A stretch of DNA of 63,385 nucleotides, counting the filler, from Octopus bimaculoides (Eukaryota), in assembly GCF_001194135.2 (NCBI RefSeq). It is 6 parts of 5 records of this genome, joined end to end, with 100 filler letters (N's around TTAATTAATTAA, not from the genome) between each part and the next. Parts side by side here need not be neighbours in the genome. Positions count along the whole stretch, not along the records: positions 39,518 to 61,619 come from NC_068984.1; 5 more parts are not named here. The stretch is one strand, 5' to 3'. Made by a program: the position numbers and the translations under genes. Position 1 is the stretch's first letter. Each line of letters starts with the position of its first letter. Positions 1 through 63,385 of this stretch are shown here, piece after piece. The notes below the pieces were generated by a model. It had not been told where the DNA came from. It did not search any database and saw only the letters and a program-made list of their open reading frames with translations.

Positions 1-49
<49 letters not shown>

Positions 50-70
50 ACGTTTACACACACTTATGCT

Positions 71-109
<39 letters not shown>

Positions 110-195
110 TTTAATAGGTGTGCCGTAAACCGGTCAAAGCCGGTCACAATTGAGCTGTCTACGATATGTATGTATTTTTGTTTATATCTATCTAC

Positions 196-240
<45 letters not shown>

Positions 241-540
241 NNNNNNNNNNTATCTATCTATTCGTGTATAGTTACATTATTTATTTATGTATATATATAT
301 ATATATATATATATTTATTTATTTATTCATACACAAATACATACATACGTGCATGCTTATAGATATATGTATGAGCGTGTGTTTGTATGTTTGTATTTAT
401 GTTTATGTGTGTAAGTATATATGCATATATAAGTACCTTTGTGCATACGTGAGTATGTGTGTGTCTGTGCATATGTGAGTATGTGTCTGTATGCCTGTAT
501 GTGTTTATATATGTGTGCTTATGTGTGTGCGTGTGTCTGC
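1..540. repeat. Compound microsatellite tract (CA, TA, TG, TATC)
   Basis: Direct reading: (CA)n 1-48, (TATC)n about 185-260, degenerate TG/TA runs. Confidence 0.95.
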
Positions 541-714
541 GCGAGTCAAAGTACGATAGTTATAGAATAATCTGAATGAAGCTTTTGGATATGAAGAATT
601 TTCAAACTGATGAATTAGATGGACGCCAAAAAAGCAAAAGAAAGATTTTCGATGTATTATCAGATAAAGTATTTAAAATAGTTATAATTCCTCATAATTT
701 CTATTTAAGCTCTA

Positions 715-1050
715 TGGAGAGGCAGGACGACGCTGGACCGACGGACCAGTTAAACTGCTCGGGGTCTGATTTGGTCCCCGCCTGCAGGTTGATAAAAACT
801 GGGAAGAGGTGGCGAACAGGGTAGACAGTCTTACCCAGAAATAGGCTGAGAGGAAGCTGTCCCTGAAAGGTCAGGCAGAAGTGGTGAATGCTTACATCAC
901 CTCCGTTATCATTTATCGCCTGACCGTCGTGCCTTGTTCCGGTTACTGCTTGATCAGCTTGGATCGTCTCTTATTCAAATTCTTGTGGAAGAGACGCGTT
1001 CCAATTGTCCAGCATGGTCTGAGTGGCGGATTAGGTATGTCCCGCTCATA
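715..1050 (+). mobile_element. Decayed L1/Tx1-clade non-LTR retrotransposon fragment (region just C-terminal to RT)
   Basis: Manual translation GPVKLLGV*FGPRLQVDKNWEEVANRVDSLTQK*AERKLSLKGQAEVVNAYITSVIIYRLTVVP...LFKFLW...GGLG matches the L1/Tx1 pattern; two Trp-to-stop changes. Confidence 0.75.
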
Positions 1051-3394
1051 GGAGGGCATCTACCTGTCAGTATGTGTGTATATATATAGTTGTAAGGCAT
1101 TAAACATACATTGCAATGAAAATATACCATGAAGGGTGAATATTTTATTACGTATTTTTGGAATTAAGGGCTTTGAAATGCTTAACAGTGTACCATCAAA
1201 TGATATGAATATAAAAAAAAAAAGATGTACTTTCAAATGCGTAGTCTTCGATAATGTATCTTGCAATGTGTACTTTTGTATTAATGTATTCTGGATAAGA
1301 TATGATATTCTGGAATATGTAATAGTATATTCTAGAATAATTTGGTAGCGATAATTTGTTTCTCAAAACATATACTATTTTGAAATAGTGTAACATTTTA
1401 CTTGGAAATTAATGAACTGTACTGTAAAAATAGTGCCTTCTTTATATTATATATTTTTATGCACACACATATACGTTATTTAAAAGTTAATAGTGTTTAC
1501 AGGATTTCTCATAGAACGGAAAGAATGTTCTAAAAGTTTAATTGTAAGAATGATTTTTTTTTTAGTTTTATTACTTTCTTCTTCGGAGATTTCGAAGCAG
1601 TCACTAACAAAGCGACAAGGCTTTTTAAGAGAGTTCCCGGCGTTTGTAAATATCTAGTTGAATTGGTATGTTGGTNNNNNNNNNNNNNNNNNNNNNNNNN
1701 NNNNNNNNNNNNNNNNNNNNNNNNNNNNNNNNNNNNNNNNNNNNNNNNNNNNNNNNNNNNNNNNNNNNNNNNNNNNNNNNNNNNNNNNNNNNNNNNNNNN
1801 NNNNNNNNNNNNNNNNNNNNNNNNNNNNNNNNNNNNNNNNNNNNNNNNNNNNNNNNNNNNNNNNNNNNNNNNNNNNNNNNNNNNNNNNNNNNNNNNNNNN
1901 NNNNNNNNNNNNNNNNNNNNNNNNNNNNNNNNNNNNNNNNNNNNNNNNNNNNNNNNNNNNNNNNNNNNTAGGGGTCAGCCACACTTAAGTGGCAATATAC
2001 TACACTTTATCGTGCAGTTACTGTTAATACTTCATATAGAGAATTAACATTGCTTATATATATATATATATACGTATATATATATATATATATATATGTC
2101 TACCAGATCCACTCACAAGGATTTGGTCGGCCCGAAGCCATAGCAGAAGATACTTGCCCAAAGTGCCACGCAGTGGGACTGAACCCAGGACAATGTGGCT
2201 GGGAAGGAAGCCTCTTACTATACAGATACGCTTGGACTTATTATATATATATGTGTGTGTGTGTCTTTGTCTTTATGTCTCTGTGTGTGTATAAATGTGA
2301 TGTCTGTTTATACACAATCTGATATGCACGTGTGCGTGCGTGTGTATATGTGTGTGTGTGTGTGTAACTCGGAATTTATCTATGTGTATGTGTGTATATG
2401 CGTCTTAGACCATTAGATTATTTTTCGGACAGGAAAGTGCTGTGTTGTGCTATCGGACACGCCTACCCAGAGCACTAAAGAAGCATTAATCGATTGCAAA
2501 GTTTTTCACTACAATACCTTATTATATATCACACATTTAGAGGATTGCATAATGGTGAGATTTCATTTTCTCACAATATTGCATCTGTAGAGGGACGATG
2601 GTGGTTTTGTCTATTTAAGTATAAGGAGACACCAATCCCAACAACGCTGTTCTTAGCAATCCCAAAGTGCAACAACAAACGGCAAGAACAAAAACATTTG
2701 ATAGCAGTAAAAGGAGAACAACAACAGCAACAATAAATACAACACAACAACAAGAATAACAACAGCGATGGTAAGAGGACAAACACGACGATTAAACAAA
2801 GAAGCCACTAGTCAGTCAAAGAACATATACATATATATATATATATATATATANNNNNNNNNNNNNNNNNNNNNNNNNNNNNNNNNNNNNNNNNNNNNNN
2901 NNNNNNNNNNNNNNNNNNNNNNNNNNNNNNNNNNNNNNNNNNNNNNNNNNNNNNNNNNNNNNNNNNNNNNNNNNNNNNNNNNNNNNNNNNNNNNNNNNNN
3001 NNNNNNNNNNNNNNNNNNNNNNNNNNNNNNNNNNNNNNNNNNNNNNNNNNNNNNNNNNNNNNNNNNNNNNNNNNNNNNNNNNNNNNNNNNNNNNNNNNNN
3101 NNNNNNNNNNNNNNNNNNNNNNNNNNNNNNNNNNNNNNNNNNNNNNNNNNNNNNNNNNNNNNNNNNNNNNNNNNNNNNNNNNNNNNNNNNNNNNNNNNNN
3201 NNNNNNNNNNNNNNNNNNNNNNNNNNNNNNNNNNNNNNNNNNNNNNNNNNNNNNNTGTAACTTAAAGCTGCGTTTGAAAATGCCATAAAGAATTTGAGAC
3301 AAGAATAGGAATAATAGATTTAACTAGGAGAAATATATTTATATATATTGCATATTTACGTACATACACAGATACTCACTCACTCACTCACTCA

Positions 3395-3443
<49 letters not shown>

Positions 3444-4434
3444 ACACACGCATACATACAGACAGACATACATATGCAAATATATGAATATACATACATA
3501 TATATATCTTTCTCTCTCTTTCCCTATATTTATATATAAACCAGACTGAAATAATGGTGGTATACATTAACTTACTTACAGCTTACAGCTGTTTCAGATA
3601 TTCAATTGGGTGCATTCATAGGTCAATTCTATAAATCGATCAATTGGTTGACTAAAAATATACAGAACGCTCCTTACAATGATATCAATCGCCAAAGCAA
3701 GAGAAGAAAGGAAAAGATAGAAGATAGCATTTGGTCAGTGTAACATTTATACAAAATCAGATCGCCTTTTGCTTACCATCAACCTTAAGCTATCGTTCAC
3801 TCGTACCACGGGTGAATAGTATAGACATCCAGTAAAGAAATGTTATACTTCACAACCACTTTATGGTCGGTGGCAGGCTTTTGACCTTTACTGTTATATT
3901 TTTAGAAAGTATATTAGGCCAGTGGCAGGTTTTGGGGTTTACTGCTATAATGTGAATTGAGGTGGGGAAGAGTATACAAACCAAAAGGCAACTATGGTAT
4001 TGCTAAACTTACTTGGAAATGGACGCGTGGCTTTCAATCAAATAATGATATGAATAATGTATATATACATATGCATATTTGGGTACAGTATGTCAGCAAC
4101 AGTAAGCAACATGAAATACGAAAACAAATGAGTTCAATACGCAAAGAACGAGAGAAACGAGTGGAAAACAGGACAAGTAACATAAAGAACGACCCTTCAT
4201 CAGTTGTCGGCTGTCTATCTATTCCTCATTTCAAGCACTGGGCGACAATATGAGACTTCGAAGACAGTTGCTCCCTGAAGTACCAAAATAAAATTTTGGA
4301 TTTATGGGGGCTCAAATTTGGGAATAAAAACAGGACAATGGAGACATACAAGGAAACCGAAGCATCGATTGACAAGCGATGATGGGGTGGGGAACAAACG
4401 CAGACACACTATCATATACACATATATATGTATG

Positions 4435-4467
<33 letters not shown>

Positions 4468-5142
4468 NNNNNNNNNNNNNNNNNNNNNNNNNNNNNNNNN
4501 NNNNNNNNNNNNNNNNNNNNNNNNNNNNNNNNNNNNNNNNNNNNNNNNNNNNNNNNNNNNNNNNNNNNNNNNNNNNNNNNNNNNNNNNNNNNNNNNNNNN
4601 NNNNNNNNNNNNNNNNNNNNNNNNNNNNNNNNNNNNNNNNNNNNNNNNNNNNNNNNNNNNNNNNNNNNNNNNNNNNNNNNNNNNNNNNNNNNNNNNNNNN
4701 NNNNNNNNNNNNNNNNNNNNNNNNNNNNNNNNNNNNNNNNNNNNNNNNNNNNNNNNNNNNNNNNNNNNNNNNNNNNNNNNNNNNNNNNNNNNNNNNNNNN
4801 NNNNNNNNNNNNNNNNNNNNNNNNNNNNNNNNNNNNNNNNNNNNNNNNNNNNNTGTGTACGAAGAGATGCATTTCCATTATTAAATAAATATTCTGATTA
4901 CGTTGTTCTTAAGTTTTCAAATCCATCTATGCAGTAATGTGAGCTTATGTCTATATTCCATTCAGTGCGTTTTTGAAATTCATCGATGTTCTCTATGTAT
5001 CTCGCCTTTAATATGCCACGTGTTGATGCCATGTCATTTTCTTGGTGCGTTCATTCGACAGGAATTTCAATCAGTTAATTAACACTCTTAGTAAGGCGTT
5101 TCTCATTTAAGATATGTGATAACTAATTTGTTTCGTCTGGCC

Positions 5143-5182
<40 letters not shown>

Positions 5183-6854
5183 ACTGTTGGCTTAATAGCT
5201 TTCTATTAACTTTATGAACTGTGCTTCCTGCAAAATGAGTGAAGATGTAACTGATTCTACTCGCAAATCTTGGCTCTGTCATTGACAGTTTTCTGAATTG
5301 AATGCAGAAAATGTGGTGTCAATATATTGCACACTGTAAGGCGGCGAGCTGGCAGAATCAGTGGCATGACGGGAAAAAATACTTAGTGGCATTTTGTCCA
5401 TGTTTAATTTCTGAATTCAAATTCTGCCGAGGTCGGGGTCAATAAAATAAGTACCAGTTCAATACTGGTATCAATGTAATAGGCTTACCTAGACCCCGAA
5501 ATTTCTGGGCTCGTGCCAAATTTTCAAATCAATATATTGCATATTATAAGGCGGCGTGCAGGCAGAATCGTTAGCACGCTGGGTGAAATATTTAGTGGCA
5601 GTTCCTCCGTCTTGACGCTCTGGGTTCAAATTCCGCCGAGGTAGACTTTGCCTTTCATCATTTCGGAGTCGATAAATTAGGTACCAGTTGCGTACTGGGG
5701 TCGATCTATCTTTTATCATCGGTACTTACTTTAACGGTTTTCCTTTGCCGAACCACTTGGATACAGGGTTTTAAACTAACAAATACCCGCTTTTCAAGTG
5801 CGTGCAACACAAATTCACACGTACACACACCCACACACACACACACACACGCACACACGCACACAAAAACATACATACGCACACATACACACACACGTAA
5901 GCACCACACATGCACACACGCATAGCCGCACACGCACTCAAACTAGGTAATTTCTACAGGTTTTCTGATTACCAAATTCTCTCAAGGCATTCGTCGGCGC
6001 GGAGCTATGGCTACAGTAGAACATTAGCCCAAGGTACCACGCAGCGACCTGGACCAGCAGTCACTTAGTTGCACATTATCTTTTCGAATGACGGCAAAAT
6101 TAAACAAGTGAGAGATTTTGATGTTATTTCCAGCAGGCTGAGTGATCTCGTCTGCACCTCCTATCTTCGGTTAAATTTGGTATTAACGTGTTATGCTTCA
6201 GAATGTCTTTGTTTCCTTTTTATTTCGGTATTTCAATTCTATACTTTAAGCTTTATTTTAACTGTTGCTAAAACATAAAATGTTTTTTTCTTTGGGAGAG
6301 GTGGGTAGCAGCTGTAGCCATTTCATTAAATATGTTAGACTGCAGTGTCTACAAGGTAGATTATAGGCTTACTGAACTCACAAGCCTTAATTCTATGTAT
6401 TGGTAGAATCGTTTCACTGAAGAATGTGTATGTTTTTGTATCTTGTTCAGCCATGTGTGAATGCGGTGTGACGATGATGGACAGATGTTCGGGTGAGGGT
6501 GGGCGTGAATCGAGGGATTGTTTGCAATGCGCTTGCGGTATTTAGGTGCAAGAGGTAGAATACATTATGTCTAGAGAGGAGTTAATGTTGATAGTCTGCT
6601 GGTGCATAGGGGCGTGTTGGTGCGGGTTGTTTCGGGTGCAGAGTGTGGTTTTTAAAAAAAAAAATTCATTTATTACTTTTCAAAGTAAGTGTTTACCGTG
6701 GCTTTTGATACGCACGCACGAAGACATATACACATGCACACGTACACGCACGTACACACGCACAAGCCTCACACACAAATACACATGCGCACATAAATGA
6801 GTTTGTGCGTCTGCATACATGCATGCAGACGTGCACACAAATGCGTATGTGTAC

Positions 6855-6892
<38 letters not shown>

Positions 6893-7234
6893 ATATATAT
6901 ATACATATACACATACATGTATTTCTTTTTATGTTCAATTATAATAAAAACGTTTTACATTAATCTGATGAGTTACTCTGTTTTATATATATATATATAN
7001 NNNNNNNNNNNNNNNNNNNNNNNNNNNNNNNNNNNNNNNNNNNNNNNNNNNNNNNNNNNNNNNNNNNNNNNNNNNNNNNNNNNNNNNNNNNNNNNNNNNN
7101 NNNNNNNNNNNNNNNNNNNNNNNNNNNNNNNNNNNNNNNNNNNNTGTGTGTGTGTGTGTGTGTGGATATATATATATATACATACTCTTTTACTCGTTCC
7201 AGCCATGCAGCTGCGGTAGTCCTTCTAATTTCAT

Positions 7235-7745
7235 CAGTCCGACGTATTTCACATCACTTCTCCTGTGTGTGCCTCTGTCCCAGATGTTGGCCCATTAAGT
7301 GTATAAAGGAGTTTGATTCTGCTGCCCTTGTCTGCACCTCATGTCGGGTTGTTGGTACTTCCGATATTATGGAGAGGAGGATGTTTAGTTCCTTTCTGAA
7401 GACATCTACTTTCACCTTATGTAGATTTCTAAATTTTGGGGACAATGCAGTGAAGATCTGTGAGCCTTTAAACCCTAGACCATTGCTGTAGCTGGTCCTG
7501 AATATAGATAGAGTGGATGGTACCTTTCGTACAAAGCAATGGCGTCCAGTTCTGGCATTTGTATAACAATGTCGAAATTAGGTACTAGCGCTTCTAGAGT
7601 TTTCCATATGTAGATTATTGCATATCTCACACGCCTTTGGTCTAGGGAGTAAAGTTACAGATTTCTCAGTACATCCCTGTAGCTCATCCGCTGCACTGTT
7701 CCAATATTTTTAGTGTAGTGGTGGGCGGTGGACTGCTTAAAGCTC
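7235..7745 (-). mobile_element. CR1-like LINE 3' fragment
   Basis: Frameshifted translation LYSLDQRRVRYAIIYIWKTLEALVPNF...FRKELNILLS...RAAESNS, typical of a CR1-group ORF2 C-terminus. Confidence 0.65.
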
Positions 7746-8648
7746 TACTATTAGTTTGGCCTTATGTGGTAACCATAACTGGCAGCAGTTATGTATGTAT
7801 GCATGTAAATATATAATATATACATACATATATACATACATATACATACATACATATATANNNNNNNNNNNNNNNNNNNNNNNNNNNNNNNNNNNNNNNN
7901 NNNNNNNNNNNNNNNNNNNNNNNNNNNNNNNNNNNNNNNNNNNNNNNNNNNNNNNNNNNNNNNNNNNNNNNNNNNNNNNNNNNNNNNNNNNNNNNNNNNN
8001 NNNNNNNNNNNNNNNNNNNNNNNNNNNNNNNNNNNNNNNNNNNNNNNNNNNNNNNNNNNNNNNNNNNNNNNNNNNNNNNNNNNNNNNNNNNNNNNNNNNN
8101 NNNNNNNNNNNNNNNNNNNNNNNNNNNNNNNNNNNNNNNNNNNNNNNNNNNNNNNNNNNNNNNNNNNNNNNNNNNNNNNNNNNNNNNNNNNNNNNNNNNN
8201 NNNNNNNNNNNNNNNNNNNNNNNNNNNNNNNNNNNNNNNNNNNNNNNNNNNNNNNNNNNNNNNNNNNNNNNNNNNNNNNNNNNNNNNNNNNNNNNNNNNN
8301 NNNNNNNNNNNNNNNNNNNNNNNNNNNNNNNNNNNNNNNNNNNNNNNNNNNNNNNNNNNNNNNNNNNNNNNNNNNNNNNNNNNNNNNNNNNNNNNNNNNN
8401 NNNNNNNNNNNNNNNNNNNNNNNNNNNNNNNNNNNNNNNNNNNNNNNNNNNNNNNNNNNNNNNNNNNNNNNNNNNNNNNNNNNNNNNNNNNNNNNNNNNN
8501 NNNNNNNNNNNNNNNNNNNNNNNNNNNNNNNNNNNNNNNNNNNNNNNNNNNNNNNNNNNNNNNNNNNNNNNNNNNNNNNNNNNNNNNNNNNNNNNNNNNN
8601 NNNNNNNNNNNNNNNNNNNNNNNNNNNNNNNNNNNNNNNNNNNNNNNN

Positions 8649-8693
<45 letters not shown>

Positions 8694-9023
8694 TATGACC
8701 AGGAAGAAAAGTAGAGAAAGTGGTAGTTATACACACGCTCACAAATCTGTATAGAAGCATACATATATATATGCAAAATATACGCATGCACACACAAATG
8801 CACACGCAGAGAGAGAGGTGATGAACACGAATGGTCTGCGTATAGTTAAAGTTTCTACTCAATATTGTAGCGAGGCGTCAGACTGTCTAATATGAAACCT
8901 TAACGAAAGTCGATAGCCGGCAGTATTCTTATATCGTCTGCAGATTGTAAATCATTGATGTGAATAAAAAAGACTGTGCACATGCAAATATATGATATAT
9001 ATCTCTGTATATATGTATATACA

Positions 9024-9054
<31 letters not shown>

Positions 9055-9162
9055 GTATGTATATATGTATATATATAATGAAGATGATGAAAGAATTAAA
9101 GAACATATATATATATATATATATATTTATAATAAATACATACGTACAGAGATGTACGTGTA

Positions 9163-9193
<31 letters not shown>

Positions 9194-10582
9194 AGTATAT
9201 ATGTCTGTATGCGTTTATTCAATTATTCTCCACATATGTAGGATTACTTATTTTCTAGTTCAATTAAAAGCATTTTGCATAAAGAAATATCCAAGTAGAG
9301 AACACTGCACAATTGTCCACTCTTCGAGGAAAATATAAGACCACACGATATTGAAATGTATCGGTTATGTCCGAGAAAGTGACAGCTTGTGTAAGCACGT
9401 ATCGTTAATAATACACGCATAATTTTATTCATCTTTCTTTTTCCCTCACTGTCTGTCTGTCTGCCTGCCTGTATATATGTCTGTGTCTCTCTGATTTACG
9501 GGTTCAAAAACAAACCAACACTGGACCAAGTCGAAGATCACTTTTTAAAATAATTAATTGTTCTTGTGTTTGTCCTCCCATTGCCGCTTGAAACTGGTGT
9601 TGACGTGTTTACGTCTCTGTAACGTTGAGGTTCGGCAAAAGAGACCAATAGATTGCTCCTGGAGTCGATGTGTTCGACCGAAAGCAGTTCAAGGTGGTGT
9701 TCCATCATGGTCGCAGTCAATTAATTCAAACATGTAAAATAATAAAGTATAAAAGAAAATATGTATGTGCGTGCGTGTGTGTTTGTGCGTGTGTGTGTGT
9801 GCGCGCGCGCATTAGTTTTCTCGAGACATAACAAATGTTATGTAGAAAACTATCGAAGTTGGCCATCTGGAGAAAGTGATCAATTGATAGTGGGTTCCAA
9901 TTTCTTCAGGACGCACGTGATAAAAGACATTGGCAATACAAGAATGTTTCGGGGGTGGAATTAGTCTATGATTACTGTTCGTTGTAATGACTGCGTTGAA
10001 AAATTAATCGTTCTCTTTAATAATTAGTTTTTCGAAATCTGTTTCCGATAATTCATGTAATGGATGCATCAAATTCGAATCTCATGAGCAGCCTGTAAAT
10101 ACAAAAAGGTGTTGAACTATTGTGTCAAAGTAAATCCTTCAAATTTCACTCACAACTTTAAAAATTTTATATTTATTGGATGTTGCTGACGTCATATGTG
10201 TTCTTAAGATTGCGTGATTTGGGGTGTAAAGCACATATAGATAGAAGTCAATGGTATATATGTATATATATATATATATAGCCTCAACTAAACAAAACAT
10301 GGTACAAGACTTCTGATGGAGGTACAAGACTTCAAGGCTCAAAACGTTTCTTTCATGTTTCAGTTATTTGACTGTGGCCTTGCTGGAGCACTGCCTTAAA
10401 TGGTTTTAGTCGAAGAAATCGATCTACAGGATTTATTCTTTGTAAGACTCGTATTTATTTTATCGGTTCTCTTTGCCGAACTGCAAATAAATATTACGGG
10501 AAATAAACACATCACGATTGGTTGTTAAGCGATAGTGAGGGACAAACAAAGACTTAAATGTACACACACGCACACACACACA

Positions 10583-10616
<34 letters not shown>

Positions 10617-10660
10617 NNNNNNNNNNNNNNNNNNNNNNNNNNNNNNNNNNNNNNNNNNNN

Positions 10661-10672
10661 TTAATTAATTAA
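10661..10672. other. Assembly spacer TTAATTAATTAA inside an N gap (also 21817-21828, 30785-30796, 39462-39473, 61664-61675)
   Basis: Identical 12-mer with stops in all six frames, centred in about 100-nt N runs five times; artificial scaffold join, true gap size unknown. Confidence 0.9.
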
Positions 10673-10716
10673 NNNNNNNNNNNNNNNNNNNNNNNNNNNN
10701 NNNNNNNNNNNNNNNN

Positions 10717-10749
<33 letters not shown>

Positions 10750-11579
10750 GTGTATCTGTCTATCTATATTCATATGTCCTTATTTCAAATTCATTCAAAG
10801 CATTTTACTAGGAGACACTTGGTCAGGTCAAGGTACCATGCAGTGATATTGAACCGAGGACGACACGGTTGGAAAGCAGGCACCTTACCAATGCAGGTAT
10901 GACTTTGTCTATAGTCACGCCTGCACCTATTCTTTTATTCTTTTACTTGTTTCAGTTATTTGACTGCGGCCATGCTGGAGCACCGTCTTGAAGGGTTTTA
11001 ATTGAAGAAATCGACCCCAGGACTTATTCGTTGTAAGCCTAGTACTTATTTTATCAGTGTTTTGCCGAACTACTAAGTTATGGGGACATAAACACACCGA
11101 CATCAGTTGTCAAGCGATGGTGGGGGGACAAACACAGAAACACGAACACACACAGATACACATATATATTTATATATACGACAGACTTCTTTTAGTTTCC
11201 GTCTACCAAATCCACTCAAGGCTTTAGTCAGCCTGAGGCTATACTACAAGACACTTTCCCAAGGTGCCACGCAGCGGGACCGAACCTGGAATCATGTGGT
11301 TGGGAAGTAAGCTTTCGGAAAGGTACGTAGTCCCCTTGACCCATCACAAGGACTCCGAGAGGAAGGGAGAATATGTATCCTCAAACCAGAAATCTGATTC
11401 CGTATCTTTGCAATGGAATGCACCAATCGTACCAAGAGGTGGGTGTTGAACTGAGCGATATAAGTCTACCAGTCAAATATTGACCGTGGCGGAATTTGAA
11501 CTCAGAGCGTAAACAGCCAAAGCAAATACCACAAGGAACCAACATTCTTACAATTCTCTCCAGCATTCTGACAATTCTT

Positions 11580-12030
11580 ATTTCTTTATTGCCCACAAGG
11601 GGCTACACACAGAGGTGACAAACAAGGACAGACAAACGGATTAAGTCGATTACATCGACCCCAGTGCGTAACTGGTACGTAATTTATCGACCCCCGAAAC
11701 GACGAAAAGCAAAGTTGACCTCGGCAGAATTTGAACTCAGAACGTAACGGCAGACGAAATACCACTAAACATTTCGCCCGGCGTGCTAACGTTTCTTATT
11801 TCTTTACTGCCCACAAGGGGCTACACACAGAGGGGACAATCAAGGACAGACTCACAGATTAAGTCGATTATATATTTACCCCAGTGTGAAACTGGTACTT
11901 ATTTAATCGACCCCGAAAGGATGAAAGGCAAAGTCGACCTCGGCGGAACTTGAACTCAGAACGTAACGGCAGACGAAATACCGCTAAGCATTTCGCCCGG
12001 CGTGCTAACCACTCTGCCAGCTCGCTGCCT
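11580..12030 (-). mobile_element. Two tandem copies of tRNA-derived SINE family A
   Basis: Repeated block cccacaaggggctacacacagagg...ggaatttgaactcagaacgtaacggcagacgaaatacc; the same family recurs throughout the window. Confidence 0.8.
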
Positions 12031-12589
12031 TCTTACAATTCTGCCGAGCAAAAGTCTTGGTTTCGTTCTCAAAAGGAAGAAAAAGAAAGTTGACCTCGGT
12101 GGGATTTGAACTCAGACCGCAATAATGAGACAGAACAAATAACACGAAACATTCGGCCCGACAACCTACTGACTTTGTATTTGCATTATTGACTGTCTTA
12201 ATATATTTTTCTTTTGTTGAAACCTCTGATAGCAGACACTGAAATAAAATATCTAGAGCTTTAGCTATTGGATATCAGTATCATATTAGCGAACGAATTT
12301 TTAATTTAATTTAATTTATAACAAGTCTTAAACAATATCTAGACAGTCACGTGACAAGTAGTTTTAAATATACAAAACAACGAAACTCGACTCTCGCTGC
12401 TACGCCAAATGTCACATGATTTGGCAAAGTTGTGCATTAGGAACCAGATGCTTGAGATACGGCAAATCATTAGTGATTATTTCGTAGACATTGGATAAAT
12501 GAATATTATTATTATTATCATTATTATTATTATTATGATTATTATTATTATTATTATTATTGTTATTATTATTATTATTATTATTCAGT

Positions 12590-13090
12590 AGTCTTATTTT
12601 TATCATGTGTTTTCACTGCACTACCGAGCGCAGCTCTGTGTGCCTTGGCTACGTACAGTGGTTTGTTGTGGTGCTCCTACTTTTACTGTATTGAAAGTGT
12701 TTTACGTAGGATATGTGTGGTACCTACTAGTGCTATTTTCTGTATGTTATATATACTTGTAAGACCTGGTGGTTTTGTTTTATATTTGTCTGAATGTCTT
12801 TTTTATAATACCTAATGCGCCTTATATAATAGGAATTGCTTTTGTTTTTAGCCTCTACATTTTCAGATTATTGTACTTTTCCAGAACTTTGTACTTTCAA
12901 AGTTTCACCGTTTCTTTCAGAGAAACATTGTCATCTGTTGGTATGAATACATCGATTAGAAAGCATGTTTTTTCTTAGTGATTTCTGACAACTATATCTG
13001 GCCTATTGGCCTTAATTTCTCTATCTGTGTGTGTTGGCATATCCCAGAGTATGGTTGCTTTCTCGTTTTCTGTGACCTTTTATCGGGTAT
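12590..13090 (-). mobile_element. R4/Dong-clade (RLE-endonuclease) LINE 3' fragment inserted in (TAT)n
   Basis: Decayed translation ...KANRPDIVVRNH*EKTCFLIDVSIPTDDNVSLKE...KY...QKIALVGTTHILRKTLS shows the PD..D..K..KY RLE motif; AAT repeats on both sides. Confidence 0.75.
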
Positions 13091-13091
13091 A

Positions 13092-13097
13092 TTATTA

Positions 13098-13167
<70 letters not shown>

Positions 13168-13168
13168 A

Positions 13169-13229
<61 letters not shown>
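13092..13229. repeat. (TAT)n microsatellite
   Basis: Direct reading. Confidence 0.95.
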
Positions 13230-13230
<1 letters not shown>

Positions 13231-13457
13231 GATATGGCATCGCAAGTTGGAAGAATCGCTAACATTCCAGACTAAATGCTTAGCCCTATATCGTCCGTCT
13301 TTGCGCTCTGAGTTCAAATTCCGTGGAGGTCAACTTTGCCTTTCATCCTTTCGGGGTCGATAAAACAAGTACCAGTTGAACACTGGGATGGAAGTAATCG
13401 ACTTACCCCAACCCGCCGAAATTGCCTCATACTTTGAAATCATTATTATTATTATTA

Positions 13458-13635
13458 TTTTATGTTTGACTTTTGTTTTGCATTTGTACAAGTTGGATCC
13501 AAGTCTCACCCAGAGACCTCAAGAGACAACAAGTTAGAAGTTCATGTAGGTGTTATGCCTAGGGTACCATATATTTGAATTTGTACAGTAGAGAATGTTT
13601 AAGAAACCATAAGAAAATTATGTGTTTGTTTTAAA

Positions 13636-13637
<2 letters not shown>
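13458..13637 (-). mobile_element. Dong/R4-like LINE 3' UTR, same family as 40340-40766 and 58862-59256
   Basis: Near-identical sequence (ggatccaagtctcacccagagacctcaagagacaacaag...); flanked by (TAT)n. Confidence 0.75.
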
Positions 13638-13710
<73 letters not shown>

Positions 13711-15599
13711 ATTATCATTATTAAAAACATTGATTCAGTTTCAGTTGAAGTGATGTTGATGGCTACAATATTTGTTATATAAAACAAGAGGAAAATATGT
13801 TTTAAGAATATATTAATATATGTTGCTATAAGTTTTAGACAAATAAACATGCTTACACGACAATTATTTCTGAATTTATGTCTTTTTATTAAATCTGTAT
13901 AATCACGGAGTTTATTTGAGCTATTAATAGTGAAAGGACAGCATATGTTTCTGGCAGAATTGTGAACGAACCATTCAAAAACACGATAAACCGACGCAAT
14001 AGTTTGCTGTCAATTCAATGGCGACTATTATTAATGCAATTACTAGCCTTGTCACTCATTAGAAGATCTTCCAAATGCCTTGCTTTACGTTACTTACATA
14101 ATTGTAATAATACTGTAAATGATTTACTGCCCAATACTAAATCTAAATGCACTCAGGCATTATTTCAAATTAACATTGTCGGCCATCTTTGCAAGGCTGT
14201 AAAAATAAGTTTTTGTTAACTTCACTTAAATGGCTAAATGGAATGTAGAGACAGACCTGCGCTTTTAAGATTAAATATATTGAATTTTTCATTAGAAAAG
14301 TGTTTGTGTGTTAAATTAAATGAGACAACAAATCCAAGGCTGTGTGGAATTTTCAGGATTTTTATAAACAGAAAGTTAGTCTTATAGCTGTTTCTAAGTC
14401 CACTCAGCTGGCAAAAATGAGTTGTAGCTGTAATTCAAAGGGCCAGCCCTGTCACACTCTGTGTCACGCTGAATCTCCCCGAGAACTACGTTAAAGGTAC
14501 ACGTGTCTGTGGCATGGTCAGCCACTTGCACGTTAATTTCACGAGCAAGCTCGGACCCTCGTCGTCATAACCGACGGAGTCCTCTGTTATATATATATAT
14601 ATATATACAACCTTCTGTTCGGCGTTCGCCATGATAGATCGCTGACCATTACATTTATATATATTTTTTTCTCCTTATTTNNNNNNNNNNNNNNNNNNNN
14701 NNNNNNNNNNNNNNNNNNNNNNNNNNNNNNNNNNNNNNNNNNNNNNNNNNNNNNNNNNNNNNNNNNNNNNNNNNNNNNNNNNNNNNNNNNNNNNNNNNNN
14801 NNNNNNNNNNNNNNNNNNNNNNNNNNNNNNNNNNNNNNNNNNNNNNNNNNNNNNNNNNNNNNNNNNNNNNNNNNNNNNNNNNNNNNNNNNNNNNNNNNNN
14901 NNNNNNNNNNNNNNNNNNNNNNNNNNNNNNNNNNNNNNNNNNNNNNNNNNNNNNNNNNNNNNNNNNNNNNNNNNNNNNNNNNNNNNNNNNNNNNNNNNNN
15001 NNNNNNNNNNNNNNNNNNNNNNNNNNNNNNNNNNNNNNNNNNNNNNNNNNNNNNNNNNNNNNNNNNNNNNNNNNNNNNNNNNNNNNNNNNNNNNNNNNNN
15101 NNNNNNNNNNNNNNNNNNNNNNNNNNNNNNNNNNNNNNNNNNNNNNNNNNNNNNNNNNNNNNNNNNNNNNNNNNNNNNNNNNNNNNNNNNNNNNNNNNNN
15201 NNNNNNNNNNNNNNNNNNNNNNNNNNNNNNNNNNNNNNNNNNNNNNNNNNNNNNNNNNNNNNNNNNNNNNNNNNNNNNNNNNNNNNNNNNNNNNNNNNNN
15301 NNNNNNNNNNNNNNNNNNNNNNNNNNNNNNNNNNNNNNNNNNNNNNNNNNNNNNNNNNNNNNNNNNNNNNNNNNNNNNTTTACCCAAGGTGCTGCACAGT
15401 GGTACTGAACCCAGTACCATATGGTTGGAAAGTATTCTTCTCCCCCTACCACTACCCATTTGTAACCGGCATTTCGAACGTTATCATTCAGCCATTACAA
15501 TATGGCTGTGTACTCAGAATACGACACTGGACATAACTAGAATACTAACTTCAAATGGAATGAAACAAGCAGCAGACTACATTACGTTGTGGAACAAAA

Positions 15600-15659
<60 letters not shown>

Positions 15660-16941
15660 AACTACTGCTAACAACCACAACAATAGTAACAACAATAATG
15701 GTTTCAAAATTTGGTACAAGGCCAGCAATGCCGGATAGGTGATAAGTCGATTACATCGACCCCAGTGTTCGACTGGTATTTATTTTATCGATCACCAAAA
15801 GATGAGAGGCAAAGTTGACTTCGACGGAATTTGAACTCAGAACGTAATGACGGACGAAATGCTACTCTGTATTTTGTCCGGCATGCTAACGATTCTGCCA
15901 GCACGCCACCTTCTGCTCATCAGTAATAATCCTTTTTTTTTCCTATAAGCACAAGGCCTGGAATTCGTGGGGAGGTGACTAGCTGATCACATCGACCACA
16001 GTGTTCAACTGGTACTTATTTTATCGACTCCGAAACGATGAAAAGCACAGTCGACCTCGGCGGAATCTGAACTCAGAACGTACAGACGAACGAAACGCTG
16101 CTAAGCATTTTGTCCGGGATTCAAACGATTCTGCCAGCCCACCGAAACAGTTCACTAGTAATAATAAAATGTGACACTACTACTTACTTGCAGGGTACTG
16201 AGTTCAAATTTAATCTTGGCATTTTGCAGTTTTTGTAATCTGAGGCCATTTTTTGAATCTCATTCGTTTTTCTCAAAAATGGCACGATTACCAAGAATAG
16301 ACAGAACAGCTGTTATTGTTTTCATTACTTCGTATATATTTCTGAAGCAACGGTATTTGAAGTATATGTCACGTATATACTTCACTCAATGAAAACGGTT
16401 TGAAGCATCGGCTCTCAAGATAGCGTTCTTGACGCAGGAGATATTTATTCATGTATTTGTTTATCAAATTGATTCTTTTCAGTTTAAATTTGATATAGTG
16501 AAGATTTTAAGTCGTGACATTCAACTCTTTCAACAAACAGACCAAAAGTGTTTATTTTCCTGTCAAGTTTCATATGATTTTAGTTTTAATTTCTCTGAAC
16601 AGCGTTCGACTAATTTAGGTCGTCTCTATAAATAGGTTGCTATTTCAGTTCGTATCCGCAAACGAAATTCAGACACACAATATACTTAAAAAATTCATTG
16701 GTTTCTGAGAATTTGTCTCGTCATATCACTGTCAAATATAAGCAACTGAACTCATATATTTACAGTTGTGTAAAATGTTGTAAAACACACATTCAGAAAA
16801 TATACGTGCGCGCATATTTATACATACATACACAGTTGCATCTGTTCTAAGCTAATACTGCATAAAATGCACCTACTGACGCTGTTTTTTTTAGTTGTTT
16901 TTGTCGGTGTCTTTAATAAACTTATACGATATCTATAACGA

Positions 16942-16944
<3 letters not shown>

Positions 16945-16998
<54 letters not shown>

Positions 16999-17024
16999 AC
17001 CTACCTACCTACCTACCTACCTAC

Positions 17025-17069
<45 letters not shown>

Positions 17070-17074
17070 CATCC

Positions 17075-17129
<55 letters not shown>

Positions 17130-17130
17130 C

Positions 17131-17182
<52 letters not shown>

Positions 17183-17200
17183 GTCTGTCTATCTATCTAT
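16945..17200. repeat. (TCTT)/(CCTA)/(TCTA)n compound tetranucleotide microsatellite
   Basis: Direct reading. Confidence 0.95.
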
Positions 17201-17703
17201 CAATGTTGCCCTTTGCATCATATGAAAGTTGCTGGACTAGAAACATAGCATTCTCTCTCACCGTGTTGTATGAAGGCATCAGCTTTTTTTCCACAATGAT
17301 TAAGATACAAAAAGACACGCATGCATAAACAAACATATCATCGTCAGCATATACACACACACATATAAATATATATGTGTGTGCGTGTTTGTGTGCTTGA
17401 AAACAAGAGTGGAGATGGCTTTTTGGGGGCATAACTTTAATCTTAATAAAAATGTTTATACTGAGGTATTCTGTTATGAGTTTCAACCTTCAAATAACCA
17501 TTTTCAAACAGAAAAACGTATGTTTTTACTGGTTGGTTAAATAGAAAACAAATCTTAAAAATATATTCAAAAGCTGTGTGTAGAAAAAGAAGAAGAAGAA
17601 CAAGAACAAGAAGAAGAAATGAAGCTAAAATTGAAAGTAAATATAAAAATAAAGATAGTAATTGGGAACGGAGGGGGAAAGAGGGTTAAGTCCATCAAGA
17701 ATA

Positions 17704-18067
17704 ATGGCCCAGTCGTTAGGGCAGCGGACTCGCGGTCGTAGGATTGCAGTTTCCATTCCCAGCCTGAGCGTCGTGAGTGTTTATTGAGCGAAAGCACCTA
17801 AAGCTCCACGAGGCTCCGCTAGGGGTTGGTGGCGAACCCTGCTGTACTCTTTCACCACAAATTTCTCTCTCTTCCTGTTTCTGTTGTACCTGTATTTTCG
17901 AAGGGCCAGCCTTGTGACACTCTGTGTCACGCTGTATCTCCCCGAGAACTACGTTAAGGGTACACGTGTCTGTGGAGTGCTCAGCCACTTTCATGTTAAT
18001 TTCACGAGCAGGTTGTTCCGTTAATCAGATTAACTGGAACCCTCGTCGTCGTAACCGACGGAGTGCC
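17704..18067 (+). mobile_element. tRNA-derived SINE family C
   Basis: Degenerate A-box-like head tggcccagtcgttagggcagcgg; matches 39001-39382 and the partial copy at about 14400-14585. Confidence 0.8.
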
Positions 18068-19002
18068 AACACAGTTGACACACCTAAATCATATGTTTAT
18101 TCTGTTTAAAAACATACGATGGTCTTCATTCAGAAAATTACTAATTTTCTCAACTAGCTCTGGAATTAACACGTCCCTCCCCTCCCAAACCTCTCATCCG
18201 ATCTCACCTTTTCTCTACTATTAATATGCCAGCGAAGAGAGGTAATTTATAAGCCATACATATTTGATGTGTTTCTATAACGTTTTTGCCCAACTAAAAC
18301 ACAAAACTGTTTTGCAAAGCAAGCTTCTAAAGTAACCGACTGCATTCCGCAAACCAGTCAGCTGTGACAAGTAGTCTTTTGTAGGTTGTGTTCAAAATGC
18401 TGTTATAGTCGTCTCTTTCATTCTGGATTAACAAACGTTGGTAGGTCAGCTTATTTGATGTATATCAATGATATAGCAAAATTACTATAATCCGGGACAG
18501 ATATAACTGTCTCTCCTAGAAAAGTCTCAAAACATATGGAATGAACTTCGTATGGATGTACGAATGCAACTTTTCAGTTGTGAGACTGCGGCCATGCTGG
18601 GGCACCACCCTGTAGAATTTTGGTCGAATGAATCAACCTCAGTATTTATTTATTTCTAAAGTCTGGTACTTAATCTACCGATCTCTTGCCCAACCGCTAA
18701 TTTATAGGGTCATAAACACTTCAACACCGGTTGTAAAGCAGGTGGAGGACACACACACTTATACACACAACTGGCTTACTTCAATTTTCGTCTACCAAAT
18801 CTACTCACAAGGCTTTAGGTCATCCCGAGGTTATAGTAGAAGATACTTGCCTAAGGTGCCACGCGGTGGGCTTGAACACGGAACCATGTGGTTGGGAAGC
18901 GAACTACTTACCACACAGCCAGTAGATAAATGCTCATTACCCTTTGTGCCAATCAAAGCCAATAATTTTAGGGAGTGGGGGTTAGTTGCGTGATTATATA
19001 TA

Positions 19003-19341
19003 CGGGGTGTCCACAAAGTCAGGCTACATGGAGTAAATAAAATCATAACATAAACAATTAAATATAAGAAATAATAATTTCTTAAAGTATGTGTTAATCC
19101 CCATGTGGGTACATGGAGTAAATAAAACCATAACATAAACAATTAAATATAAGAAATAATANNNNNNNNNNATAACATAAACAATTAAATATAAGAAATA
19201 ATAATTTCTTAAAGTATGTGTTAATCCCCATGTGGGTACATGGAGTAAATAAAACCATAACATAAACAATTAAATATAAGAAATAATAATTTCTTAAAGT
19301 ATGTGTTAATCACCATGTACCCAAACTTTGTGGACACCCTG
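19003..19341. mobile_element. Tc1/mariner-type MITE with an internal 85-bp tandem repeat
   Basis: TA flanks; TIRs cggggtgtccacaaagt / actttgtggacaccctg; repeat units start at 19025 and 19110, about 4 copies across a 10-N gap. Confidence 0.8.
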
Positions 19342-21038
19342 TATTTATGACTTAGCATACTTTTATAATTACTAAAGATTGAAGTGATAAAAAGTATCAT
19401 ATTTTATATCTGAGAAGGTTAATAAAGAAAATTGGTCAGTTATCATTGGTCGAGTTCGTACAATCTCTTGCAAGAAGCGAATCAACTCTGTATACGGCAC
19501 CGCAAGTAAGCTATTGACAGCAATCTTATTTCGAAAAACAACACCAACAAAAACGTCTTTGAGACCACGAAGCGCGCAAATGTTTTAATTAAACTTTCTT
19601 GATTTTATTTTTTAAAAAAAGAAATACATAGAAGAATACATAGTATTTAAGAAAAGGCAATATTTATCTCCCCTTAAACTTTACTGCAGTAGTTACTATG
19701 GGAAAAACTCCCATATTAGCTCAACAATGCAAAATGCACTCTTATTTATATCCTCACCACCTCCAGCACCGAGACCACCCGATTACGTCGTTTCGACCGT
19801 GTTTGGCTTTGTCAATGATGGATACTCAACCGCTAGAAGCAGCAGCCGTTCATTACCCCGCCAGCGATATATAGATTAACAGTTGCAAAGCAGGCGCTGT
19901 GTCAATATTAGCCTGTTAGCGTAAAGAATATATTTCAGCGATAGAAGCAGTGTTAATACCGAGAGATAATATTTATCACCACTTAATGATGGATGTTCTG
20001 TTAGAACAAACTTTACTGCAATATTTACCACAAGAGACGCACTCATATTGTTTTTTCAGTGCATTTTGCAACAAAAAGGTGGTAATTTAGAGTTGGGTAT
20101 GCGCGATGGGCTTAAGGACACTGAAAAATTTCATAAACGGGTTCTATAAACTTTTGAAGAATAGTTTTAAAAAGCGTATTTTTGGGTGTTGTCATGCGGC
20201 AAAATTACACCAATTTCCTGAAGCAGTTTTCTATGTGTTTTGCATAAATCTAAACCATTTATCTTTTGTTTCAGGCGATGGAGTGCGGCCATGCTGTAGC
20301 AACATCTTCAAGATATTTAGTCGAGAAAATCGATGCCAATTCATTATATGTTTTTTTAAAAGCTTGATACATATTGTATTGGAAGCTTTCGACGAAATCG
20401 TTAAGTTACGGGAACCTAAACAAACCAACAGCAGTTGTCATGTGACAGAGGAAAGAAGCACATAGACCCATAAATTTCGAGCCCCCACTCCATGTATTTA
20501 TACGACGGGCTTCCAGTCATTTTCCGCCTATGAAATTCACTCACAAAACATTGGTCGAACCGGAGCTCCAGCAGAAAGCTCTTCCCCAAGATACCGTGTT
20601 GTGCGATTGAACCCCAAAACCACATGGTTGCAAAGCAAACTTCTTAACCACACAGCCATGACATATATATATTTTTTTCTCATCGCATAAAAAATGTTGA
20701 CAAGAAATATTCATAGGATGCGCTGCCAAATTCTTGCAAGTTGTCGAAATTATTTGGCGAAATTTGTTTACCTATTTGGTGTTTTTCCACTGAAGAACCT
20801 CGTAACCAGCGCGAGATCTTGGAAACTACTGCTCGACAATTTATAAATTAACTCAACTTTTTCCAAATTTTCCCTCAACTTTTTCCTTAATTCCAAATTG
20901 GTGCTGTCTTTTTGTAGCTTCCCTAGCATCGTCTTCTAATCTGATCTCCTATAAAACTAAGTGAAACAAAACAAATTGTGTTGGTCCAAAAGGCAGCATA
21001 TTCACGGAAAAACCAATAATCAAAACTGGCAAAAAAAA

Positions 21039-21153
<115 letters not shown>

Positions 21154-21553
21154 AACACAAAGGCACACACACACACCCACAAACACAAACACAAAGGCAC
21201 ACACACGCACGCATACGAGCGCATGCACACACACAGACATACATATATATGTATACGCGCACAGATACATGTAAACAGACACACGCATGCACCGACACAG
21301 ACACATATAAGCAGACACGCACATACTCACACGCACACACGCACACACACACACACACACACAAAGCACACCAAGTACACAGCCATACAGAAGGTGAATT
21401 GAAATGAACTTCGTCGAATAATACTGAATAGATTAAGCCCTTGGCTACTTTCCCTAACATATCGTCATAAGCATAAAATGCTCCATATTGGAAAGCGATA
21501 TTGCATGCGCTGCACTCTAATACGCCGGGGGGTTGCCCATGTATGTGTGTGCG

Positions 21554-21593
<40 letters not shown>

Positions 21594-21741
21594 GATGGCT
21601 GGACGGATGTTTGTGTTAATGTATGTATACATGTATGTGTGTACAAGTGTATGAATGTGTGTATGTCTGTATACTTGCCTACATGCCTACATACGTACAT
21701 ATGTTGGCTTGTACCAATAAGTGTACATATATATGTATATA

Positions 21742-21772
<31 letters not shown>

Positions 21773-23043
21773 NNNNNNNNNNNNNNNNNNNNNNNNNNNN
21801 NNNNNNNNNNNNNNNNTTAATTAATTAANNNNNNNNNNNNNNNNNNNNNNNNNNNNNNNNNNNNNNNNNNNNTATATATAGGTAAAATCTGGCAGTACTC
21901 AGAGTACAGAACCACCTCATCAGTAAATGTCATTTATTTTCAGACATAATGTAACTAGGAATACATTACCCAACGTGTCCTCTCAATTTTTATGTAATTT
22001 GAGAAATATAGATTTTTATGTGCTATTTTTAGCAAGTCAAGCGACCACGAAGAGCAGGCTCATTCTTCACTCATCCAGATTAGCGCAGTTTTATTCATTA
22101 CAGCAACTTGGGGATTATTACTATAATTGTTACCGATTTCAAGCGTTGAGTAGTGAGGTTTTTAAAATTTGTATAATAAAGTGGATTAGAATTAAGTTTT
22201 AAATCTCTCTTACACAACTTCTGCTCCCCCCCTCTGTGAATGTTGTGTGTATGCGTATGTAATGGGTGGGACTCGAAATATAATTTAGATAAAGGATACG
22301 TCACAACACTTATATGATTTAAGAGTTGTACCTTAACCTTCCCCACACCCACCCATTTTGAACTTCCAGCCCCATCCAATTAAACATTTTATTTTTGTCA
22401 ACCGAAACTTGCGAAGTGAAGGCTAATCGATTACATCGACCCCAATGCTCAACTGGTACTTATTTTATCGACCCCGAAATGATGAGAGTTAAAGCCGACC
22501 TTGGCGGAATTTAAATTCAGAACATAAAGCCGAACGAAATACCGCTAAAGATTTTATCCGGCGTGCTAACGATCCTTCCAGCGCGCTGCCTTACTTAATT
22601 AAACATTAAGTATTGCTAAAAAAAAAAACAGAATAAAACAAAATAATCTATAAGGTGTTGTTGTTGTTGTTTTTGTTTAACATCGTGCTAACTTCCCCCA
22701 TTTACGTCAGCTATTCATTCGGTTGCAAACAAAGTTATGTCAGGAGTAAAGGATATCAACTTAGGCATTTGTGGTACAGTGAACAATATATATACATATA
22801 CATATATATGTGTGTGTGTGTGTAGTTATTTTGGGGTTGTTCGTTTGTGCGTGTGTGTTTTGTCTTTCAACATGAAGACAACGCAACACAGATTTTATAA
22901 AAAGACTTTCTCTTTGAACACTTAATGAAAGTACGTGCATGATTATCAAATATTTTTATCAGCAGCGTAGCGACAAGAAACGACCAAGTATATCTTCAAA
23001 CTCCTCGTTGAACCAAGAACAGCAATAATATCTTAATACTTAC

Positions 23044-23170
23044 TAGACTGAAGGCTGCTGCAACTGATTGACGATGTACTTCTGTCAAGCCGCGTGCCAT
23101 AATATTGCCAACCAGATATCAACAGAAACATGGCGATTATATAAATAACAAGGATTATCCAATATTCCAT
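23044..23170 (-). CDS. Orphan coding exon with a signal-peptide-like sequence MEYWIILVIYIIAMFLLISGWQYYGTRLDRSTSSISCSSLQS
   Basis: Strong acceptor ttttttctttctctgttacag (exon starts 23176), ATG at 23170, hydrophobic core of about 16 aa, canonical donor gtaagt at 23043, ends in phase 1; no partner exon found. Confidence 0.5.
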
Positions 23171-24852
23171 TGTACACTGTAACAGAGAAAGAAAAAATAC
23201 ATTTAAAACCACCAAATATTATTATTTTATGTGAGTCCTTGTGGCTAATTAAAGAAAAAATTATTATTATTATTATTGTTGACGTCATAAGAAGTTAGAA
23301 ACTTCGAGAACGTTTTAAATTCTTTTGACCTCAGCAAAATGCAATTGTCGCTGTTAAGAATTAAGTTTCTGAATGAATAGAGAAATTCGAAGGATTGCTT
23401 TGGTTCAGTAGTAAAACCCCTATACTGAGCAGCCTTCGACTTTTCTATCCAAAGGAATTTTAGCACAATATTTAGGCACTATTATTTATAGCTTTATCTG
23501 CTTCGAGTTTCACGGTTTCTTAACAGAATTATTATTCTTATTTAGGCGGCAGCGAGCTGACTGAATCGTTAGCACGTCGGATAAACTGTTTTGCAGCATT
23601 TCTTCCGACCGATTACGTTCTGAGTTCAAAATTCCGCTGAGGTCAACTTTGCTTTTCATCATTTCAGGGGTCTATAAAATAATGTACTAGTCAAGTACTG
23701 TGTCGATGGCACCGGCTAAACCCCTTCACTCAAAATTGCTGGCTTTGTGCCTAAATCAGAAACCATTTAATGTGGCGAGCTGGTAGAATTGTTAGTGTGT
23801 CAGTTAAAATGCTTTGTGGTGTTTCTTTCGGCTTTTTGTTTTCTGAATGCAAATCTCACCGAGATTGACGTTGCTCTTCTTCCTTCCAGGGTCGATGAAA
23901 TAAAACACCAGCCTAGCACTGACGTTCATGATATCAGCTAACCACCTCCTTCCAAAATATCTAGTCTTGTGCCTAATTAGAAACAATTCGTTGCTATTAT
24001 GCAAAAGTGCCGTAAGTCCAAAACGTTGCTTTATCAGAAAACGAAAAAATAGCTTCACCATTCCATAGCAAAACAGTTGTACTACACTTTAACAATTTTT
24101 GATATCTTGGCGTCTGAAGCAGCTGGAGATACGATAGTTTGACCAAAACAACTGGCTATTGCAAGCAAAAATAAATATTGAAAAAAAAAAAACGCATTTG
24201 GCCAAATTTGGACATACGACAGTTTAACATAATAGCAAAGAATTGTATAGTTCCATTATGTACAAGTTTTGCGTCAGTTAATGAGTGAACTAAAATATTA
24301 TATATTTAATTACTTTAACTCTTATGTATGTATATGTGTGTGTGTGCGCGCGTGTGTGTGGATAGATAGGTGCAGGCATGCTTGTGTAGCTATGAAGCTC
24401 GGGCTTCGCAACTACGTGGTTTCAGGTTCAGTCCCACTGCGCGGCACAACAATTCGACAAAAGAACCGATAGAATAACTACGAGACTTAAAAGAAGAAAA
24501 ATACTGGGGTCACTTTTATCGACTAAACCAGTGGTTCTCAATCGGGGTCCATATAAGGTTTTGCTGCTAAAAAATGTGCAATGAATCGGCTATATTCCTT
24601 CAATACACAAGGCGGTACTCCAGCATGGTTGCAGTCCAATGACTGAAACAAGTAAAAGGTAAAAGATAGTTTAACATAATCCTCTGGCTTTTTCTTCTTT
24701 TAGCAAAAATTGTGATTTTTTCTGTGACTATATTTTCAGAGTTTTATCATCTTCAAAATAAAATATAAAACAAAATCAACTTCGCCAAGATTTGTAGAAC
24801 TTTAAATAGTCAAATGGCAATAAATCTGTCTCGGTGAAGATTCGCTAATATA

Positions 24853-26281
24853 TTAGGTCATCCCATAAAATAGGGCGGGTTTTTTCAACTGCATGAACTA
24901 AAAGTCGGAGGGAGATGGGATAACTACCTACCACAACTTGCTATAAAAGCAGGTAGTAATTTTCCTTTTTGCTTATTCTTACGCTTTTTCTCTTTTTTTG
25001 GGGGGGGTGGGGGAAACGCAAACACACAAACACACACACATACATGTATATACATATATACGACGGGCTTCTTTCAGTTTCCGTCTACCAAATCCACTCA
25101 CAAGGCTTTGGTCGGCCCGAGGCTATAGTAGAAGACACTTGCCCAAGGTGCCACGCAGTGGGAATGAACCCGGAACCATGTGGTTGGTAAGCAAGCTACT
25201 TACCACGCAGTCACTCCTGCGCCTTAGTGCAAGTTTTGAAGAGTGCAGTTCGATTTTAACAGTTATTTTTTCAAAGCTACTGGAAGTGACAAAGGATCGT
25301 ATTCGGCATATTTTACTTTATGAGTTTAATAAAGGCAACAACGCAACGGAAAGTGCGCGGAATATTAATGCAGTATATAGGGATCGGACAATAAGCGTAA
25401 GCCAGTGTCAACTGTGGTCCCAGAAATTCCGAGCTGGAAGCTACAGCCTAGAAGATGAGCCTTGTTCTAGAAGATCTGTACAGCTCGACGAGGACGTCCT
25501 GCAAACCCTGGTGGAACAAAATCCAATCGGAACTGTTGAAGAACTAGCAGAGAAGCTTGGATTTGGTCATTCAACCATTCATCAACACCTGCGTGCCATT
25601 GGAAAATTCAGAAAATTAGGTCAATATATTTCTCACAAATTTTCCGAGTCTAATCGCGCGCAGAGAATGAATGTGTACTCTTCTTTGCTGTCATGTCTCA
25701 CGAATAAACCTTTTTGGGACAGAATAGTAACTGGTGACGAGAAATGGGTTCTCTATAAAAATGTCAAGCGCCGAAGACAGTGGGTAGGGAAAGCAGAAAC
25801 ACCGGCCCCTCAGGCTAAGAAAGGTCGTCACCACGTAAGGTGTTGTTTCCTGTTTGGTGGGATATGAAACGTTTAGTCAGCACTAGAAGAAAAACGACCA
25901 TCTTAGATTTCAAGACGAAAGGTGTTCTTCCATCAGGATAATGCTCAGCAACATACAGCGAGGATGACTTTCCAAAGGCTGGATGCCCCACCTACCATAT
26001 TCGTCGGACATTGCCCCATCTGATTATCATTTATTCCGCAGTTTTAAAAAACATTTGGACGAAAAAAATACGAATACTGTAGACGAGGTCAGAACAGTAC
26101 TGGAAGAGTATTTTTTGTCACGGACAAGAGAATATTGGAAGAGGAGTATTGCAAGATTACCAGATAGATGGAAGAGCATTGAGGAAAATAAAGGAGAGTA
26201 TATTTCAGATTAAAAAAGAACTTTCTTTATCTTAATTTTGAAAAAAATGAAAGAAGTATAAAAAAAACCGCATGGGATGAC
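24853..26281 (+). mobile_element. Mariner element 1 (near full length, defective)
   Basis: 5' TIR ttaggtcatcccataaaatagggcgggtttt; partly deleted 3' TIR aaaaaaaccgcatgggatgac; transposase RIRHILLYEF..., TGDEKW, HQDNA, PYSSDIAPSDYHLF; putative start codon reads CTG at 25280; internal deletion/frameshift near 25870. Confidence 0.9.
25020..25223 (-). mobile_element. SINE family B inserted in the 5' region of mariner 1
   Basis: Reverse complement of the family B head and body (ggcgcaggagtg...ccttgggcaagtgtcttctactatagcctcgggccgacc). Confidence 0.85.
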
Positions 26282-27065
26282 TCACCGAGTTCAAATCGGT
26301 AAAGTGAAAAAGTTGGATAAGTGGGTTCCACATGAACTCAATGAAAATCAGAAACAGCAACGTTTGGAAGCCTGCATTATGTTACTTCCTCATCACAAAA
26401 ATGAATTCATTTTTGAATCAAATTGTAACATGTGATGAGAAATGGATCCAATACGACAACCCTAAACAAAGACGAACCACCAAAACACAGTCCAAAAAGC
26501 AAAATTCATAAAAAAAAAAAGCTGACGGTCTGTTTGGTGGTCTGGCGCAGGTGTGATCCATTATGATTTCATTAAACCTAGCTCATCAATCACGGCCGAA
26601 GTATACTGCAGCCAACTGGACTAAATGATGAAGAAACTTACAAAAAAGAAACAGTCTAGATTAGTCAACAGATCCACTCCTATTTTATTGCAAGACAACG
26701 CCAGACCACACATCGCAAAAATGACATTGGCGAAACTACAGGAGTTGGAGTTGGAAGTTCTCCATCATCCACTATACTCACCTGATCTTGTCCCCACTGA
26801 CTACCACTTCTTCTAGAATTTGGATAACTTTTTGATAGGAAAAACATTTAATTCCGATGATGCTGTAAAACAAGCCTTCCAAGATTTTATTCTCTCTAGA
26901 TTGCCAGTCTTTTACAGTTCCGGGCTGGACCAGCTACCGCTAAATTGGCAAAAGTGTATTGACAATATGGGTGCATACTTTGATGAATAAAACTATTCCT
27001 TGTAGTTATAAAACATTAGCAAACATTTTTTCTTTTCTACAAATTTCATACTTGACGACCAAATA
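26282..27065 (+). mobile_element. Mariner element 2, 3' half of a different subfamily
   Basis: Translation KLDKWVPHELNENQ..., TCDEKW, LLQDNARPH, YSPDLVPTDYHFF*, ...GAYFDE*; starts mid-ORF directly after the TIR of element 1. Confidence 0.88.
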
Positions 27066-28509
27066 GTTTAGGCACATACCTAGAAATTTGGGAGTAAAGC
27101 AGTGTTCAGTCGATTTAATGAACGCCATTACATGACCGACCTTTATTTAATTGACCCCGACAAGACGAAGTACATTGTCAATTTCGATGGGATTGAAGTT
27201 TAAATTATAGAGAGAACCAACTAAATAACCAAAACATTCTACTCGTTCTGTAACTGTAAAGAAGTGTGTCAAACTTTCTGTCAATTACATTAGTGACGTC
27301 TAATGTTGGCCCCTGTTCAAAATTTTTAAAAATTTACTCATGGTCGTCATAAGTAAGCATTGGCCATAGAATTTTATGCAAATACAGGGCTTTGTTTGAC
27401 ATATACATACAATACACACACATTACAACATATTAATCATTCATAATATAAATGGAGCGTCGGTGTTAACAAACTGAAGCCTTAAACAATCTTTATATTC
27501 AGGTACTTTTCCAGGCCAATATACGTTTTTTTATTCCCGTACATGATCATCTCTAAGATTGCTTATTCTTATGTACATTTTGGAAATTGAACACATTTAA
27601 AAACTTGTACAGTTGTTATAATTAAAAAATCTACGAGTACAACATTTTTTTCTGCTAAATGTATTCATTAACTATGTCATTTTGGCTAAGAAATACACAC
27701 GTCGTGTTAGTACAAACGATGCTATTGTGCGTCATTTGAAAAGACGATGTAAGTTAAGCACAAACAGTGTCATTGTGTTGATGTCATTTAAGAAACTGTC
27801 AGCAGATTAAAACAAACGGATGTCATTGAAATCTGCCTCTTCTAACTCCTAAAATTGACAAGCAGATGGCAAAAGAAAGAAAGAAAGAAAAGAGCTCAAT
27901 CAAAATATGTCCATGTTTGTAGTAAGATAAAATGAGAGTAAATAAATTTGAAAAGAACAGCATTGTCATGCAATCAAGATGGACGTGGGGAGAGAAAAGA
28001 AGTCGATGATAGAAACCACTGGTGTTGACTCATTTAAAAGGTATATTTACAGTGAAGAATATCGTCTTAATGAAAATAAGCAGTGGTGAAAAAAGCTTCG
28101 TCAGTAGCGTCGAAATCCGTGAATAACTGGTATTAATTGCGGTAAGCTCAGTTAGACATATCTACAAAGTAACCGGATTAATGGTTTGTATAGTGCCATT
28201 ATGACTGCGTTACATCTCTCGAAGCAAAGAGATGCCAATGGTTCGAACTAAAGAGTTACAGCATAGTATACAAGAACGTCGCTGTTGTCTGCGCAAAGTG
28301 TTTCACATTCACTTAGCATTAAAATCTGAGATACACCCCAGTACACCTGACCTTGTATAGCGTCTCTCGTACACGTTCTGCTCAAATCTAATCAACGGTC
28401 CTCGACCAGTGCCACATTCAATAAAATTTACTCTCCCCATCCAAATCATGTGTAAAACATATACTTTTCTACTCTAGGCACAAGCCCCAAAATTTTGGGG
28501 GAGGGCGGC

Positions 28510-28670
28510 AGTTGATTAGATCGACCCCAGTACGCAACTAGTACTTAATTTATCGACCCCGAAAGGATGAAAGGCAAAATCGATCTCGGCGGAATTTGAA
28601 CTCAGAACGAATACAGACGAAATACCGCTAAGCATTTCGCCCGGAGTGCTAACGTTTCTGCCAGCTCGCC
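28510..28670 (-). mobile_element. SINE family A, CpG-intact copy (similar copies at 29447-29635 +, 35738-35912 -, 15745-15910, 22430-22590, 62235-62390)
   Basis: Head ggcgagctggcagaa, B-box-like gagttcaaattccgccgag, shared ggggtcgat block. Confidence 0.85.
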
Positions 28671-28713
28671 AGGAATAAATGAATTACAAACTTTTCGATA
28701 TGGTAAATAAAAG

Positions 28714-28771
<58 letters not shown>

Positions 28772-30844
28772 CAGACAGATAGAGTATGCAAGCATGTATA
28801 TATATAACTATGCAGTTCGTTGAGTTGAAGTCGACGCTGTTACTCATTCTTCAAGTGAAAATAAAATACCAACATCAATAAGTGACGAGATAATAGTTAA
28901 TTCTGTTATCTCCTTATATGATTTCATCTCAGTCCTGAAGGCTGAACTACTTAGTGAGTTTCCTGTAATTTCAAGTTACCGCACCTCTTTCCATCTTTTC
29001 TTTCTACACCACTCAGTTAACAACACGATGGGATATGAACTCAGAACATACCAAGCGAGTGTCTGATACATTAACATTAATCCTCAATCAGAAAAGTAGT
29101 TAAACCCTGTTTGGTAGACATGATGGTAACAATAGGAAATGAAATGTCGCTTAGCTTTTACTATGGTGAAAACAAGATGATGTAGATGTTTGAAGATAAC
29201 AATATAAAGCATAAACATCTGGGTAGGCGCAAAGCTCCCAGCGAACCAAATTTCGTCACACTCGTTCGATTCAATACCCTCGCTGACTTATTTAGTTAGC
29301 ATCGCTTACTTTCTGTGTCTGAGAACTCTAGCCTGGGGAGTAATGATCGCTGTCGAGTTGATTTCTCACTGATATAATTGAAAACAAAGAACTGTACACT
29401 GATCTAATGACCTGGGCCAAGAATGAGTAATATATAGAATGTTTAAGGCGGCGAGCTGGTAGAATCGTTAGCATGCCGGGCAAAATGTTCAGCGGCATTT
29501 CGTACGTCTTTACGTTCTGAGTTTAAATTCCGCCGAGGTCGACTTAGCCTTTCATCCTTTTGGGGTCGATAAATTAAGTACCAATTGAGAACTGGAATCG
29601 ATCTAATCGACCTACCCTCCCCCGAAATTGCTGAAAGCAATATATAGAATTTTCGACGAAACACCTTACTGAACTCGAGAGAGCAACATGAGATAGGAGA
29701 GCTCTCATCGTACCCAATTCGCAATTCAGTTTCAAGTAATTTGAATATTACATGATTCAATAGATTTTTCTTGTCTCTAACGAAAAGATCCAGATTCTTA
29801 AAAGAATAAGGGGGGGAAAAAAAAGAAGAGAGCATTTCTAACGACATAGAATGCAATCCTCGGGTTAATTCATTGGACCTAGCTCTAAGTTAGTCACTTC
29901 GTGTTTCACTTATTTATGTTCAGTTTGCCCAGGATAAGTATACAGTGTTTAGATCAACAAATAGTGATTGGTTATTGCAGACATGAAGGATGTAAATAAA
30001 GTGAAGTAACCACACAGCTGTGGAATAGAAACGGGATCACAAACTCTGTAAACCAGACAAATTAATTTCTTCTAAAATGCGTTCACAACTATGGCTCACT
30101 AAAACTGTAACATTAAATATACAAGAATGGAAGTTACTGGAAGCTAAATAACAGGTGCAGGCGTGACCGTGAGGTAAGAAGTTTACTTCCCAACCACATG
30201 ATCTTGGGTTCAGTTCTACTGCGTGGCACCTTGGACTAGTGTCTTTTACTATAGCCCTGATCTGACTAAAGCCTTGTGAGTGCAGTTGCTTGATGGAAAC
30301 TTAAAGAAGCGTGTATGTGTGTGTGTATGTGTGTCTGTGTCTGTTGTGTCTGCTTCCCCACTGCTTAACAACCGAATTGGTTTATGTTCCCGTAGCATAG
30401 CGGTTCGGCAAAAAGTAACCGATAGAATAAGTACCAAACTTCAAAGAAAAAAAAAAAGTCGTTTTTTTCGACGACTAAACTCTTCAAGGCGGTGTCCCAA
30501 CATGTCAGCAGTCCAGTGACTAAAATAAGTAAAAGAAATGATGAATTACTTGGGAGACATATAAAATGACGGTGGTACGAGGAAGCAAGCTCTGTGAAAT
30601 TTGACCGGTAAGTATTACATTTAAATTAGTCCTTTCTCTGACAAGATTCTATAAAGTTGGAGTGAGGTGAAAGAAAAATAAATGAATATGGGCGCAGGCT
30701 TGGTTGTGTGGTTAAGAAGCTTGCTTCCCAAGCATGTGGTNNNNNNNNNNNNNNNNNNNNNNNNNNNNNNNNNNNNNNNNNNNNTTAATTAATTAANNNN
30801 NNNNNNNNNNNNNNNNNNNNNNNNNNNNNNNNNNNNNNNNTTAT

Positions 30845-31160
30845 TATTATTATTTAGGTCACTGCCTGGAATCGAATTCAGAATCTTGGGGTTAGTAGCC
30901 CGCGCCCTTAGCCACTACGCCATATGCTACTAACCCCAAGATTCCGTGTTCGATTCCAGGCAGTGACCTGAATAATAATAATAACAACAACAACAACAAC
31001 AACAACACCGACAACAACATCGAAAAAATACCTTAGGAATGAGAACCCAGGTTCGAAATTTCCCCCAAGACACCTGATGAAGGCTGGAGGGTATACCAGC
31101 CGAAACGTTGTGTTAACAACAAACAAGATGAGGACAAATATCTGTCAAATGTAAATAAAG
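30845..31160. mobile_element. Head-to-head pair of SINE family D: minus-strand head 30845-30925 fused to a plus-strand copy 30926-31160
   Basis: Inverted arms aggtcactgcctggaatcgaa..tcttggggttagtagc / gctactaaccccaaga..ttcgattccaggcagtgacct; the plus copy continues into an AAT/AAC linker and a Penelope-like tail. Confidence 0.8.
31069..31114 (+). ncRNA. Putative minimal type I hammerhead ribozyme in the SINE family D tail
   Basis: Stem I gacac/gtgtt; core CUGAUGA; extra A; stem II ggcugg/ccagcc; GAAA; palindromic ACGU stem III; GUU cleavage triplet. Fold assigned by eye. Confidence 0.65.
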
Positions 31161-31639
31161 TCTTCTTTTTATTGCGTGCTTTTTCACTGCACTCTTGATC
31201 GAAACTTTGTGGACCCTGTTTATATGTGGTTTGTGTTGTTATTTTTCCTGTACGTAACATCATGATGGTGTTTCGCGTGTATATACAAATGTCTGGCAAG
31301 TGTACGCCTGCACGATGTTACGTACGAGTGGAAAATAAATGGTTCCAAAAAATTTAAACCATGATTTCTACACGAAGCAGCAACAGAAGAAAAAATTTTG
31401 TCGGCTCATCATTCTAGGAGCAGCAGAAAATTGGTCACATTGATACAAAGCCACATTCACAGTAACATGAAATAACAAGAGAAGAAGAACATCCAGGGAT
31501 GGCAGCGGGTTTTCTGAGATATAGTCGGACACAAAAGGGACAGCCCCGCCATAGTAATACAGTAGACTTATCGTTGGAGATAACACAAACATTCACCGAG
31601 GCTCCTGTTTCCATTCCATTTTTTTTTTTATTATGTCAT

Positions 31640-32150
31640 CAGTCCGTAAACGTCTTTGACGGCCTCTTGTTCTCTTCCTTTCCACACTTCCTGTCATCAT
31701 AGTCTTCGGCAATGTCTCATGACACATTTTATGTCCAAATTATCAAAGTTTTGCAGACTTGATTCTCGACATAGGTGTCTTTGGATGTTTAGCTTCACTA
31801 GTACTGCAGCGTTTATTACCCTATCTGTCCTGCTTATTTTGCCCAATCTACGAAAGATCACTATCTCAAGAGCTTCTATCTTTCTTCACATTGCTCTGTA
31901 CATTGACCAAGTTTCTGCCCCCGTTGAGGACGATACTACAATTTTCTAGCCCTCAATGTTAGGCGCAGTTTTATATCTTTTGAGGTGAAGATCTTTTTCA
32001 TTCCCATAAATGTTGTTTTAGTCTTATCTATTCATTGAACAACTTCTACTTCACAGCAACCTCCCGAATGTATTATTTGTCCTAGAAACTTTAACGTTTT
32101 CTAATTGCTCCAGTTGTTTCTACCTTGCTTTTTGCTTCCTTTTGTTCCAT
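31640..32150 (-). mobile_element. Old RTE-clade LINE 3' fragment
   Basis: Translation GAETWSMYRAM*RKIEALE...RLGKIS...GSVERKRTRGRQR, typical RTE C-terminus. Confidence 0.7.
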
Positions 32151-32401
32151 GTTATTAATAACCATTGCCATTTTAACCATTCTATATAAATGCAATCCGC
32201 ATAAATTATAAACCAGTTTGATAAGTGCCAATGTACGAAACTCTCGCCCCTTGCGTCACTCAGTAACTTCTACCGATAAATAGCAAAAAAATAATATAAC
32301 TATAAATATGCACACATTTTCAGTTTTATTTTCCTGTTTGTATCACCAGACCAGATTATATAATAATATCGCGGGAAAAGAAATTATTATAAAGAATACG
32401 T

Positions 32402-32565
32402 AGGAGTGGCTGTGTGGTAAGTAGCTTGCCTATCAACCACATGGTTCCGGGTTCAGTCCCACCGCGTGGCATCTTGGGCAAGTGTCATCTACTATAGCCT
32501 CGGGCCGACCAAAGCCTTGTAAGTGGTTTTGGTAGACGGAAACTGAAAGAAGCCCGTCGTATATA

Positions 32566-32603
<38 letters not shown>

Positions 32604-32794
32604 TTCCCAACATCGCTTGACAACCGATGCTGGTGTGTTTACGTCCCCGTAACTTAGCGGTTCGGCAAAAGAGACCGATAGAATATGTACTAGGCTTACA
32701 AAGAATAAGTCCTGGGGTCGATTTGCTCGACTAAAGGCGGTGCTCCAGCATGGCCACAGTCAAAAGACTGAAACAAGTAAAAGAGTAAAAGAGT
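32402..32794 (+). mobile_element. Full-length tRNA-derived SINE family B with an internal TA/TG microsatellite
   Basis: Head aggagtggctgtgtggtaag, B-box-like gggttcagtccc, tail gactgaaacaagtaaaagag; many partial copies (2095-2220, 10940-11300, 18590-18925, 30150-30540, 56470-57320, 62385-62740). Confidence 0.88.
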
Positions 32795-33087
32795 ACAGTC
32801 TTTTGTGGGTGAGCGCTGTACACCAAACATATCAAGTATATAGCCCCTGAGAATTCCTTGATTGACACCAGGTGGCAGTTCCCTTCCTGGGGCACGTTCT
32901 TTCATTTGCTTTTAACACTGATGTTTTGACTGCCTTGTTTTCTCGTATTCTATTCTATGTAAACCCCCATTAGTATACCTACACAAGTGCTCCTCACCCG
33001 ATTTGTTTCCTCATAACTTTTAGAAAAATGGAGATTTTTTAATGAAATTTTCTACAAATACTTTTGAAATAGTACACTTTCCGACTA

Positions 33088-33293
33088 CAGTAATCCCTCG
33101 CCATAAAGCGGTTCACCTATCGCGCACTCAGTACATCGCGGATTTTTCTGGCTAACATATGTAAATATATATCGCGGACTTCTCAGTATATCGCGGGTTT
33201 CTGCGGCCGATAGGCATTTATATTTTATTAGATTTTGATTATTCCTGTGGGAGGTTTTGGAGCGTAACACTCGCGATAGTCGCGGGATTACTG
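33088..33293. mobile_element. Tigger/pogo-like MITE (206 bp)
   Basis: TA target duplication; TIRs cagtaatccctcg / cgcgggattactg. Confidence 0.8.
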
Positions 33294-33625
33294 TATATCG
33301 GAATTTATTTTGAAAATCTCTTCGGGCGTGGCGGGGAGAAGAGATTCCGATAATTCACACGAGCTGACTTTGTTTTCTCATGATTTTCAGAAAAATTGAT
33401 ATTTTTAAATGAATAACGGTCCAGCAAGAAACAGCTGAAATAATAACCATCGCCTTATGGCTGCTTGTGTGCAGGGTCAAAGCTGATGATTTCAAGTGGC
33501 ATCTTCTACATGTCTCGGTTGCCCCTTTCCCTATCAGTACTGGACTTATGAAGAAAGTATGATGGTATCAGAGCTGGTGTCTTGGTTTGTTGACCAACTA
33601 GCATGATGACTATTATCATATTGTA

Positions 33626-33891
33626 CATTATTTACAATATTTACATTTGACGGATATTTGTCCTCATTTTGTTTGTTGTTAACACAACGTTTCAGCTGAT
33701 ATATTCTCCAGCCTTCATCAGGTGTCTAAGGGAAATTTCGAACCAGGGTACTCATTCCTCAGGTATTTTTAGATGTTGTTGTTATTATTATTATTATTAT
33801 TATCATTATTATCATTATTCAGGTCACTGCCTGGAATCGGACTCGGAATCTTGGGGGTTAGTAGCCCGCGCTCTTAACCACTACGCCATAT
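33626..33891 (-). mobile_element. Full-length SINE family D
   Basis: A box TGGCGTAGTGG, loop CTACTAA, B box gagtccgattcc, AAT linker, same tail as 30990-31160. Confidence 0.85.
33681..33726 (-). ncRNA. Second putative minimal hammerhead ribozyme (family D tail)
   Basis: gacac-CUGAUGA-a-ggcugg..ucagcu-GAAA-CGUU-gugtt; the two stem II changes remain G-U compatible. Confidence 0.6.
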
Positions 33892-35949
33892 TATTTCAGA
33901 AGTGAAATACAGAACTGTATTATCATATTGTTTAAATGTTTGTGCAGAGCTGGTCTCACTCTTTCGTTATACAAACTCGTATTGGTCCGGTACAAGTGCT
34001 ACGTGTAAAGTAGTTACCGAGATGCAGGTTTTGTATAGAGTTACCTTCTCTTAGATGAGCAGATAAAGAGCAAAAGGGCCTCATCTGCTTTGGCTGCGTT
34101 GGGGGTGTCTGTGAGGACCGTTCTTCCAGAGGCCATCCTGTGACATGCTAATTAACACGTAACTGGAGCGCTGACAGGTGCTACTACTCGGGGTCACAGA
34201 GAACTGGGAACAACAATTACTAAGAGGTCACTCTATACGCCTCAAAACCCTGCAACATCCGGAAGAGAGTATTACTTAAAGAATTACAAGGACACTCGTG
34301 ATCCCAGCCAGTTACCCGGTTTACCACCCGCTTTACCACCCGCTTTACCACCCGCTTTACCACGCGCTTTCATTCTTAATCGATTATTCATGTAAAATAT
34401 ATTGTGGCAGTGTTAGTTTCTGTTGCTCCAGCGACTGGAGAAACAGCCATTTTTTAATTAAGTGAAGGAAACTCACTGCCATATATATAACCGTCTTCTG
34501 AATCGTTGCTTGTGATGCAACAATTTCAAATGAATCTACATTCCTAACACAACTGAAGACCGCCAGCATATTTTTTTAAAGGAATTTATCCAAAATATAC
34601 AGAATCCGCTGTAACCCTTAATTTACATAACACCTCGATTGTGTCTATTGACAACGGTGCCGGCTCCCCTTTGAACCATTTTCGTTCTGACCTCGTTTTC
34701 CATCGAAGTATCAGCTTCTATTCCTCCTGTGCTCTCAAGAACATCGGGCAGCAAGCTGATGCCACTGGTTTCTGTTGGTTGAGGATTTCTCTACATCCGG
34801 TCATGTGATATTGGCATCTCTCATGTAGGTTATGAATGTTCTGCGTCATGAAGGCGGTAAGCTGGCAGAATCGTGCGCTCGCAAGTAAAGTGCTTCGCGG
34901 TATTTTATCCGTCTTAACGTTCTGAGTTCAAATGCTGCCGAGGTCGACATTGCATTTCGTGCTTTCGTGGTCGATATAATAGTCTTCCCTCCTTCCTGAA
35001 AAATTACAGGCCTTGTGCTAAAATTTGAAACCAATAATCTGCGTCCATTTGAAAGCTGTTTTACATCGGAAGTTTACAGTTTCCAAAATACATCGGCGTA
35101 TTCAAATATGAAAAAATTATATCCAAAAGCCTGTCTACCTTCACAGAAATTACTGATGAAATTTTACAAAATGGCGTACATTTTGATCTCTTCATGGAGT
35201 AATCCGGTTACACTCACTCGCTCCCGCACTCAGTCTCATATACACACACCTACTCATTCATATCCTTTCCTTCACTCACTCATGCCTAAAAGTACATGGT
35301 ACAAAATACGAAGTACTCTAGAGTGGGGTAGTGTGGTGTTTCTTAAAGGGATCATGGAGTTATGAGGATTAAAAATTGGATGGGGAAAATGGCATGTTTG
35401 ACAAAAACCAAGATGGCTTTTAAACTTTTTTAACTTGTCCAATACCATGACGAAGAAAGAAGACATAGATTAGGCACAAGGCCAGAAATTTCCGGAGAGG
35501 GGATGAGTCGATTACATGGACCCCAGTGTCCAACTGGTACTCATTTTATCAACCCTGAAAGAATAAAAGGCAAAGACGGCCTCTGTGGAATTTGATTTCA
35601 GAACGTAAAGACGGGGAAAAAATGCTGCTATGCACTTTGCCCCGCATGCTTACGATTCTGCCAGATCGCCACCCTAAAAAGAAAAAATATATTCTTTTCT
35701 ACTCTAAGCACAAGGTACGAAATTTTGGGGGAGGAGGCCAGTCGATTAGATCGACCTCAGTACGTAACTGGTATTTAATTTATCGACCCCACCCCACAAA
35801 AGGATGAAAGGCAAAGTCGACCTCGGTGGAATTTGAACTCAAAACGTAAAGACAGACGAAATACCGCTAAGCATTTCGTCTGGCGTGCTAACGTTTCTGC
35901 CAGCTCGCCGCCCTAAAAAGAAAAAATATATTAATGGAATTCTGCTTAT

Positions 35950-36400
35950 GTCGCCCTCCTTGTTCAGAAGATGATGAAAAGATCTCTCCGTAAAGTTGGA
36001 GGAGACCCTTTTCTCAAGGGCCAAAACGATTAGCTGCAGTTTGGGAGGTGAGAAAGCTTGGAACGGGGATGATTCGCGAAGACATCTTTTGCCACTGGAT
36101 AACAGTTGAGATTTTCCTGACGTTGTAATGTCATGTTTTTGTCCGAACAGCTGTTGTGTAACTTTGAGTAAACCACGAAGGAAACTTAGGACATTGAGGT
36201 TTTTGTCGAGAGGTGTGGATGTGAAGGTGCGAAACACATTTGCCTGAAACTAGTCGGCTAACTTGAAGGGCCATAGTGTTTGAGGGGACGGGAATGTTAT
36301 GTGGTAGGTAGTTGTGACGAAGCAGTTGTTGGGTGACTCAGTAGGTGCAAAGGTTGAAAAAAATTCCTTTTGAAAGATCCTGAGAATCTTCCTTTGGTCT
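35950..36400 (-). mobile_element. Highly decayed non-LTR retrotransposon fragment (endonuclease-RT linker-like)
   Basis: One frame gives PKFPSWFTQSYTTAVRTK, resembling the P.WF...A.R.K linker; multiple stops. Confidence 0.3.
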
Positions 36401-37058
36401 GTGGGCGTTCGTTCACTCAGAATTATTGCACCCAAGAAATTTAGAAAATCGAGTTTCATAAAAATGCACAATAAGGGAAAGCAATTCATAATTATAGAAC
36501 CAAAAATTAAATTTTATTCTTCTATTTTATTTCATTTTTTGTGTTTTATTTACAAGATACTTAATGTGTACTTGTTTGTTGAAACATTTATAGTTGTGTC
36601 TTGGGTGAATCATTATGCCAATAATAAACACATTGCACTGGTTTTATTTCACTTCTTTTATTTATTATTATTAGTCAATTCTTTAACCCTTTAAGTCATT
36701 TTTCGTTTGTCACATACAAAAAATGAATATACTCTACAAAATATATTGAAAAATCCTTCGGTTTAATATTAAGCAAACATTATATATGTATGTACACCTT
36801 GTTGTTAAATGCTCGAAATACGAGAGTAGAAAAACAGCCAACTACTGATGAAGGGGTCGTTCTTTGTGTTATTTGTTTTGTCTTCCATTTGTGTCTTNNN
36901 NNNNNNNGTGTGTGTGTGTGTGTGTGTGTGTAGATGTAAGTATGTACATATACGTATATTATATATGCATATATATATATTATTTATATTACTATATATA
37001 TAGATATACATACATACTTGCACACGCACATATATACATACGTGCGTACATACATACA

Positions 37059-37092
<34 letters not shown>

Positions 37093-37300
37093 CGAAGGAA
37101 ATCCTTTATCTCCAACATAACGTGGATGTTGCGTTAGAACACGAATATCGTGTGTTTACCTTGAAAGGACATCCCATCTGAACTCATGGTGCATAAAAGC
37201 ACTCGTATTTATATCGTTGACAGACGAGAACTGCTATTAATTATTTTATATAGATAGATAGATAAATAGATGCGTACATACATGCATACATACGTTTGTA

Positions 37301-37361
<61 letters not shown>

Positions 37362-38901
37362 NNNNNNNNNNNNNNNNNNNNNNNNNNNNNNNNNNNNNNN
37401 NNNNNNNNNNNNNNNNNNNNNNNNNNNNNNNNNNNNNNNNNNNNNNNNNNNNNNNNNNNNNNNNNNNNNNNNNNNNNNNNNNNNNNNNNNNNNNNNNNNN
37501 NNNNNNNNNNNNNNNNNNNNNNNNNNNNNNNNNNNNNNNNNNNNNNNNNNNNNNNNNNNNNNNNNNNNNNNNNNNNNNNNNNNNNNNNNNNNNNNNNNNN
37601 NNNNNNNNNNNNNNNNNNNNNNNNNNNNNNNNNNNNNNNNNNNNNNNNNNNNNNNNNNNNNNNNNNNNNNNNNNNNNNNNNNNNNNNNNNNNNNNNNNNN
37701 NNNNNNNNNNNNNNNNNNNNNNNNNNNNNNNNNNNNNNNNNNNNNNNNNNNNNNNNNNNNNNNNNNNNNNNNNNNNNNNNNNNNNNNNNNNNNNNNNNNN
37801 NNNNNNNNNNNNNNNNNNNNNNNNNNNNNNNNNNNNNNNNNNNNNNNNNNNNNNNNNNNNNNNNNNNNNNNNNNNNNNNNNNNNNNNNNNNNNNNNNNNN
37901 NNNNNNNNNNNNNNNNNNNNNNNNNNNNNNNNNNNNNNNNNNNNNNNNNNNNNNNNNNNNNNNNNNNNNNNNNNNNNNNNNNNNNNNNNNNNNNNNNNNN
38001 NNNNNNNNNNNNNNNNNNNNNNNNNNNNNNNNNNNNNNNNNNNNNNNNNNNNNNNNNNNNNNNNNNNNNNNNNNNNNNNNNNNNNNNNNNNNNNNNNNNN
38101 NNNNNNNNNNNNNNNNNNNNNNNNNNNNNNNNNNNNNNNNNNNNNNNNNNNNNNNNNNNNNNNNNNNNNNNNNNNNNNNNNNNNNNNNNNNNNNNNNNNN
38201 NNNNNNNNNNNNNNNNNNNNNNNNNNNNNNNNNNNNNNNNNNNNNNNNNNNNNNNNNNNNNNNNNNNNNNNNNNNNNNNNNNNNNNNNCAGCAGATGTTG
38301 GCCTCTTATAACATGGTTAAAAGTTATCTATTAACTATTATACTAACAACTCAATGAATACAGGACGTTTGTATTATTTTATTAGCTATAAAATTTAAGA
38401 TCTGCAACCAAGAAATAGAAATTTATAATTGAAAGGAGTTGGGGGTATTCAATTTTATTTTATTTTATCAAATTGAATATATTGGGTAGTTAGATAAATT
38501 CGTTCTTTTTATTTCTATTTTCTTTTTCTTTTTATATGTTAGCACCCCATTCAAATTTCAATTTAGAACAAAACTAAAAAAAAAAAAACACATATAGCAC
38601 TATGATAAAAATATTTTTCACGTTAATTCAAACAAAACATTGGAAAGACATCCAAAGGAAAGGCGACATCACGTGATCTGGCGGCGCCGTGGCGGAGGTA
38701 ATCGCCCGCTAGCAATGTACACAGGAATGCTTATATGCACCACAGGTCCATAGGGGGGATCCTCTCGTGGTAAATAATGCGGTACTCTCTGTTTTAACCC
38801 ATCCACTTTTAGTGGGAGATAAATATTAGCTTTTCGTATTAATACATCAATATTGCTTCTGTTGCTATCAATTATTTTTCTATTAATTATTAATATCCTA
38901 T

Positions 38902-38936
<35 letters not shown>

Positions 38937-39000
38937 TAAGATAAGGATAAACACAAGTTTAGATAATATTCCTATGCACGTTTCCTCATTAAGATTGTTT

Positions 39001-39382
39001 GGAGGCGCAATGGCCCAGTGGTTAGGGCAGCGAACCCGCGGTCGTAGGATCGCGGTTTCGATTCCCAGACCGGACGTTGTGAGTGCTTATTGAGCGAAAA
39101 CACCAAAAGCTCCGCGAGGTTCCGGCAGGGGGTGGGGGTAGCGAACCCTGCTGTACTCTTTCACCACAACTTTCTCTCACTCTTTCTTCCTGTTTCTGTT
39201 GTGCGTGTATTTCAAAGGGCCAGTCTTGTCACACTCTGCATCACACTGAATCTCTCCAAGAACTACGTTAATTGTATGCATGTCTATGGAGTGCTCAGCC
39301 ATTTGCACGTTAATTTCGCGGGCAGGCTGTTCCGTTGATCGGATCAACTGGAATTCTCGTCGTCGTAACCGACGGAGTGCCA
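39001..39382 (+). mobile_element. Full-length SINE family C
   Basis: ggaggcgcaatggcccagtggttagggcagcg head, B box ggtttcgattccc, tail gtcgtcgtaaccgacggagtgcca. Confidence 0.85.
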
Positions 39383-39384
39383 CT

Positions 39385-39417
<33 letters not shown>

Positions 39418-39704
39418 NNNNNNNNNNNNNNNNNNNNNNNNNNNNNNNNNNNNNNNNNNNNTTAATTAATTAANNNNNNNNNNNNNNNNNNNNNNNNNNN
39501 NNNNNNNNNNNNNNNNNAGTTATCCCTCTCACCTCGATCTGCAGCACGTGCTGCAGATCGAGGTGAGAGGGATAACTTCCCTTGGCAAACAGGACACAGT
39601 CGTGTGTCGATAAGCCAGCTGGAGGAGATGTCCTCCTGGGGCTAAAAGCAACAGTAACATCCACCCCTAGGGGTCAGCCACACTTAAGTGGCAATATACT
39701 ACAC

Positions 39705-39743
<39 letters not shown>

Positions 39744-39957
39744 GTATGTATATATGTATGTATATACATATATAAATATATATAAAGATGAGAATATATC
39801 AGGAAAAAGAGAAAAGTGTGTGCCAAGTCAATTGGTTGGAGAATAAAGGTAACTAGCTATTTCAGAGATATCGATGCTGAGAGAACTGTGTAAAAGACAG
39901 AGGGAAGAAACATTGCCCTTATTAGCTTATGGATAATCTGTATCTCAAATCTTAATT

Positions 39958-40025
39958 TTAACACTGGCTGACAGCATTTTCTGAAGTGCCACATAGAGTT
40001 TTCACTTTTGTCTGTTCACACTGAT
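39958..40025 (-). CDS. Candidate terminal exon G of the tandem-VFT receptor: (N)QCEQTKVKTLCGTSENAVSQC*
   Basis: Acceptor ttttgtcttacag; the phase-1 frame required by exon F is the longest open one and ends in TAA; no clear AATAAA downstream; could be chance. Confidence 0.35.
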
Positions 40026-40339
40026 CTGTAAGACAAAATTTTATTGTGAGCTTAATGAAATGAATAAATAACCAAGAGCTAAATTAATAATGCTTTCAAA
40101 TTTTGACACAAAGCCACCAATTTTAGAGAGACGGTTAGTTAATTACATTGAATCCAGTATTAAACTGGTACATATTTTTTTTGATGCTGAAAGGATGAAA
40201 CACAAAGTCAACTTTGGCAGAATTTGAACTCAGAATGTAAAAGGCTAGAGGAAAAGCTACCCAGCAGTTGTCTGACATTCTAACAATTCTTCCATCTCAC
40301 CATTTAAATTTTAATAATAATAATAATAATAATAATAAT

Positions 40340-40766
40340 CTGTCAAGACCTACCAAAAACTGAGCAAATATAAAGATCTTGAAATAGAAATTAGCAAAAT
40401 GTGGAATCTGAAGACAAAAACAATACCTATTGTCATAGGTGCCCTGGGAATGACAGCGAAACGGGCTGATTACTACCTAGCTCAGATACCAGGAAACCCC
40501 AAAATGGCTGAAGTTCAAAAGATAGTGCTCATGGGAACTGCCCATATCCTACGTAAAATACTGTCTATGTGATCTCAAATTTTAAAACAAAAACATAATT
40601 TTCTTATGGTTTCTTAAACATTCACTAGAACAAAACTGTACAAATCCAAATATATGGTACCCTAGGCATAACACCTACATGAACTTCTAACTTGTTGTTT
40701 CTTGAGGTCTCTGGGTGAGACTTGGATCCAACTTGTACAAATGCAAAACAAAAGTCAAACATAAAA
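40340..40766 (+). mobile_element. Young Dong/R4-like LINE 3' end in (TAA)n
   Basis: KLSKYKDLEIEISKMWNLKTKTIPIVIGALG...GTAHILRKILSM* (RLE C-terminus); TAA repeats on both sides. Confidence 0.85.
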
Positions 40767-41164
40767 TAATAATAATAGTAATTATTATTATTATTATTAT
40801 TATTATAGTAATAGTAATAACAATGATAAGAGTGTAAACCACCACAAGTCTTAATTGAAAGATTGCCATCTGACCAAAATACACAAAGGCCTGAAGAAAT
40901 AAGAAATTCTAATGAACCTGATAAAGACAGCTAGGAAAGTGAGAGAGCAAAAGTATTTGAAGAACACAGAGAGTCTATGATGGAAATGAAGTAGAAAAAT
41001 CTGAATCCATTAAGAGTCGTAAGACATACAAGTATGAATGATAGAGAAATACTTCATAAACTCTGAAATACCAATCAAAATGAAAAAAAAACAAAACAAA
41101 TTACAGTTATCCACTATGTAACAAAAGAAATCATACAAGTATTAAAAGCTGATCTTACTGAGTT

Positions 41165-42760
41165 AAATGAAATTATTTACACATCTGCTAAAGCAATTCA
41201 AACAAGTTGTATGTATCCAAAAAGAACAAAGAAATCCAAACTGGAGAAGTGAAATTGAACAAGAGATTGAATTAATGAGAGGGGGAATATCAATATTAAA
41301 TGAACAAATCTGTGAAATTGATGCGAAATCTAGAAAAGGAAGAAAGATGAAGAGAAAATATGGGTTCACACCAAGGGAAGAGCTGATATCAATAAAAGAT
41401 AAACTGAGACAAATAGTCCAAGCAAAATCTCAAAGGATACAAATATCTGAGAAGGGAAACAAATTTTACAAGCAAAATAAAATGTTCACATCTGATGCAA
41501 AAATAAGTCATCTGTGTTATATGAATGACTTAAAACTCTATGCCAAAGACAATAATGTGCTTCAAGGCTTATCACTGGGAAAGTATTCAGTGATGGTATT
41601 AGGATGAAGTTTGATCTTGATAAGTATGCAGAAAGTTCCAGAAAGGGAAATTGAAGACCACAAATTCAGATGTGTTAGATGTTGACACAATTGACCCATG
41701 CTGGCAAAATGCTTAACGGTATTTGATCTGCTGTGGAGTTGTGAGTTCAAATTCCACCGAGGTCAACTTTGCCTTTCATCCTTTTGGGGTCTATTAAATA
41801 AGTACCAGTTACGCACTGGAGTCAATGTAATCGACTTAATACTTTTGTCCTTGTTTGTTCTCTCTATGTTTAGTTCCCTGCAGGCAATAAAGAGATTAAC
41901 AATTGAGCAAGAACAAACCTACAAATAAATAAAGGTTCTGGTATTAAGCATGCAAGCCTGAAAGAGAAGATCAGGAATTAATGTTTTAGGAGAGTTCAAG
42001 CAGTCCTGGAATCTGAGCCAAATATGCATAACAAGGTGTTAGTCATAAATTCTTTAGCAAATCCAGTTGTTACTTATAGCTACATTATGTTGAACTCGAA
42101 TATTAGTGAAGTAAAGAAAATTGACGGAAAAACATACAAGCTACTGAGTTCTAATAAGATGTGCCACGCAAAGGCATTTGTGGATTGTCTTTACCTTCCC
42201 AGAGCCCATAGAAGTCGAGGCTTGATCCAATTTGAACTCTCCTACGAAACCACCACAATCAGACTGGCCAGATATCTTGAAACAACAAACAACTGAATAC
42301 TAAAGCACATTGAATATCATGAGAGGCATAAGAAGCTTCAAGAAATGTGCTACTGATCTCATGCATGATACTCTGGCTGAACAACCTGAGGGAAGTGCGG
42401 CAACTGTTGTTGCAAAGAATGTGAAATTAATGGCAAAGAAAAAAATACATGAGCAATTGTATAATAGGAGGGAGGAGAGATCTCTGCATGGCAAATATGT
42501 GGTCTGTAGCAAACAAGCTGATGTAGACCAGAAGCATACCTATCAGTGCTATGGAGCTCAGGGCTAAAGGCTGAGAACAAAGGCTTTATCTTAGCTGTTC
42601 AAGATCAAAGCTTATTGACCCAGCACTACCAATTCAATGTGATGGGAAATAGAGAAGATCCAAAATGTCAATTCTGCAATGATATGGTAGAAACTTGATT
42701 GCTGGATGCAAAGTCTTAACACCTGTGGAGTATAAATCCAAGACATGATAGAGTTGGCTG
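41165..42760 (+). mobile_element. Internally deleted Dong/R4-clade LINE with a SINE A insertion (about 41700-41925)
   Basis: ORF pieces ISHLCYMNDLKLYAK (RT), NKVLVINSLANPVVTYS, LHGKY, C-x2-C zinc-knuckle region. Confidence 0.75.
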
Positions 42761-42764
42761 CCAT

Positions 42765-43450
42765 TTGCACCAATCTTTTTCAGCCATGTTGGTAGTTGAG
42801 TGCTGATACTTCCAAGTGCACCAATTACTATTGGTATCATATCTGCTCTCTTCATTGATCACAACCTTCGTATTTCCCACTTCAAATCATGATAGTTGTT
42901 TATTTTTTCTTCTTCTTTCACATTGATCCTGTTGTCACCGGGGCATGCTATGTCGATTATTATAAATGTTCTTTCTTTTTTATTCACCATATCAATATCT
43001 GGTTTCTAATATCTTGTTGGGTGATCACACTGGATCATTGTATCCCACAGGATTTTGCAATTCTCATTTTCAGTTACACCTTATGGAGTTTGCTTATACC
43101 ATGTCTTTGCACTTTGTAGGCCGTGATTTCCACAGAGCTCCTAATGGATTGTTCTTGCCACATTGTTGTAGTGCAACACCAACATCAGTCTTAAGAAATA
43201 CTCCATCCTCAGTTGCTCTTTCATTTCCTTTTCCATTATCTCATTGAACTCTAGTACACCAAAGTATTTGTATCCTTCCGTTTCAATTTGTTTAATAAAG
43301 TCTCTATTTGGTAATTCTGTCCCTGCTAGGCACTGTATCTTGCCTCTTTTTAGGTAGATTATTCCGCACTTCTTGAGTCCAAATTCCATTCTAATATCAG
43401 TACTAAAGCAGTCGACTTGATCCGCTCCCCCAAGCTGCTCTTGTGGCAAA
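42765..43450 (-). mobile_element. Second Dong/R4-clade LINE fragment, opposite orientation
   Basis: FSTDIRMEFGLKKCGIIYLKRGK...YKYFGVLE and IPIVIGALG; adjoins a (TTA)n tract. Confidence 0.75.
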
Positions 43451-43459
43451 AATTTGAAA

Positions 43460-43506
<47 letters not shown>

Positions 43507-43535
43507 TGAAGCAGCAGCAGCAGCAGCAGTAGCAA

Positions 43536-43568
<33 letters not shown>

Positions 43569-43727
43569 GAAGAAGGATGAGAGACAATAATAAAAAGCAG
43601 GAAAAGGAAAGAGGGAGAGTTAGTAAGTTCAAAAGGGTAAAGGTGAGGAAAATACAGATAAAAAAGACTAAGATTCTAAATATTAAAAGAAAGGGAAGGA
43701 AAAAAGAAGAGGTGAAAACTATCTTAC

Positions 43728-43980
43728 TTTTCATTCTTGATATAAAAGCTCCTCCAGCCACAATAAGAATAATCACAAGTATGAACGCTCCTATAGCGAA
43801 AATAAGTCCAGTATGATCAAATGGCAATTTGGGTTCTTTCGTGATTGTGCTGTTATCGCAGCAATCCATATTTTCAGCACACTCAACTTTCAATTCAGAT
43901 ATTTCCTCTCTCTTATGATTATAAAGCTTCATTCTAGTTTTATCAATGGTAAGACCACTTTCTTGGCTAAATGAACCAAT
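43728..43980 (-). CDS. Exon F: end of VFT2, 3-Cys linker and TM helix (IGSFSQESGL...ECAENMDCCDNS...GLIFAIGAFILVIILIVAGGAFISRMK)
   Basis: Acceptor tttcag at 43981, donor gtaaga at 43727; phase 0 start matches exon E; ends in phase 1. Confidence 0.85.
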
Positions 43981-44203
43981 CTGAAACATAAAGAAGTTTA
44001 TAGCAGAATAAGTTAAAAATAATGTAAACTTGAAATTTGTATTCAATTTAATTGTTCATTAAGAGGAAATACATAATACACATGTAAATGGAGAAATGTT
44101 CACTTCTATGAAAAAGAGCAGAGGGAAATAAGTCACAGAATTCTATCATGTTGGTGGAGTTTTGAGAAAAATGAGTTAATGATGCAATATAAGCCAGATG
44201 CAA

Positions 44204-44390
<187 letters not shown>

Positions 44391-45796
44391 CAATGCCTGG
44401 ATGCAGTACGGATGCCCGGATGCAGTACTAATGCTCAGATGCAGTGTAAATGCCCACATGCAGTACCAGGCAGTGGTTCTCATGGCTTCTGATCTTAACT
44501 GATTGGAAGTGTTATCATGTACATTGTTTTGTCTTGGTATAAAAGATGGGCTACAGCAAATATTCTGCATAATACCACAGATTTGCTTGTCAGTTGTTTG
44601 ACCTTAACCAGTTGAGCATGTCCCTTGGTGGCTGACGATATGTGCATCTCTGATCATGAGCAAATGATAGATAAAGAATACACTGTAACAGTGTTATAAC
44701 AAAATAAAATAGAAACAGCAGCAGTAACAAACATGTAACGAACCAACAATCAATATTTCCAACACACTAACTTGAACTGTAAACTGTACCTGGACTTCAA
44801 AGACCAAACTACAAACTGCTAACTATGTCAGACTGCTACTATTTATATGTAGTGGTCTTGTCAGAGGGTGTCGTACTCTCGCCACAACAGTTACCCAACA
44901 GGGTGCATAACTCAGAGATCAGTGAGTCTCTCCAGGTCAAGCTGCTACTTCTCCACATTGAGAGGTCAAAGTTCCAGTGCTACAGACATGATTAGAATGT
45001 CACAAGAAAGAATTGCAAGATGAACCAATGAGCAAAAGACCAAGGGGTAGACCAAAAATGAGATGGTTGTATACTATCTGTAGTAGCACTTGGGAATTCA
45101 GCCAGAATGTCAAATGATGGCTGCTTCTGAGAGGATCCTATGGAAGAGCACTCTAACCCCATGACCCAATACTAGTATAATAGGCACAGAAAGTGAATGG
45201 ATGAATGGATTACTACAGAATGATATATTACACTGCATTTATGAGAACTTTTAACAGAACACTTACGTATTTTACTAATCATCATCTTTATCATCAATTG
45301 TTGAACAATACTGACTCAAATCGTAGGACTCGATGGTCTGATTACCCAGTTTCAATGATGTATGAGTGACCAAGATCACAACATTTCCCTGAACAAGAAT
45401 GCCAGTCTGTCACAAGATTACTCATTTATAGCTGAGTAGATTGGTTCAACATTACGTGAAGCATCATGTTCAAGAACACGCTACACTGCCCAGTCTGCCA
45501 TTTGAAACCAGTCTTGCAATTGTGAGTGCAACAACCTAACCACTTGGCCATGCATCTTATTTTACTAAGCCAACTATGAAATATCTATAATTAAAAGTGG
45601 CCATTCATTTAAAATAACTTCAATATAATCCTGTAACTTCAAACACTACTATTTTAGATATTATCTTGTATTCTTCAACAAATCATTTTAATCTGTCTTA
45701 GACTTCTTGGTTGGAAAATATTTGCCAGCACCAGAATAAAATAGCTGTATAGGAAATGTTATAGTGATATTTTTTAAAATAGATAAGAAAAAATTT

Positions 45797-48180
45797 GCCA
45801 ATGTTCTGCGCCATGAGGACTAAAGACTTGAGGTATTTCGTGTTGCAAGACAGTGTGTGAGAGATAATTGTGATGTCGTGGGAGAGAAATGTGTTCGCAT
45901 GGATGATGGTACGCTTGCACTAAACGAGACTGCAAAGAAAGAGGTATGGAGACGCCACTATGAAAGGTTGCTCAATAAAGAAAATGAATGGGAGGAATAG
46001 AGTCTGCCGAATGTCGACGCAACAGAGAGACCAGCGATTCGAGTTGACAGTACTATGGTAGATAAAGCTATTAAGAGTATGAAGACAGGGAAAGCCCCCG
46101 GCCCTTCATGAATCACTGCAGAATGCTCAAAATATCTGGCAGTGTCGGCTATAGCCTAGTCACCCGTATTGTTAACCAGGTGATACATGAAGGAGTCATA
46201 CCCAATGACTGGTGTAGCAGCACCATAGTCAACTGCTACAAAGGTAAAGGTGACGCTTTAGATACAAATAATTACAGAGGTATCAAGTTGTTAGATCAGG
46301 TAATGAAAGTCATGGAGAGGGTCATAGCCCAACTAATTAGGGAGAGAGTCAGTTTAGATGAGATGCAGGGAAAAGCACCACTGATGCTATATTTCTGATA
46401 AGACAGCTGCAGCAGAAATACCTAGCCAAGGATAAACTTCTGTACCTAGCTTTCGTTGACATGGGGAAAGCCTTTGACAGGGTCCCCCGATCCCTTATCT
46501 GGTGGTCAATGAGGAAACTAGGGATAGAAGAATGGTTAGTGAGAGCTGTGTGAGCCATGTACAGAGACGCTGTCAGTAAGGTGAGGGTTGGCAACGAGTA
46601 CAGTGAAGAATTCCGGGTAGAGGTAGGGGTCCACCAAGGTTCAGTCCTCAGCCCCCTCCTATTTATCATAGTCCTCCAGGCGATAACAGAGGAATTCAAG
46701 ACAGGATGCCCTTGGGAGCTCCTCTATGCTGATGACCTTGCACTAATTGCTGAGTCACTATCAGGACTGGAGAAATTTCAGGTGTGGAAGCAAGGACTAG
46801 AATTGAAGGGCCTTAGAGTCAACCTAGCTAAAACCAAAATCCTAATAAGTAGGAAGGTAGAAAAAACACGAACCCCTTCAGGTAGATGGCACTGCTCGAT
46901 TTGTAGAAAAGGCGTAGGTAGAAACTCTATAAGATGCACCCAGTGCAAGCTATGGACACATAAGAGGTGCAGCAATATCAAAGGAAGGTTAACTAGGAAG
47001 TTAGTTTTTGTATGTAGCAGATGTTCAGGAGCAATAAACACTGTAAATGTGCAGAAAACAACTTCTGCCACGTTCCAGGGAGAAAAACTAGACGTAGTTG
47101 ATAGCTTCCATTACCTAGGTAACCAAGTTAGTAGCAGGGGAGGGATGCGCTGAAAGTGTAGCTACTAGAATAAGAATAGCCTGGGCAAAGTTCAGAGAGC
47201 TCTTACCTCTGCTGGTGACAAGGGGCCTCTCACTCAGAGTAAAAGGCAGACTGTATGACGCATGTGTACAAACAGCCATGCTTCATGGCAGTGAAACATG
47301 GGCCATGACTGCTGAGGACATGTGTAAGCTCGCAAGGAATGAAGCCAATATGCTCCGATGGATGTATAATGTCAGTGTGCATACTAGACAGAGTGTTAGT
47401 ACCTTGAGAGAAAAGTTGAACTTACGAAGCATCAGTTGTGGTGTGCAAGAGAGACGATTGCGCTGCTATGGTCATGTAGCAAGAATGGATGAGGATAGCT
47501 GTGTGAAAAAGTGCCACACCCTAGCAGTTGAGGGAACCTGTGGAAGAGGTAGGCCCAGGAAGACCTGGGATGAGGTGGTGAGGCACGACCTTCGAACATT
47601 GGGCCTTACCGAGGCGATGACTTTTGACCGAGACCTCTGGAAATATGCTGTGCATGAGAAGACCCGGCAAGCCATGTGAGACCTAAATCTAAGGCCTCAG
47701 CCAGCCCACTTCTGCATACCTTCCTTCATTGGACACTAAACTCCGCTTGCGAAGACCTGTTGAAGCAAGTGAAATCGAAATTGAATTAGATTTGACGACT
47801 GGCACCCATGCCAATGTCGTCTCCTTCATTAGACACGAAATTCGGCTTGCGAAGACCTGTTGGTCCAAACAAAAGTGAAATCGTCATAGCACCTGTGCCC
47901 AGCATCGCCTCCCTGGCACTTGTGCTAGATGGCATGTGTGAAGACATTCGAGTGAGATCGTTGCCAGTACCGCCTGACTGGCCTTCGTGCCGGTGGCACA
48001 TAAAAGCACCCACTACACTCTCGGAGTGGTTGGCGTTAGGAAGGGCATCCAGCTGTAGAAACTCTTCCAAAATCAGATTGGAGCCTGGTGCAGCCATCTG
48101 GTTTCACCAGTCCTCAGTCAAATCGTCCAACCCATGCTAGTATGGAAAGCAGACGTTAAACGACGATGATGATGATGATG
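45797..48180 (+). mobile_element. 5'-truncated RTE-clade LINE with a PHD-like Cys/His insert and (GAT)n tail
   Basis: RT motifs KAFDRVP, GVHQGSVLSPLLF, LLYADDL, YLG; CSICRKGVGRNSIRCTQCKLWTHKRC...VCSRC; stops and frameshifts. Confidence 0.92.
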
Positions 48181-48244
48181 TTATTTTACATTTTAATGTG
48201 AAACAAAAATTACAAAAATAGCAATATTTAAGTAAACTACTTAC

Positions 48245-49469
48245 TTTTTTGTATGTATATTTCCCATCTTCATATTGGACATTATGGAACTGAAAACCTA
48301 TCAGTCCATTTCCATGAGAATCAAACATTTTCACAGCATCTAATGAGTTTAATATCTCAGTTTCTTTTATGGTTAAAACCAATTCTTCAGCTTTGCTTGA
48401 AAATTCTTCACACATTTTTCCACTGCATTTTTCATTAATTAATTTCTTTAACCCATTATGTATTGCATAAACTGCATTCATTGTTTGAACAATTCTGTGA
48501 TTATTTACATACAAATCAATATCGTTGTCAGAAAAAGTTTTCTTAATGCATGTAGATGCTTTTTTTGATGGATCACACATATACTGGTTCCAAAAATACT
48601 TAAAGTATGGGTTTTTTAAGTGGTTCAAACTTGCATCTTTCTCTTTTAAATATTTTTTGAAACTTATTCCCTCTTTTAAAAGAGCTCGTTTTGAACTATC
48701 AACAGTTATGATAATAGAGCCAGCAAACACATGGCCGTAACTTAAAATCAAATTGTTCTTCCCCCATGCATCACTCCCAATAAAAGTAAAAAAGTTATGC
48801 ATTTTCCTTTGATTCAAAGATTCAAGAAGATCTACAGTTCGGGAACTGGTGCCAAAGTATATGATAACTTTAATATTTTTAATCAATGCCACGGAAAATA
48901 TTTCATCAAATTCATCATGTTTGGTTTTTATTTTACTATCAGCAATACCTTTAAATGGGAACAAACATATCTGATTCTCCTTAGCAGCCGAAAGTAAAAG
49001 CTGTTTTGCTTTTAGTCCGTAGTTGTTTGTGGCATAAATTAGCCCAACATATCGCCAATCAAAGTGTTTCAAAATTTGAATTATAGCATTTACTTGCTGA
49101 TTATCACTTGGAACTGTCCGTAGGAAATAGGGATATGAAATCCGATCATCTAGGTCTTCAGACGAAGCTGCATAGGAAATTACTGGTCTTTTCAAGAGCA
49201 TGAATACATTAGCTATAGCTTTTGTAACAGAACTTGAAAGAGAACCAACAACACCGACAATATTTGATGGAGAAATGAGTTGACAAGTACTAATATCCTT
49301 GATTTTTGTTTCACCAGACAGAATGCTTGTAATATTTGAATGTGCACGTAATGGGTTGTAGCAGTCATCCAGCAACAGAGCTCCAAGTTTAACGCTGTCA
49401 CTGATTGTTTTAAACTTGTTCACATAATACAGGAAAGCTTCTCCAGCAATTGTGTCAATGAAAGGTTTT
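48245..49469 (-). CDS. Exon E: mGluR-like Venus-flytrap domain 2 (ANF-receptor/PBP1 fold)
   Basis: 1225-nt open exon: EAFLYYVN..KLGALLLDDC, IVGVVGSLSSSV, ISYAASS..L.D...YPYFLRTVPSD, WRYV, NNYG, GSDAWG, NPYF..FW, NAVYAI; acceptor ttccag, donor gtaagt; phases 2 to 0. Confidence 0.95.
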
Positions 49470-49879
49470 CTGGAAGCAATAAAAATAAGGATTTTTTAAA
49501 AACAAATTTTTATAGACACAAATATTAGTCAAAGCAAAAGGATGGTGCCCTTGATCTATTCAAACCCTACAGACCAGTGTAGTTTATGTGGTGGATGGTT
49601 AGTCTGAACTTCTGCAGATCTTATGGTTTGGAAAGAAATCATGAGTGAAAAAGGAATTTTAGAAAGGTGTCATTCTGGAAAGGATTGAGTTAAATATTTT
49701 ATAGTGGAATTTATCAGATAAGATACTGAAAGTCTGAAGAGAAGTGAGGTTGGTATATTAGGTGGCTCTAAAAACTGTGGCAGTGGTGGTGGGGGTAGGA
49801 GCAAGGTTTAGCCCCACATCAACTCAGAATCTTGGGGTTAGTAGCCCTCGCTCTTAACCATTACACCATATCCTCATCT

Positions 49880-50055
49880 CTTAAATATATGAGGCATTGT
49901 GATAAGAGGCATTCAACAACCCCTTCGGCTTTAATCTGGAAACTTAAAGATGAAGGGATCAGTTGTGACATCAAATGGAAAATCCTCTCCAGATTCAGAC
50001 CCCATATTAACAGGTCTAAAAATTATTCAGTGTGTTTTCTTAAAAAACCTTGAGA
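49880..50055 (+). mobile_element. Penelope-like element GIY-YIG C-terminal fragment, next to a SINE D head (49826-49872, -)
   Basis: KRHSTTPSALIWKLKDEGISCDIKWKILSRFRPHINRSKNYSVCFLKK resembles the PLE pattern T.LS..IW.LK...W.IL...Y...C.LC..EK. Confidence 0.6.
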
Positions 50056-50183
50056 ACCTCCGGCAAATACATATTATGGTTTTGTTCCACAGACAATAGT
50101 TCTGGTTACTTTTGGGTATCCTCTCATATAATGCATGGAAAGTATATATTGTTACTAAATAATCTTAAGTAAAAATGACTAAC

Positions 50184-50410
50184 CTTACATCACCACAACC
50201 AAAACCTTGACCTCTGTCATGAAGTGAGAAGATGCCTAATATTAAGATGTTTCCTGATACGTACACAACATTATCATCATTAAATGATAGACTTTCAGGA
50301 CAAGCTTTGGAATATTTTGAAGTGAGAGTTGCAAATGATGATAGATTATCATTCATCTTTATCGCAGAGGATTCCAATTGCAAACTATCATTTGAGAAAT
50401 ATTCGCCAAC
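50184..50410 (-). CDS. Exon D: inter-VFT linker and start of VFT2 (VGEYFSNDSLQL...GNILILGIFSLHDRGQGFGCGDVR)
   Basis: Acceptor tttcag, donor gttagt; GNILILGIFSLH...C matches mGluR GD..LG.LF..H...C; phase 0 to 2, AG+A gives Arg with exon E. Confidence 0.92.
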
Positions 50411-50694
50411 CTGAAATATATACAACAAAATTAATGTTAACAACAATTTCAAATGATCTTTATAATATATTTGTTTTAGTTGAAAGTTTCTCATTTATCT
50501 CATTTATCATCTTACATATTGACTCAGCTGCAGAAAGATATGGTTTCTACTGTGTCAAAGCAAATCACATCTAAATGCTTAATGTTCAACCCATCTCAAT
50601 GGATGACAAATATCATCCACCTATGTAAACCCCACTACATTCCTCACACAATCAAAGCATTCACTCTCAAAACCCCAAAGATTTATTAGTAGCT

Positions 50695-50732
<38 letters not shown>

Positions 50733-51580
50733 TATCATCATCATCATCATCATCATTTAACGTCTGCTTTCCATGCTAGCATGGGTTGGACGATTTGACT
50801 GGGGACTGGTGAACCAGAGGGCTATACCAGACTCCAATCTGATCTGGCAGAGTTTCTACAGCTGGATGCCCTTCCTAATGCCAACCACTCCGAAAGTGTA
50901 GTGGGTGCTTTTTACATGCCATCGGCACGAGGGCCAGTCCGNNNNNNNNNNNNNNNNNNNNNNNNNNNNNNNNNNNNNNNNNNNNNNNNNNNNNNNNNNN
51001 NNNNNNNNNNNNNNNNNNNNNNNNNNNNNNNNNNNNNNNNNNNNNNNNNNNNNNNNNNNNNNNNNNNNNNNNNNNNNNNNNNNNNNNNNNNNNNNNNNNN
51101 NNNNNNNNNNNNNNNNNNNNNNNNNNNNNNNNNNNNNNNNNNCAGTCATCGAATTTGGTTCAGTTTCGAATTCACTTGCCCCAACAGGTCTTCGCAAGCC
51201 GAGTTTAGTGTCCAATGAAGGAAGGTTGGCATGGGTGCCAATCATCGAATTTGGTTCGATTTCGATTTTGATTTCACTTGCCTCAACAGGTCTTCGCAAG
51301 CACGGTTTTGTGTCCAAAGAAGGAAAGGTACACATAAGTGGGCTGGCTACACCACTGGTAAAGGCCATGGATTATGGTCTCACTTGGCTTGCCAGGTCTT
51401 CTCACGCACAGCATATTTCCAAAGGTCTCGGTCACTAGTCATTGCCTCAGTGAGGCCTAATGTTCAAAGGTCGTACTTCACCACCTCATCCCAGGTCTTC
51501 CTGGGTCTACCTCTTCCACAGGTACCCCTCAACCATTTGGCTGTGGCACTTTTTCACACAGCTATCCTCTTCCATTCTCG
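50695..51580 (-). mobile_element. RTE LINE 3' end, inverted relative to 45797-48180
   Basis: (ATC)n tail followed by the reverse complement of 47520-48180; middle hidden by the N gap 50942-51142. Confidence 0.88.
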
Positions 51581-52845
51581 CCAAATGACAGAAAATGCTA
51601 CATACAAGAAAAGAAGAGGTTATACATCATTACCAAGTAGGAGGCCTTTCACTACCACCACAATGACTCAAGAACAGACAGACACCTTTCTCACCTCTCA
51701 AATTGCAGTTGAATTTTTACAATTTGTGTGTTCAGTACAAAAATCTTTACTGAAAAATTTCCTTTTTGTCAAGATGGCTCTGTGAGAAATACTTATACTG
51801 ATAAAAGTATCACATTTACCATTTACTTTGCTTCCAACTTCACATCATCAGTAGCAGTATTTTCCACCTGCTTTTCCTTGCTGGTATGGGTTGGATGGCT
51901 TTTTTCCTGAGGCTGAGTTGGATGGCTGAGTGACTTTCTAACCACTAACTCTTTTTGATGCCTCATGCAACATACAGAGACACAGTGTGCCTATCCTAAA
52001 CCCAGGACACACACACACACAATATAATGCTTCTAACTCTTCACTACACACATAAAAAAAGAGTTCTCTCAGATTCTGCTTCTTCATTCCATATGTCTCA
52101 CTACTTGTTTCAACACCATACTTGTTTAATCACCTCAGCCTCAATGTGACTAAATCTCATAAATTCCTTGCATTCCTCAAATCTTCTGTTACCTTCGATT
52201 GCTCTGTTATCCTCAAACCTCCCGCTAACCTCATTATCTTCAAACTTTCAAATCTTTGCTCATTGGTATTTTTTAGCAAAGTGCATTCTGATCCCCAGTC
52301 TTAGGATAACCTCTTTACAAGTCTCAGAGTTACTGAAAATTATCTCGAGCACTGTCATTCTTCTTTTGATTAAGCCTAGCCACAGTCAAATGACTAAAAA
52401 AAATAAAAGAATAATCTAGAGCTAGATTTTGGCAGTACCAAAATCTTTGATTCTTCTCTCACTACAATAAAAAACACTTGGCAGTGCATTTTATTCCCAA
52501 GACCAACAACTATATTTAATTTACACACTAACCTTGAGCCAAAGAAGGAGTTTTCACAGGCTTACTCCATCTGCTAGAAATTGCAGCTAAATCTTGCCCA
52601 AATCCTACCCAGCTAGATGTAGATTGGTTTGTTAGGGTAGGGTGAGAGAAAGGTTTTACCATATAGTATTATTCTAAAAATTAACAATCACTTCATTGAA
52701 ACCTTGAAGCCACAATTCAAAACAATGTGAATAAATATGCATTATGCTTGACACACGAGGTAATGTAGTTTTGTATACCCATAAAGACGGTATAGGTACA
52801 ACTTTTGATGAGGGTTAACTTGATGTTAAATAATAACATACTAAC

Positions 52846-53571
52846 CTTTTGGAAAATGCTTTTTTTTACTAAATACACATTCAAAATGGCTGCCATGGAG
52901 TTTTCTTTTAAGCCAAGTGCACTTCTAGAAAAACAATCTGGAACAATTTGGTCGTCAGTAAGAACACTTCTCAGGTTTTCAGGATTTAAGTATGTTGAAC
53001 ATTTAAGCCTCTTGCATTCCTTTTGTTTAGCAAGTGCAATGCCATAAACAGACTCCATGATAGCTCTTGTATGAATTATCCTTTGTCCATTGTGAGGAAT
53101 ATTTTTTGAACTGATTTTTGTTACATCCAGGATATTTCGTACCCATTGATATAATGTATCATTTTTAAAATGTGTTAAAGTTTTTATATCCCTCAGATAA
53201 TCTTCAAATTCCTTGTTGTTAAGGCTTGATGAAGTTACTACATAGGAACCTTCCATATTAGAATGGTTTTTAAGCTCATTTTGTAGTTTCCCAGAAATAT
53301 CTAAAATTATCCAGGTCATATCTTTGATATGAAGAAAGGAATCAATATTTTGTATTTCGCCAACATATATTATTCCAGAGGAGAAGCTTTCACGAAGAAA
53401 CCTTATTTCATCTAATGCATTCTTAGAAAATGCTCTTTTCATTGAAAAACAGATACCATCACTTTTTGCTTTTGCCTCTAACATGTTAGCCATTTCAATT
53501 CCATATTCATTATCAGAGTAGACAATTCCAGGAGAAACCCATTTCAATCTCTTTAAAAGCATTATTGCAGC
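52846..53571 (-). CDS. Exon C: C-terminal part of degenerate VFT1
   Basis: 726-nt open exon AAIMLLKRLKWVSPGIVYSDNEYG...DGICF...MESVYGIA...; acceptor ttctag, donor gttagt; phase 0 to 0. Confidence 0.9.
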
Positions 53572-54715
53572 CTAGAAACAAAAGAAATAAAGATTAAAAT
53601 GGTTCTTAAGACTTTCAGGTTAAAATTAATGTCAGTTTTGATTTTGATTAACATTGTCTAAAGCAAAATTCCATCAAATAAACAAAGTTTTGGCACAAGT
53701 CATGAATATCTAACAAACGCAAGTAATTCTTGTACAAAGAATTTGAGCTCATGGTATTCTGTATTGCTTGAATGAAATAAATATAACAATGTACTTTGGA
53801 ATGGATGTTGGGGTACCCAGCACAATTAGAAATAAAACCTGTCTCTTAGTGAGAAATCAACATACCAGACTAGAGATCGCACAACTGATGAGTACCTCCT
53901 TTACGTTGACAAATACAAAGTAAACTTGTTTATTCTTAACTAAGAATTTCTCAAGAAATTGGCTGGTTAGAAATATGGTATGGTACCTCAGCATCTTGAT
54001 ATAAACTTATGGTTGAGTAATAAAGAAGTTTACTTCATAATCATTAGGTCCCAGGTTCAGTTCCACTATGTAATACCCTGAGCTAGTGTCTGTTGGATAG
54101 ACAGACACTATGTGGAAGTCTAACAGACTGACTGTACATGTAATTTGAAAGTCCATCCTCATCACATTTTAGCATCACAGTGGTTCACCTTGTGAATGAT
54201 ATTAACAATGCATGTGTCTTTGATCATTAATTTAAAAAAGAAGTTGGTTGGCTAATTGAATGCTCGTTGTTGAAACCAAGAGAGGATCCATCATTAACTC
54301 AAAATACATGTTATCTAGACTAACACTATCCTCATTCAAATTCTCTCTAACTCAGGCTACCACTGAATCTGGCCAGTTTGAACATAAAACAGGTGGAATA
54401 TTTTGGCTGGATATGGCCAGTTTAAACCAAACCTTAATGCCTTGGGGGAGGGGGGTAAAAAAACACATTTACATAATGTAGTCCTGGGTTCCCTGTGCCT
54501 AGGGAGAAAGATGGATTAGCGAGGGTTCAAATGTCTTTAATTATAGGCTTGCTTGATCAGTGCTGACCTGGACTCAACAGCAACAACAACCTGATTGAAC
54601 AAGTTAAACTTGCAAAGGGTTTTAAAACATTTTGCTTATTTGCACAAGATGATACTTTATAGAATAGCTTCTTTTTCTGATATCCCCTGAAAATTATAAA
54701 ATAAATTATAATTAC

Positions 54716-54873
54716 CTTAACTTGAGTTTCCATGGGTAAAGCAAAAGATATAAAATTCTTATAAGACGGAAATGCCATCTGTTCAAATAAAGGGCTAATT
54801 ACTGGTAATGAAATATATTTGGTTGTTTCAAGTAGAGATTCAGTCACAGAATAGTCGCCAAGGGAAATAATTG
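54716..54873 (-). CDS. Exon B of VFT1 (AIISLGDYSVTESLL...LPVISP...FALPMETQVK)
   Basis: Acceptor ttcccacag, donor gtaatt; phase 1 to 0; colinear with mGluR GVIG..SS..S / P.ISY / R..P.D..Q. Confidence 0.85.
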
Positions 54874-55816
54874 CTGTGGGAATAAAACACAAAATTCACT
54901 CTTTAAACTGAACGTGATTATTTTATTTATCCTTTTTTTGTTTTTATTATTAGATTTTAGGGGCTAATGCAGTTTCGCACCTTTCCTTGAAAAATGCATT
55001 TTATTTTTTTAAAATTTTTCGGATTCCTATGTTTTAGATGTCGGAAATTAAGAATATGCAAAGAAAAATACTGGTACTTAATTTATTGACCCCAAAAGGA
55101 CGAAAGGCAAAGTTGACTTCATTCATAAAATATATTTGTCAACTAAATGTGGCAGTCCTATAGTGGACGATGTTACTGTTGTTTTTAGCCCCAGGAAGGC
55201 ACTCATATCTAGCTATTTCTTTATGCACCTATCTTATTGAATTTAAAACTTTCAAAACATGGTTTCTTGCATATCCAGAATCTCCATCATCTAAAACATA
55301 GGGAAAAAAAGTCTCAAAAAGGTTCAAAAGTTAAAGNNNNNNNNNNNNNNNNNNNNNNNNNNNNNNNNNNNNNNNNNNNNNNNNNNNNNNNNNNNNNNNN
55401 NNNNNNNNNNNNNNNNNNNNNNNNNNNNNNNNNNNNNNNNNNNNNNNNNNNNNNNNNNNNNNNNNNNNNNNNNNNNNNNNNNNNNNNNNNNNNNNNNNNN
55501 NNNNNNNNNNNNNNNNNNNNNNNNNNNNNNNNNNNNNNNNNNNNNNNNNNNNNNNNNNNNNNNNNNNNNNNNNNNNNNNNNNNNNNNNNNNNNNNNNNNN
55601 NNNNNNNNNNNNNNNNNNNNNNNNNNNNNNNNNNNNNNNNNNNNNNNNNNNNNNNNNNNNNNNNNNNTTCCAAACTTCCAAGATATGTCTGGCCATTGGA
55701 AAATGTTATCTTATTTAGAAACAGGTGAGTTGTTGGTGGCAGTAATAACATCCAGCTGTAGAAAATCCACCTCAGCAAATTCTGTCCAATCCCAAGCATA
55801 AAAAAGTTGACATTAA

Positions 55817-56276
55817 CTCTTTTGTTACTGTATTCATTTTACTGTATTCTATGTTTCTTTCAATTAATTTTAAATATAACAAAGAATTTAGTAAAATAAC
55901 TTGGTTATCATTAAGCTAGTGTTAGGAACATAAATTGTGACTAAGGTTTGATGGAAGATTTTAATTCAAAACTTATGAAAACAAGACATTTGTACTACAG
56001 AGCCAGAGGTGGTTTCAGTCGGGTTGGTATCAAACAGTTAAATTAATCATATTAACCCTTTTGTTACCATATTTCTGTTGAGATGCTCTCTGTTTCTTTC
56101 AATTACTTTAAATATAACAAAGAATTTAGTAAAATAACTTAGTTATCATTCAGCTATTGATAGGAACAAAAATTGTGACTAAGGTTTAGTGGAAGATTTT
56201 AATTCAAAACTTATGAAAACAAGACATTTGTACTACAGAGCCAGAGGTGGTTTTGGCCAGGTTGGTAATGAAAGGG
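55817..56276. mobile_element. Two tandem piggyBac-like MITE copies (55817-56037, 56056-56276)
   Basis: TTAA flanks; CCCTTT...AAAGGG termini (degenerate in copy 1); about 220-bp similar bodies. Confidence 0.7.
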
Positions 56277-57354
56277 TTAAATGATGGTGATGATATCTAA
56301 AAATTTTATGATTAAAAACCCAGCTTCAACTTAGAATCTTGTTAAAAGTGGAGGTATTATAATAGAAAAAAGATTGCATTAAGAAGGATAACAATTTATA
56401 TAATCCAATTGGTAATCTGTTTGATATAAGACTTAATATCTAAACAGCCAAACTATATTAAATCTTTTTCTCTTTCACTCATTTCAGTCATTAGACTAAG
56501 GCCATGCTGGGGCACTGCCTTGAAGAATTTTTAGTCAAATTAATTGAACCACGTAATTTTTTTTTTCTTTAAAGCCTAGTGCCTATCCTATCGATCTCTC
56601 TTGCCAAACTGCTAAGTTACGGGGATGTAAACACACCAACAACGGTTGTCATGTGGTGGTGGGGGACAAACACACTCACACACACGCACACACACACACA
56701 TCACACAAACACACACGTGTGCGCACACACATACACACACATATATATACAACAAGCTTCTTTCAGTTTCCGTCTACCAAATCCACTCACAAGGCTTTGG
56801 TTGGCCTGAAGCTATCGGAGAAAACACCTGCCCAAGGTTCCATGCAGTGGGACTGAACCTAGAATCATGTGGTCGAGAAGCAAGCATCTTACTACACAGC
56901 CAGATCTGTATAAATTTTTATTGTATTTTTCATAAAATAAACACAAGGAAGCTGATTATTGAAGAAGCTGTGCTTAACAACCACATGGTTTCAGATTCAG
57001 TCCCACTTCACATCACCTTGGACAAGTGTCTCCTACTATAGTTCCTGGATGATAAATACCTTGTGGGCAGATGGAAACTGTGTGGAAGCTTGTAACATAT
57101 GAACGCTTGTTACATGTACCCCACTGCTTCACAATTGGTGTTGGTTTCTCTATGTACCCCATAACTTAGCAGTTTGTTAAAGAAACCAATAGAACAAGCA
57201 GCAGACTTTAAAGAAATGAGAACCAGGGTTGATTTGTTCAACTAAAATTCATCAAAGCAGTGACCCTACACGGCTGCAGTCTAACGACTGCAGTCTAACG
57301 ACTGAAACAAATAAAAGATGAAAGACGGACTATGTTTTCAAAATTCTAGCTTAC

Positions 57355-57486
57355 CTGTGTATGGAGTGCCTTTCTTTGTGCTTGGTTCACCACAAAGACC
57401 ATCTTGAGAATAAGGAGATTTGTATATATCATATACATAATTAGCTGCAATCTCTGGTTCTCCACAAATATCAAATATGGTAAATT
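57355..57486 (-). CDS. Exon A of VFT1 (FTIFDICGEPEIAANYVYDIY...LCGEP...TPYT); most 5' exon visible
   Basis: Acceptor ttgattaacag, donor gtaagc; phase 1 to 1; I.DIC matches mGluR I.DTC. Confidence 0.8.
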
Positions 57487-58589
57487 CTGTTAATCAAATA
57501 AAAAGAATTCATTGTCATCACTATTCACTCCCCGAATTCTGATTAATTTTATTATGATCTAGTACAGCAATTAATTCCCTTTTTTTTTTTTTTTACTGAT
57601 TTAGCCTTGAGCAGGGGTTTTTAAAAGTGGATGGTAGTTCCCCCATAACAGCATTGCGAGTCCATAAAGGGAAGCAATTACCAAGGTGAAACTGGGGATA
57701 GAGTTAGATGCTTTTTAGAGAAAGTCATGATTTTTCTCAAAGATAACATATTTAAAGCAAAATACAATATTTATATTGTATATACATTATCAAAAATATT
57801 TTTGTCAATACTGGAATGAGATGGACATTGTGAACAAAAAAACAAATCACTGATGCTGCACCAAGGTCTATGTAATTTCATTATATAAGTCTTTAGCAGT
57901 CTTTTAAAAATTTAACATTTGGAACACTAGTCCATGCAAATAGCTAAAAACAGATACATGTAGGATGGGATGATATAAGGAAATATGGCTAATAAACTAC
58001 AATGCAAAATTCATTTGTTTAATTAAAATAATTGCTGAATTTTTGAGGGGTGGGATGTGCAAAATATGTGAAGGTAAAATGTAAAATGCCACTCAGTGAA
58101 AGGTTGAGAACCATTAGTCTAGTGGAAGAGGCTGTGCTCATGAGATCATTGCAAGCCCTCCAAGAAGGAGTGAGAGGATGAGGCACAGCTGTTTGGCCTG
58201 GTTGACTGGACATTTGACCTGTTTGGCCTGGTTGACTGGACAATTTGGTCCTTTTTAGTGCTGGAATCACACACACTTGCACATGCACATAGAAATATAC
58301 ACATACAGATAAAATTAATGGAGGTCACAAAAGTTACCTTTTGCTAAAGGTAAGAGTTAAACTAACTCAAATCTACAAATGCACTGTCTTAAGTGATTGA
58401 CAAAGGGATCATGATTTTGGATTTTGATGGAGACCATATTAATCTTCATAAGTGGCTCTTAATTCCTAGGGTTAAACTCAACTACCTCTGTCAGTCTTAT
58501 AAGAAAAACCATTGAAAATGTGCGCTGATTTCCAAAATGGTAAAAGTGTAAGCAACAAATTAAAAAAGGGTGGCTTATTAATAATCAGT

Positions 58590-58800
58590 ACCTAAAGGCA
58601 AAATTAATAGAGGTCATAAAAGTGACAGAGGATACTGACTCACATTGTTTTTGCTAAAGATAAGAGTTATCACAATTCGGCTATGTATGCTGACAGTGCA
58701 GTTGCAGTTTTGAGTTAGTTTAGCTCTTATCTTTAGCAAAAGTGGTGCCAGTTAGTACTCTCTGTCAATTTTGTGACCTCTATTAATTTTGCCTTTAGGT
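58590..58800. repeat. Fold-back (inverted) repeat, about 80-bp arms, third partial arm at about 58305-58375
   Basis: acctaaaggcaaaattaatagaggtca...ttttgctaaagataagag versus ctcttatctttagcaaaa...tgacctctattaattttgcctttaggt. Confidence 0.75.
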
Positions 58801-58861
58801 TCCAATTAGCAATTGGATGGTTGCTTACACATACAGATATGTTTATATATTATTATTATTA

Positions 58862-59253
58862 TTTTATGTTTGACTTTTGTTTTGCATTTGTACAAGTTGG
58901 ATCCAAGTCTCACCCAGAGACCTCAAGAGACAACAAGTTAGAAGTTCATGTAGGTGTTATGCCTAGGGTACCATATATTTGGATTTGTACAGTTTTATTC
59001 AAGTGAATGTTTAAGAAACCATAAGAAAATTATGTGTTTGCTTTAAAATTTGAGCTCACATAGACAGTATTTTACGTAGGATATGGGCAGTTCCCATGAG
59101 CACTATCTTTTGAACTTCAGCCATTTTGGGGTTTCCTGGTATCTGAGCTAGGTAGTAATCAGCCCGTTTCGCTGTCATTCCCAGGGCACCTATGACAATA
59201 GGTATTGTTTTCGTCTTCAGATTCCACATTTTGCTAATTTCTATTTCAAGATC

Positions 59254-59256
<3 letters not shown>
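58862..59256 (-). mobile_element. Young Dong/R4-like LINE 3' end in (TAA)n, inverted twin of 40340-40766
   Basis: Nearly identical sequence; same KDLEIEISKMWNLK...RKILSM peptide. Confidence 0.85.
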
Positions 59257-59289
<33 letters not shown>

Positions 59290-59291
<2 letters not shown>

Positions 59292-59600
59292 TGGCTTCCG
59301 AGCCGGTGGCACGTAAATAACACCATTTGAGCATAATCGTTACCAGCGTCGCCTTCCTAGCACTTGTGCCGGTGACACATGAAAAGACATTCAAACGAGG
59401 TTGTTGCCAGTGCCGCCGGAACGGCTCCTATGCAGGTGGCACATAAAATACACCATTTTGAGCATGGCCATTGCCAATACCGCCTGACTGACCTTCGTGC
59501 TAGTGGCACGTAAAAGCACCCACAACACTCTTGAGGTGCTTGGCATTAGGAAGGGCATCCAGCTGTAGAAACTCTGCCAAATCAGATTGGAACCTGGCGG
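59290..59600 (+). mobile_element. RTE LINE 3' UTR fragment
   Basis: Matches 47880-48090. Confidence 0.75.
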
Positions 59601-59769
59601 TTTCATTACATATCATATCTTTTCAACTTGTTTATTTACATGTAATTATAGGTCAACTATGAATGTTGTCTATTTTTACTGTCGGTTTTGAATTAATACG
59701 ACCCTGAAAAGATACAATATTCCATATTTTATAATATGCATGAATCGATCTGGATATTGNNNNNNNNNN

Positions 59770-61619
59770 CGATTTGACTGAGGACTGGTGAACCAGATGG
59801 CTACACCAGGCTCCAATCTGATTTGGCAGAGTTTCTACAGCTGGATTCCCTTCCTAACACCAACCACTCTGAGAGTGTAGTGGGTGCTTTTACGTGCCAC
59901 CGGCATGAAGCCCAGTCAGGAAGTACTGGCAACGGCCACACTTCAAATTGTGTATTTTACGTGCCACCTGCACAGGAGCCAGTCCAGCGGTACTGGCAAC
60001 GAACTCGCTCGAATGTCTTTTCACATGCCACTGGTACAAGTGCCAGGAAGGCAACGTTGGTAACGGTCACGCTCAAATGGTGCTATTTACGTGCCACCGC
60101 CACGAAAGCCAGACAGCTGGTGCTCTGGCAACGATCACGCTCAGACGGTGCTCTTAGTGATTTACTGGTACTGGTACCATCACAATTTTGCTTTTGCTTG
60201 CCCCAACAGGTCTTTGCAAGCCGAGTTTAGTGTTCAATGACGATGTTGGCATGGGTGCCAGTCTACAAATTTAGTTCGATTTCGATTTCAATTTCACTTG
60301 CCTCAACATGTCTTCGCAAGCGGAGTTTAGTGTCCAAAGAAGGAATGTTACGCATAAGTGGGCTGGTTACATCCCTGGCAGAGGCCTTGGATTTTGGTCT
60401 CACTTGACTTGCCGGGTCTTCTCACGCACAGCATATTTCCAAATGTCTCGGTCAAAAGTCATTGCCTCGGTGAGGCCTAAAGTTCGTAGGTCGTGCTTCA
60501 CCACCTCATCCCAGGTCTTCCTGGGCCTGCCTCTTCTACGGGTTCCCTCAAGCGCTAGGGTGTGGCACTTTTTCACACAGCTATCCTCATCCATTCTCGC
60601 CACATGTCCATACCAGCGCAATCGTCTCTCTTGCACACCACAACTGATGCTTCTTAGGTTCAACTTTTCTCTCAAGATACTTACACTCTGTCAGGTATGC
60701 ACACTGACATTACTCATCCACCGGAGCATGCTGGCTTCATTCCTTGTGAGCTTACGCATGTCCTCAGCAGTCAAGGCCCATGTTTCACAGCCATGTAGCA
60801 TTGCTGTTCGTACACATGCGTCATACAGTCTGTCTTTTACTCTGAGCAAGATACCCTTTGTCGCCAGCAGAGGTAAGAGCTCTCTGAACTTTGCCCAGGC
60901 TATTCTTATTCTAGCAGCTACACTTTCAGCACACCCACCCCCACTACTAACTTGGTCACCCAGATAGGGGAAGCTATCAACTACCTCTAGTTTTTGTCCC
61001 TGGAATGAGACAGAAGTTGTTTTCTGCATATTTTCAGTGTTTATTGCACCTGAACGTCTGCCACATACAAAAACTAACTTCCTAGTTAACCTGCCTTTGA
61101 TATTGCTGCACCTCTTATGTGTCCATAGCTTGCACTGTGTGTCCATAGCTTGTACACACAACTTATGTGCCCATAGCTTGCATCTTATAGAGTTTCTACC
61201 TACACCTTTTCTACAGATCAAGCAGGGTCATCTACCTGAAGGGGTCTGTGTTTTGTCTACCTTCCTACTTATTAGAACTTTGGTTTTAGCTAAGTTGACC
61301 CTAAGGCCCTTCAATTCTAGTCACTGCTTCCACACCTGAAACTTATCCTCTAGTTCTGATAGTGATTCAGCAATTAGTGCAAGGTCATCAGCATAGAGGA
61401 GCTCCCAGGGGCATTTTGTCCTGAATTCCTCTGTTATCGCCTGGAGGACTATGATAAATAGGAGGGGGCTGAGGACAGAACCTTGGTAGACCCCTACCTT
61501 TACCCAGAATTCTTCACTGTACTCATTGCCAACCCTCACCTTACTGACAGCGTCTCTGTACATGGCTCGCACAGCTCTCACTAACCATTCTTCTATCCCT
61601 AGTTTCCTCATTGATCACC
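59770..61619 (-). mobile_element. RTE LINE copy, same family as 45797-48180, running into a scaffold gap
   Basis: GVYQGSVLSPLLF, LLYADDL, PHD-like insert, GRPRKTW C-terminus, 3' UTR. Confidence 0.9.
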
Positions 61620-61832
61620 NNNNNNNNNNNNNNNNNNNNNNNNNNNNNNNNNNNNNNNNNNNNTTAATTAATTAANNNNNNNNNNNNNNNNNNNNNNNNN
61701 NNNNNNNNNNNNNNNNNNNTTTGCGTGTGTAAACTGGGAATGCATACAACGAGTTTCTCTGCCCTAGGTGTACGGAAAACACTCGGCGAGAAATGGGAAA
61801 AAAATTGGAGAAAGAAGAAAAAAAACAACAAC

Positions 61833-61890
<58 letters not shown>

Positions 61891-61891
<1 letters not shown>

Positions 61892-62176
61892 GATATGACA
61901 GGTTAACTTGGCAAGTTAAGCAGTTGTGGTCGATGAAAAAGGTAGCAGTAGTACCAATAATTGTCGGAGCCCTGGGAGCAGTGAACAAAAATCTCGAGAA
62001 GTACCTGGAACAAATAGGGGCTGACATAAGGGTGAAGCACTTGCAGAAAACAGCACTGCTTGGAACCACTCGAATACTCCGGAAGGTGCTCGAAAAATAA
62101 AAGGTGTTACCTTAGTTCACTGGTTGTGAACAGCTGACACTGTAAGTACATCTCCAGGGTTAGAAGCTGTGCAAAG
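61891..62176 (+). mobile_element. Third Dong/R4-like family 3' end, between (TAA)n tracts
   Basis: QLWSMKKVAVVPIIVGALG...LQKTALLGTTRILRKVLE*. Confidence 0.75.
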
Positions 62177-62537
62177 ATAATAATAATAATAAAAATAGCC
62201 TTTTCTGCTAAAGACACAAGGCCTGAAATTATGGGGGAGGGTACTAGGCGATTGCATCCACCTCAGTGTTTTACTGGTACTGAATTTATCGACCCCGAAA
62301 GAATGAAAGGCAAAGTCAACTAAGGCGGAATTGGAACTCAGAACGTGAAGACGGACAAAATACCGTTAAGCATTTCGTCCGGCGTGTGTGGTAGGTAGCT
62401 TGCCTACCAACCACATGGTTCCGGGTTCAGTCCCACTGCGTGGCACCTTGAGCAAGTGTCTTCTACTATATAGCCTGGGGCCGACAAAAACCTTGTGAGT
62501 GGACTTGGTAGACGGAAACTCAAAGAAGCCCATCGTA

Positions 62538-62576
<39 letters not shown>

Positions 62577-63352
62577 NNNNNNNNNNTGTGTTTACGTCTC
62601 CGTAACTTAGCTGTTCGGCAAAAGTGACCGATAGAATAAGTATTAGGCTTACTAAGAATAAGCCCTGGTATCGATTTGCTCGACTAAAGGCGGTGCTCCA
62701 GCATGGCCGCAGTCAAATGACTAAAACAAGTAAAGAGAGTATCGGGCACATAGATCAAGTTCTATACGTTAAATTTGAACTCGGAAATTAAATGCCTCGA
62801 ACAAACGAAGCAAAGAAATTTTTTGGACGCACTGACGATTCGGCAATCTTAAGCCCAGCAATATTTGAGTGGAGAATATTAATTTGATATAACGATCGCA
62901 GTTGTTAACCGGTAGTATATTATATTGAACCCGGAGACCTGAAAGGCAAAGTTGTTCTCTGTGAAATTTGAACTTAGAACGTAGAGTTCCGGAAATTATA
63001 CTGCAAAGCTGAATGTTTCGATGGTCCTGTGACTCTGCTATGCTTTCATACATCAAACTGTGACAAATAGATAAAGGAGGAAGCACACAGTTGCACCAAA
63101 TAATTGGCGTAGAACGTAAGAAGTACATTGTGATATGTAAAATTTTGGTAACAAACACAACGATATATACATGCACACATATACCGTTACTTATATATAT
63201 ATAACAAAGGTTAATCGAAAGCGCTAACACACACTAGGAAAAGGACATCATGATAGAAGATTTTTTTAAAGTTTACAAAAATAATTAAACAAAATATCCG
63301 CCTTTATACTTAAAAAAAGCTGTATTCAGTAATGTTCACAAACTTTCAACTA

Positions 63353-63385
<33 letters not shown>

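What the first reader, a model, noticed from the sequence alone, without database searches (positions are those of the whole stretch)
39958..43980. Class C-like receptor apparently ending after one TM helix
After VFT2 there are only 3 Cys (ECAENMDCC) instead of the 9-Cys domain, then one hydrophobic helix and basic residues. No 7TM, kinase or cyclase exon was recognised downstream. A phase-compatible exon gives a tail of about 25 aa ending in Cys. The protein would then be a single-pass sensor, co-receptor or decoy, unlike mGluR/CaSR/T1R (7TM), Venus kinase receptors or receptor guanylyl cyclases. Large N gaps could hide further exons.
Basis: partly seen in the sequence, partly recalled or inferred. 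Interest (0 to 1): 0.7.

Follow-up and report, generated by a model that had tools for sequence, protein, structure and literature searches.

The report
Octopus double-flytrap receptor with one anchor
This octopus gene really does encode a membrane protein with two glutamate-receptor-like ligand-binding 'flytrap' modules, one membrane helix and almost no intracellular part, and it belongs to an unstudied family found across molluscs and brachiopods.

Summary
The piece is Octopus bimaculoides, and the gene lies on the minus strand.

The single-pass ending is not an assembly artefact:
- The gap-free O. sinensis orthologous locus has no 7tm_3, kinase or cyclase coding sequence between the TM exon and the next gene.
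- A spliced cuttlefish mRNA contig has the same eight exons and ends after TM plus a 155-aa domain-free tail.
- All 37 scanned relatives, which include named mollusc and brachiopod proteins, carry only two ANF_receptor domains and one TM.

VFT2 is mGluR-like. It keeps the residues that hold the alpha-amino-acid backbone but lacks the Arg that binds glutamate's distal carboxylate. Octopus VFT1 has a degenerate pocket. In Octopus the VFT exons are under purifying selection, while the stalk/TM exon and tail evolve at or above the neutral rate. The tail peptide, including its terminal Cys, is not conserved.

Most likely this is a membrane-tethered amino-acid-binding co-receptor or ligand sink. I found no description of the family. 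Sibling proteins carry 2-5 VFTs plus a 7TM domain.

The parts
57355..57486 (-). Exon 2 (VFT1, first lobe). Exon 1, with the signal peptide, lies outside the piece.
   Evidence: Exact spliced reconstruction of XP_014774575.1 with AG/GT borders.
54716..54873 (-). Exon 3 (VFT1). It carries the degenerate equivalents of the mGluR Ser151 and Ala172-Thr174 positions.
   Evidence: residue census.
52846..53571 (-). Exon 4 (VFT1, remainder).
   Evidence: ANF_receptor match on this exon, E 1.4e-5 (24.8 bits, just under Pfam's 25.4 gathering score on the exon alone).
50184..50410 (-). Exon 5: inter-VFT linker and start of VFT2 (...GNILILGIFSLHDRGQGFGCGDV).
   Evidence: The acceptor is at 50410. The ATG at 50494 with a signal-peptide-like stretch is intronic.
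48245..49469 (-). Exon 6: core of VFT2. It is mGluR-like and holds the alpha-amino-acid signature Ser587, Ser610, Tyr658, Asp741, Arg833. The donor is GTAAGTAG, with an alternative donor 4 nt downstream.
   Evidence: Pfam ANF_receptor E 1.9e-38; PDB mGluR3 E 1.3e-46; Foldseek TM-score 0.85 to mGluR2/3 ectodomains; alternative donor.
43728..43980 (-). Exon 7: last VFT2 strands, stalk, TM helix and RMK. The donor is GTAAGA, phase 1.
   Evidence: The donor is conserved in O. sinensis.
43855..43881 (-). Stalk motif ECAENMDCC (aa 949-957), the family-wide C-x5-CC signature that replaces the 9-Cys domain.
   Evidence: Cys950 and Cys956 in 37/37 members, Cys957 in 34/37. No NCD3G in Pfam.
43738..43806 (-). 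The single transmembrane helix GLIFAIGAFILVIILIVAGGAFI (aa 974-996), followed by SRMK.
   Evidence: Kyte-Doolittle peak 2.98, the only one apart from the signal peptide. AlphaFold2 helix 973-1003.
40026..43727 (-). Intron 7: microsatellites and reading frames with no significant Pfam match that look like decayed retroelement pieces. It holds no receptor, kinase or cyclase coding sequence.
   Evidence: Pfam on three sense frames and on individual ORFs of both strands. The orthologous O. sinensis interval gives only a weak RVT_1 fragment.
39958..40025 (-). Exon 8: predicted terminal coding exon, (N)QCEQTKVKTLCGTSENAVSQC plus TAA. The acceptor is conserved in O. sinensis but the peptide is not.
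   Evidence: No AATAAA/ATTAAA in the 440 nt that remain before the gap.

Best explanation
The gene encodes a type-I single-pass membrane protein. Its order is: signal peptide, VFT1, about 30 residues of flexible linker, VFT2, a short stalk with a C-x5-CC motif, one TM helix, and a cytoplasmic stub of about 26 residues with no catalytic or G-protein-coupling domain.

Shown:
- The architecture itself, its conservation in Octopus, cuttlefish, other molluscs and a brachiopod, and the absence of 7TM, kinase and cyclase sequence downstream.
- VFT2 has an mGluR-type fold and sequence.
- VFT2 retains the residues that clamp the alpha-amino and alpha-carboxylate groups of an amino acid.
- VFT2 lacks the mGluR Arg68 equivalent.
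- The VFT exons are under purifying selection, whereas the anchor and tail are not constrained in sequence.

Inferred:
- VFT2 closes on an alpha-amino acid or a close derivative that is not glutamate bound in the canonical pose.
- The octopus VFT1, whose pocket residues are replaced, serves as a spacer, dimerisation or partner-binding module.
- Because the anchor and stub evolve freely, the octopus protein does not signal through its own TM or tail. It works through its ectodomain, as a membrane-tethered binding subunit that pairs with another receptor (for example a class C GPCR, VFT to VFT), or as a ligand sink or decoy in the way NPR-C clears natriuretic peptides.
- In other lophotrochozoans the long disordered tail, which often ends in -ISRV or another hydrophobic PDZ-type terminus, probably scaffolds intracellular partners. 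Octopus has lost that part.
For: - Identity with RefSeq XP_014774575.1 and exact exon reconstruction.
- O. sinensis X1 and the O. vulgaris model also end after one TM and a short tail.
- The gap-free O. sinensis interval from the TM exon to NitFhit holds no 7tm_3, kinase or cyclase. The same holds for O. bimaculoides outside its gaps.
- Cuttlefish contig L004 is one open frame of 1246 aa. It maps as 8 blocks over 63 kb of genome, so it is a spliced mRNA, and its terminal exon encodes the tail, stop and 3'UTR.
- HMMER over 1.84 billion representatives, followed by a Pfam census, gives 37/37 scanned relatives with ANF_receptor only, each with one TM near aa 1000-1070. Named members include Pecten, Solemya, Haliotis, Lingula, Pinctada, Patella and Physella.
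- Octopus VFT1 and VFT2 each match best the same-position VFT of relatives, so the tandem arrangement is ancestral.
- VFT2 matches mGluR3 at E 1.3e-46. The AlphaFold2 model has pLDDT above 90 in VFT2 and a Foldseek TM-score of 0.85 to mGluR2/3 ectodomains.
- Binding-site census: Ser151 equivalent 35/37, Thr174 equivalent Ser/Thr 35/37, Tyr222 equivalent 37/37, Asp301 equivalent Asp/Glu 35/37, and no Arg at the Arg68 equivalent.
- dN/dS between O. bimaculoides and O. sinensis is 0.39 for VFT1 and 0.29 for VFT2, against 5.2 for the stalk/TM exon. The tail has dN 0.59.
Against: - No Octopus transcript was available, so the exon 7 to exon 8 junction and the terminal exon rest on NCBI predictions.
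- The three Octopus models disagree on the tail peptide.
- No polyA signal lies within the 440 nt after the stop before the assembly gap.
- O. bimaculoides has two N gaps between the tail exon and the next gene.
- Ligand binding, surface localisation and partner proteins are untested.
- The high dN/dS of exon 7 rests on few synonymous sites. It is not significantly above 1 when compared with gene-wide dS (p = 0.2).
- Relatives with 2-5 VFTs do carry a 7TM domain, so the single-TM state cannot simply be assumed for every lineage.
Confidence: 0.6

Rival explanations
1. The gene model is truncated. Real transcripts run on from the TM exon, which would then be TM1 or a juxtamembrane helix, into 7TM, kinase or cyclase exons hidden in the N gaps or further downstream.
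For: - A strong phase-1 donor follows the TM exon.
- N gaps of 1365 and 485 nt lie downstream in O. bimaculoides.
- Related proteins with tandem VFTs and no Cys-rich domain do carry 7tm_3.
- The predicted tail is not conserved.
Against: - The orthologous O. sinensis interval is gap-free and has no such coding sequence in any sense frame up to the conserved neighbour NitFhit.
- The cuttlefish mRNA ends after TM plus tail.
- All 37 relatives that match VFT-for-VFT are single-TM with no further Pfam domain.
Confidence: 0.05
2. In Octopus the main product is a secreted, TM-less tandem-VFT binding protein. The TM exon would be dispensable and drifting, and the membrane form minor.
For: - O. sinensis isoform X2 is reproduced exactly by a donor 4 nt downstream of exon 6, which shifts the frame and stops inside the TM exon. 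The same donor pair exists in O. bimaculoides.
- Exon 7 and the tail evolve at or above the neutral rate, while the VFT exons are constrained.
- The precedent is a C-terminally truncated mGluR, SmGBP (PMC3206071).
Against: - The 84-codon exon-7 frame stays open in three Octopus species, despite 18% divergence between O. bimaculoides and O. sinensis in AT-rich sequence.
- The three stalk Cys and the hydrophobic helix are kept.
- The X2 stop lies upstream of a splice junction, so that mRNA is a likely target of nonsense-mediated decay (inference).
Confidence: 0.15
3. The protein binds no small ligand. It is an adhesion or synaptic-organiser type molecule that uses its VFTs for protein-protein contacts, like the amino-terminal domains of ionotropic glutamate receptors.
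For: - The octopus VFT1 pocket is degenerate.
- Many relatives have long disordered tails with PDZ-type ends.
- There is no signalling domain.
Against: The VFT2 residues for the alpha-amino-acid backbone are kept in 35-37 of 37 members. That is hard to explain without a small-molecule ligand.
Confidence: 0.12
4. The octopus copy is a decaying gene on its way to becoming a pseudogene: tail lost, VFT1 pocket lost, anchor drifting.
For: - The tail is shortened from 155 aa or more (cuttlefish and other molluscs) to 15-22 unconserved residues.
- The VFT1 pocket residues are replaced.
- No transcript-derived protein for Octopus was found in the collection searched.
Against: - All eight exons are intact with canonical splice sites in O. 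bimaculoides and O. sinensis.
- dN/dS is 0.29-0.39 over 890 VFT codons.
- NCBI models two isoforms in O. sinensis.
Confidence: 0.06

Closest known systems
Group II metabotropic glutamate receptors (mGluR2/mGluR3), class C GPCRs
   Same: VFT2 is a homologue of their ligand-binding domain (E 1.3e-46; Foldseek TM-score 0.85). It keeps the Ser/Thr/Tyr/Asp set that binds the alpha-amino-acid backbone.
   Different: It has no 9-Cys NCD3G domain and no 7tm_3 domain. It carries a second N-terminal VFT. The Arg68 equivalent for the distal carboxylate is absent.
Unnamed multi-VFT class C receptors: Tubulanus XP_074641006.1 (5 VFT + 7TM), Anneissia XP_033109263.1 (4 VFT + 7TM), Branchiostoma 'mGluR3-like' XP_035696128.1 (2 VFT + 7TM)
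   Same: They have tandem mGluR-like VFTs with no NCD3G domain, and they are among the strongest HMMER hits.
   Different: They end in a full 7tm_3 domain. The octopus family ends in one helix.
SmGBP, the truncated metabotropic glutamate receptor of Schistosoma mansoni (PMC3206071)
   Same: It is an mGluR-like VFT protein of a lophotrochozoan that lacks the Cys-rich linker, 7TM and C-terminal domain. It is membrane-associated, surface-exposed and binds glutamate.
   Different: SmGBP has one VFT, keeps Arg68, and has no C-terminal TM helix (only an N-terminal hydrophobic peptide). Orthology was not tested.
Natriuretic peptide clearance receptor NPR-C (NPR3)
   Same: The architecture is an ANF_receptor-family ectodomain, one TM and a short cytoplasmic tail without kinase-homology or cyclase domains. 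It is the model for a ligand-sink or co-receptor role (established knowledge).
   Different: NPR-C has one ectodomain module that binds peptides across a dimer. No natriuretic-peptide receptor is among the best 60 PDB sequence matches, which are all class C GPCRs (mGluR, CaSR, T1R).
Venus kinase receptors (VKR)
   Same: A VFT linked by a single TM helix, found in invertebrates and activated by amino acids (PMC2680970, PMC4026697).
   Different: VKRs carry an insulin-receptor-like tyrosine kinase domain. None is present here or in any of the 37 relatives.
BvgS/EvgS bacterial sensor kinases
   Same: Two tandem VFTs outside the membrane, followed by one TM helix (PMC4352136).
   Different: They are bacterial, their VFTs belong to a different periplasmic-binding-protein class, and they have a cytoplasmic PAS plus histidine kinase. 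They are an analogy only.

Membership tests
Class C GPCR (mGluR/CaSR/T1R type) | Extracellular VFT of the ANF_receptor family | tested here: met
   PF01094 matches twice in the protein. VFT2 matches mGluR3 at E 1.3e-46 with fold TM-score 0.85.
Class C GPCR (mGluR/CaSR/T1R type) | Nine-Cys linker domain (NCD3G, PF07562) | tested here: not met
   PF07562 is absent from the protein and from all 37 relatives. The stalk has only C-x5-CC.
Class C GPCR (mGluR/CaSR/T1R type) | Seven-transmembrane domain 7tm_3 (PF00003) | tested here: not met
   There is one hydrophobic helix only. No 7tm_3 appears in any sense frame downstream in O. bimaculoides or in gap-free O. sinensis.
Venus kinase receptor | Intracellular tyrosine kinase domain after the single TM helix | tested here: not met
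   No kinase match in the protein, the downstream DNA or the relatives.
Receptor guanylyl cyclase / natriuretic peptide receptor A/B | Kinase-homology domain and guanylate cyclase domain | tested here: not met
   No such Pfam match.
NPR-C-type clearance receptor | Single ANF_receptor ectodomain, one TM, short tail, and sequence affinity to natriuretic peptide receptors | tested here: not met
   One TM and a short tail are met. However, there are two VFTs, and the best 60 PDB matches are all class C GPCRs. The resemblance is in architecture only.
Ionotropic glutamate receptor | Ligand-gated channel domain (Lig_chan, PF00060) after the ANF_receptor-type amino-terminal domain | tested here: not met
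   No PF00060 or PF10613 in the protein or the relatives.
Tandem-VFT single-pass family (unnamed; sampled here in molluscs and a brachiopod) | Two ANF_receptor VFTs in the same order, each closest to the same-position VFT of other members | tested here: met
   Domain-wise phmmer and Pfam with 2 stretches.
Tandem-VFT single-pass family (unnamed; sampled here in molluscs and a brachiopod) | Stalk C-x5-CC motif followed by exactly one TM helix | tested here: met
   Cys950 and Cys956 in 37/37 members, Cys957 in 34/37. One TM near aa 1000-1070 in members.
Tandem-VFT single-pass family (unnamed; sampled here in molluscs and a brachiopod) | Long (100-700 aa) Pfam-less cytoplasmic tail, often ending in -ISRV or another hydrophobic C-terminus | tested here: not met
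   Octopus models have tails of 15-27 residues after the split Asn codon, ending -VSQC, -VYGD or -RPSY. No homologue of the cuttlefish tail exists in the Octopus loci. Octopus is a tail-less variant of the family.
SmGBP-like truncated mGluR | Single mGluR-type VFT with a conserved glutamate site including Arg68, and no C-terminal membrane segment | tested here: not met
   The octopus protein has two VFTs, no Arg at the Arg68 equivalent and a C-terminal TM helix. SmGBP features are taken from PMC3206071.

The most novel reading that the evidence does not exclude
The octopus gene marks a previously undescribed receptor family, sampled here in molluscs and a brachiopod. It has two mGluR-derived flytraps, a C-x5-CC stalk and one TM helix, and it is sister to equally undescribed class C GPCRs that carry 2-5 flytraps. 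In this reading the family senses amino acids and signals without a 7TM, kinase or cyclase domain, through a disordered PDZ-binding tail or an obligate partner. Octopods have cut it down to a bare tethered ectodomain whose stalk and anchor are under diversifying selection. That pattern would fit a rapidly evolving co-receptor interface, for example in chemotactile sensing.
Probability: 0.3. Interest if true: 0.75.

Novelty: new variant of a known kind. Interest (0 to 1): 0.55.

Why it matters
Venus-flytrap modules are known to signal through a 7TM domain (class C GPCRs), a tyrosine kinase (VKR), a cyclase (NPR-A/B) or an ion channel.

This family would be a further, conserved solution. It has two flytraps in series on a single helix with no recognisable effector domain. 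It sits next to relatives that stack up to five flytraps on a 7TM domain.

- It gives a natural system for asking how, or whether, flytrap closure is transmitted without a 7TM or enzymatic domain.
- It can show how class C receptors gained and lost their membrane domains.
- For cephalopod biology it adds a candidate amino-acid-binding surface protein.
- Practically, it shows that the 'uncharacterized protein' models in RefSeq for this locus are essentially right, not truncated.

Tried and rejected
1. **Two tandem genes.** I first read the ATG at window 50494 plus a hydrophobic stretch as the start of a separate second gene. I rejected this because the RefSeq protein and all relatives join VFT1 to VFT2 through the acceptor at 50410.
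2. **Interleaved paralogue in O. sinensis.** An apparent paralogue downstream of the TM exon was my own artefact. The file for L002 also held the cuttlefish locus L003. Separating the records removed it.
3. **Octopus homologue of the cuttlefish tail.** Sensitive tblastn on L001 and L002 gave only noise. The O. vulgaris tail could not be placed in the O. sinensis locus either.
4. **Profile search for named homologues.** The search with alignment A3 returned almost nothing, probably because low-complexity tails swamped the word index.
5. **PolyA signal after the predicted stop.** None occurs in the 440 nt available, so this is uninformative.
6. **Literature.** Searches for tandem or double VFT receptors in animals, for class C or ANF_receptor single-pass proteins in molluscs, and for the locus and accession names found no description of this family. 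They returned only BvgS/EvgS, VKR and SmGBP.
7. **ORFs in intron 7.** Pfam gave no significant family on either strand.
8. **Direct translation of long genomic stretches.** I used stop-masked open segments instead.
Full report
**What the piece is.** Window 39518-61619 is 100% identical to Octopus bimaculoides chromosome record CM046604.1 (GCA_001194135.2), which has the same N gaps. The feature lies on the minus strand. A homology search with my first gene model returned RefSeq XP_014774575.1, 'uncharacterized protein LOC106872190', 1022 aa, at 100% identity. Its precomputed Pfam domains are only PF01094 (ANF_receptor) and PF13458.

**Checking the observation.** Exact spliced reconstruction places the exons as follows, all with AG/GT borders:

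| Exon | Window coordinates (minus strand) |
|---|---|
| 2 | 57486-57355 |
| 3 | 54873-54716 |
| 4 | 53571-52846 |
| 5 | 50410-50184 |
| 6 | 49469-48245 |
| 7 | 43980-43728 |
| 8 | 40025-39958 |

- Exon 1 lies beyond the piece.
- Exon 7 encodes the end of VFT2, a stalk with three Cys (ECAENMDCC), one hydrophobic helix (aa 974-996) and SRMK. It ends at a phase-1 GTAAGA donor.
- A hydropathy scan finds only the signal peptide and this helix.
- The AlphaFold2 model gives a helix at 973-1003 and a disordered tail.

- The O. sinensis orthologue (LOC115210858; isoform X1, 1014 aa) lies in a locus that is gap-free up to and beyond the start of the next gene. That gene is NitFhit (CN_hydrolase + HIT), on the same strand, and it is also the downstream neighbour in O. 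bimaculoides.
- Pfam scans covered all open segments of at least 30 codons in the three sense frames, from the TM exon to NitFhit. In O. sinensis (11.3 kb) they gave only a weak reverse-transcriptase fragment. In O. bimaculoides they gave only low-complexity noise.
- Independent transcript evidence comes from a cuttlefish. A 4249-nt Logan contig (SRR29271470) carries one uninterrupted 1246-aa frame. It maps as eight blocks at 90-96% identity over 63 kb of the Acanthosepion pharaonis locus, so it is a spliced mRNA with the same eight-exon plan. Its last exon encodes a 155-aa tail, the stop and 3'UTR.
- The deposited A. pharaonis protein mis-splices out of that exon.

**The family.**

- An exhaustive HMMER search of 1.84 billion representatives returned two architectures.
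- Group A has two VFTs, one TM helix near residue 1000-1070 and a tail of roughly 40-700 residues.
  - Named members come from bivalves (Pecten, Solemya, Pinctada, Sinanodonta, Mactra), gastropods (Haliotis, Patella, Physella, Bulinus, Batillaria) and the brachiopod Lingula.
  - All are annotated 'uncharacterized' or 'hypothetical'.
- A Pfam census of 37 group A members found ANF_receptor and Peripla_BP_6 in 37/37 and nothing else: no NCD3G, 7tm_3, kinase or cyclase.
- Domain-wise comparison shows octopus VFT1 is closest to the first VFT of other members and VFT2 to the second, so the tandem is ancestral.
- The three stalk Cys are a family signature (37/37, 37/37, 34/37).
- Many tails end in -(K/R)ISRV or another hydrophobic residue. 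This resembles PDZ ligands, which is an inference.
- Group B has 2-5 VFTs followed by a genuine 7tm_3 domain and again no NCD3G. Its members include a nemertean, a crinoid and amphioxus.

**What the modules look like.**

- VFT2 matches mGluR3 best (E 1.3e-46). Its model (pLDDT above 90) superposes on mGluR2/3 ectodomains with TM-score 0.85.
- The table maps VFT2 onto mGluR3 numbering.

| mGluR3 residue | Octopus VFT2 | Conservation in the family |
|---|---|---|
| Ser151 | Ser587 | 35/37 Ser |
| Thr174 | Ser610 | 35/37 Ser or Thr |
| Tyr222 | Tyr658 | 37/37 |
| Asp301 | Asp741 | 35/37 Asp or Glu |
| Lys389 | Arg833 | 20/37 Arg or Lys |
| Arg68 (binds glutamate's distal carboxylate) | no Arg | no Arg |

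- I infer from this pattern that the pocket takes an alpha-amino acid that is not glutamate in the canonical pose.
- VFT1 matches solved structures only weakly (E 7e-4).
- Most family members keep the same signature in VFT1. Octopus has Tyr145 and Leu-Phe-Glu 166-168 in place of Ser and Ser-Ala-Thr, so its distal pocket is degenerate.

**Selection in Octopus.** Nei-Gojobori estimates between O. bimaculoides and O. sinensis:

| Region | dN/dS or dN |
|---|---|
| VFT1 | dN/dS 0.39 |
| VFT2 | dN/dS 0.29 |
| Exon 7 (stalk + TM) | dN/dS 5.2 (42.5 non-synonymous against 2.5 synonymous differences; Fisher p = 0.008) |
| Tail | dN 0.59 |

- Against gene-wide dS, the excess in exon 7 is not significant (p = 0.2).
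- The safe statement is that the anchor and tail evolve at or above the neutral rate.
- O. sinensis and O. vulgaris show the same contrast: 5/85 residues differ in exon 7 against 6/635 before it (p = 0.006).
- The exon-8 acceptor is conserved. The peptide is not (NQCEQTKVKTLCGTSENAVSQC against NHGDGETIPKVVYGD), and the O. vulgaris model has yet another tail.
- No homologue of the cuttlefish tail exists in the Octopus loci.

**How it most likely works.**

- Shown: a type-I, single-pass, two-flytrap surface protein with no effector domain.
- Inferred: VFT2 binds an amino-acid-like ligand. Because the octopus TM and stub are unconstrained in sequence, output must go through the ectodomain.
- The ectodomain could act as a tethered binding subunit of another receptor, since class C VFTs dimerise lobe to lobe. 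It could also act as a ligand sink, as NPR-C does.
- The closest published precedent is SmGBP of Schistosoma mansoni. It is an mGluR-like VFT without Cys-rich linker, 7TM or tail, it binds glutamate and it sits on the parasite surface (PMC3206071).
- SmGBP differs in having one VFT, Arg68 and no C-terminal helix.
- A TM-less form is also possible. O. sinensis isoform X2 is reproduced exactly by a donor 4 nt downstream of exon 6, which shifts the frame and stops inside exon 7. O. bimaculoides has the same GTAAGTAG donor pair.

**Comparison and novelty.**

- The protein is not a class C GPCR, VKR, receptor cyclase or iGluR by their defining domains, all of which were tested and not met.
- It is a member of an unnamed tandem-VFT single-pass family, of which the octopus version is a tail-less variant.
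- Full-text searches found no description of such animal proteins. The only tandem-VFT receptors in the literature searched are the bacterial BvgS/EvgS kinases.
- The sequence itself is already in RefSeq as a prediction, so what is new is the recognition of the family and its architecture.

**Limits.**

- No Octopus transcript could be examined.
- Ligand, localisation and partners are untested.
- The library of papers is incomplete.
- The dN/dS of a 253-nt exon rests on few synonymous sites.

Noticed in passing
Related proteins P0067 (Tubulanus polymorphus XP_074641006.1), P0071, P0074 (Anneissia japonica XP_033109263.1), P0116 (Branchiostoma floridae XP_035696128.1): These are class C GPCRs with 5, 5, 4 and 2 tandem ANF_receptor flytraps ahead of one 7tm_3 domain, and no NCD3G domain. 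TM segments occur only at the C-terminus, so these are not fused tandem genes. I know of no description of this architecture.
   Followed up: partly
window 48237-48248 (minus strand); L002 46403-46410: The exon-6 donor is GTAAGTAG. Using the second GT (+4 nt) reproduces O. sinensis isoform X2 exactly (…YKKVNWFIWQRKWFYP*). In O. bimaculoides it would give …YKKVNWFI*, a TM-less tandem-VFT product or a target of nonsense-mediated decay.
   Followed up: yes
L003 71871-72602 versus 83442-83588 (Acanthosepion pharaonis): The deposited cuttlefish protein CAE1138273.1 leaves the true terminal exon at 72010 and joins a distant exon. The mRNA contig L004 reads straight through to …ESLVI* followed by 3'UTR. 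The deposited model also lacks part of VFT1.
   Followed up: yes
window 43728-43980 compared with L002 53752-54004: The stalk/TM exon differs at 45 of 253 nt between O. bimaculoides and O. sinensis, almost all non-synonymous (dN/dS 5.2). Its flanking intron sequence is better conserved. The Cys residues and the hydrophobicity of the helix are kept.
   Followed up: partly
window 39518-39577: A perfect 60-nt palindrome (AGTTATCCCTCTCACCTCGATCTGCAGCAC|GTGCTGCAGATCGAGGTGAGAGGGATAACT) sits flush against the N gap. It looks like an assembly-edge artefact.
   Followed up: no
window 50411-50494 (minus strand): An ATG followed by a hydrophobic stretch (MRNFQLKQIYYKDHLKLLLTLILLYIFQ) runs in frame into exon 5 and mimics a signal peptide. 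It is intron 4 sequence, preceded by an in-frame stop, and it could mislead gene finders into splitting the gene in two.
   Followed up: yes
window 43144-43727 (minus strand): Reading through the exon-7 donor stays open for about 195 more codons, through trinucleotide microsatellites and into sequence resembling the end of a retroelement reverse transcriptase (no Pfam match). This looks like a chance open frame. The O. sinensis read-through frame closes within 30 codons.
   Followed up: partly
window 46108-47679 (+) and 60400-61611 (-): These are retroelement copies in introns. The ORF at 46557-47150 has RVT_1 (E 2.8e-12) plus a PHD finger. Similar copies at 87-90% identity recur elsewhere in the locus.
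   Followed up: partly
L001 44597 onward; L002 65305 onward: The downstream neighbour on the same strand is a NitFhit-type gene (CN_hydrolase + HIT). This synteny is conserved between O. bimaculoides and O. sinensis and bounds the space in which further exons could hide.
   Followed up: yes
Group A proteins P0077, P0081, P0082, P0085, P0086, P0088: The cytoplasmic tails of scallop, Solemya and abalone homologues, and of three further group A relatives, all end in -(K/R)ISRV despite otherwise low-complexity tails. This is a likely PDZ-binding terminus, and it is absent from the cephalopod proteins.
   Followed up: no

What the first reader, a model, noticed from the sequence alone, without database searches (positions are those of the whole stretch)
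47520..51580. Inverted RTE ends tightly flank a symmetric two-exon module encoding the whole second flytrap
Exons D+E total 1452 nt (484 codons), phase 0 at both ends. A plus RTE tail ends about 64 nt from the exon E donor, and a minus RTE tail starts about 285 nt from the exon D acceptor, with several hundred complementary bases. Inverted intronic repeats are known to promote back-splicing and skipping. Skipping would join FQK to IGSF in frame, leaving only the degenerate VFT1 plus TM. The circle would be a stop-free, multiple-of-three loop. The duplex is also a likely ADAR substrate in a lineage known for heavy A-to-I editing.
Basis: partly seen in the sequence, partly recalled or inferred. 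Interest (0 to 1): 0.7.

Follow-up and report, generated by a model that had tools for sequence, protein, structure and literature searches.

The report
Inverted retrotransposon copies flank receptor exons
Two young retrotransposon fragments, inserted in opposite directions in the introns around two exons of an octopus receptor-like gene, could pair in the RNA, but such pairs are common in this gene and nothing yet shows that this one does anything.

Summary
The piece is Octopus bimaculoides, gene LOC106872190, on the minus strand. Exons D (50410..50184) and E (49469..48245) total 1452 nt, are phase 0 at both ends, and encode a complete mGluR-type Venus flytrap domain.

A sense LINE fragment (50698-51586) lies 287 nt upstream of exon D. 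An antisense LINE copy (45774-48177) lies 67 nt downstream of exon E. About 620 aligned bases are complementary at 83-90%. In a fold of the 3980-nt pre-mRNA segment, 561 base pairs join the two arms.

The N gap lies inside the upstream arm, in a variable sub-repeat region of the element. It is intronic, and its two sides are colinear.

New here: O. sinensis and O. vulgaris have clean empty sites at both positions, so both arms are recent insertions in the O. bimaculoides lineage. Inverted repeat pairs across introns are also common in this gene: 3 of 15 intron pairs here, 8 and 7 of 15 in the orthologues.

Back-splicing, skipping and editing remain untested. The only annotated product includes D+E. 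Published work reports low circRNA levels in octopus and says this fits ADAR repression of circRNA formation. The likeliest reading is a chance, neutral arrangement and an ordinary instance of a known mechanism, though the species contrast makes it easy to test.

The parts
52846..53571 (-). Exon C (726 nt, phase 0-0). It encodes the C-terminal part of the divergent first VFT and ends ..SIFQK.
   Evidence: Splice sites and frame. Weak Pfam ANF_receptor match (8e-6). 100% match to P0285.
50698..51586 (-). Upstream arm: a 5'-truncated LINE (RTE-like) fragment, sense to the gene, in intron C-D. It carries the RT C-terminus, the 3' UTR and a (GAT)n tail, and it includes the N gap 50942-51142. It is an insertion specific to the O. 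bimaculoides lineage.
   Evidence: blastn to the left and third copies. Alignment A1. Empty site in O. sinensis (L003 38857|38860) and O. vulgaris.
50184..50410 (-). Exon D (227 nt; starts in phase 0, ends two bases into a codon). It encodes the linker and Cys-rich lead-in and the first strand of VFT2.
49470..50183 (-). Intron D-E, only 714 nt here, against 5.1 kb in O. sinensis and 11.2 kb in O. vulgaris.
48245..49469 (-). Exon E (1225 nt; ends in phase 0), the body of VFT2. It contains a conserved internal GT (last exon base 49094) that the O. vulgaris gene model uses as a donor.
45774..48177 (+). Downstream arm: a 2.4-kb 5'-truncated LINE (RTE-like) copy, antisense to the gene, in intron E-F. 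It carries broken RT and PHD-finger reading frames, a 3' UTR of about 500 nt and a (GAT)n tail that ends 67 nt from the exon E donor. It is an insertion specific to the O. bimaculoides lineage.
   Evidence: ORFs. Pfam RVT_1 and PHD. Octopus RT homologues at 76-80%. Empty site in O. sinensis (L003 46469|46480) and O. vulgaris.
47471..48183 (+). The part of the downstream arm that is complementary to the upstream arm (50733-51589).
   Evidence: Cofold ddG -242 and -400 kcal/mol. 561 inter-arm bp in the MFE structure.
43728..43980 (-). Exon F (starts in phase 0): IGSF.. stalk with a small Cys cluster, then a single transmembrane helix.
   Evidence: P0285.
59770..61619 (-). Third copy of the same LINE, sense to the gene, in intron 1 and cut by the edge of the piece. 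It is the competing partner for the downstream arm (85-93% over about 1.7 kb).
   Evidence: Exon 1 lies upstream of the piece.
59290..59597 (+). Short antisense tail copy in intron 1. It forms a local hairpin with the tail of the third copy (59806-60113; 308 nt at 84%).

Best explanation
Two independent, 5'-truncated copies of one microsatellite-tailed LINE family (RTE-like) inserted in opposite orientations into introns C-D and E-F of O. bimaculoides LOC106872190. Both inserted after this lineage split from the O. sinensis/O. vulgaris lineage. The gene encodes signal peptide, VFT1, VFT2 and a single transmembrane helix.

The arrangement is a chance product of a very repeat-dense genome and is most likely neutral. 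In the pre-mRNA the arms are predicted to form an imperfect double-stranded stem of about 0.6 kb that closes a 2.5-kb loop holding exons D and E.

Shown: the anatomy, the insertion history and the predicted pairing. Inferred: the most probable molecular consequence is clustered A-to-I editing of the intronic stem by ADAR. Editing and unwinding would keep back-splicing (a 1452-nt circle) and D+E skipping low, if they occur at all. There is no sign of a selected function.
For: Both arms sit at clean empty sites in two other Octopus genomes, whose flanking intron sequence is 90-93% identical. Inverted cross-intron repeat pairs are frequent in this same gene in all three species. Published annotation puts the O. 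vulgaris genome at about 66% repeats, with LINEs 12.9% and SINEs 11.6% (PMC13282606). The pairing potential is strong: cofold ddG of -242 and -400 kcal/mol against -9 and -18 for shuffled arms, and 561 inter-arm bp in the MFE structure. In octopus most editing falls in introns and 3' UTRs at hairpins, and circRNAs are at overall low levels (PMC9699675). The single annotated product retains D+E. The orthologues lack the arms yet keep the same D+E module, with identical splice-site sequence in the flanks examined.
Against: No RNA data for this gene could be examined, so appreciable back-splicing or skipping is not excluded. The geometry is favourable by the published rules. The arms are 67 and 287 nt from the splice sites. 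Neither flanking intron holds an internal inverted competitor. Inverted repeats of 30-40 nt are enough in minigenes (PMC4201285). The compact 714-nt D-E intron would also help.
Confidence: 0.7

Rival explanations
1. The inverted arms bring the exon E donor next to the exon D acceptor and drive appreciable back-splicing. This would give a species-specific 1452-nt circular RNA with an endless reading frame.
For: Long complementary arms lie close to both splice sites. Neither flanking intron has an internal competitor. The circle has no stop and has in-frame ATGs. The mechanism is established in mammals and flies (PMC4201285 and PMC4617980).
Against: circRNAs are at overall low levels in octopus, which the authors call consistent with ADAR repression (PMC9699675). 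A longer competing partner lies in intron 1. Many exons in this gene carry similar inverted pairs, so the configuration predicts little on its own. Expression of the gene is unknown. The full-length query returned only annotated genome-derived proteins among close matches, which is weak evidence given that tool's recall problem.
Confidence: 0.17
2. The stem loops out D+E and promotes skipping, which would produce a functional isoform with VFT1, stalk and TM only, a receptor without VFT2.
For: The C-to-F junction is in frame. Exon F begins with the same kind of motif as exon D (IGSFSQESGLTIDKTRMKL against VGEYFSNDSLQLESSAIKM), so the junction would look native. An O. vulgaris gene model already removes most of VFT2 in frame through an internal donor in exon E.
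Against: No skipping isoform is annotated in O. bimaculoides, which has a single product, or in O. sinensis, whose X1 and X2 isoforms both keep D+E. VFT1 is the degenerate domain, so the product would lack the well-conserved ligand-binding module. The arms are recent and lineage-specific.
Confidence: 0.06
3. Assembly artefact: the inverted arrangement results from a mis-joined or mis-oriented contig at the N gap that lies inside the repeat.
For: A scaffold gap lies inside the upstream arm (50942-51142), and the assembly has many gaps.
Against: The 209-nt proximal part of the upstream arm, exons D and E, and the whole downstream arm lie on one uninterrupted stretch (50941 down to 39518). Exons on both sides of the gap are in the right order and on the right strand, and match the annotated protein at 100%. 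Unique intron sequence on both sides is colinear with two other species.
Confidence: 0.03

Closest known systems
Inverted intronic repeats (for example inverted Alu pairs) that promote exon circularisation and skipping in mammals; the Drosophila laccase2 repeats
   Same: There are reverse-complementary transposon copies in the two introns flanking an exon block. The splice sites are canonical, the arms lie within a few hundred nt of the splice sites, and neither flanking intron has an internal competitor (PMC4201285 and PMC4617980).
   Different: No back-splice product has been observed. The arms come from a LINE 3' part rather than a SINE. The organism is one where circRNAs are reported at low levels and ADAR activity is high. 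Both arms are recent, species-lineage-specific insertions.
Intronic inverted-repeat dsRNA as ADAR hyper-editing substrates
   Same: A predicted imperfect duplex of several hundred bp, formed by oppositely oriented repeats about 2.5 kb apart in one pre-mRNA. In octopus, editing is concentrated in introns and 3' UTRs at hairpins.
   Different: Editing at this locus was not and could not be examined here.
RTE-clade LINEs of Octopus (Petrosino et al. 2022, PMC9115989)
   Same: An RT-encoding non-LTR element that ends in a microsatellite, which that paper calls a common RTE feature. The best RT matches are in O. vulgaris and O. bimaculoides. The tail also occurs alone at many sites, as expected for extreme 5' truncation or for SINEs that share the tail.
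   Different: Here a PHD-type finger sits inside the RT region and the 3' UTR is about 500 nt with internal sub-repeats. No endonuclease domain is present in these truncated copies. The clade was not established by phylogeny.
Class C GPCR ligand-binding domain (mGluR2/3 Venus flytrap)
   Same: D+E encodes a complete bilobed VFT. mGluR3 ECD scores E = 2.6e-43. The AlphaFold model has pLDDT 80 and pTM 0.85, with target-normalised TM-scores of 0.76-0.81 to mGluR2/3 ECD chains. The SYAASS..YPYFLRTVPSD motif block is conserved.
   Different: The protein has two VFTs in tandem and a single transmembrane helix. It has no cysteine-rich NCD3G domain and no 7TM domain. It is not a GPCR.

Membership tests
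Inverted-repeat-driven circRNA or exon-skipping locus | Reverse-complementary sequences in the introns on both sides of the exon block | tested here: met
   209 nt at 90.4% and 413 nt at 82.6%; 561 inter-arm bp in the MFE fold.
Inverted-repeat-driven circRNA or exon-skipping locus | Canonical acceptor upstream and donor downstream of the block | tested here: met
   TTTCAG|G at exon D and AAAAAA|GTAAGT at exon E; confirmed by the annotated protein.
Inverted-repeat-driven circRNA or exon-skipping locus | Cross-intron pairing is not outcompeted by other partners | tested here: inconclusive
   No inverted partner lies inside either flanking intron. However, a longer partner for the downstream arm lies in intron 1, about 1.7 kb at 85-93%.
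Inverted-repeat-driven circRNA or exon-skipping locus | An observed back-splice or skip junction in RNA (RNase R-resistant product) | not testable with these tools
   No RNA-seq access. The only annotated product includes D+E.
ADAR hyper-editing substrate | A long, largely uninterrupted intramolecular dsRNA | tested here: met
   195 and 355 intermolecular bp in cofold, with ddG of -242 and -400 kcal/mol. This is a prediction only.
ADAR hyper-editing substrate | Clusters of A-to-G mismatches between RNA and genome | not testable with these tools
   No transcript reads are available.
RTE-clade LINE | Reverse transcriptase domain | tested here: met
   Pfam RVT_1, 2.8e-12, in the 198-aa ORF.
RTE-clade LINE | 3' end formed by a short tandem repeat rather than poly(A) | tested here: met
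   (GAT)n at both 3' ends. This is an RTE feature according to PMC9115989.
RTE-clade LINE | Apurinic-type endonuclease N-terminal to the RT | tested here: inconclusive
   All three copies in the piece are 5'-truncated or cut by the piece's edge, so that region is absent.
RTE-clade LINE | RT groups with the RTE clade in a phylogeny | not tested
   No transposon reference library was on hand. From memory only, the C-terminal ..GRGRPRKTWDEVV.. block resembles that of BovB-type RTEs.
Class C GPCR | ANF_receptor/VFT extracellular domain | tested here: met
Class C GPCR | 7TM_3 domain, usually preceded by an NCD3G cysteine-rich domain | tested here: not met
   Exon F gave no Pfam match and has one hydrophobic helix. 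The full protein P0285 carries only ANF_receptor-type domains and ends 22 residues after the RMK that follows the TM helix.

The most novel reading that the evidence does not exclude
Two recent LINE insertions have given O. bimaculoides, but not O. sinensis or O. vulgaris, a new RNA product from this receptor-like gene. The product would be either an abundant 1452-nt circle with an endless reading frame, translatable into repeated flytrap domains, or a regulated isoform that drops the ligand-binding VFT2. That would be a dated, species-pair-testable case of transposons creating circRNA or isoform novelty in a cephalopod despite high ADAR activity.
Probability: 0.06. Interest if true: 0.55.

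Novelty: new member of a known kind. Interest (0 to 1): 0.25.

Why it matters
As it stands, this is one more exon block bracketed by inverted transposon copies in a genome where such pairs are everywhere, so it changes nothing by itself.

Its value is as a clean test case. The arms are long and sit next to the splice sites. The enclosed block is a self-contained, in-frame domain module. Two sequenced sister species carry the same gene with empty sites at both positions. Comparing total-RNA data across the three species would therefore show directly whether inverted repeats drive back-splicing, skipping or hyper-editing in an animal with very high ADAR activity, where circRNAs are reported to be scarce.

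Separately, the host gene belongs to an uncharacterised family of animal proteins with two or more mGluR-type flytrap domains and a single transmembrane helix. That family may deserve study in its own right.

Tried and rejected
1. A protein search with D+E alone returned nothing above 41% identity, which first suggested the gene was unannotated. That was a recall failure of the word-indexed search. The exhaustive representative search and a longer query found the O. sinensis orthologue and the 100%-identical O. bimaculoides protein.

2. L001 and L002, fetched from those distant hits, are not orthologous and share no LINE sequence with the window. They served only to show that the VFT2 module boundaries recur, as a single exon, in a relative.

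3. A search for exon 1 inside the piece found nothing. Exon 1 lies upstream, beyond a 2168-N gap.

4. A tRNA scan and an Rfam scan of the piece found no tRNA and no match near any gathering score. The few sub-threshold miRNA-family hits lie largely on simple-sequence stretches.

5. No convincing target-site duplications were seen at either insertion, only GAT/CAT microhomology with the microsatellite tail.

6. A literature search for the gene identifiers returned nothing. A search for tandem flytrap proteins found only the bacterial EvgS sensor kinase.

7. The 3-4-kb '10-VFT' proteins from Polypterus are named as partial CASR proteins and look like merged tandem gene models, so I did not count them as real multi-VFT proteins.

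8. I considered that the inverted arms might mediate genomic inversion of D+E. At 83-90% identity, and with colinear orthologues, there is no sign of that.


Full report
**Where the piece comes from.**
The piece (window 39518-61619) is identical to Octopus bimaculoides assembly GCA_001194135.2, chromosome record CM046604.1. Window coordinate c corresponds to record position c + 11272585. The match covers the stretch between two large N gaps. It lies inside gene LOC106872190, an 'uncharacterized protein' of 1022 aa (P0285). The gene runs on the minus strand.

I first built an exon model from the sequence alone. It matches P0285 at 100% identity over 907 aa, so the splice sites below are confirmed by the public annotation.

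| Exon | Window coordinates | Note |
|---|---|---|
| 1 | upstream of the piece | |
| 2 | 57487..~57349 | |
| B | 54878..54716 | |
| C | 53571..52846 | |
| D | 50410..50184 | |
| E | 49469..48245 | |
| F | 43980..43728 | |
| last | about 40027..39958 | |

**The observation.**
- D is 227 nt and E is 1225 nt, 1452 nt together. That is 484 codons with no stop, starting and ending in phase 0, with canonical splice sites.
- Exon C ends in phase 0 after ..SIFQK at 52846. Exon F starts in phase 0 with IGSF.. at 43980. A C-to-F join would therefore be in frame.
- Reading twice around a D+E circle meets no stop, and there are seven in-frame ATGs.
- D+E encodes a complete Venus flytrap domain:
  - Pfam ANF_receptor scores 6.6e-39 and covers profile positions 12-338 of 353.
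  - The best solved relatives are mGluR3 ligand-binding domains, E = 2.6e-43, with query residues 49-484 aligned to chain residues 9-458.
  - An AlphaFold model (pLDDT 80.4, pTM 0.85) superposes on mGluR2/3 extracellular domains with target-normalised TM-scores of 0.76-0.81.
  - Only the first 45 or so residues of exon D are modelled with low confidence.
- Exon C gives only a marginal ANF_receptor match (8e-6), so calling VFT1 'degenerate' is fair.

**The arms.**
An inverted-repeat scan and blastn show two blocks of complementarity:

| Downstream arm | Upstream arm | Identity | Length |
|---|---|---|---|
| 47976-48183 | 50939-50733 | 90.4% | 209 nt |
| 47471-47863 | 51589-51181 | 82.6% | 413 nt |

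- The downstream arm is the 3' part of a 2.4-kb non-LTR retrotransposon copy on the plus strand, which is antisense to the gene. It has broken reading frames with RVT_1 and a PHD-type finger, a 3' UTR of about 500 nt, and a (GAT)n tail.
- The upstream arm is a shorter 5'-truncated copy on the minus strand, which is sense to the gene.
- The RT fragment's best relatives are O. vulgaris (80%) and O. bimaculoides (76%) proteins.
- The microsatellite tail fits what has been described for octopus RTE elements (PMC9115989). I could not place the RT in a phylogeny, so 'RTE' remains a plausible label rather than a tested one.

**The assembly gap.**
- The 201 N at 50942-51142 fall inside the upstream arm.
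- Sequence on both sides aligns to the same element, in the same orientation and order.
- A four-way alignment of the copies shows that the gap replaces a region of variable sub-repeats. The left copy has about 112-174 nt there, and the third copy roughly 290 nt.
- Unique intron sequence on either side of the whole 50698-51586 block aligns to adjacent bases in O. sinensis and O. vulgaris. The block is therefore one insertion in a colinear intron.
- Nothing coding crosses the gap.
- The 209-nt proximal arm, exons D and E, and the entire downstream arm lie on one uninterrupted stretch.
- Continuity is therefore well supported. Only the true length is unknown.

**Pairing potential.**
- Cofolding gives 195 intermolecular base pairs for the proximal blocks, with ddG -242 kcal/mol relative to the separately folded arms. 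It gives 355 pairs for the distal blocks, with ddG -400. Shuffled controls give -9 and -18.
- I folded the 3980-nt pre-mRNA segment as one molecule with the Ns removed. In the minimum-energy structure, 561 base pairs join the two arms and close a loop that holds exons D and E.
- Neither flanking intron contains an inverted partner of its own.

**Competitors.**
- A third copy of the element (59770-61619, sense to the gene, cut by the edge of the piece) is complementary to the downstream arm over about 1.7 kb at 85-93%.
- Exon 1 lies further upstream, so this copy is in intron 1 and is part of the pre-mRNA.
- Its tail is partly sequestered by a neighbouring antisense tail copy (59290-59597 against 59806-60113).
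- Proximity favours the pair that flanks D+E, but the competitor is real.

**Comparative evidence, which is new.**
The exhaustive representative search found the O. sinensis orthologue, LOC115210858, with isoforms X1 and X2, and an O. vulgaris model. I fetched both genomic loci (L003 and L004). A colinear chain of unique-sequence matches at 86-97% identity runs through all the introns.
- Both species have a clean empty site at each arm:
  - Window 51587 and 50697 correspond to L003 38857 and 38860.
  - Window 48178 and 45773 correspond to L003 46469 and 46480.
  - The junction sequences confirm this.
  - Both arms are therefore insertions in the O. bimaculoides lineage, made after its split from the other two species. 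That split is cited as 13.3-33.5 Mya in PMC13282606.
- The orthologues carry different copies of the same family elsewhere in these introns.
- Inverted cross-intron pairs of at least 80 nt link 8 of 15 intron pairs in O. sinensis and 7 of 15 in O. vulgaris, against 3 of 15 in the window. For example, O. sinensis exon E alone is flanked by a 411-nt pair at 87%.
- The configuration is thus a routine by-product of repeat density, reported as about 66% repeats in O. vulgaris.

**What bears on function.**
- I had no RNA data.
- O. bimaculoides has a single annotated product, and it includes D+E. O. sinensis isoforms X1 and X2 both include D+E and differ only after exon E.
- The O. vulgaris model joins an internal GT in exon E (..PSDNQQ|GTAAAT; last exon base 49094 in the window) to exon F, in frame. 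That donor is conserved in all three species. This hints that VFT2 can be trimmed by splicing, but it owes nothing to the arms.
- A study of O. vulgaris found circRNAs at overall low levels, which it called consistent with ADAR repressing their biogenesis. It also found that most A-to-I editing lies in introns and 3' UTRs at hairpins (PMC9699675).

**Conclusion.**
The best reading is two recent, independent, probably neutral LINE insertions that create a strong potential intronic duplex. I rate hyper-editing of that duplex as the likeliest consequence. I rate appreciable back-splicing at roughly one in six, and a functional skipping isoform lower still. The locus is an ordinary member of a known class. 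Its one useful property is a ready-made three-species contrast, arms present against both absent.

**The host gene.**
- LOC106872190 encodes a signal peptide, a divergent VFT, a well-conserved mGluR-like VFT, a short Cys-containing stalk, one transmembrane helix and a short tail. It has no 7TM domain, so it is not a class C GPCR.
- Exon D and exon F begin with similar motifs (VGEYFSNDSLQLESSAIKM and IGSFSQESGLTIDKTRMKL). In full-length mGluR-like relatives the same kind of motif follows the VFT (VGSWD..LEL..). This suggests a repeated phase-0 module that arose by duplication.
- Uncharacterised relatives with two to five ANF_receptor stretches occur in scallop, limpet, Aplysia, Bulinus, a nemertean, an acorn worm and amphioxus.

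Noticed in passing
window 40372-40780 and 58848-59256: A 409-nt inverted pair at 98% identity, much better than the reported arms. One copy is in the last intron and the other in intron 1, so together they bracket exons 2 to F (nearly the whole coding region) at 18 kb distance. It belongs to a different, apparently very young repeat family, with ..IPIVIGALG..-type ORF remnants nearby.
   Followed up: partly
window 49092-49094 (inside exon E); L004 exon E: The O. vulgaris gene model CAI9721922.1 splices from an internal GT in exon E (..PSDNQQ|GTAAAT) directly to exon F, removing most of VFT2 in frame. The donor sequence is identical in O. bimaculoides, O. sinensis and O. vulgaris. It could be a real alternative isoform or an annotation artefact.
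   Followed up: partly
window 43728-57487 (whole gene); proteins P0143, P0149, P0151, P0158, P0166, P0135, P0138, P0142: The host gene belongs to an uncharacterised animal family with two or more mGluR-type flytrap domains in tandem. The octopus proteins (P0285, P0276) and the transcript-derived P0143 also have a single transmembrane helix and no 7TM domain. Relatives with 2-5 ANF_receptor stretches are annotated only as 'uncharacterized' in molluscs, a nemertean, a hemichordate and amphioxus. No paper in the library describes such animal proteins.
   Followed up: partly
window 49470-50183, against L003 40105-45181 and L004 42854-54056: The intron between exons D and E is 714 nt in O. bimaculoides, 5.1 kb in O. 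sinensis and 11.2 kb in O. vulgaris. A more distant relative (L002) has no intron there at all.
   Followed up: partly
window 50353-50410 and 43923-43980: Exon D and exon F start with similar peptide motifs (VGEYFSNDSLQLESSAIKM and IGSFSQESGLTIDKTRMKL), as does the segment after the VFT in full-length mGluR-like proteins. The exon boundaries are therefore offset by one motif from the domain boundaries, as expected if the VFT module was duplicated through phase-0 introns.
   Followed up: partly
window about 49790-49875, minus strand, intron D-E: A stretch that looks like a tRNA-derived SINE head (..GGTGTAATGGTTAAGAGCGAGGGCTACTAACCCCAAGATTCTGAGTTGATGTGG..). ARAGORN and Rfam did not call it.
   Followed up: no
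L003 exon E/F junction; protein P0132: O. sinensis isoform X2 leaves exon E and then reads exon F in a shifted frame (..KYIYKKVNWFIWQRKWFYP, then stop). This predicts a secreted two-flytrap protein without the membrane anchor. I could not reproduce the extra bases from the genomic sequence.
   Followed up: partly
window 55337-55667 and 59760-59769: Two further assembly gaps in the piece, of 331 N and 10 N, both intronic (intron 2-B and intron 1). The second abuts the 3' end of the third LINE copy.
   Followed up: no
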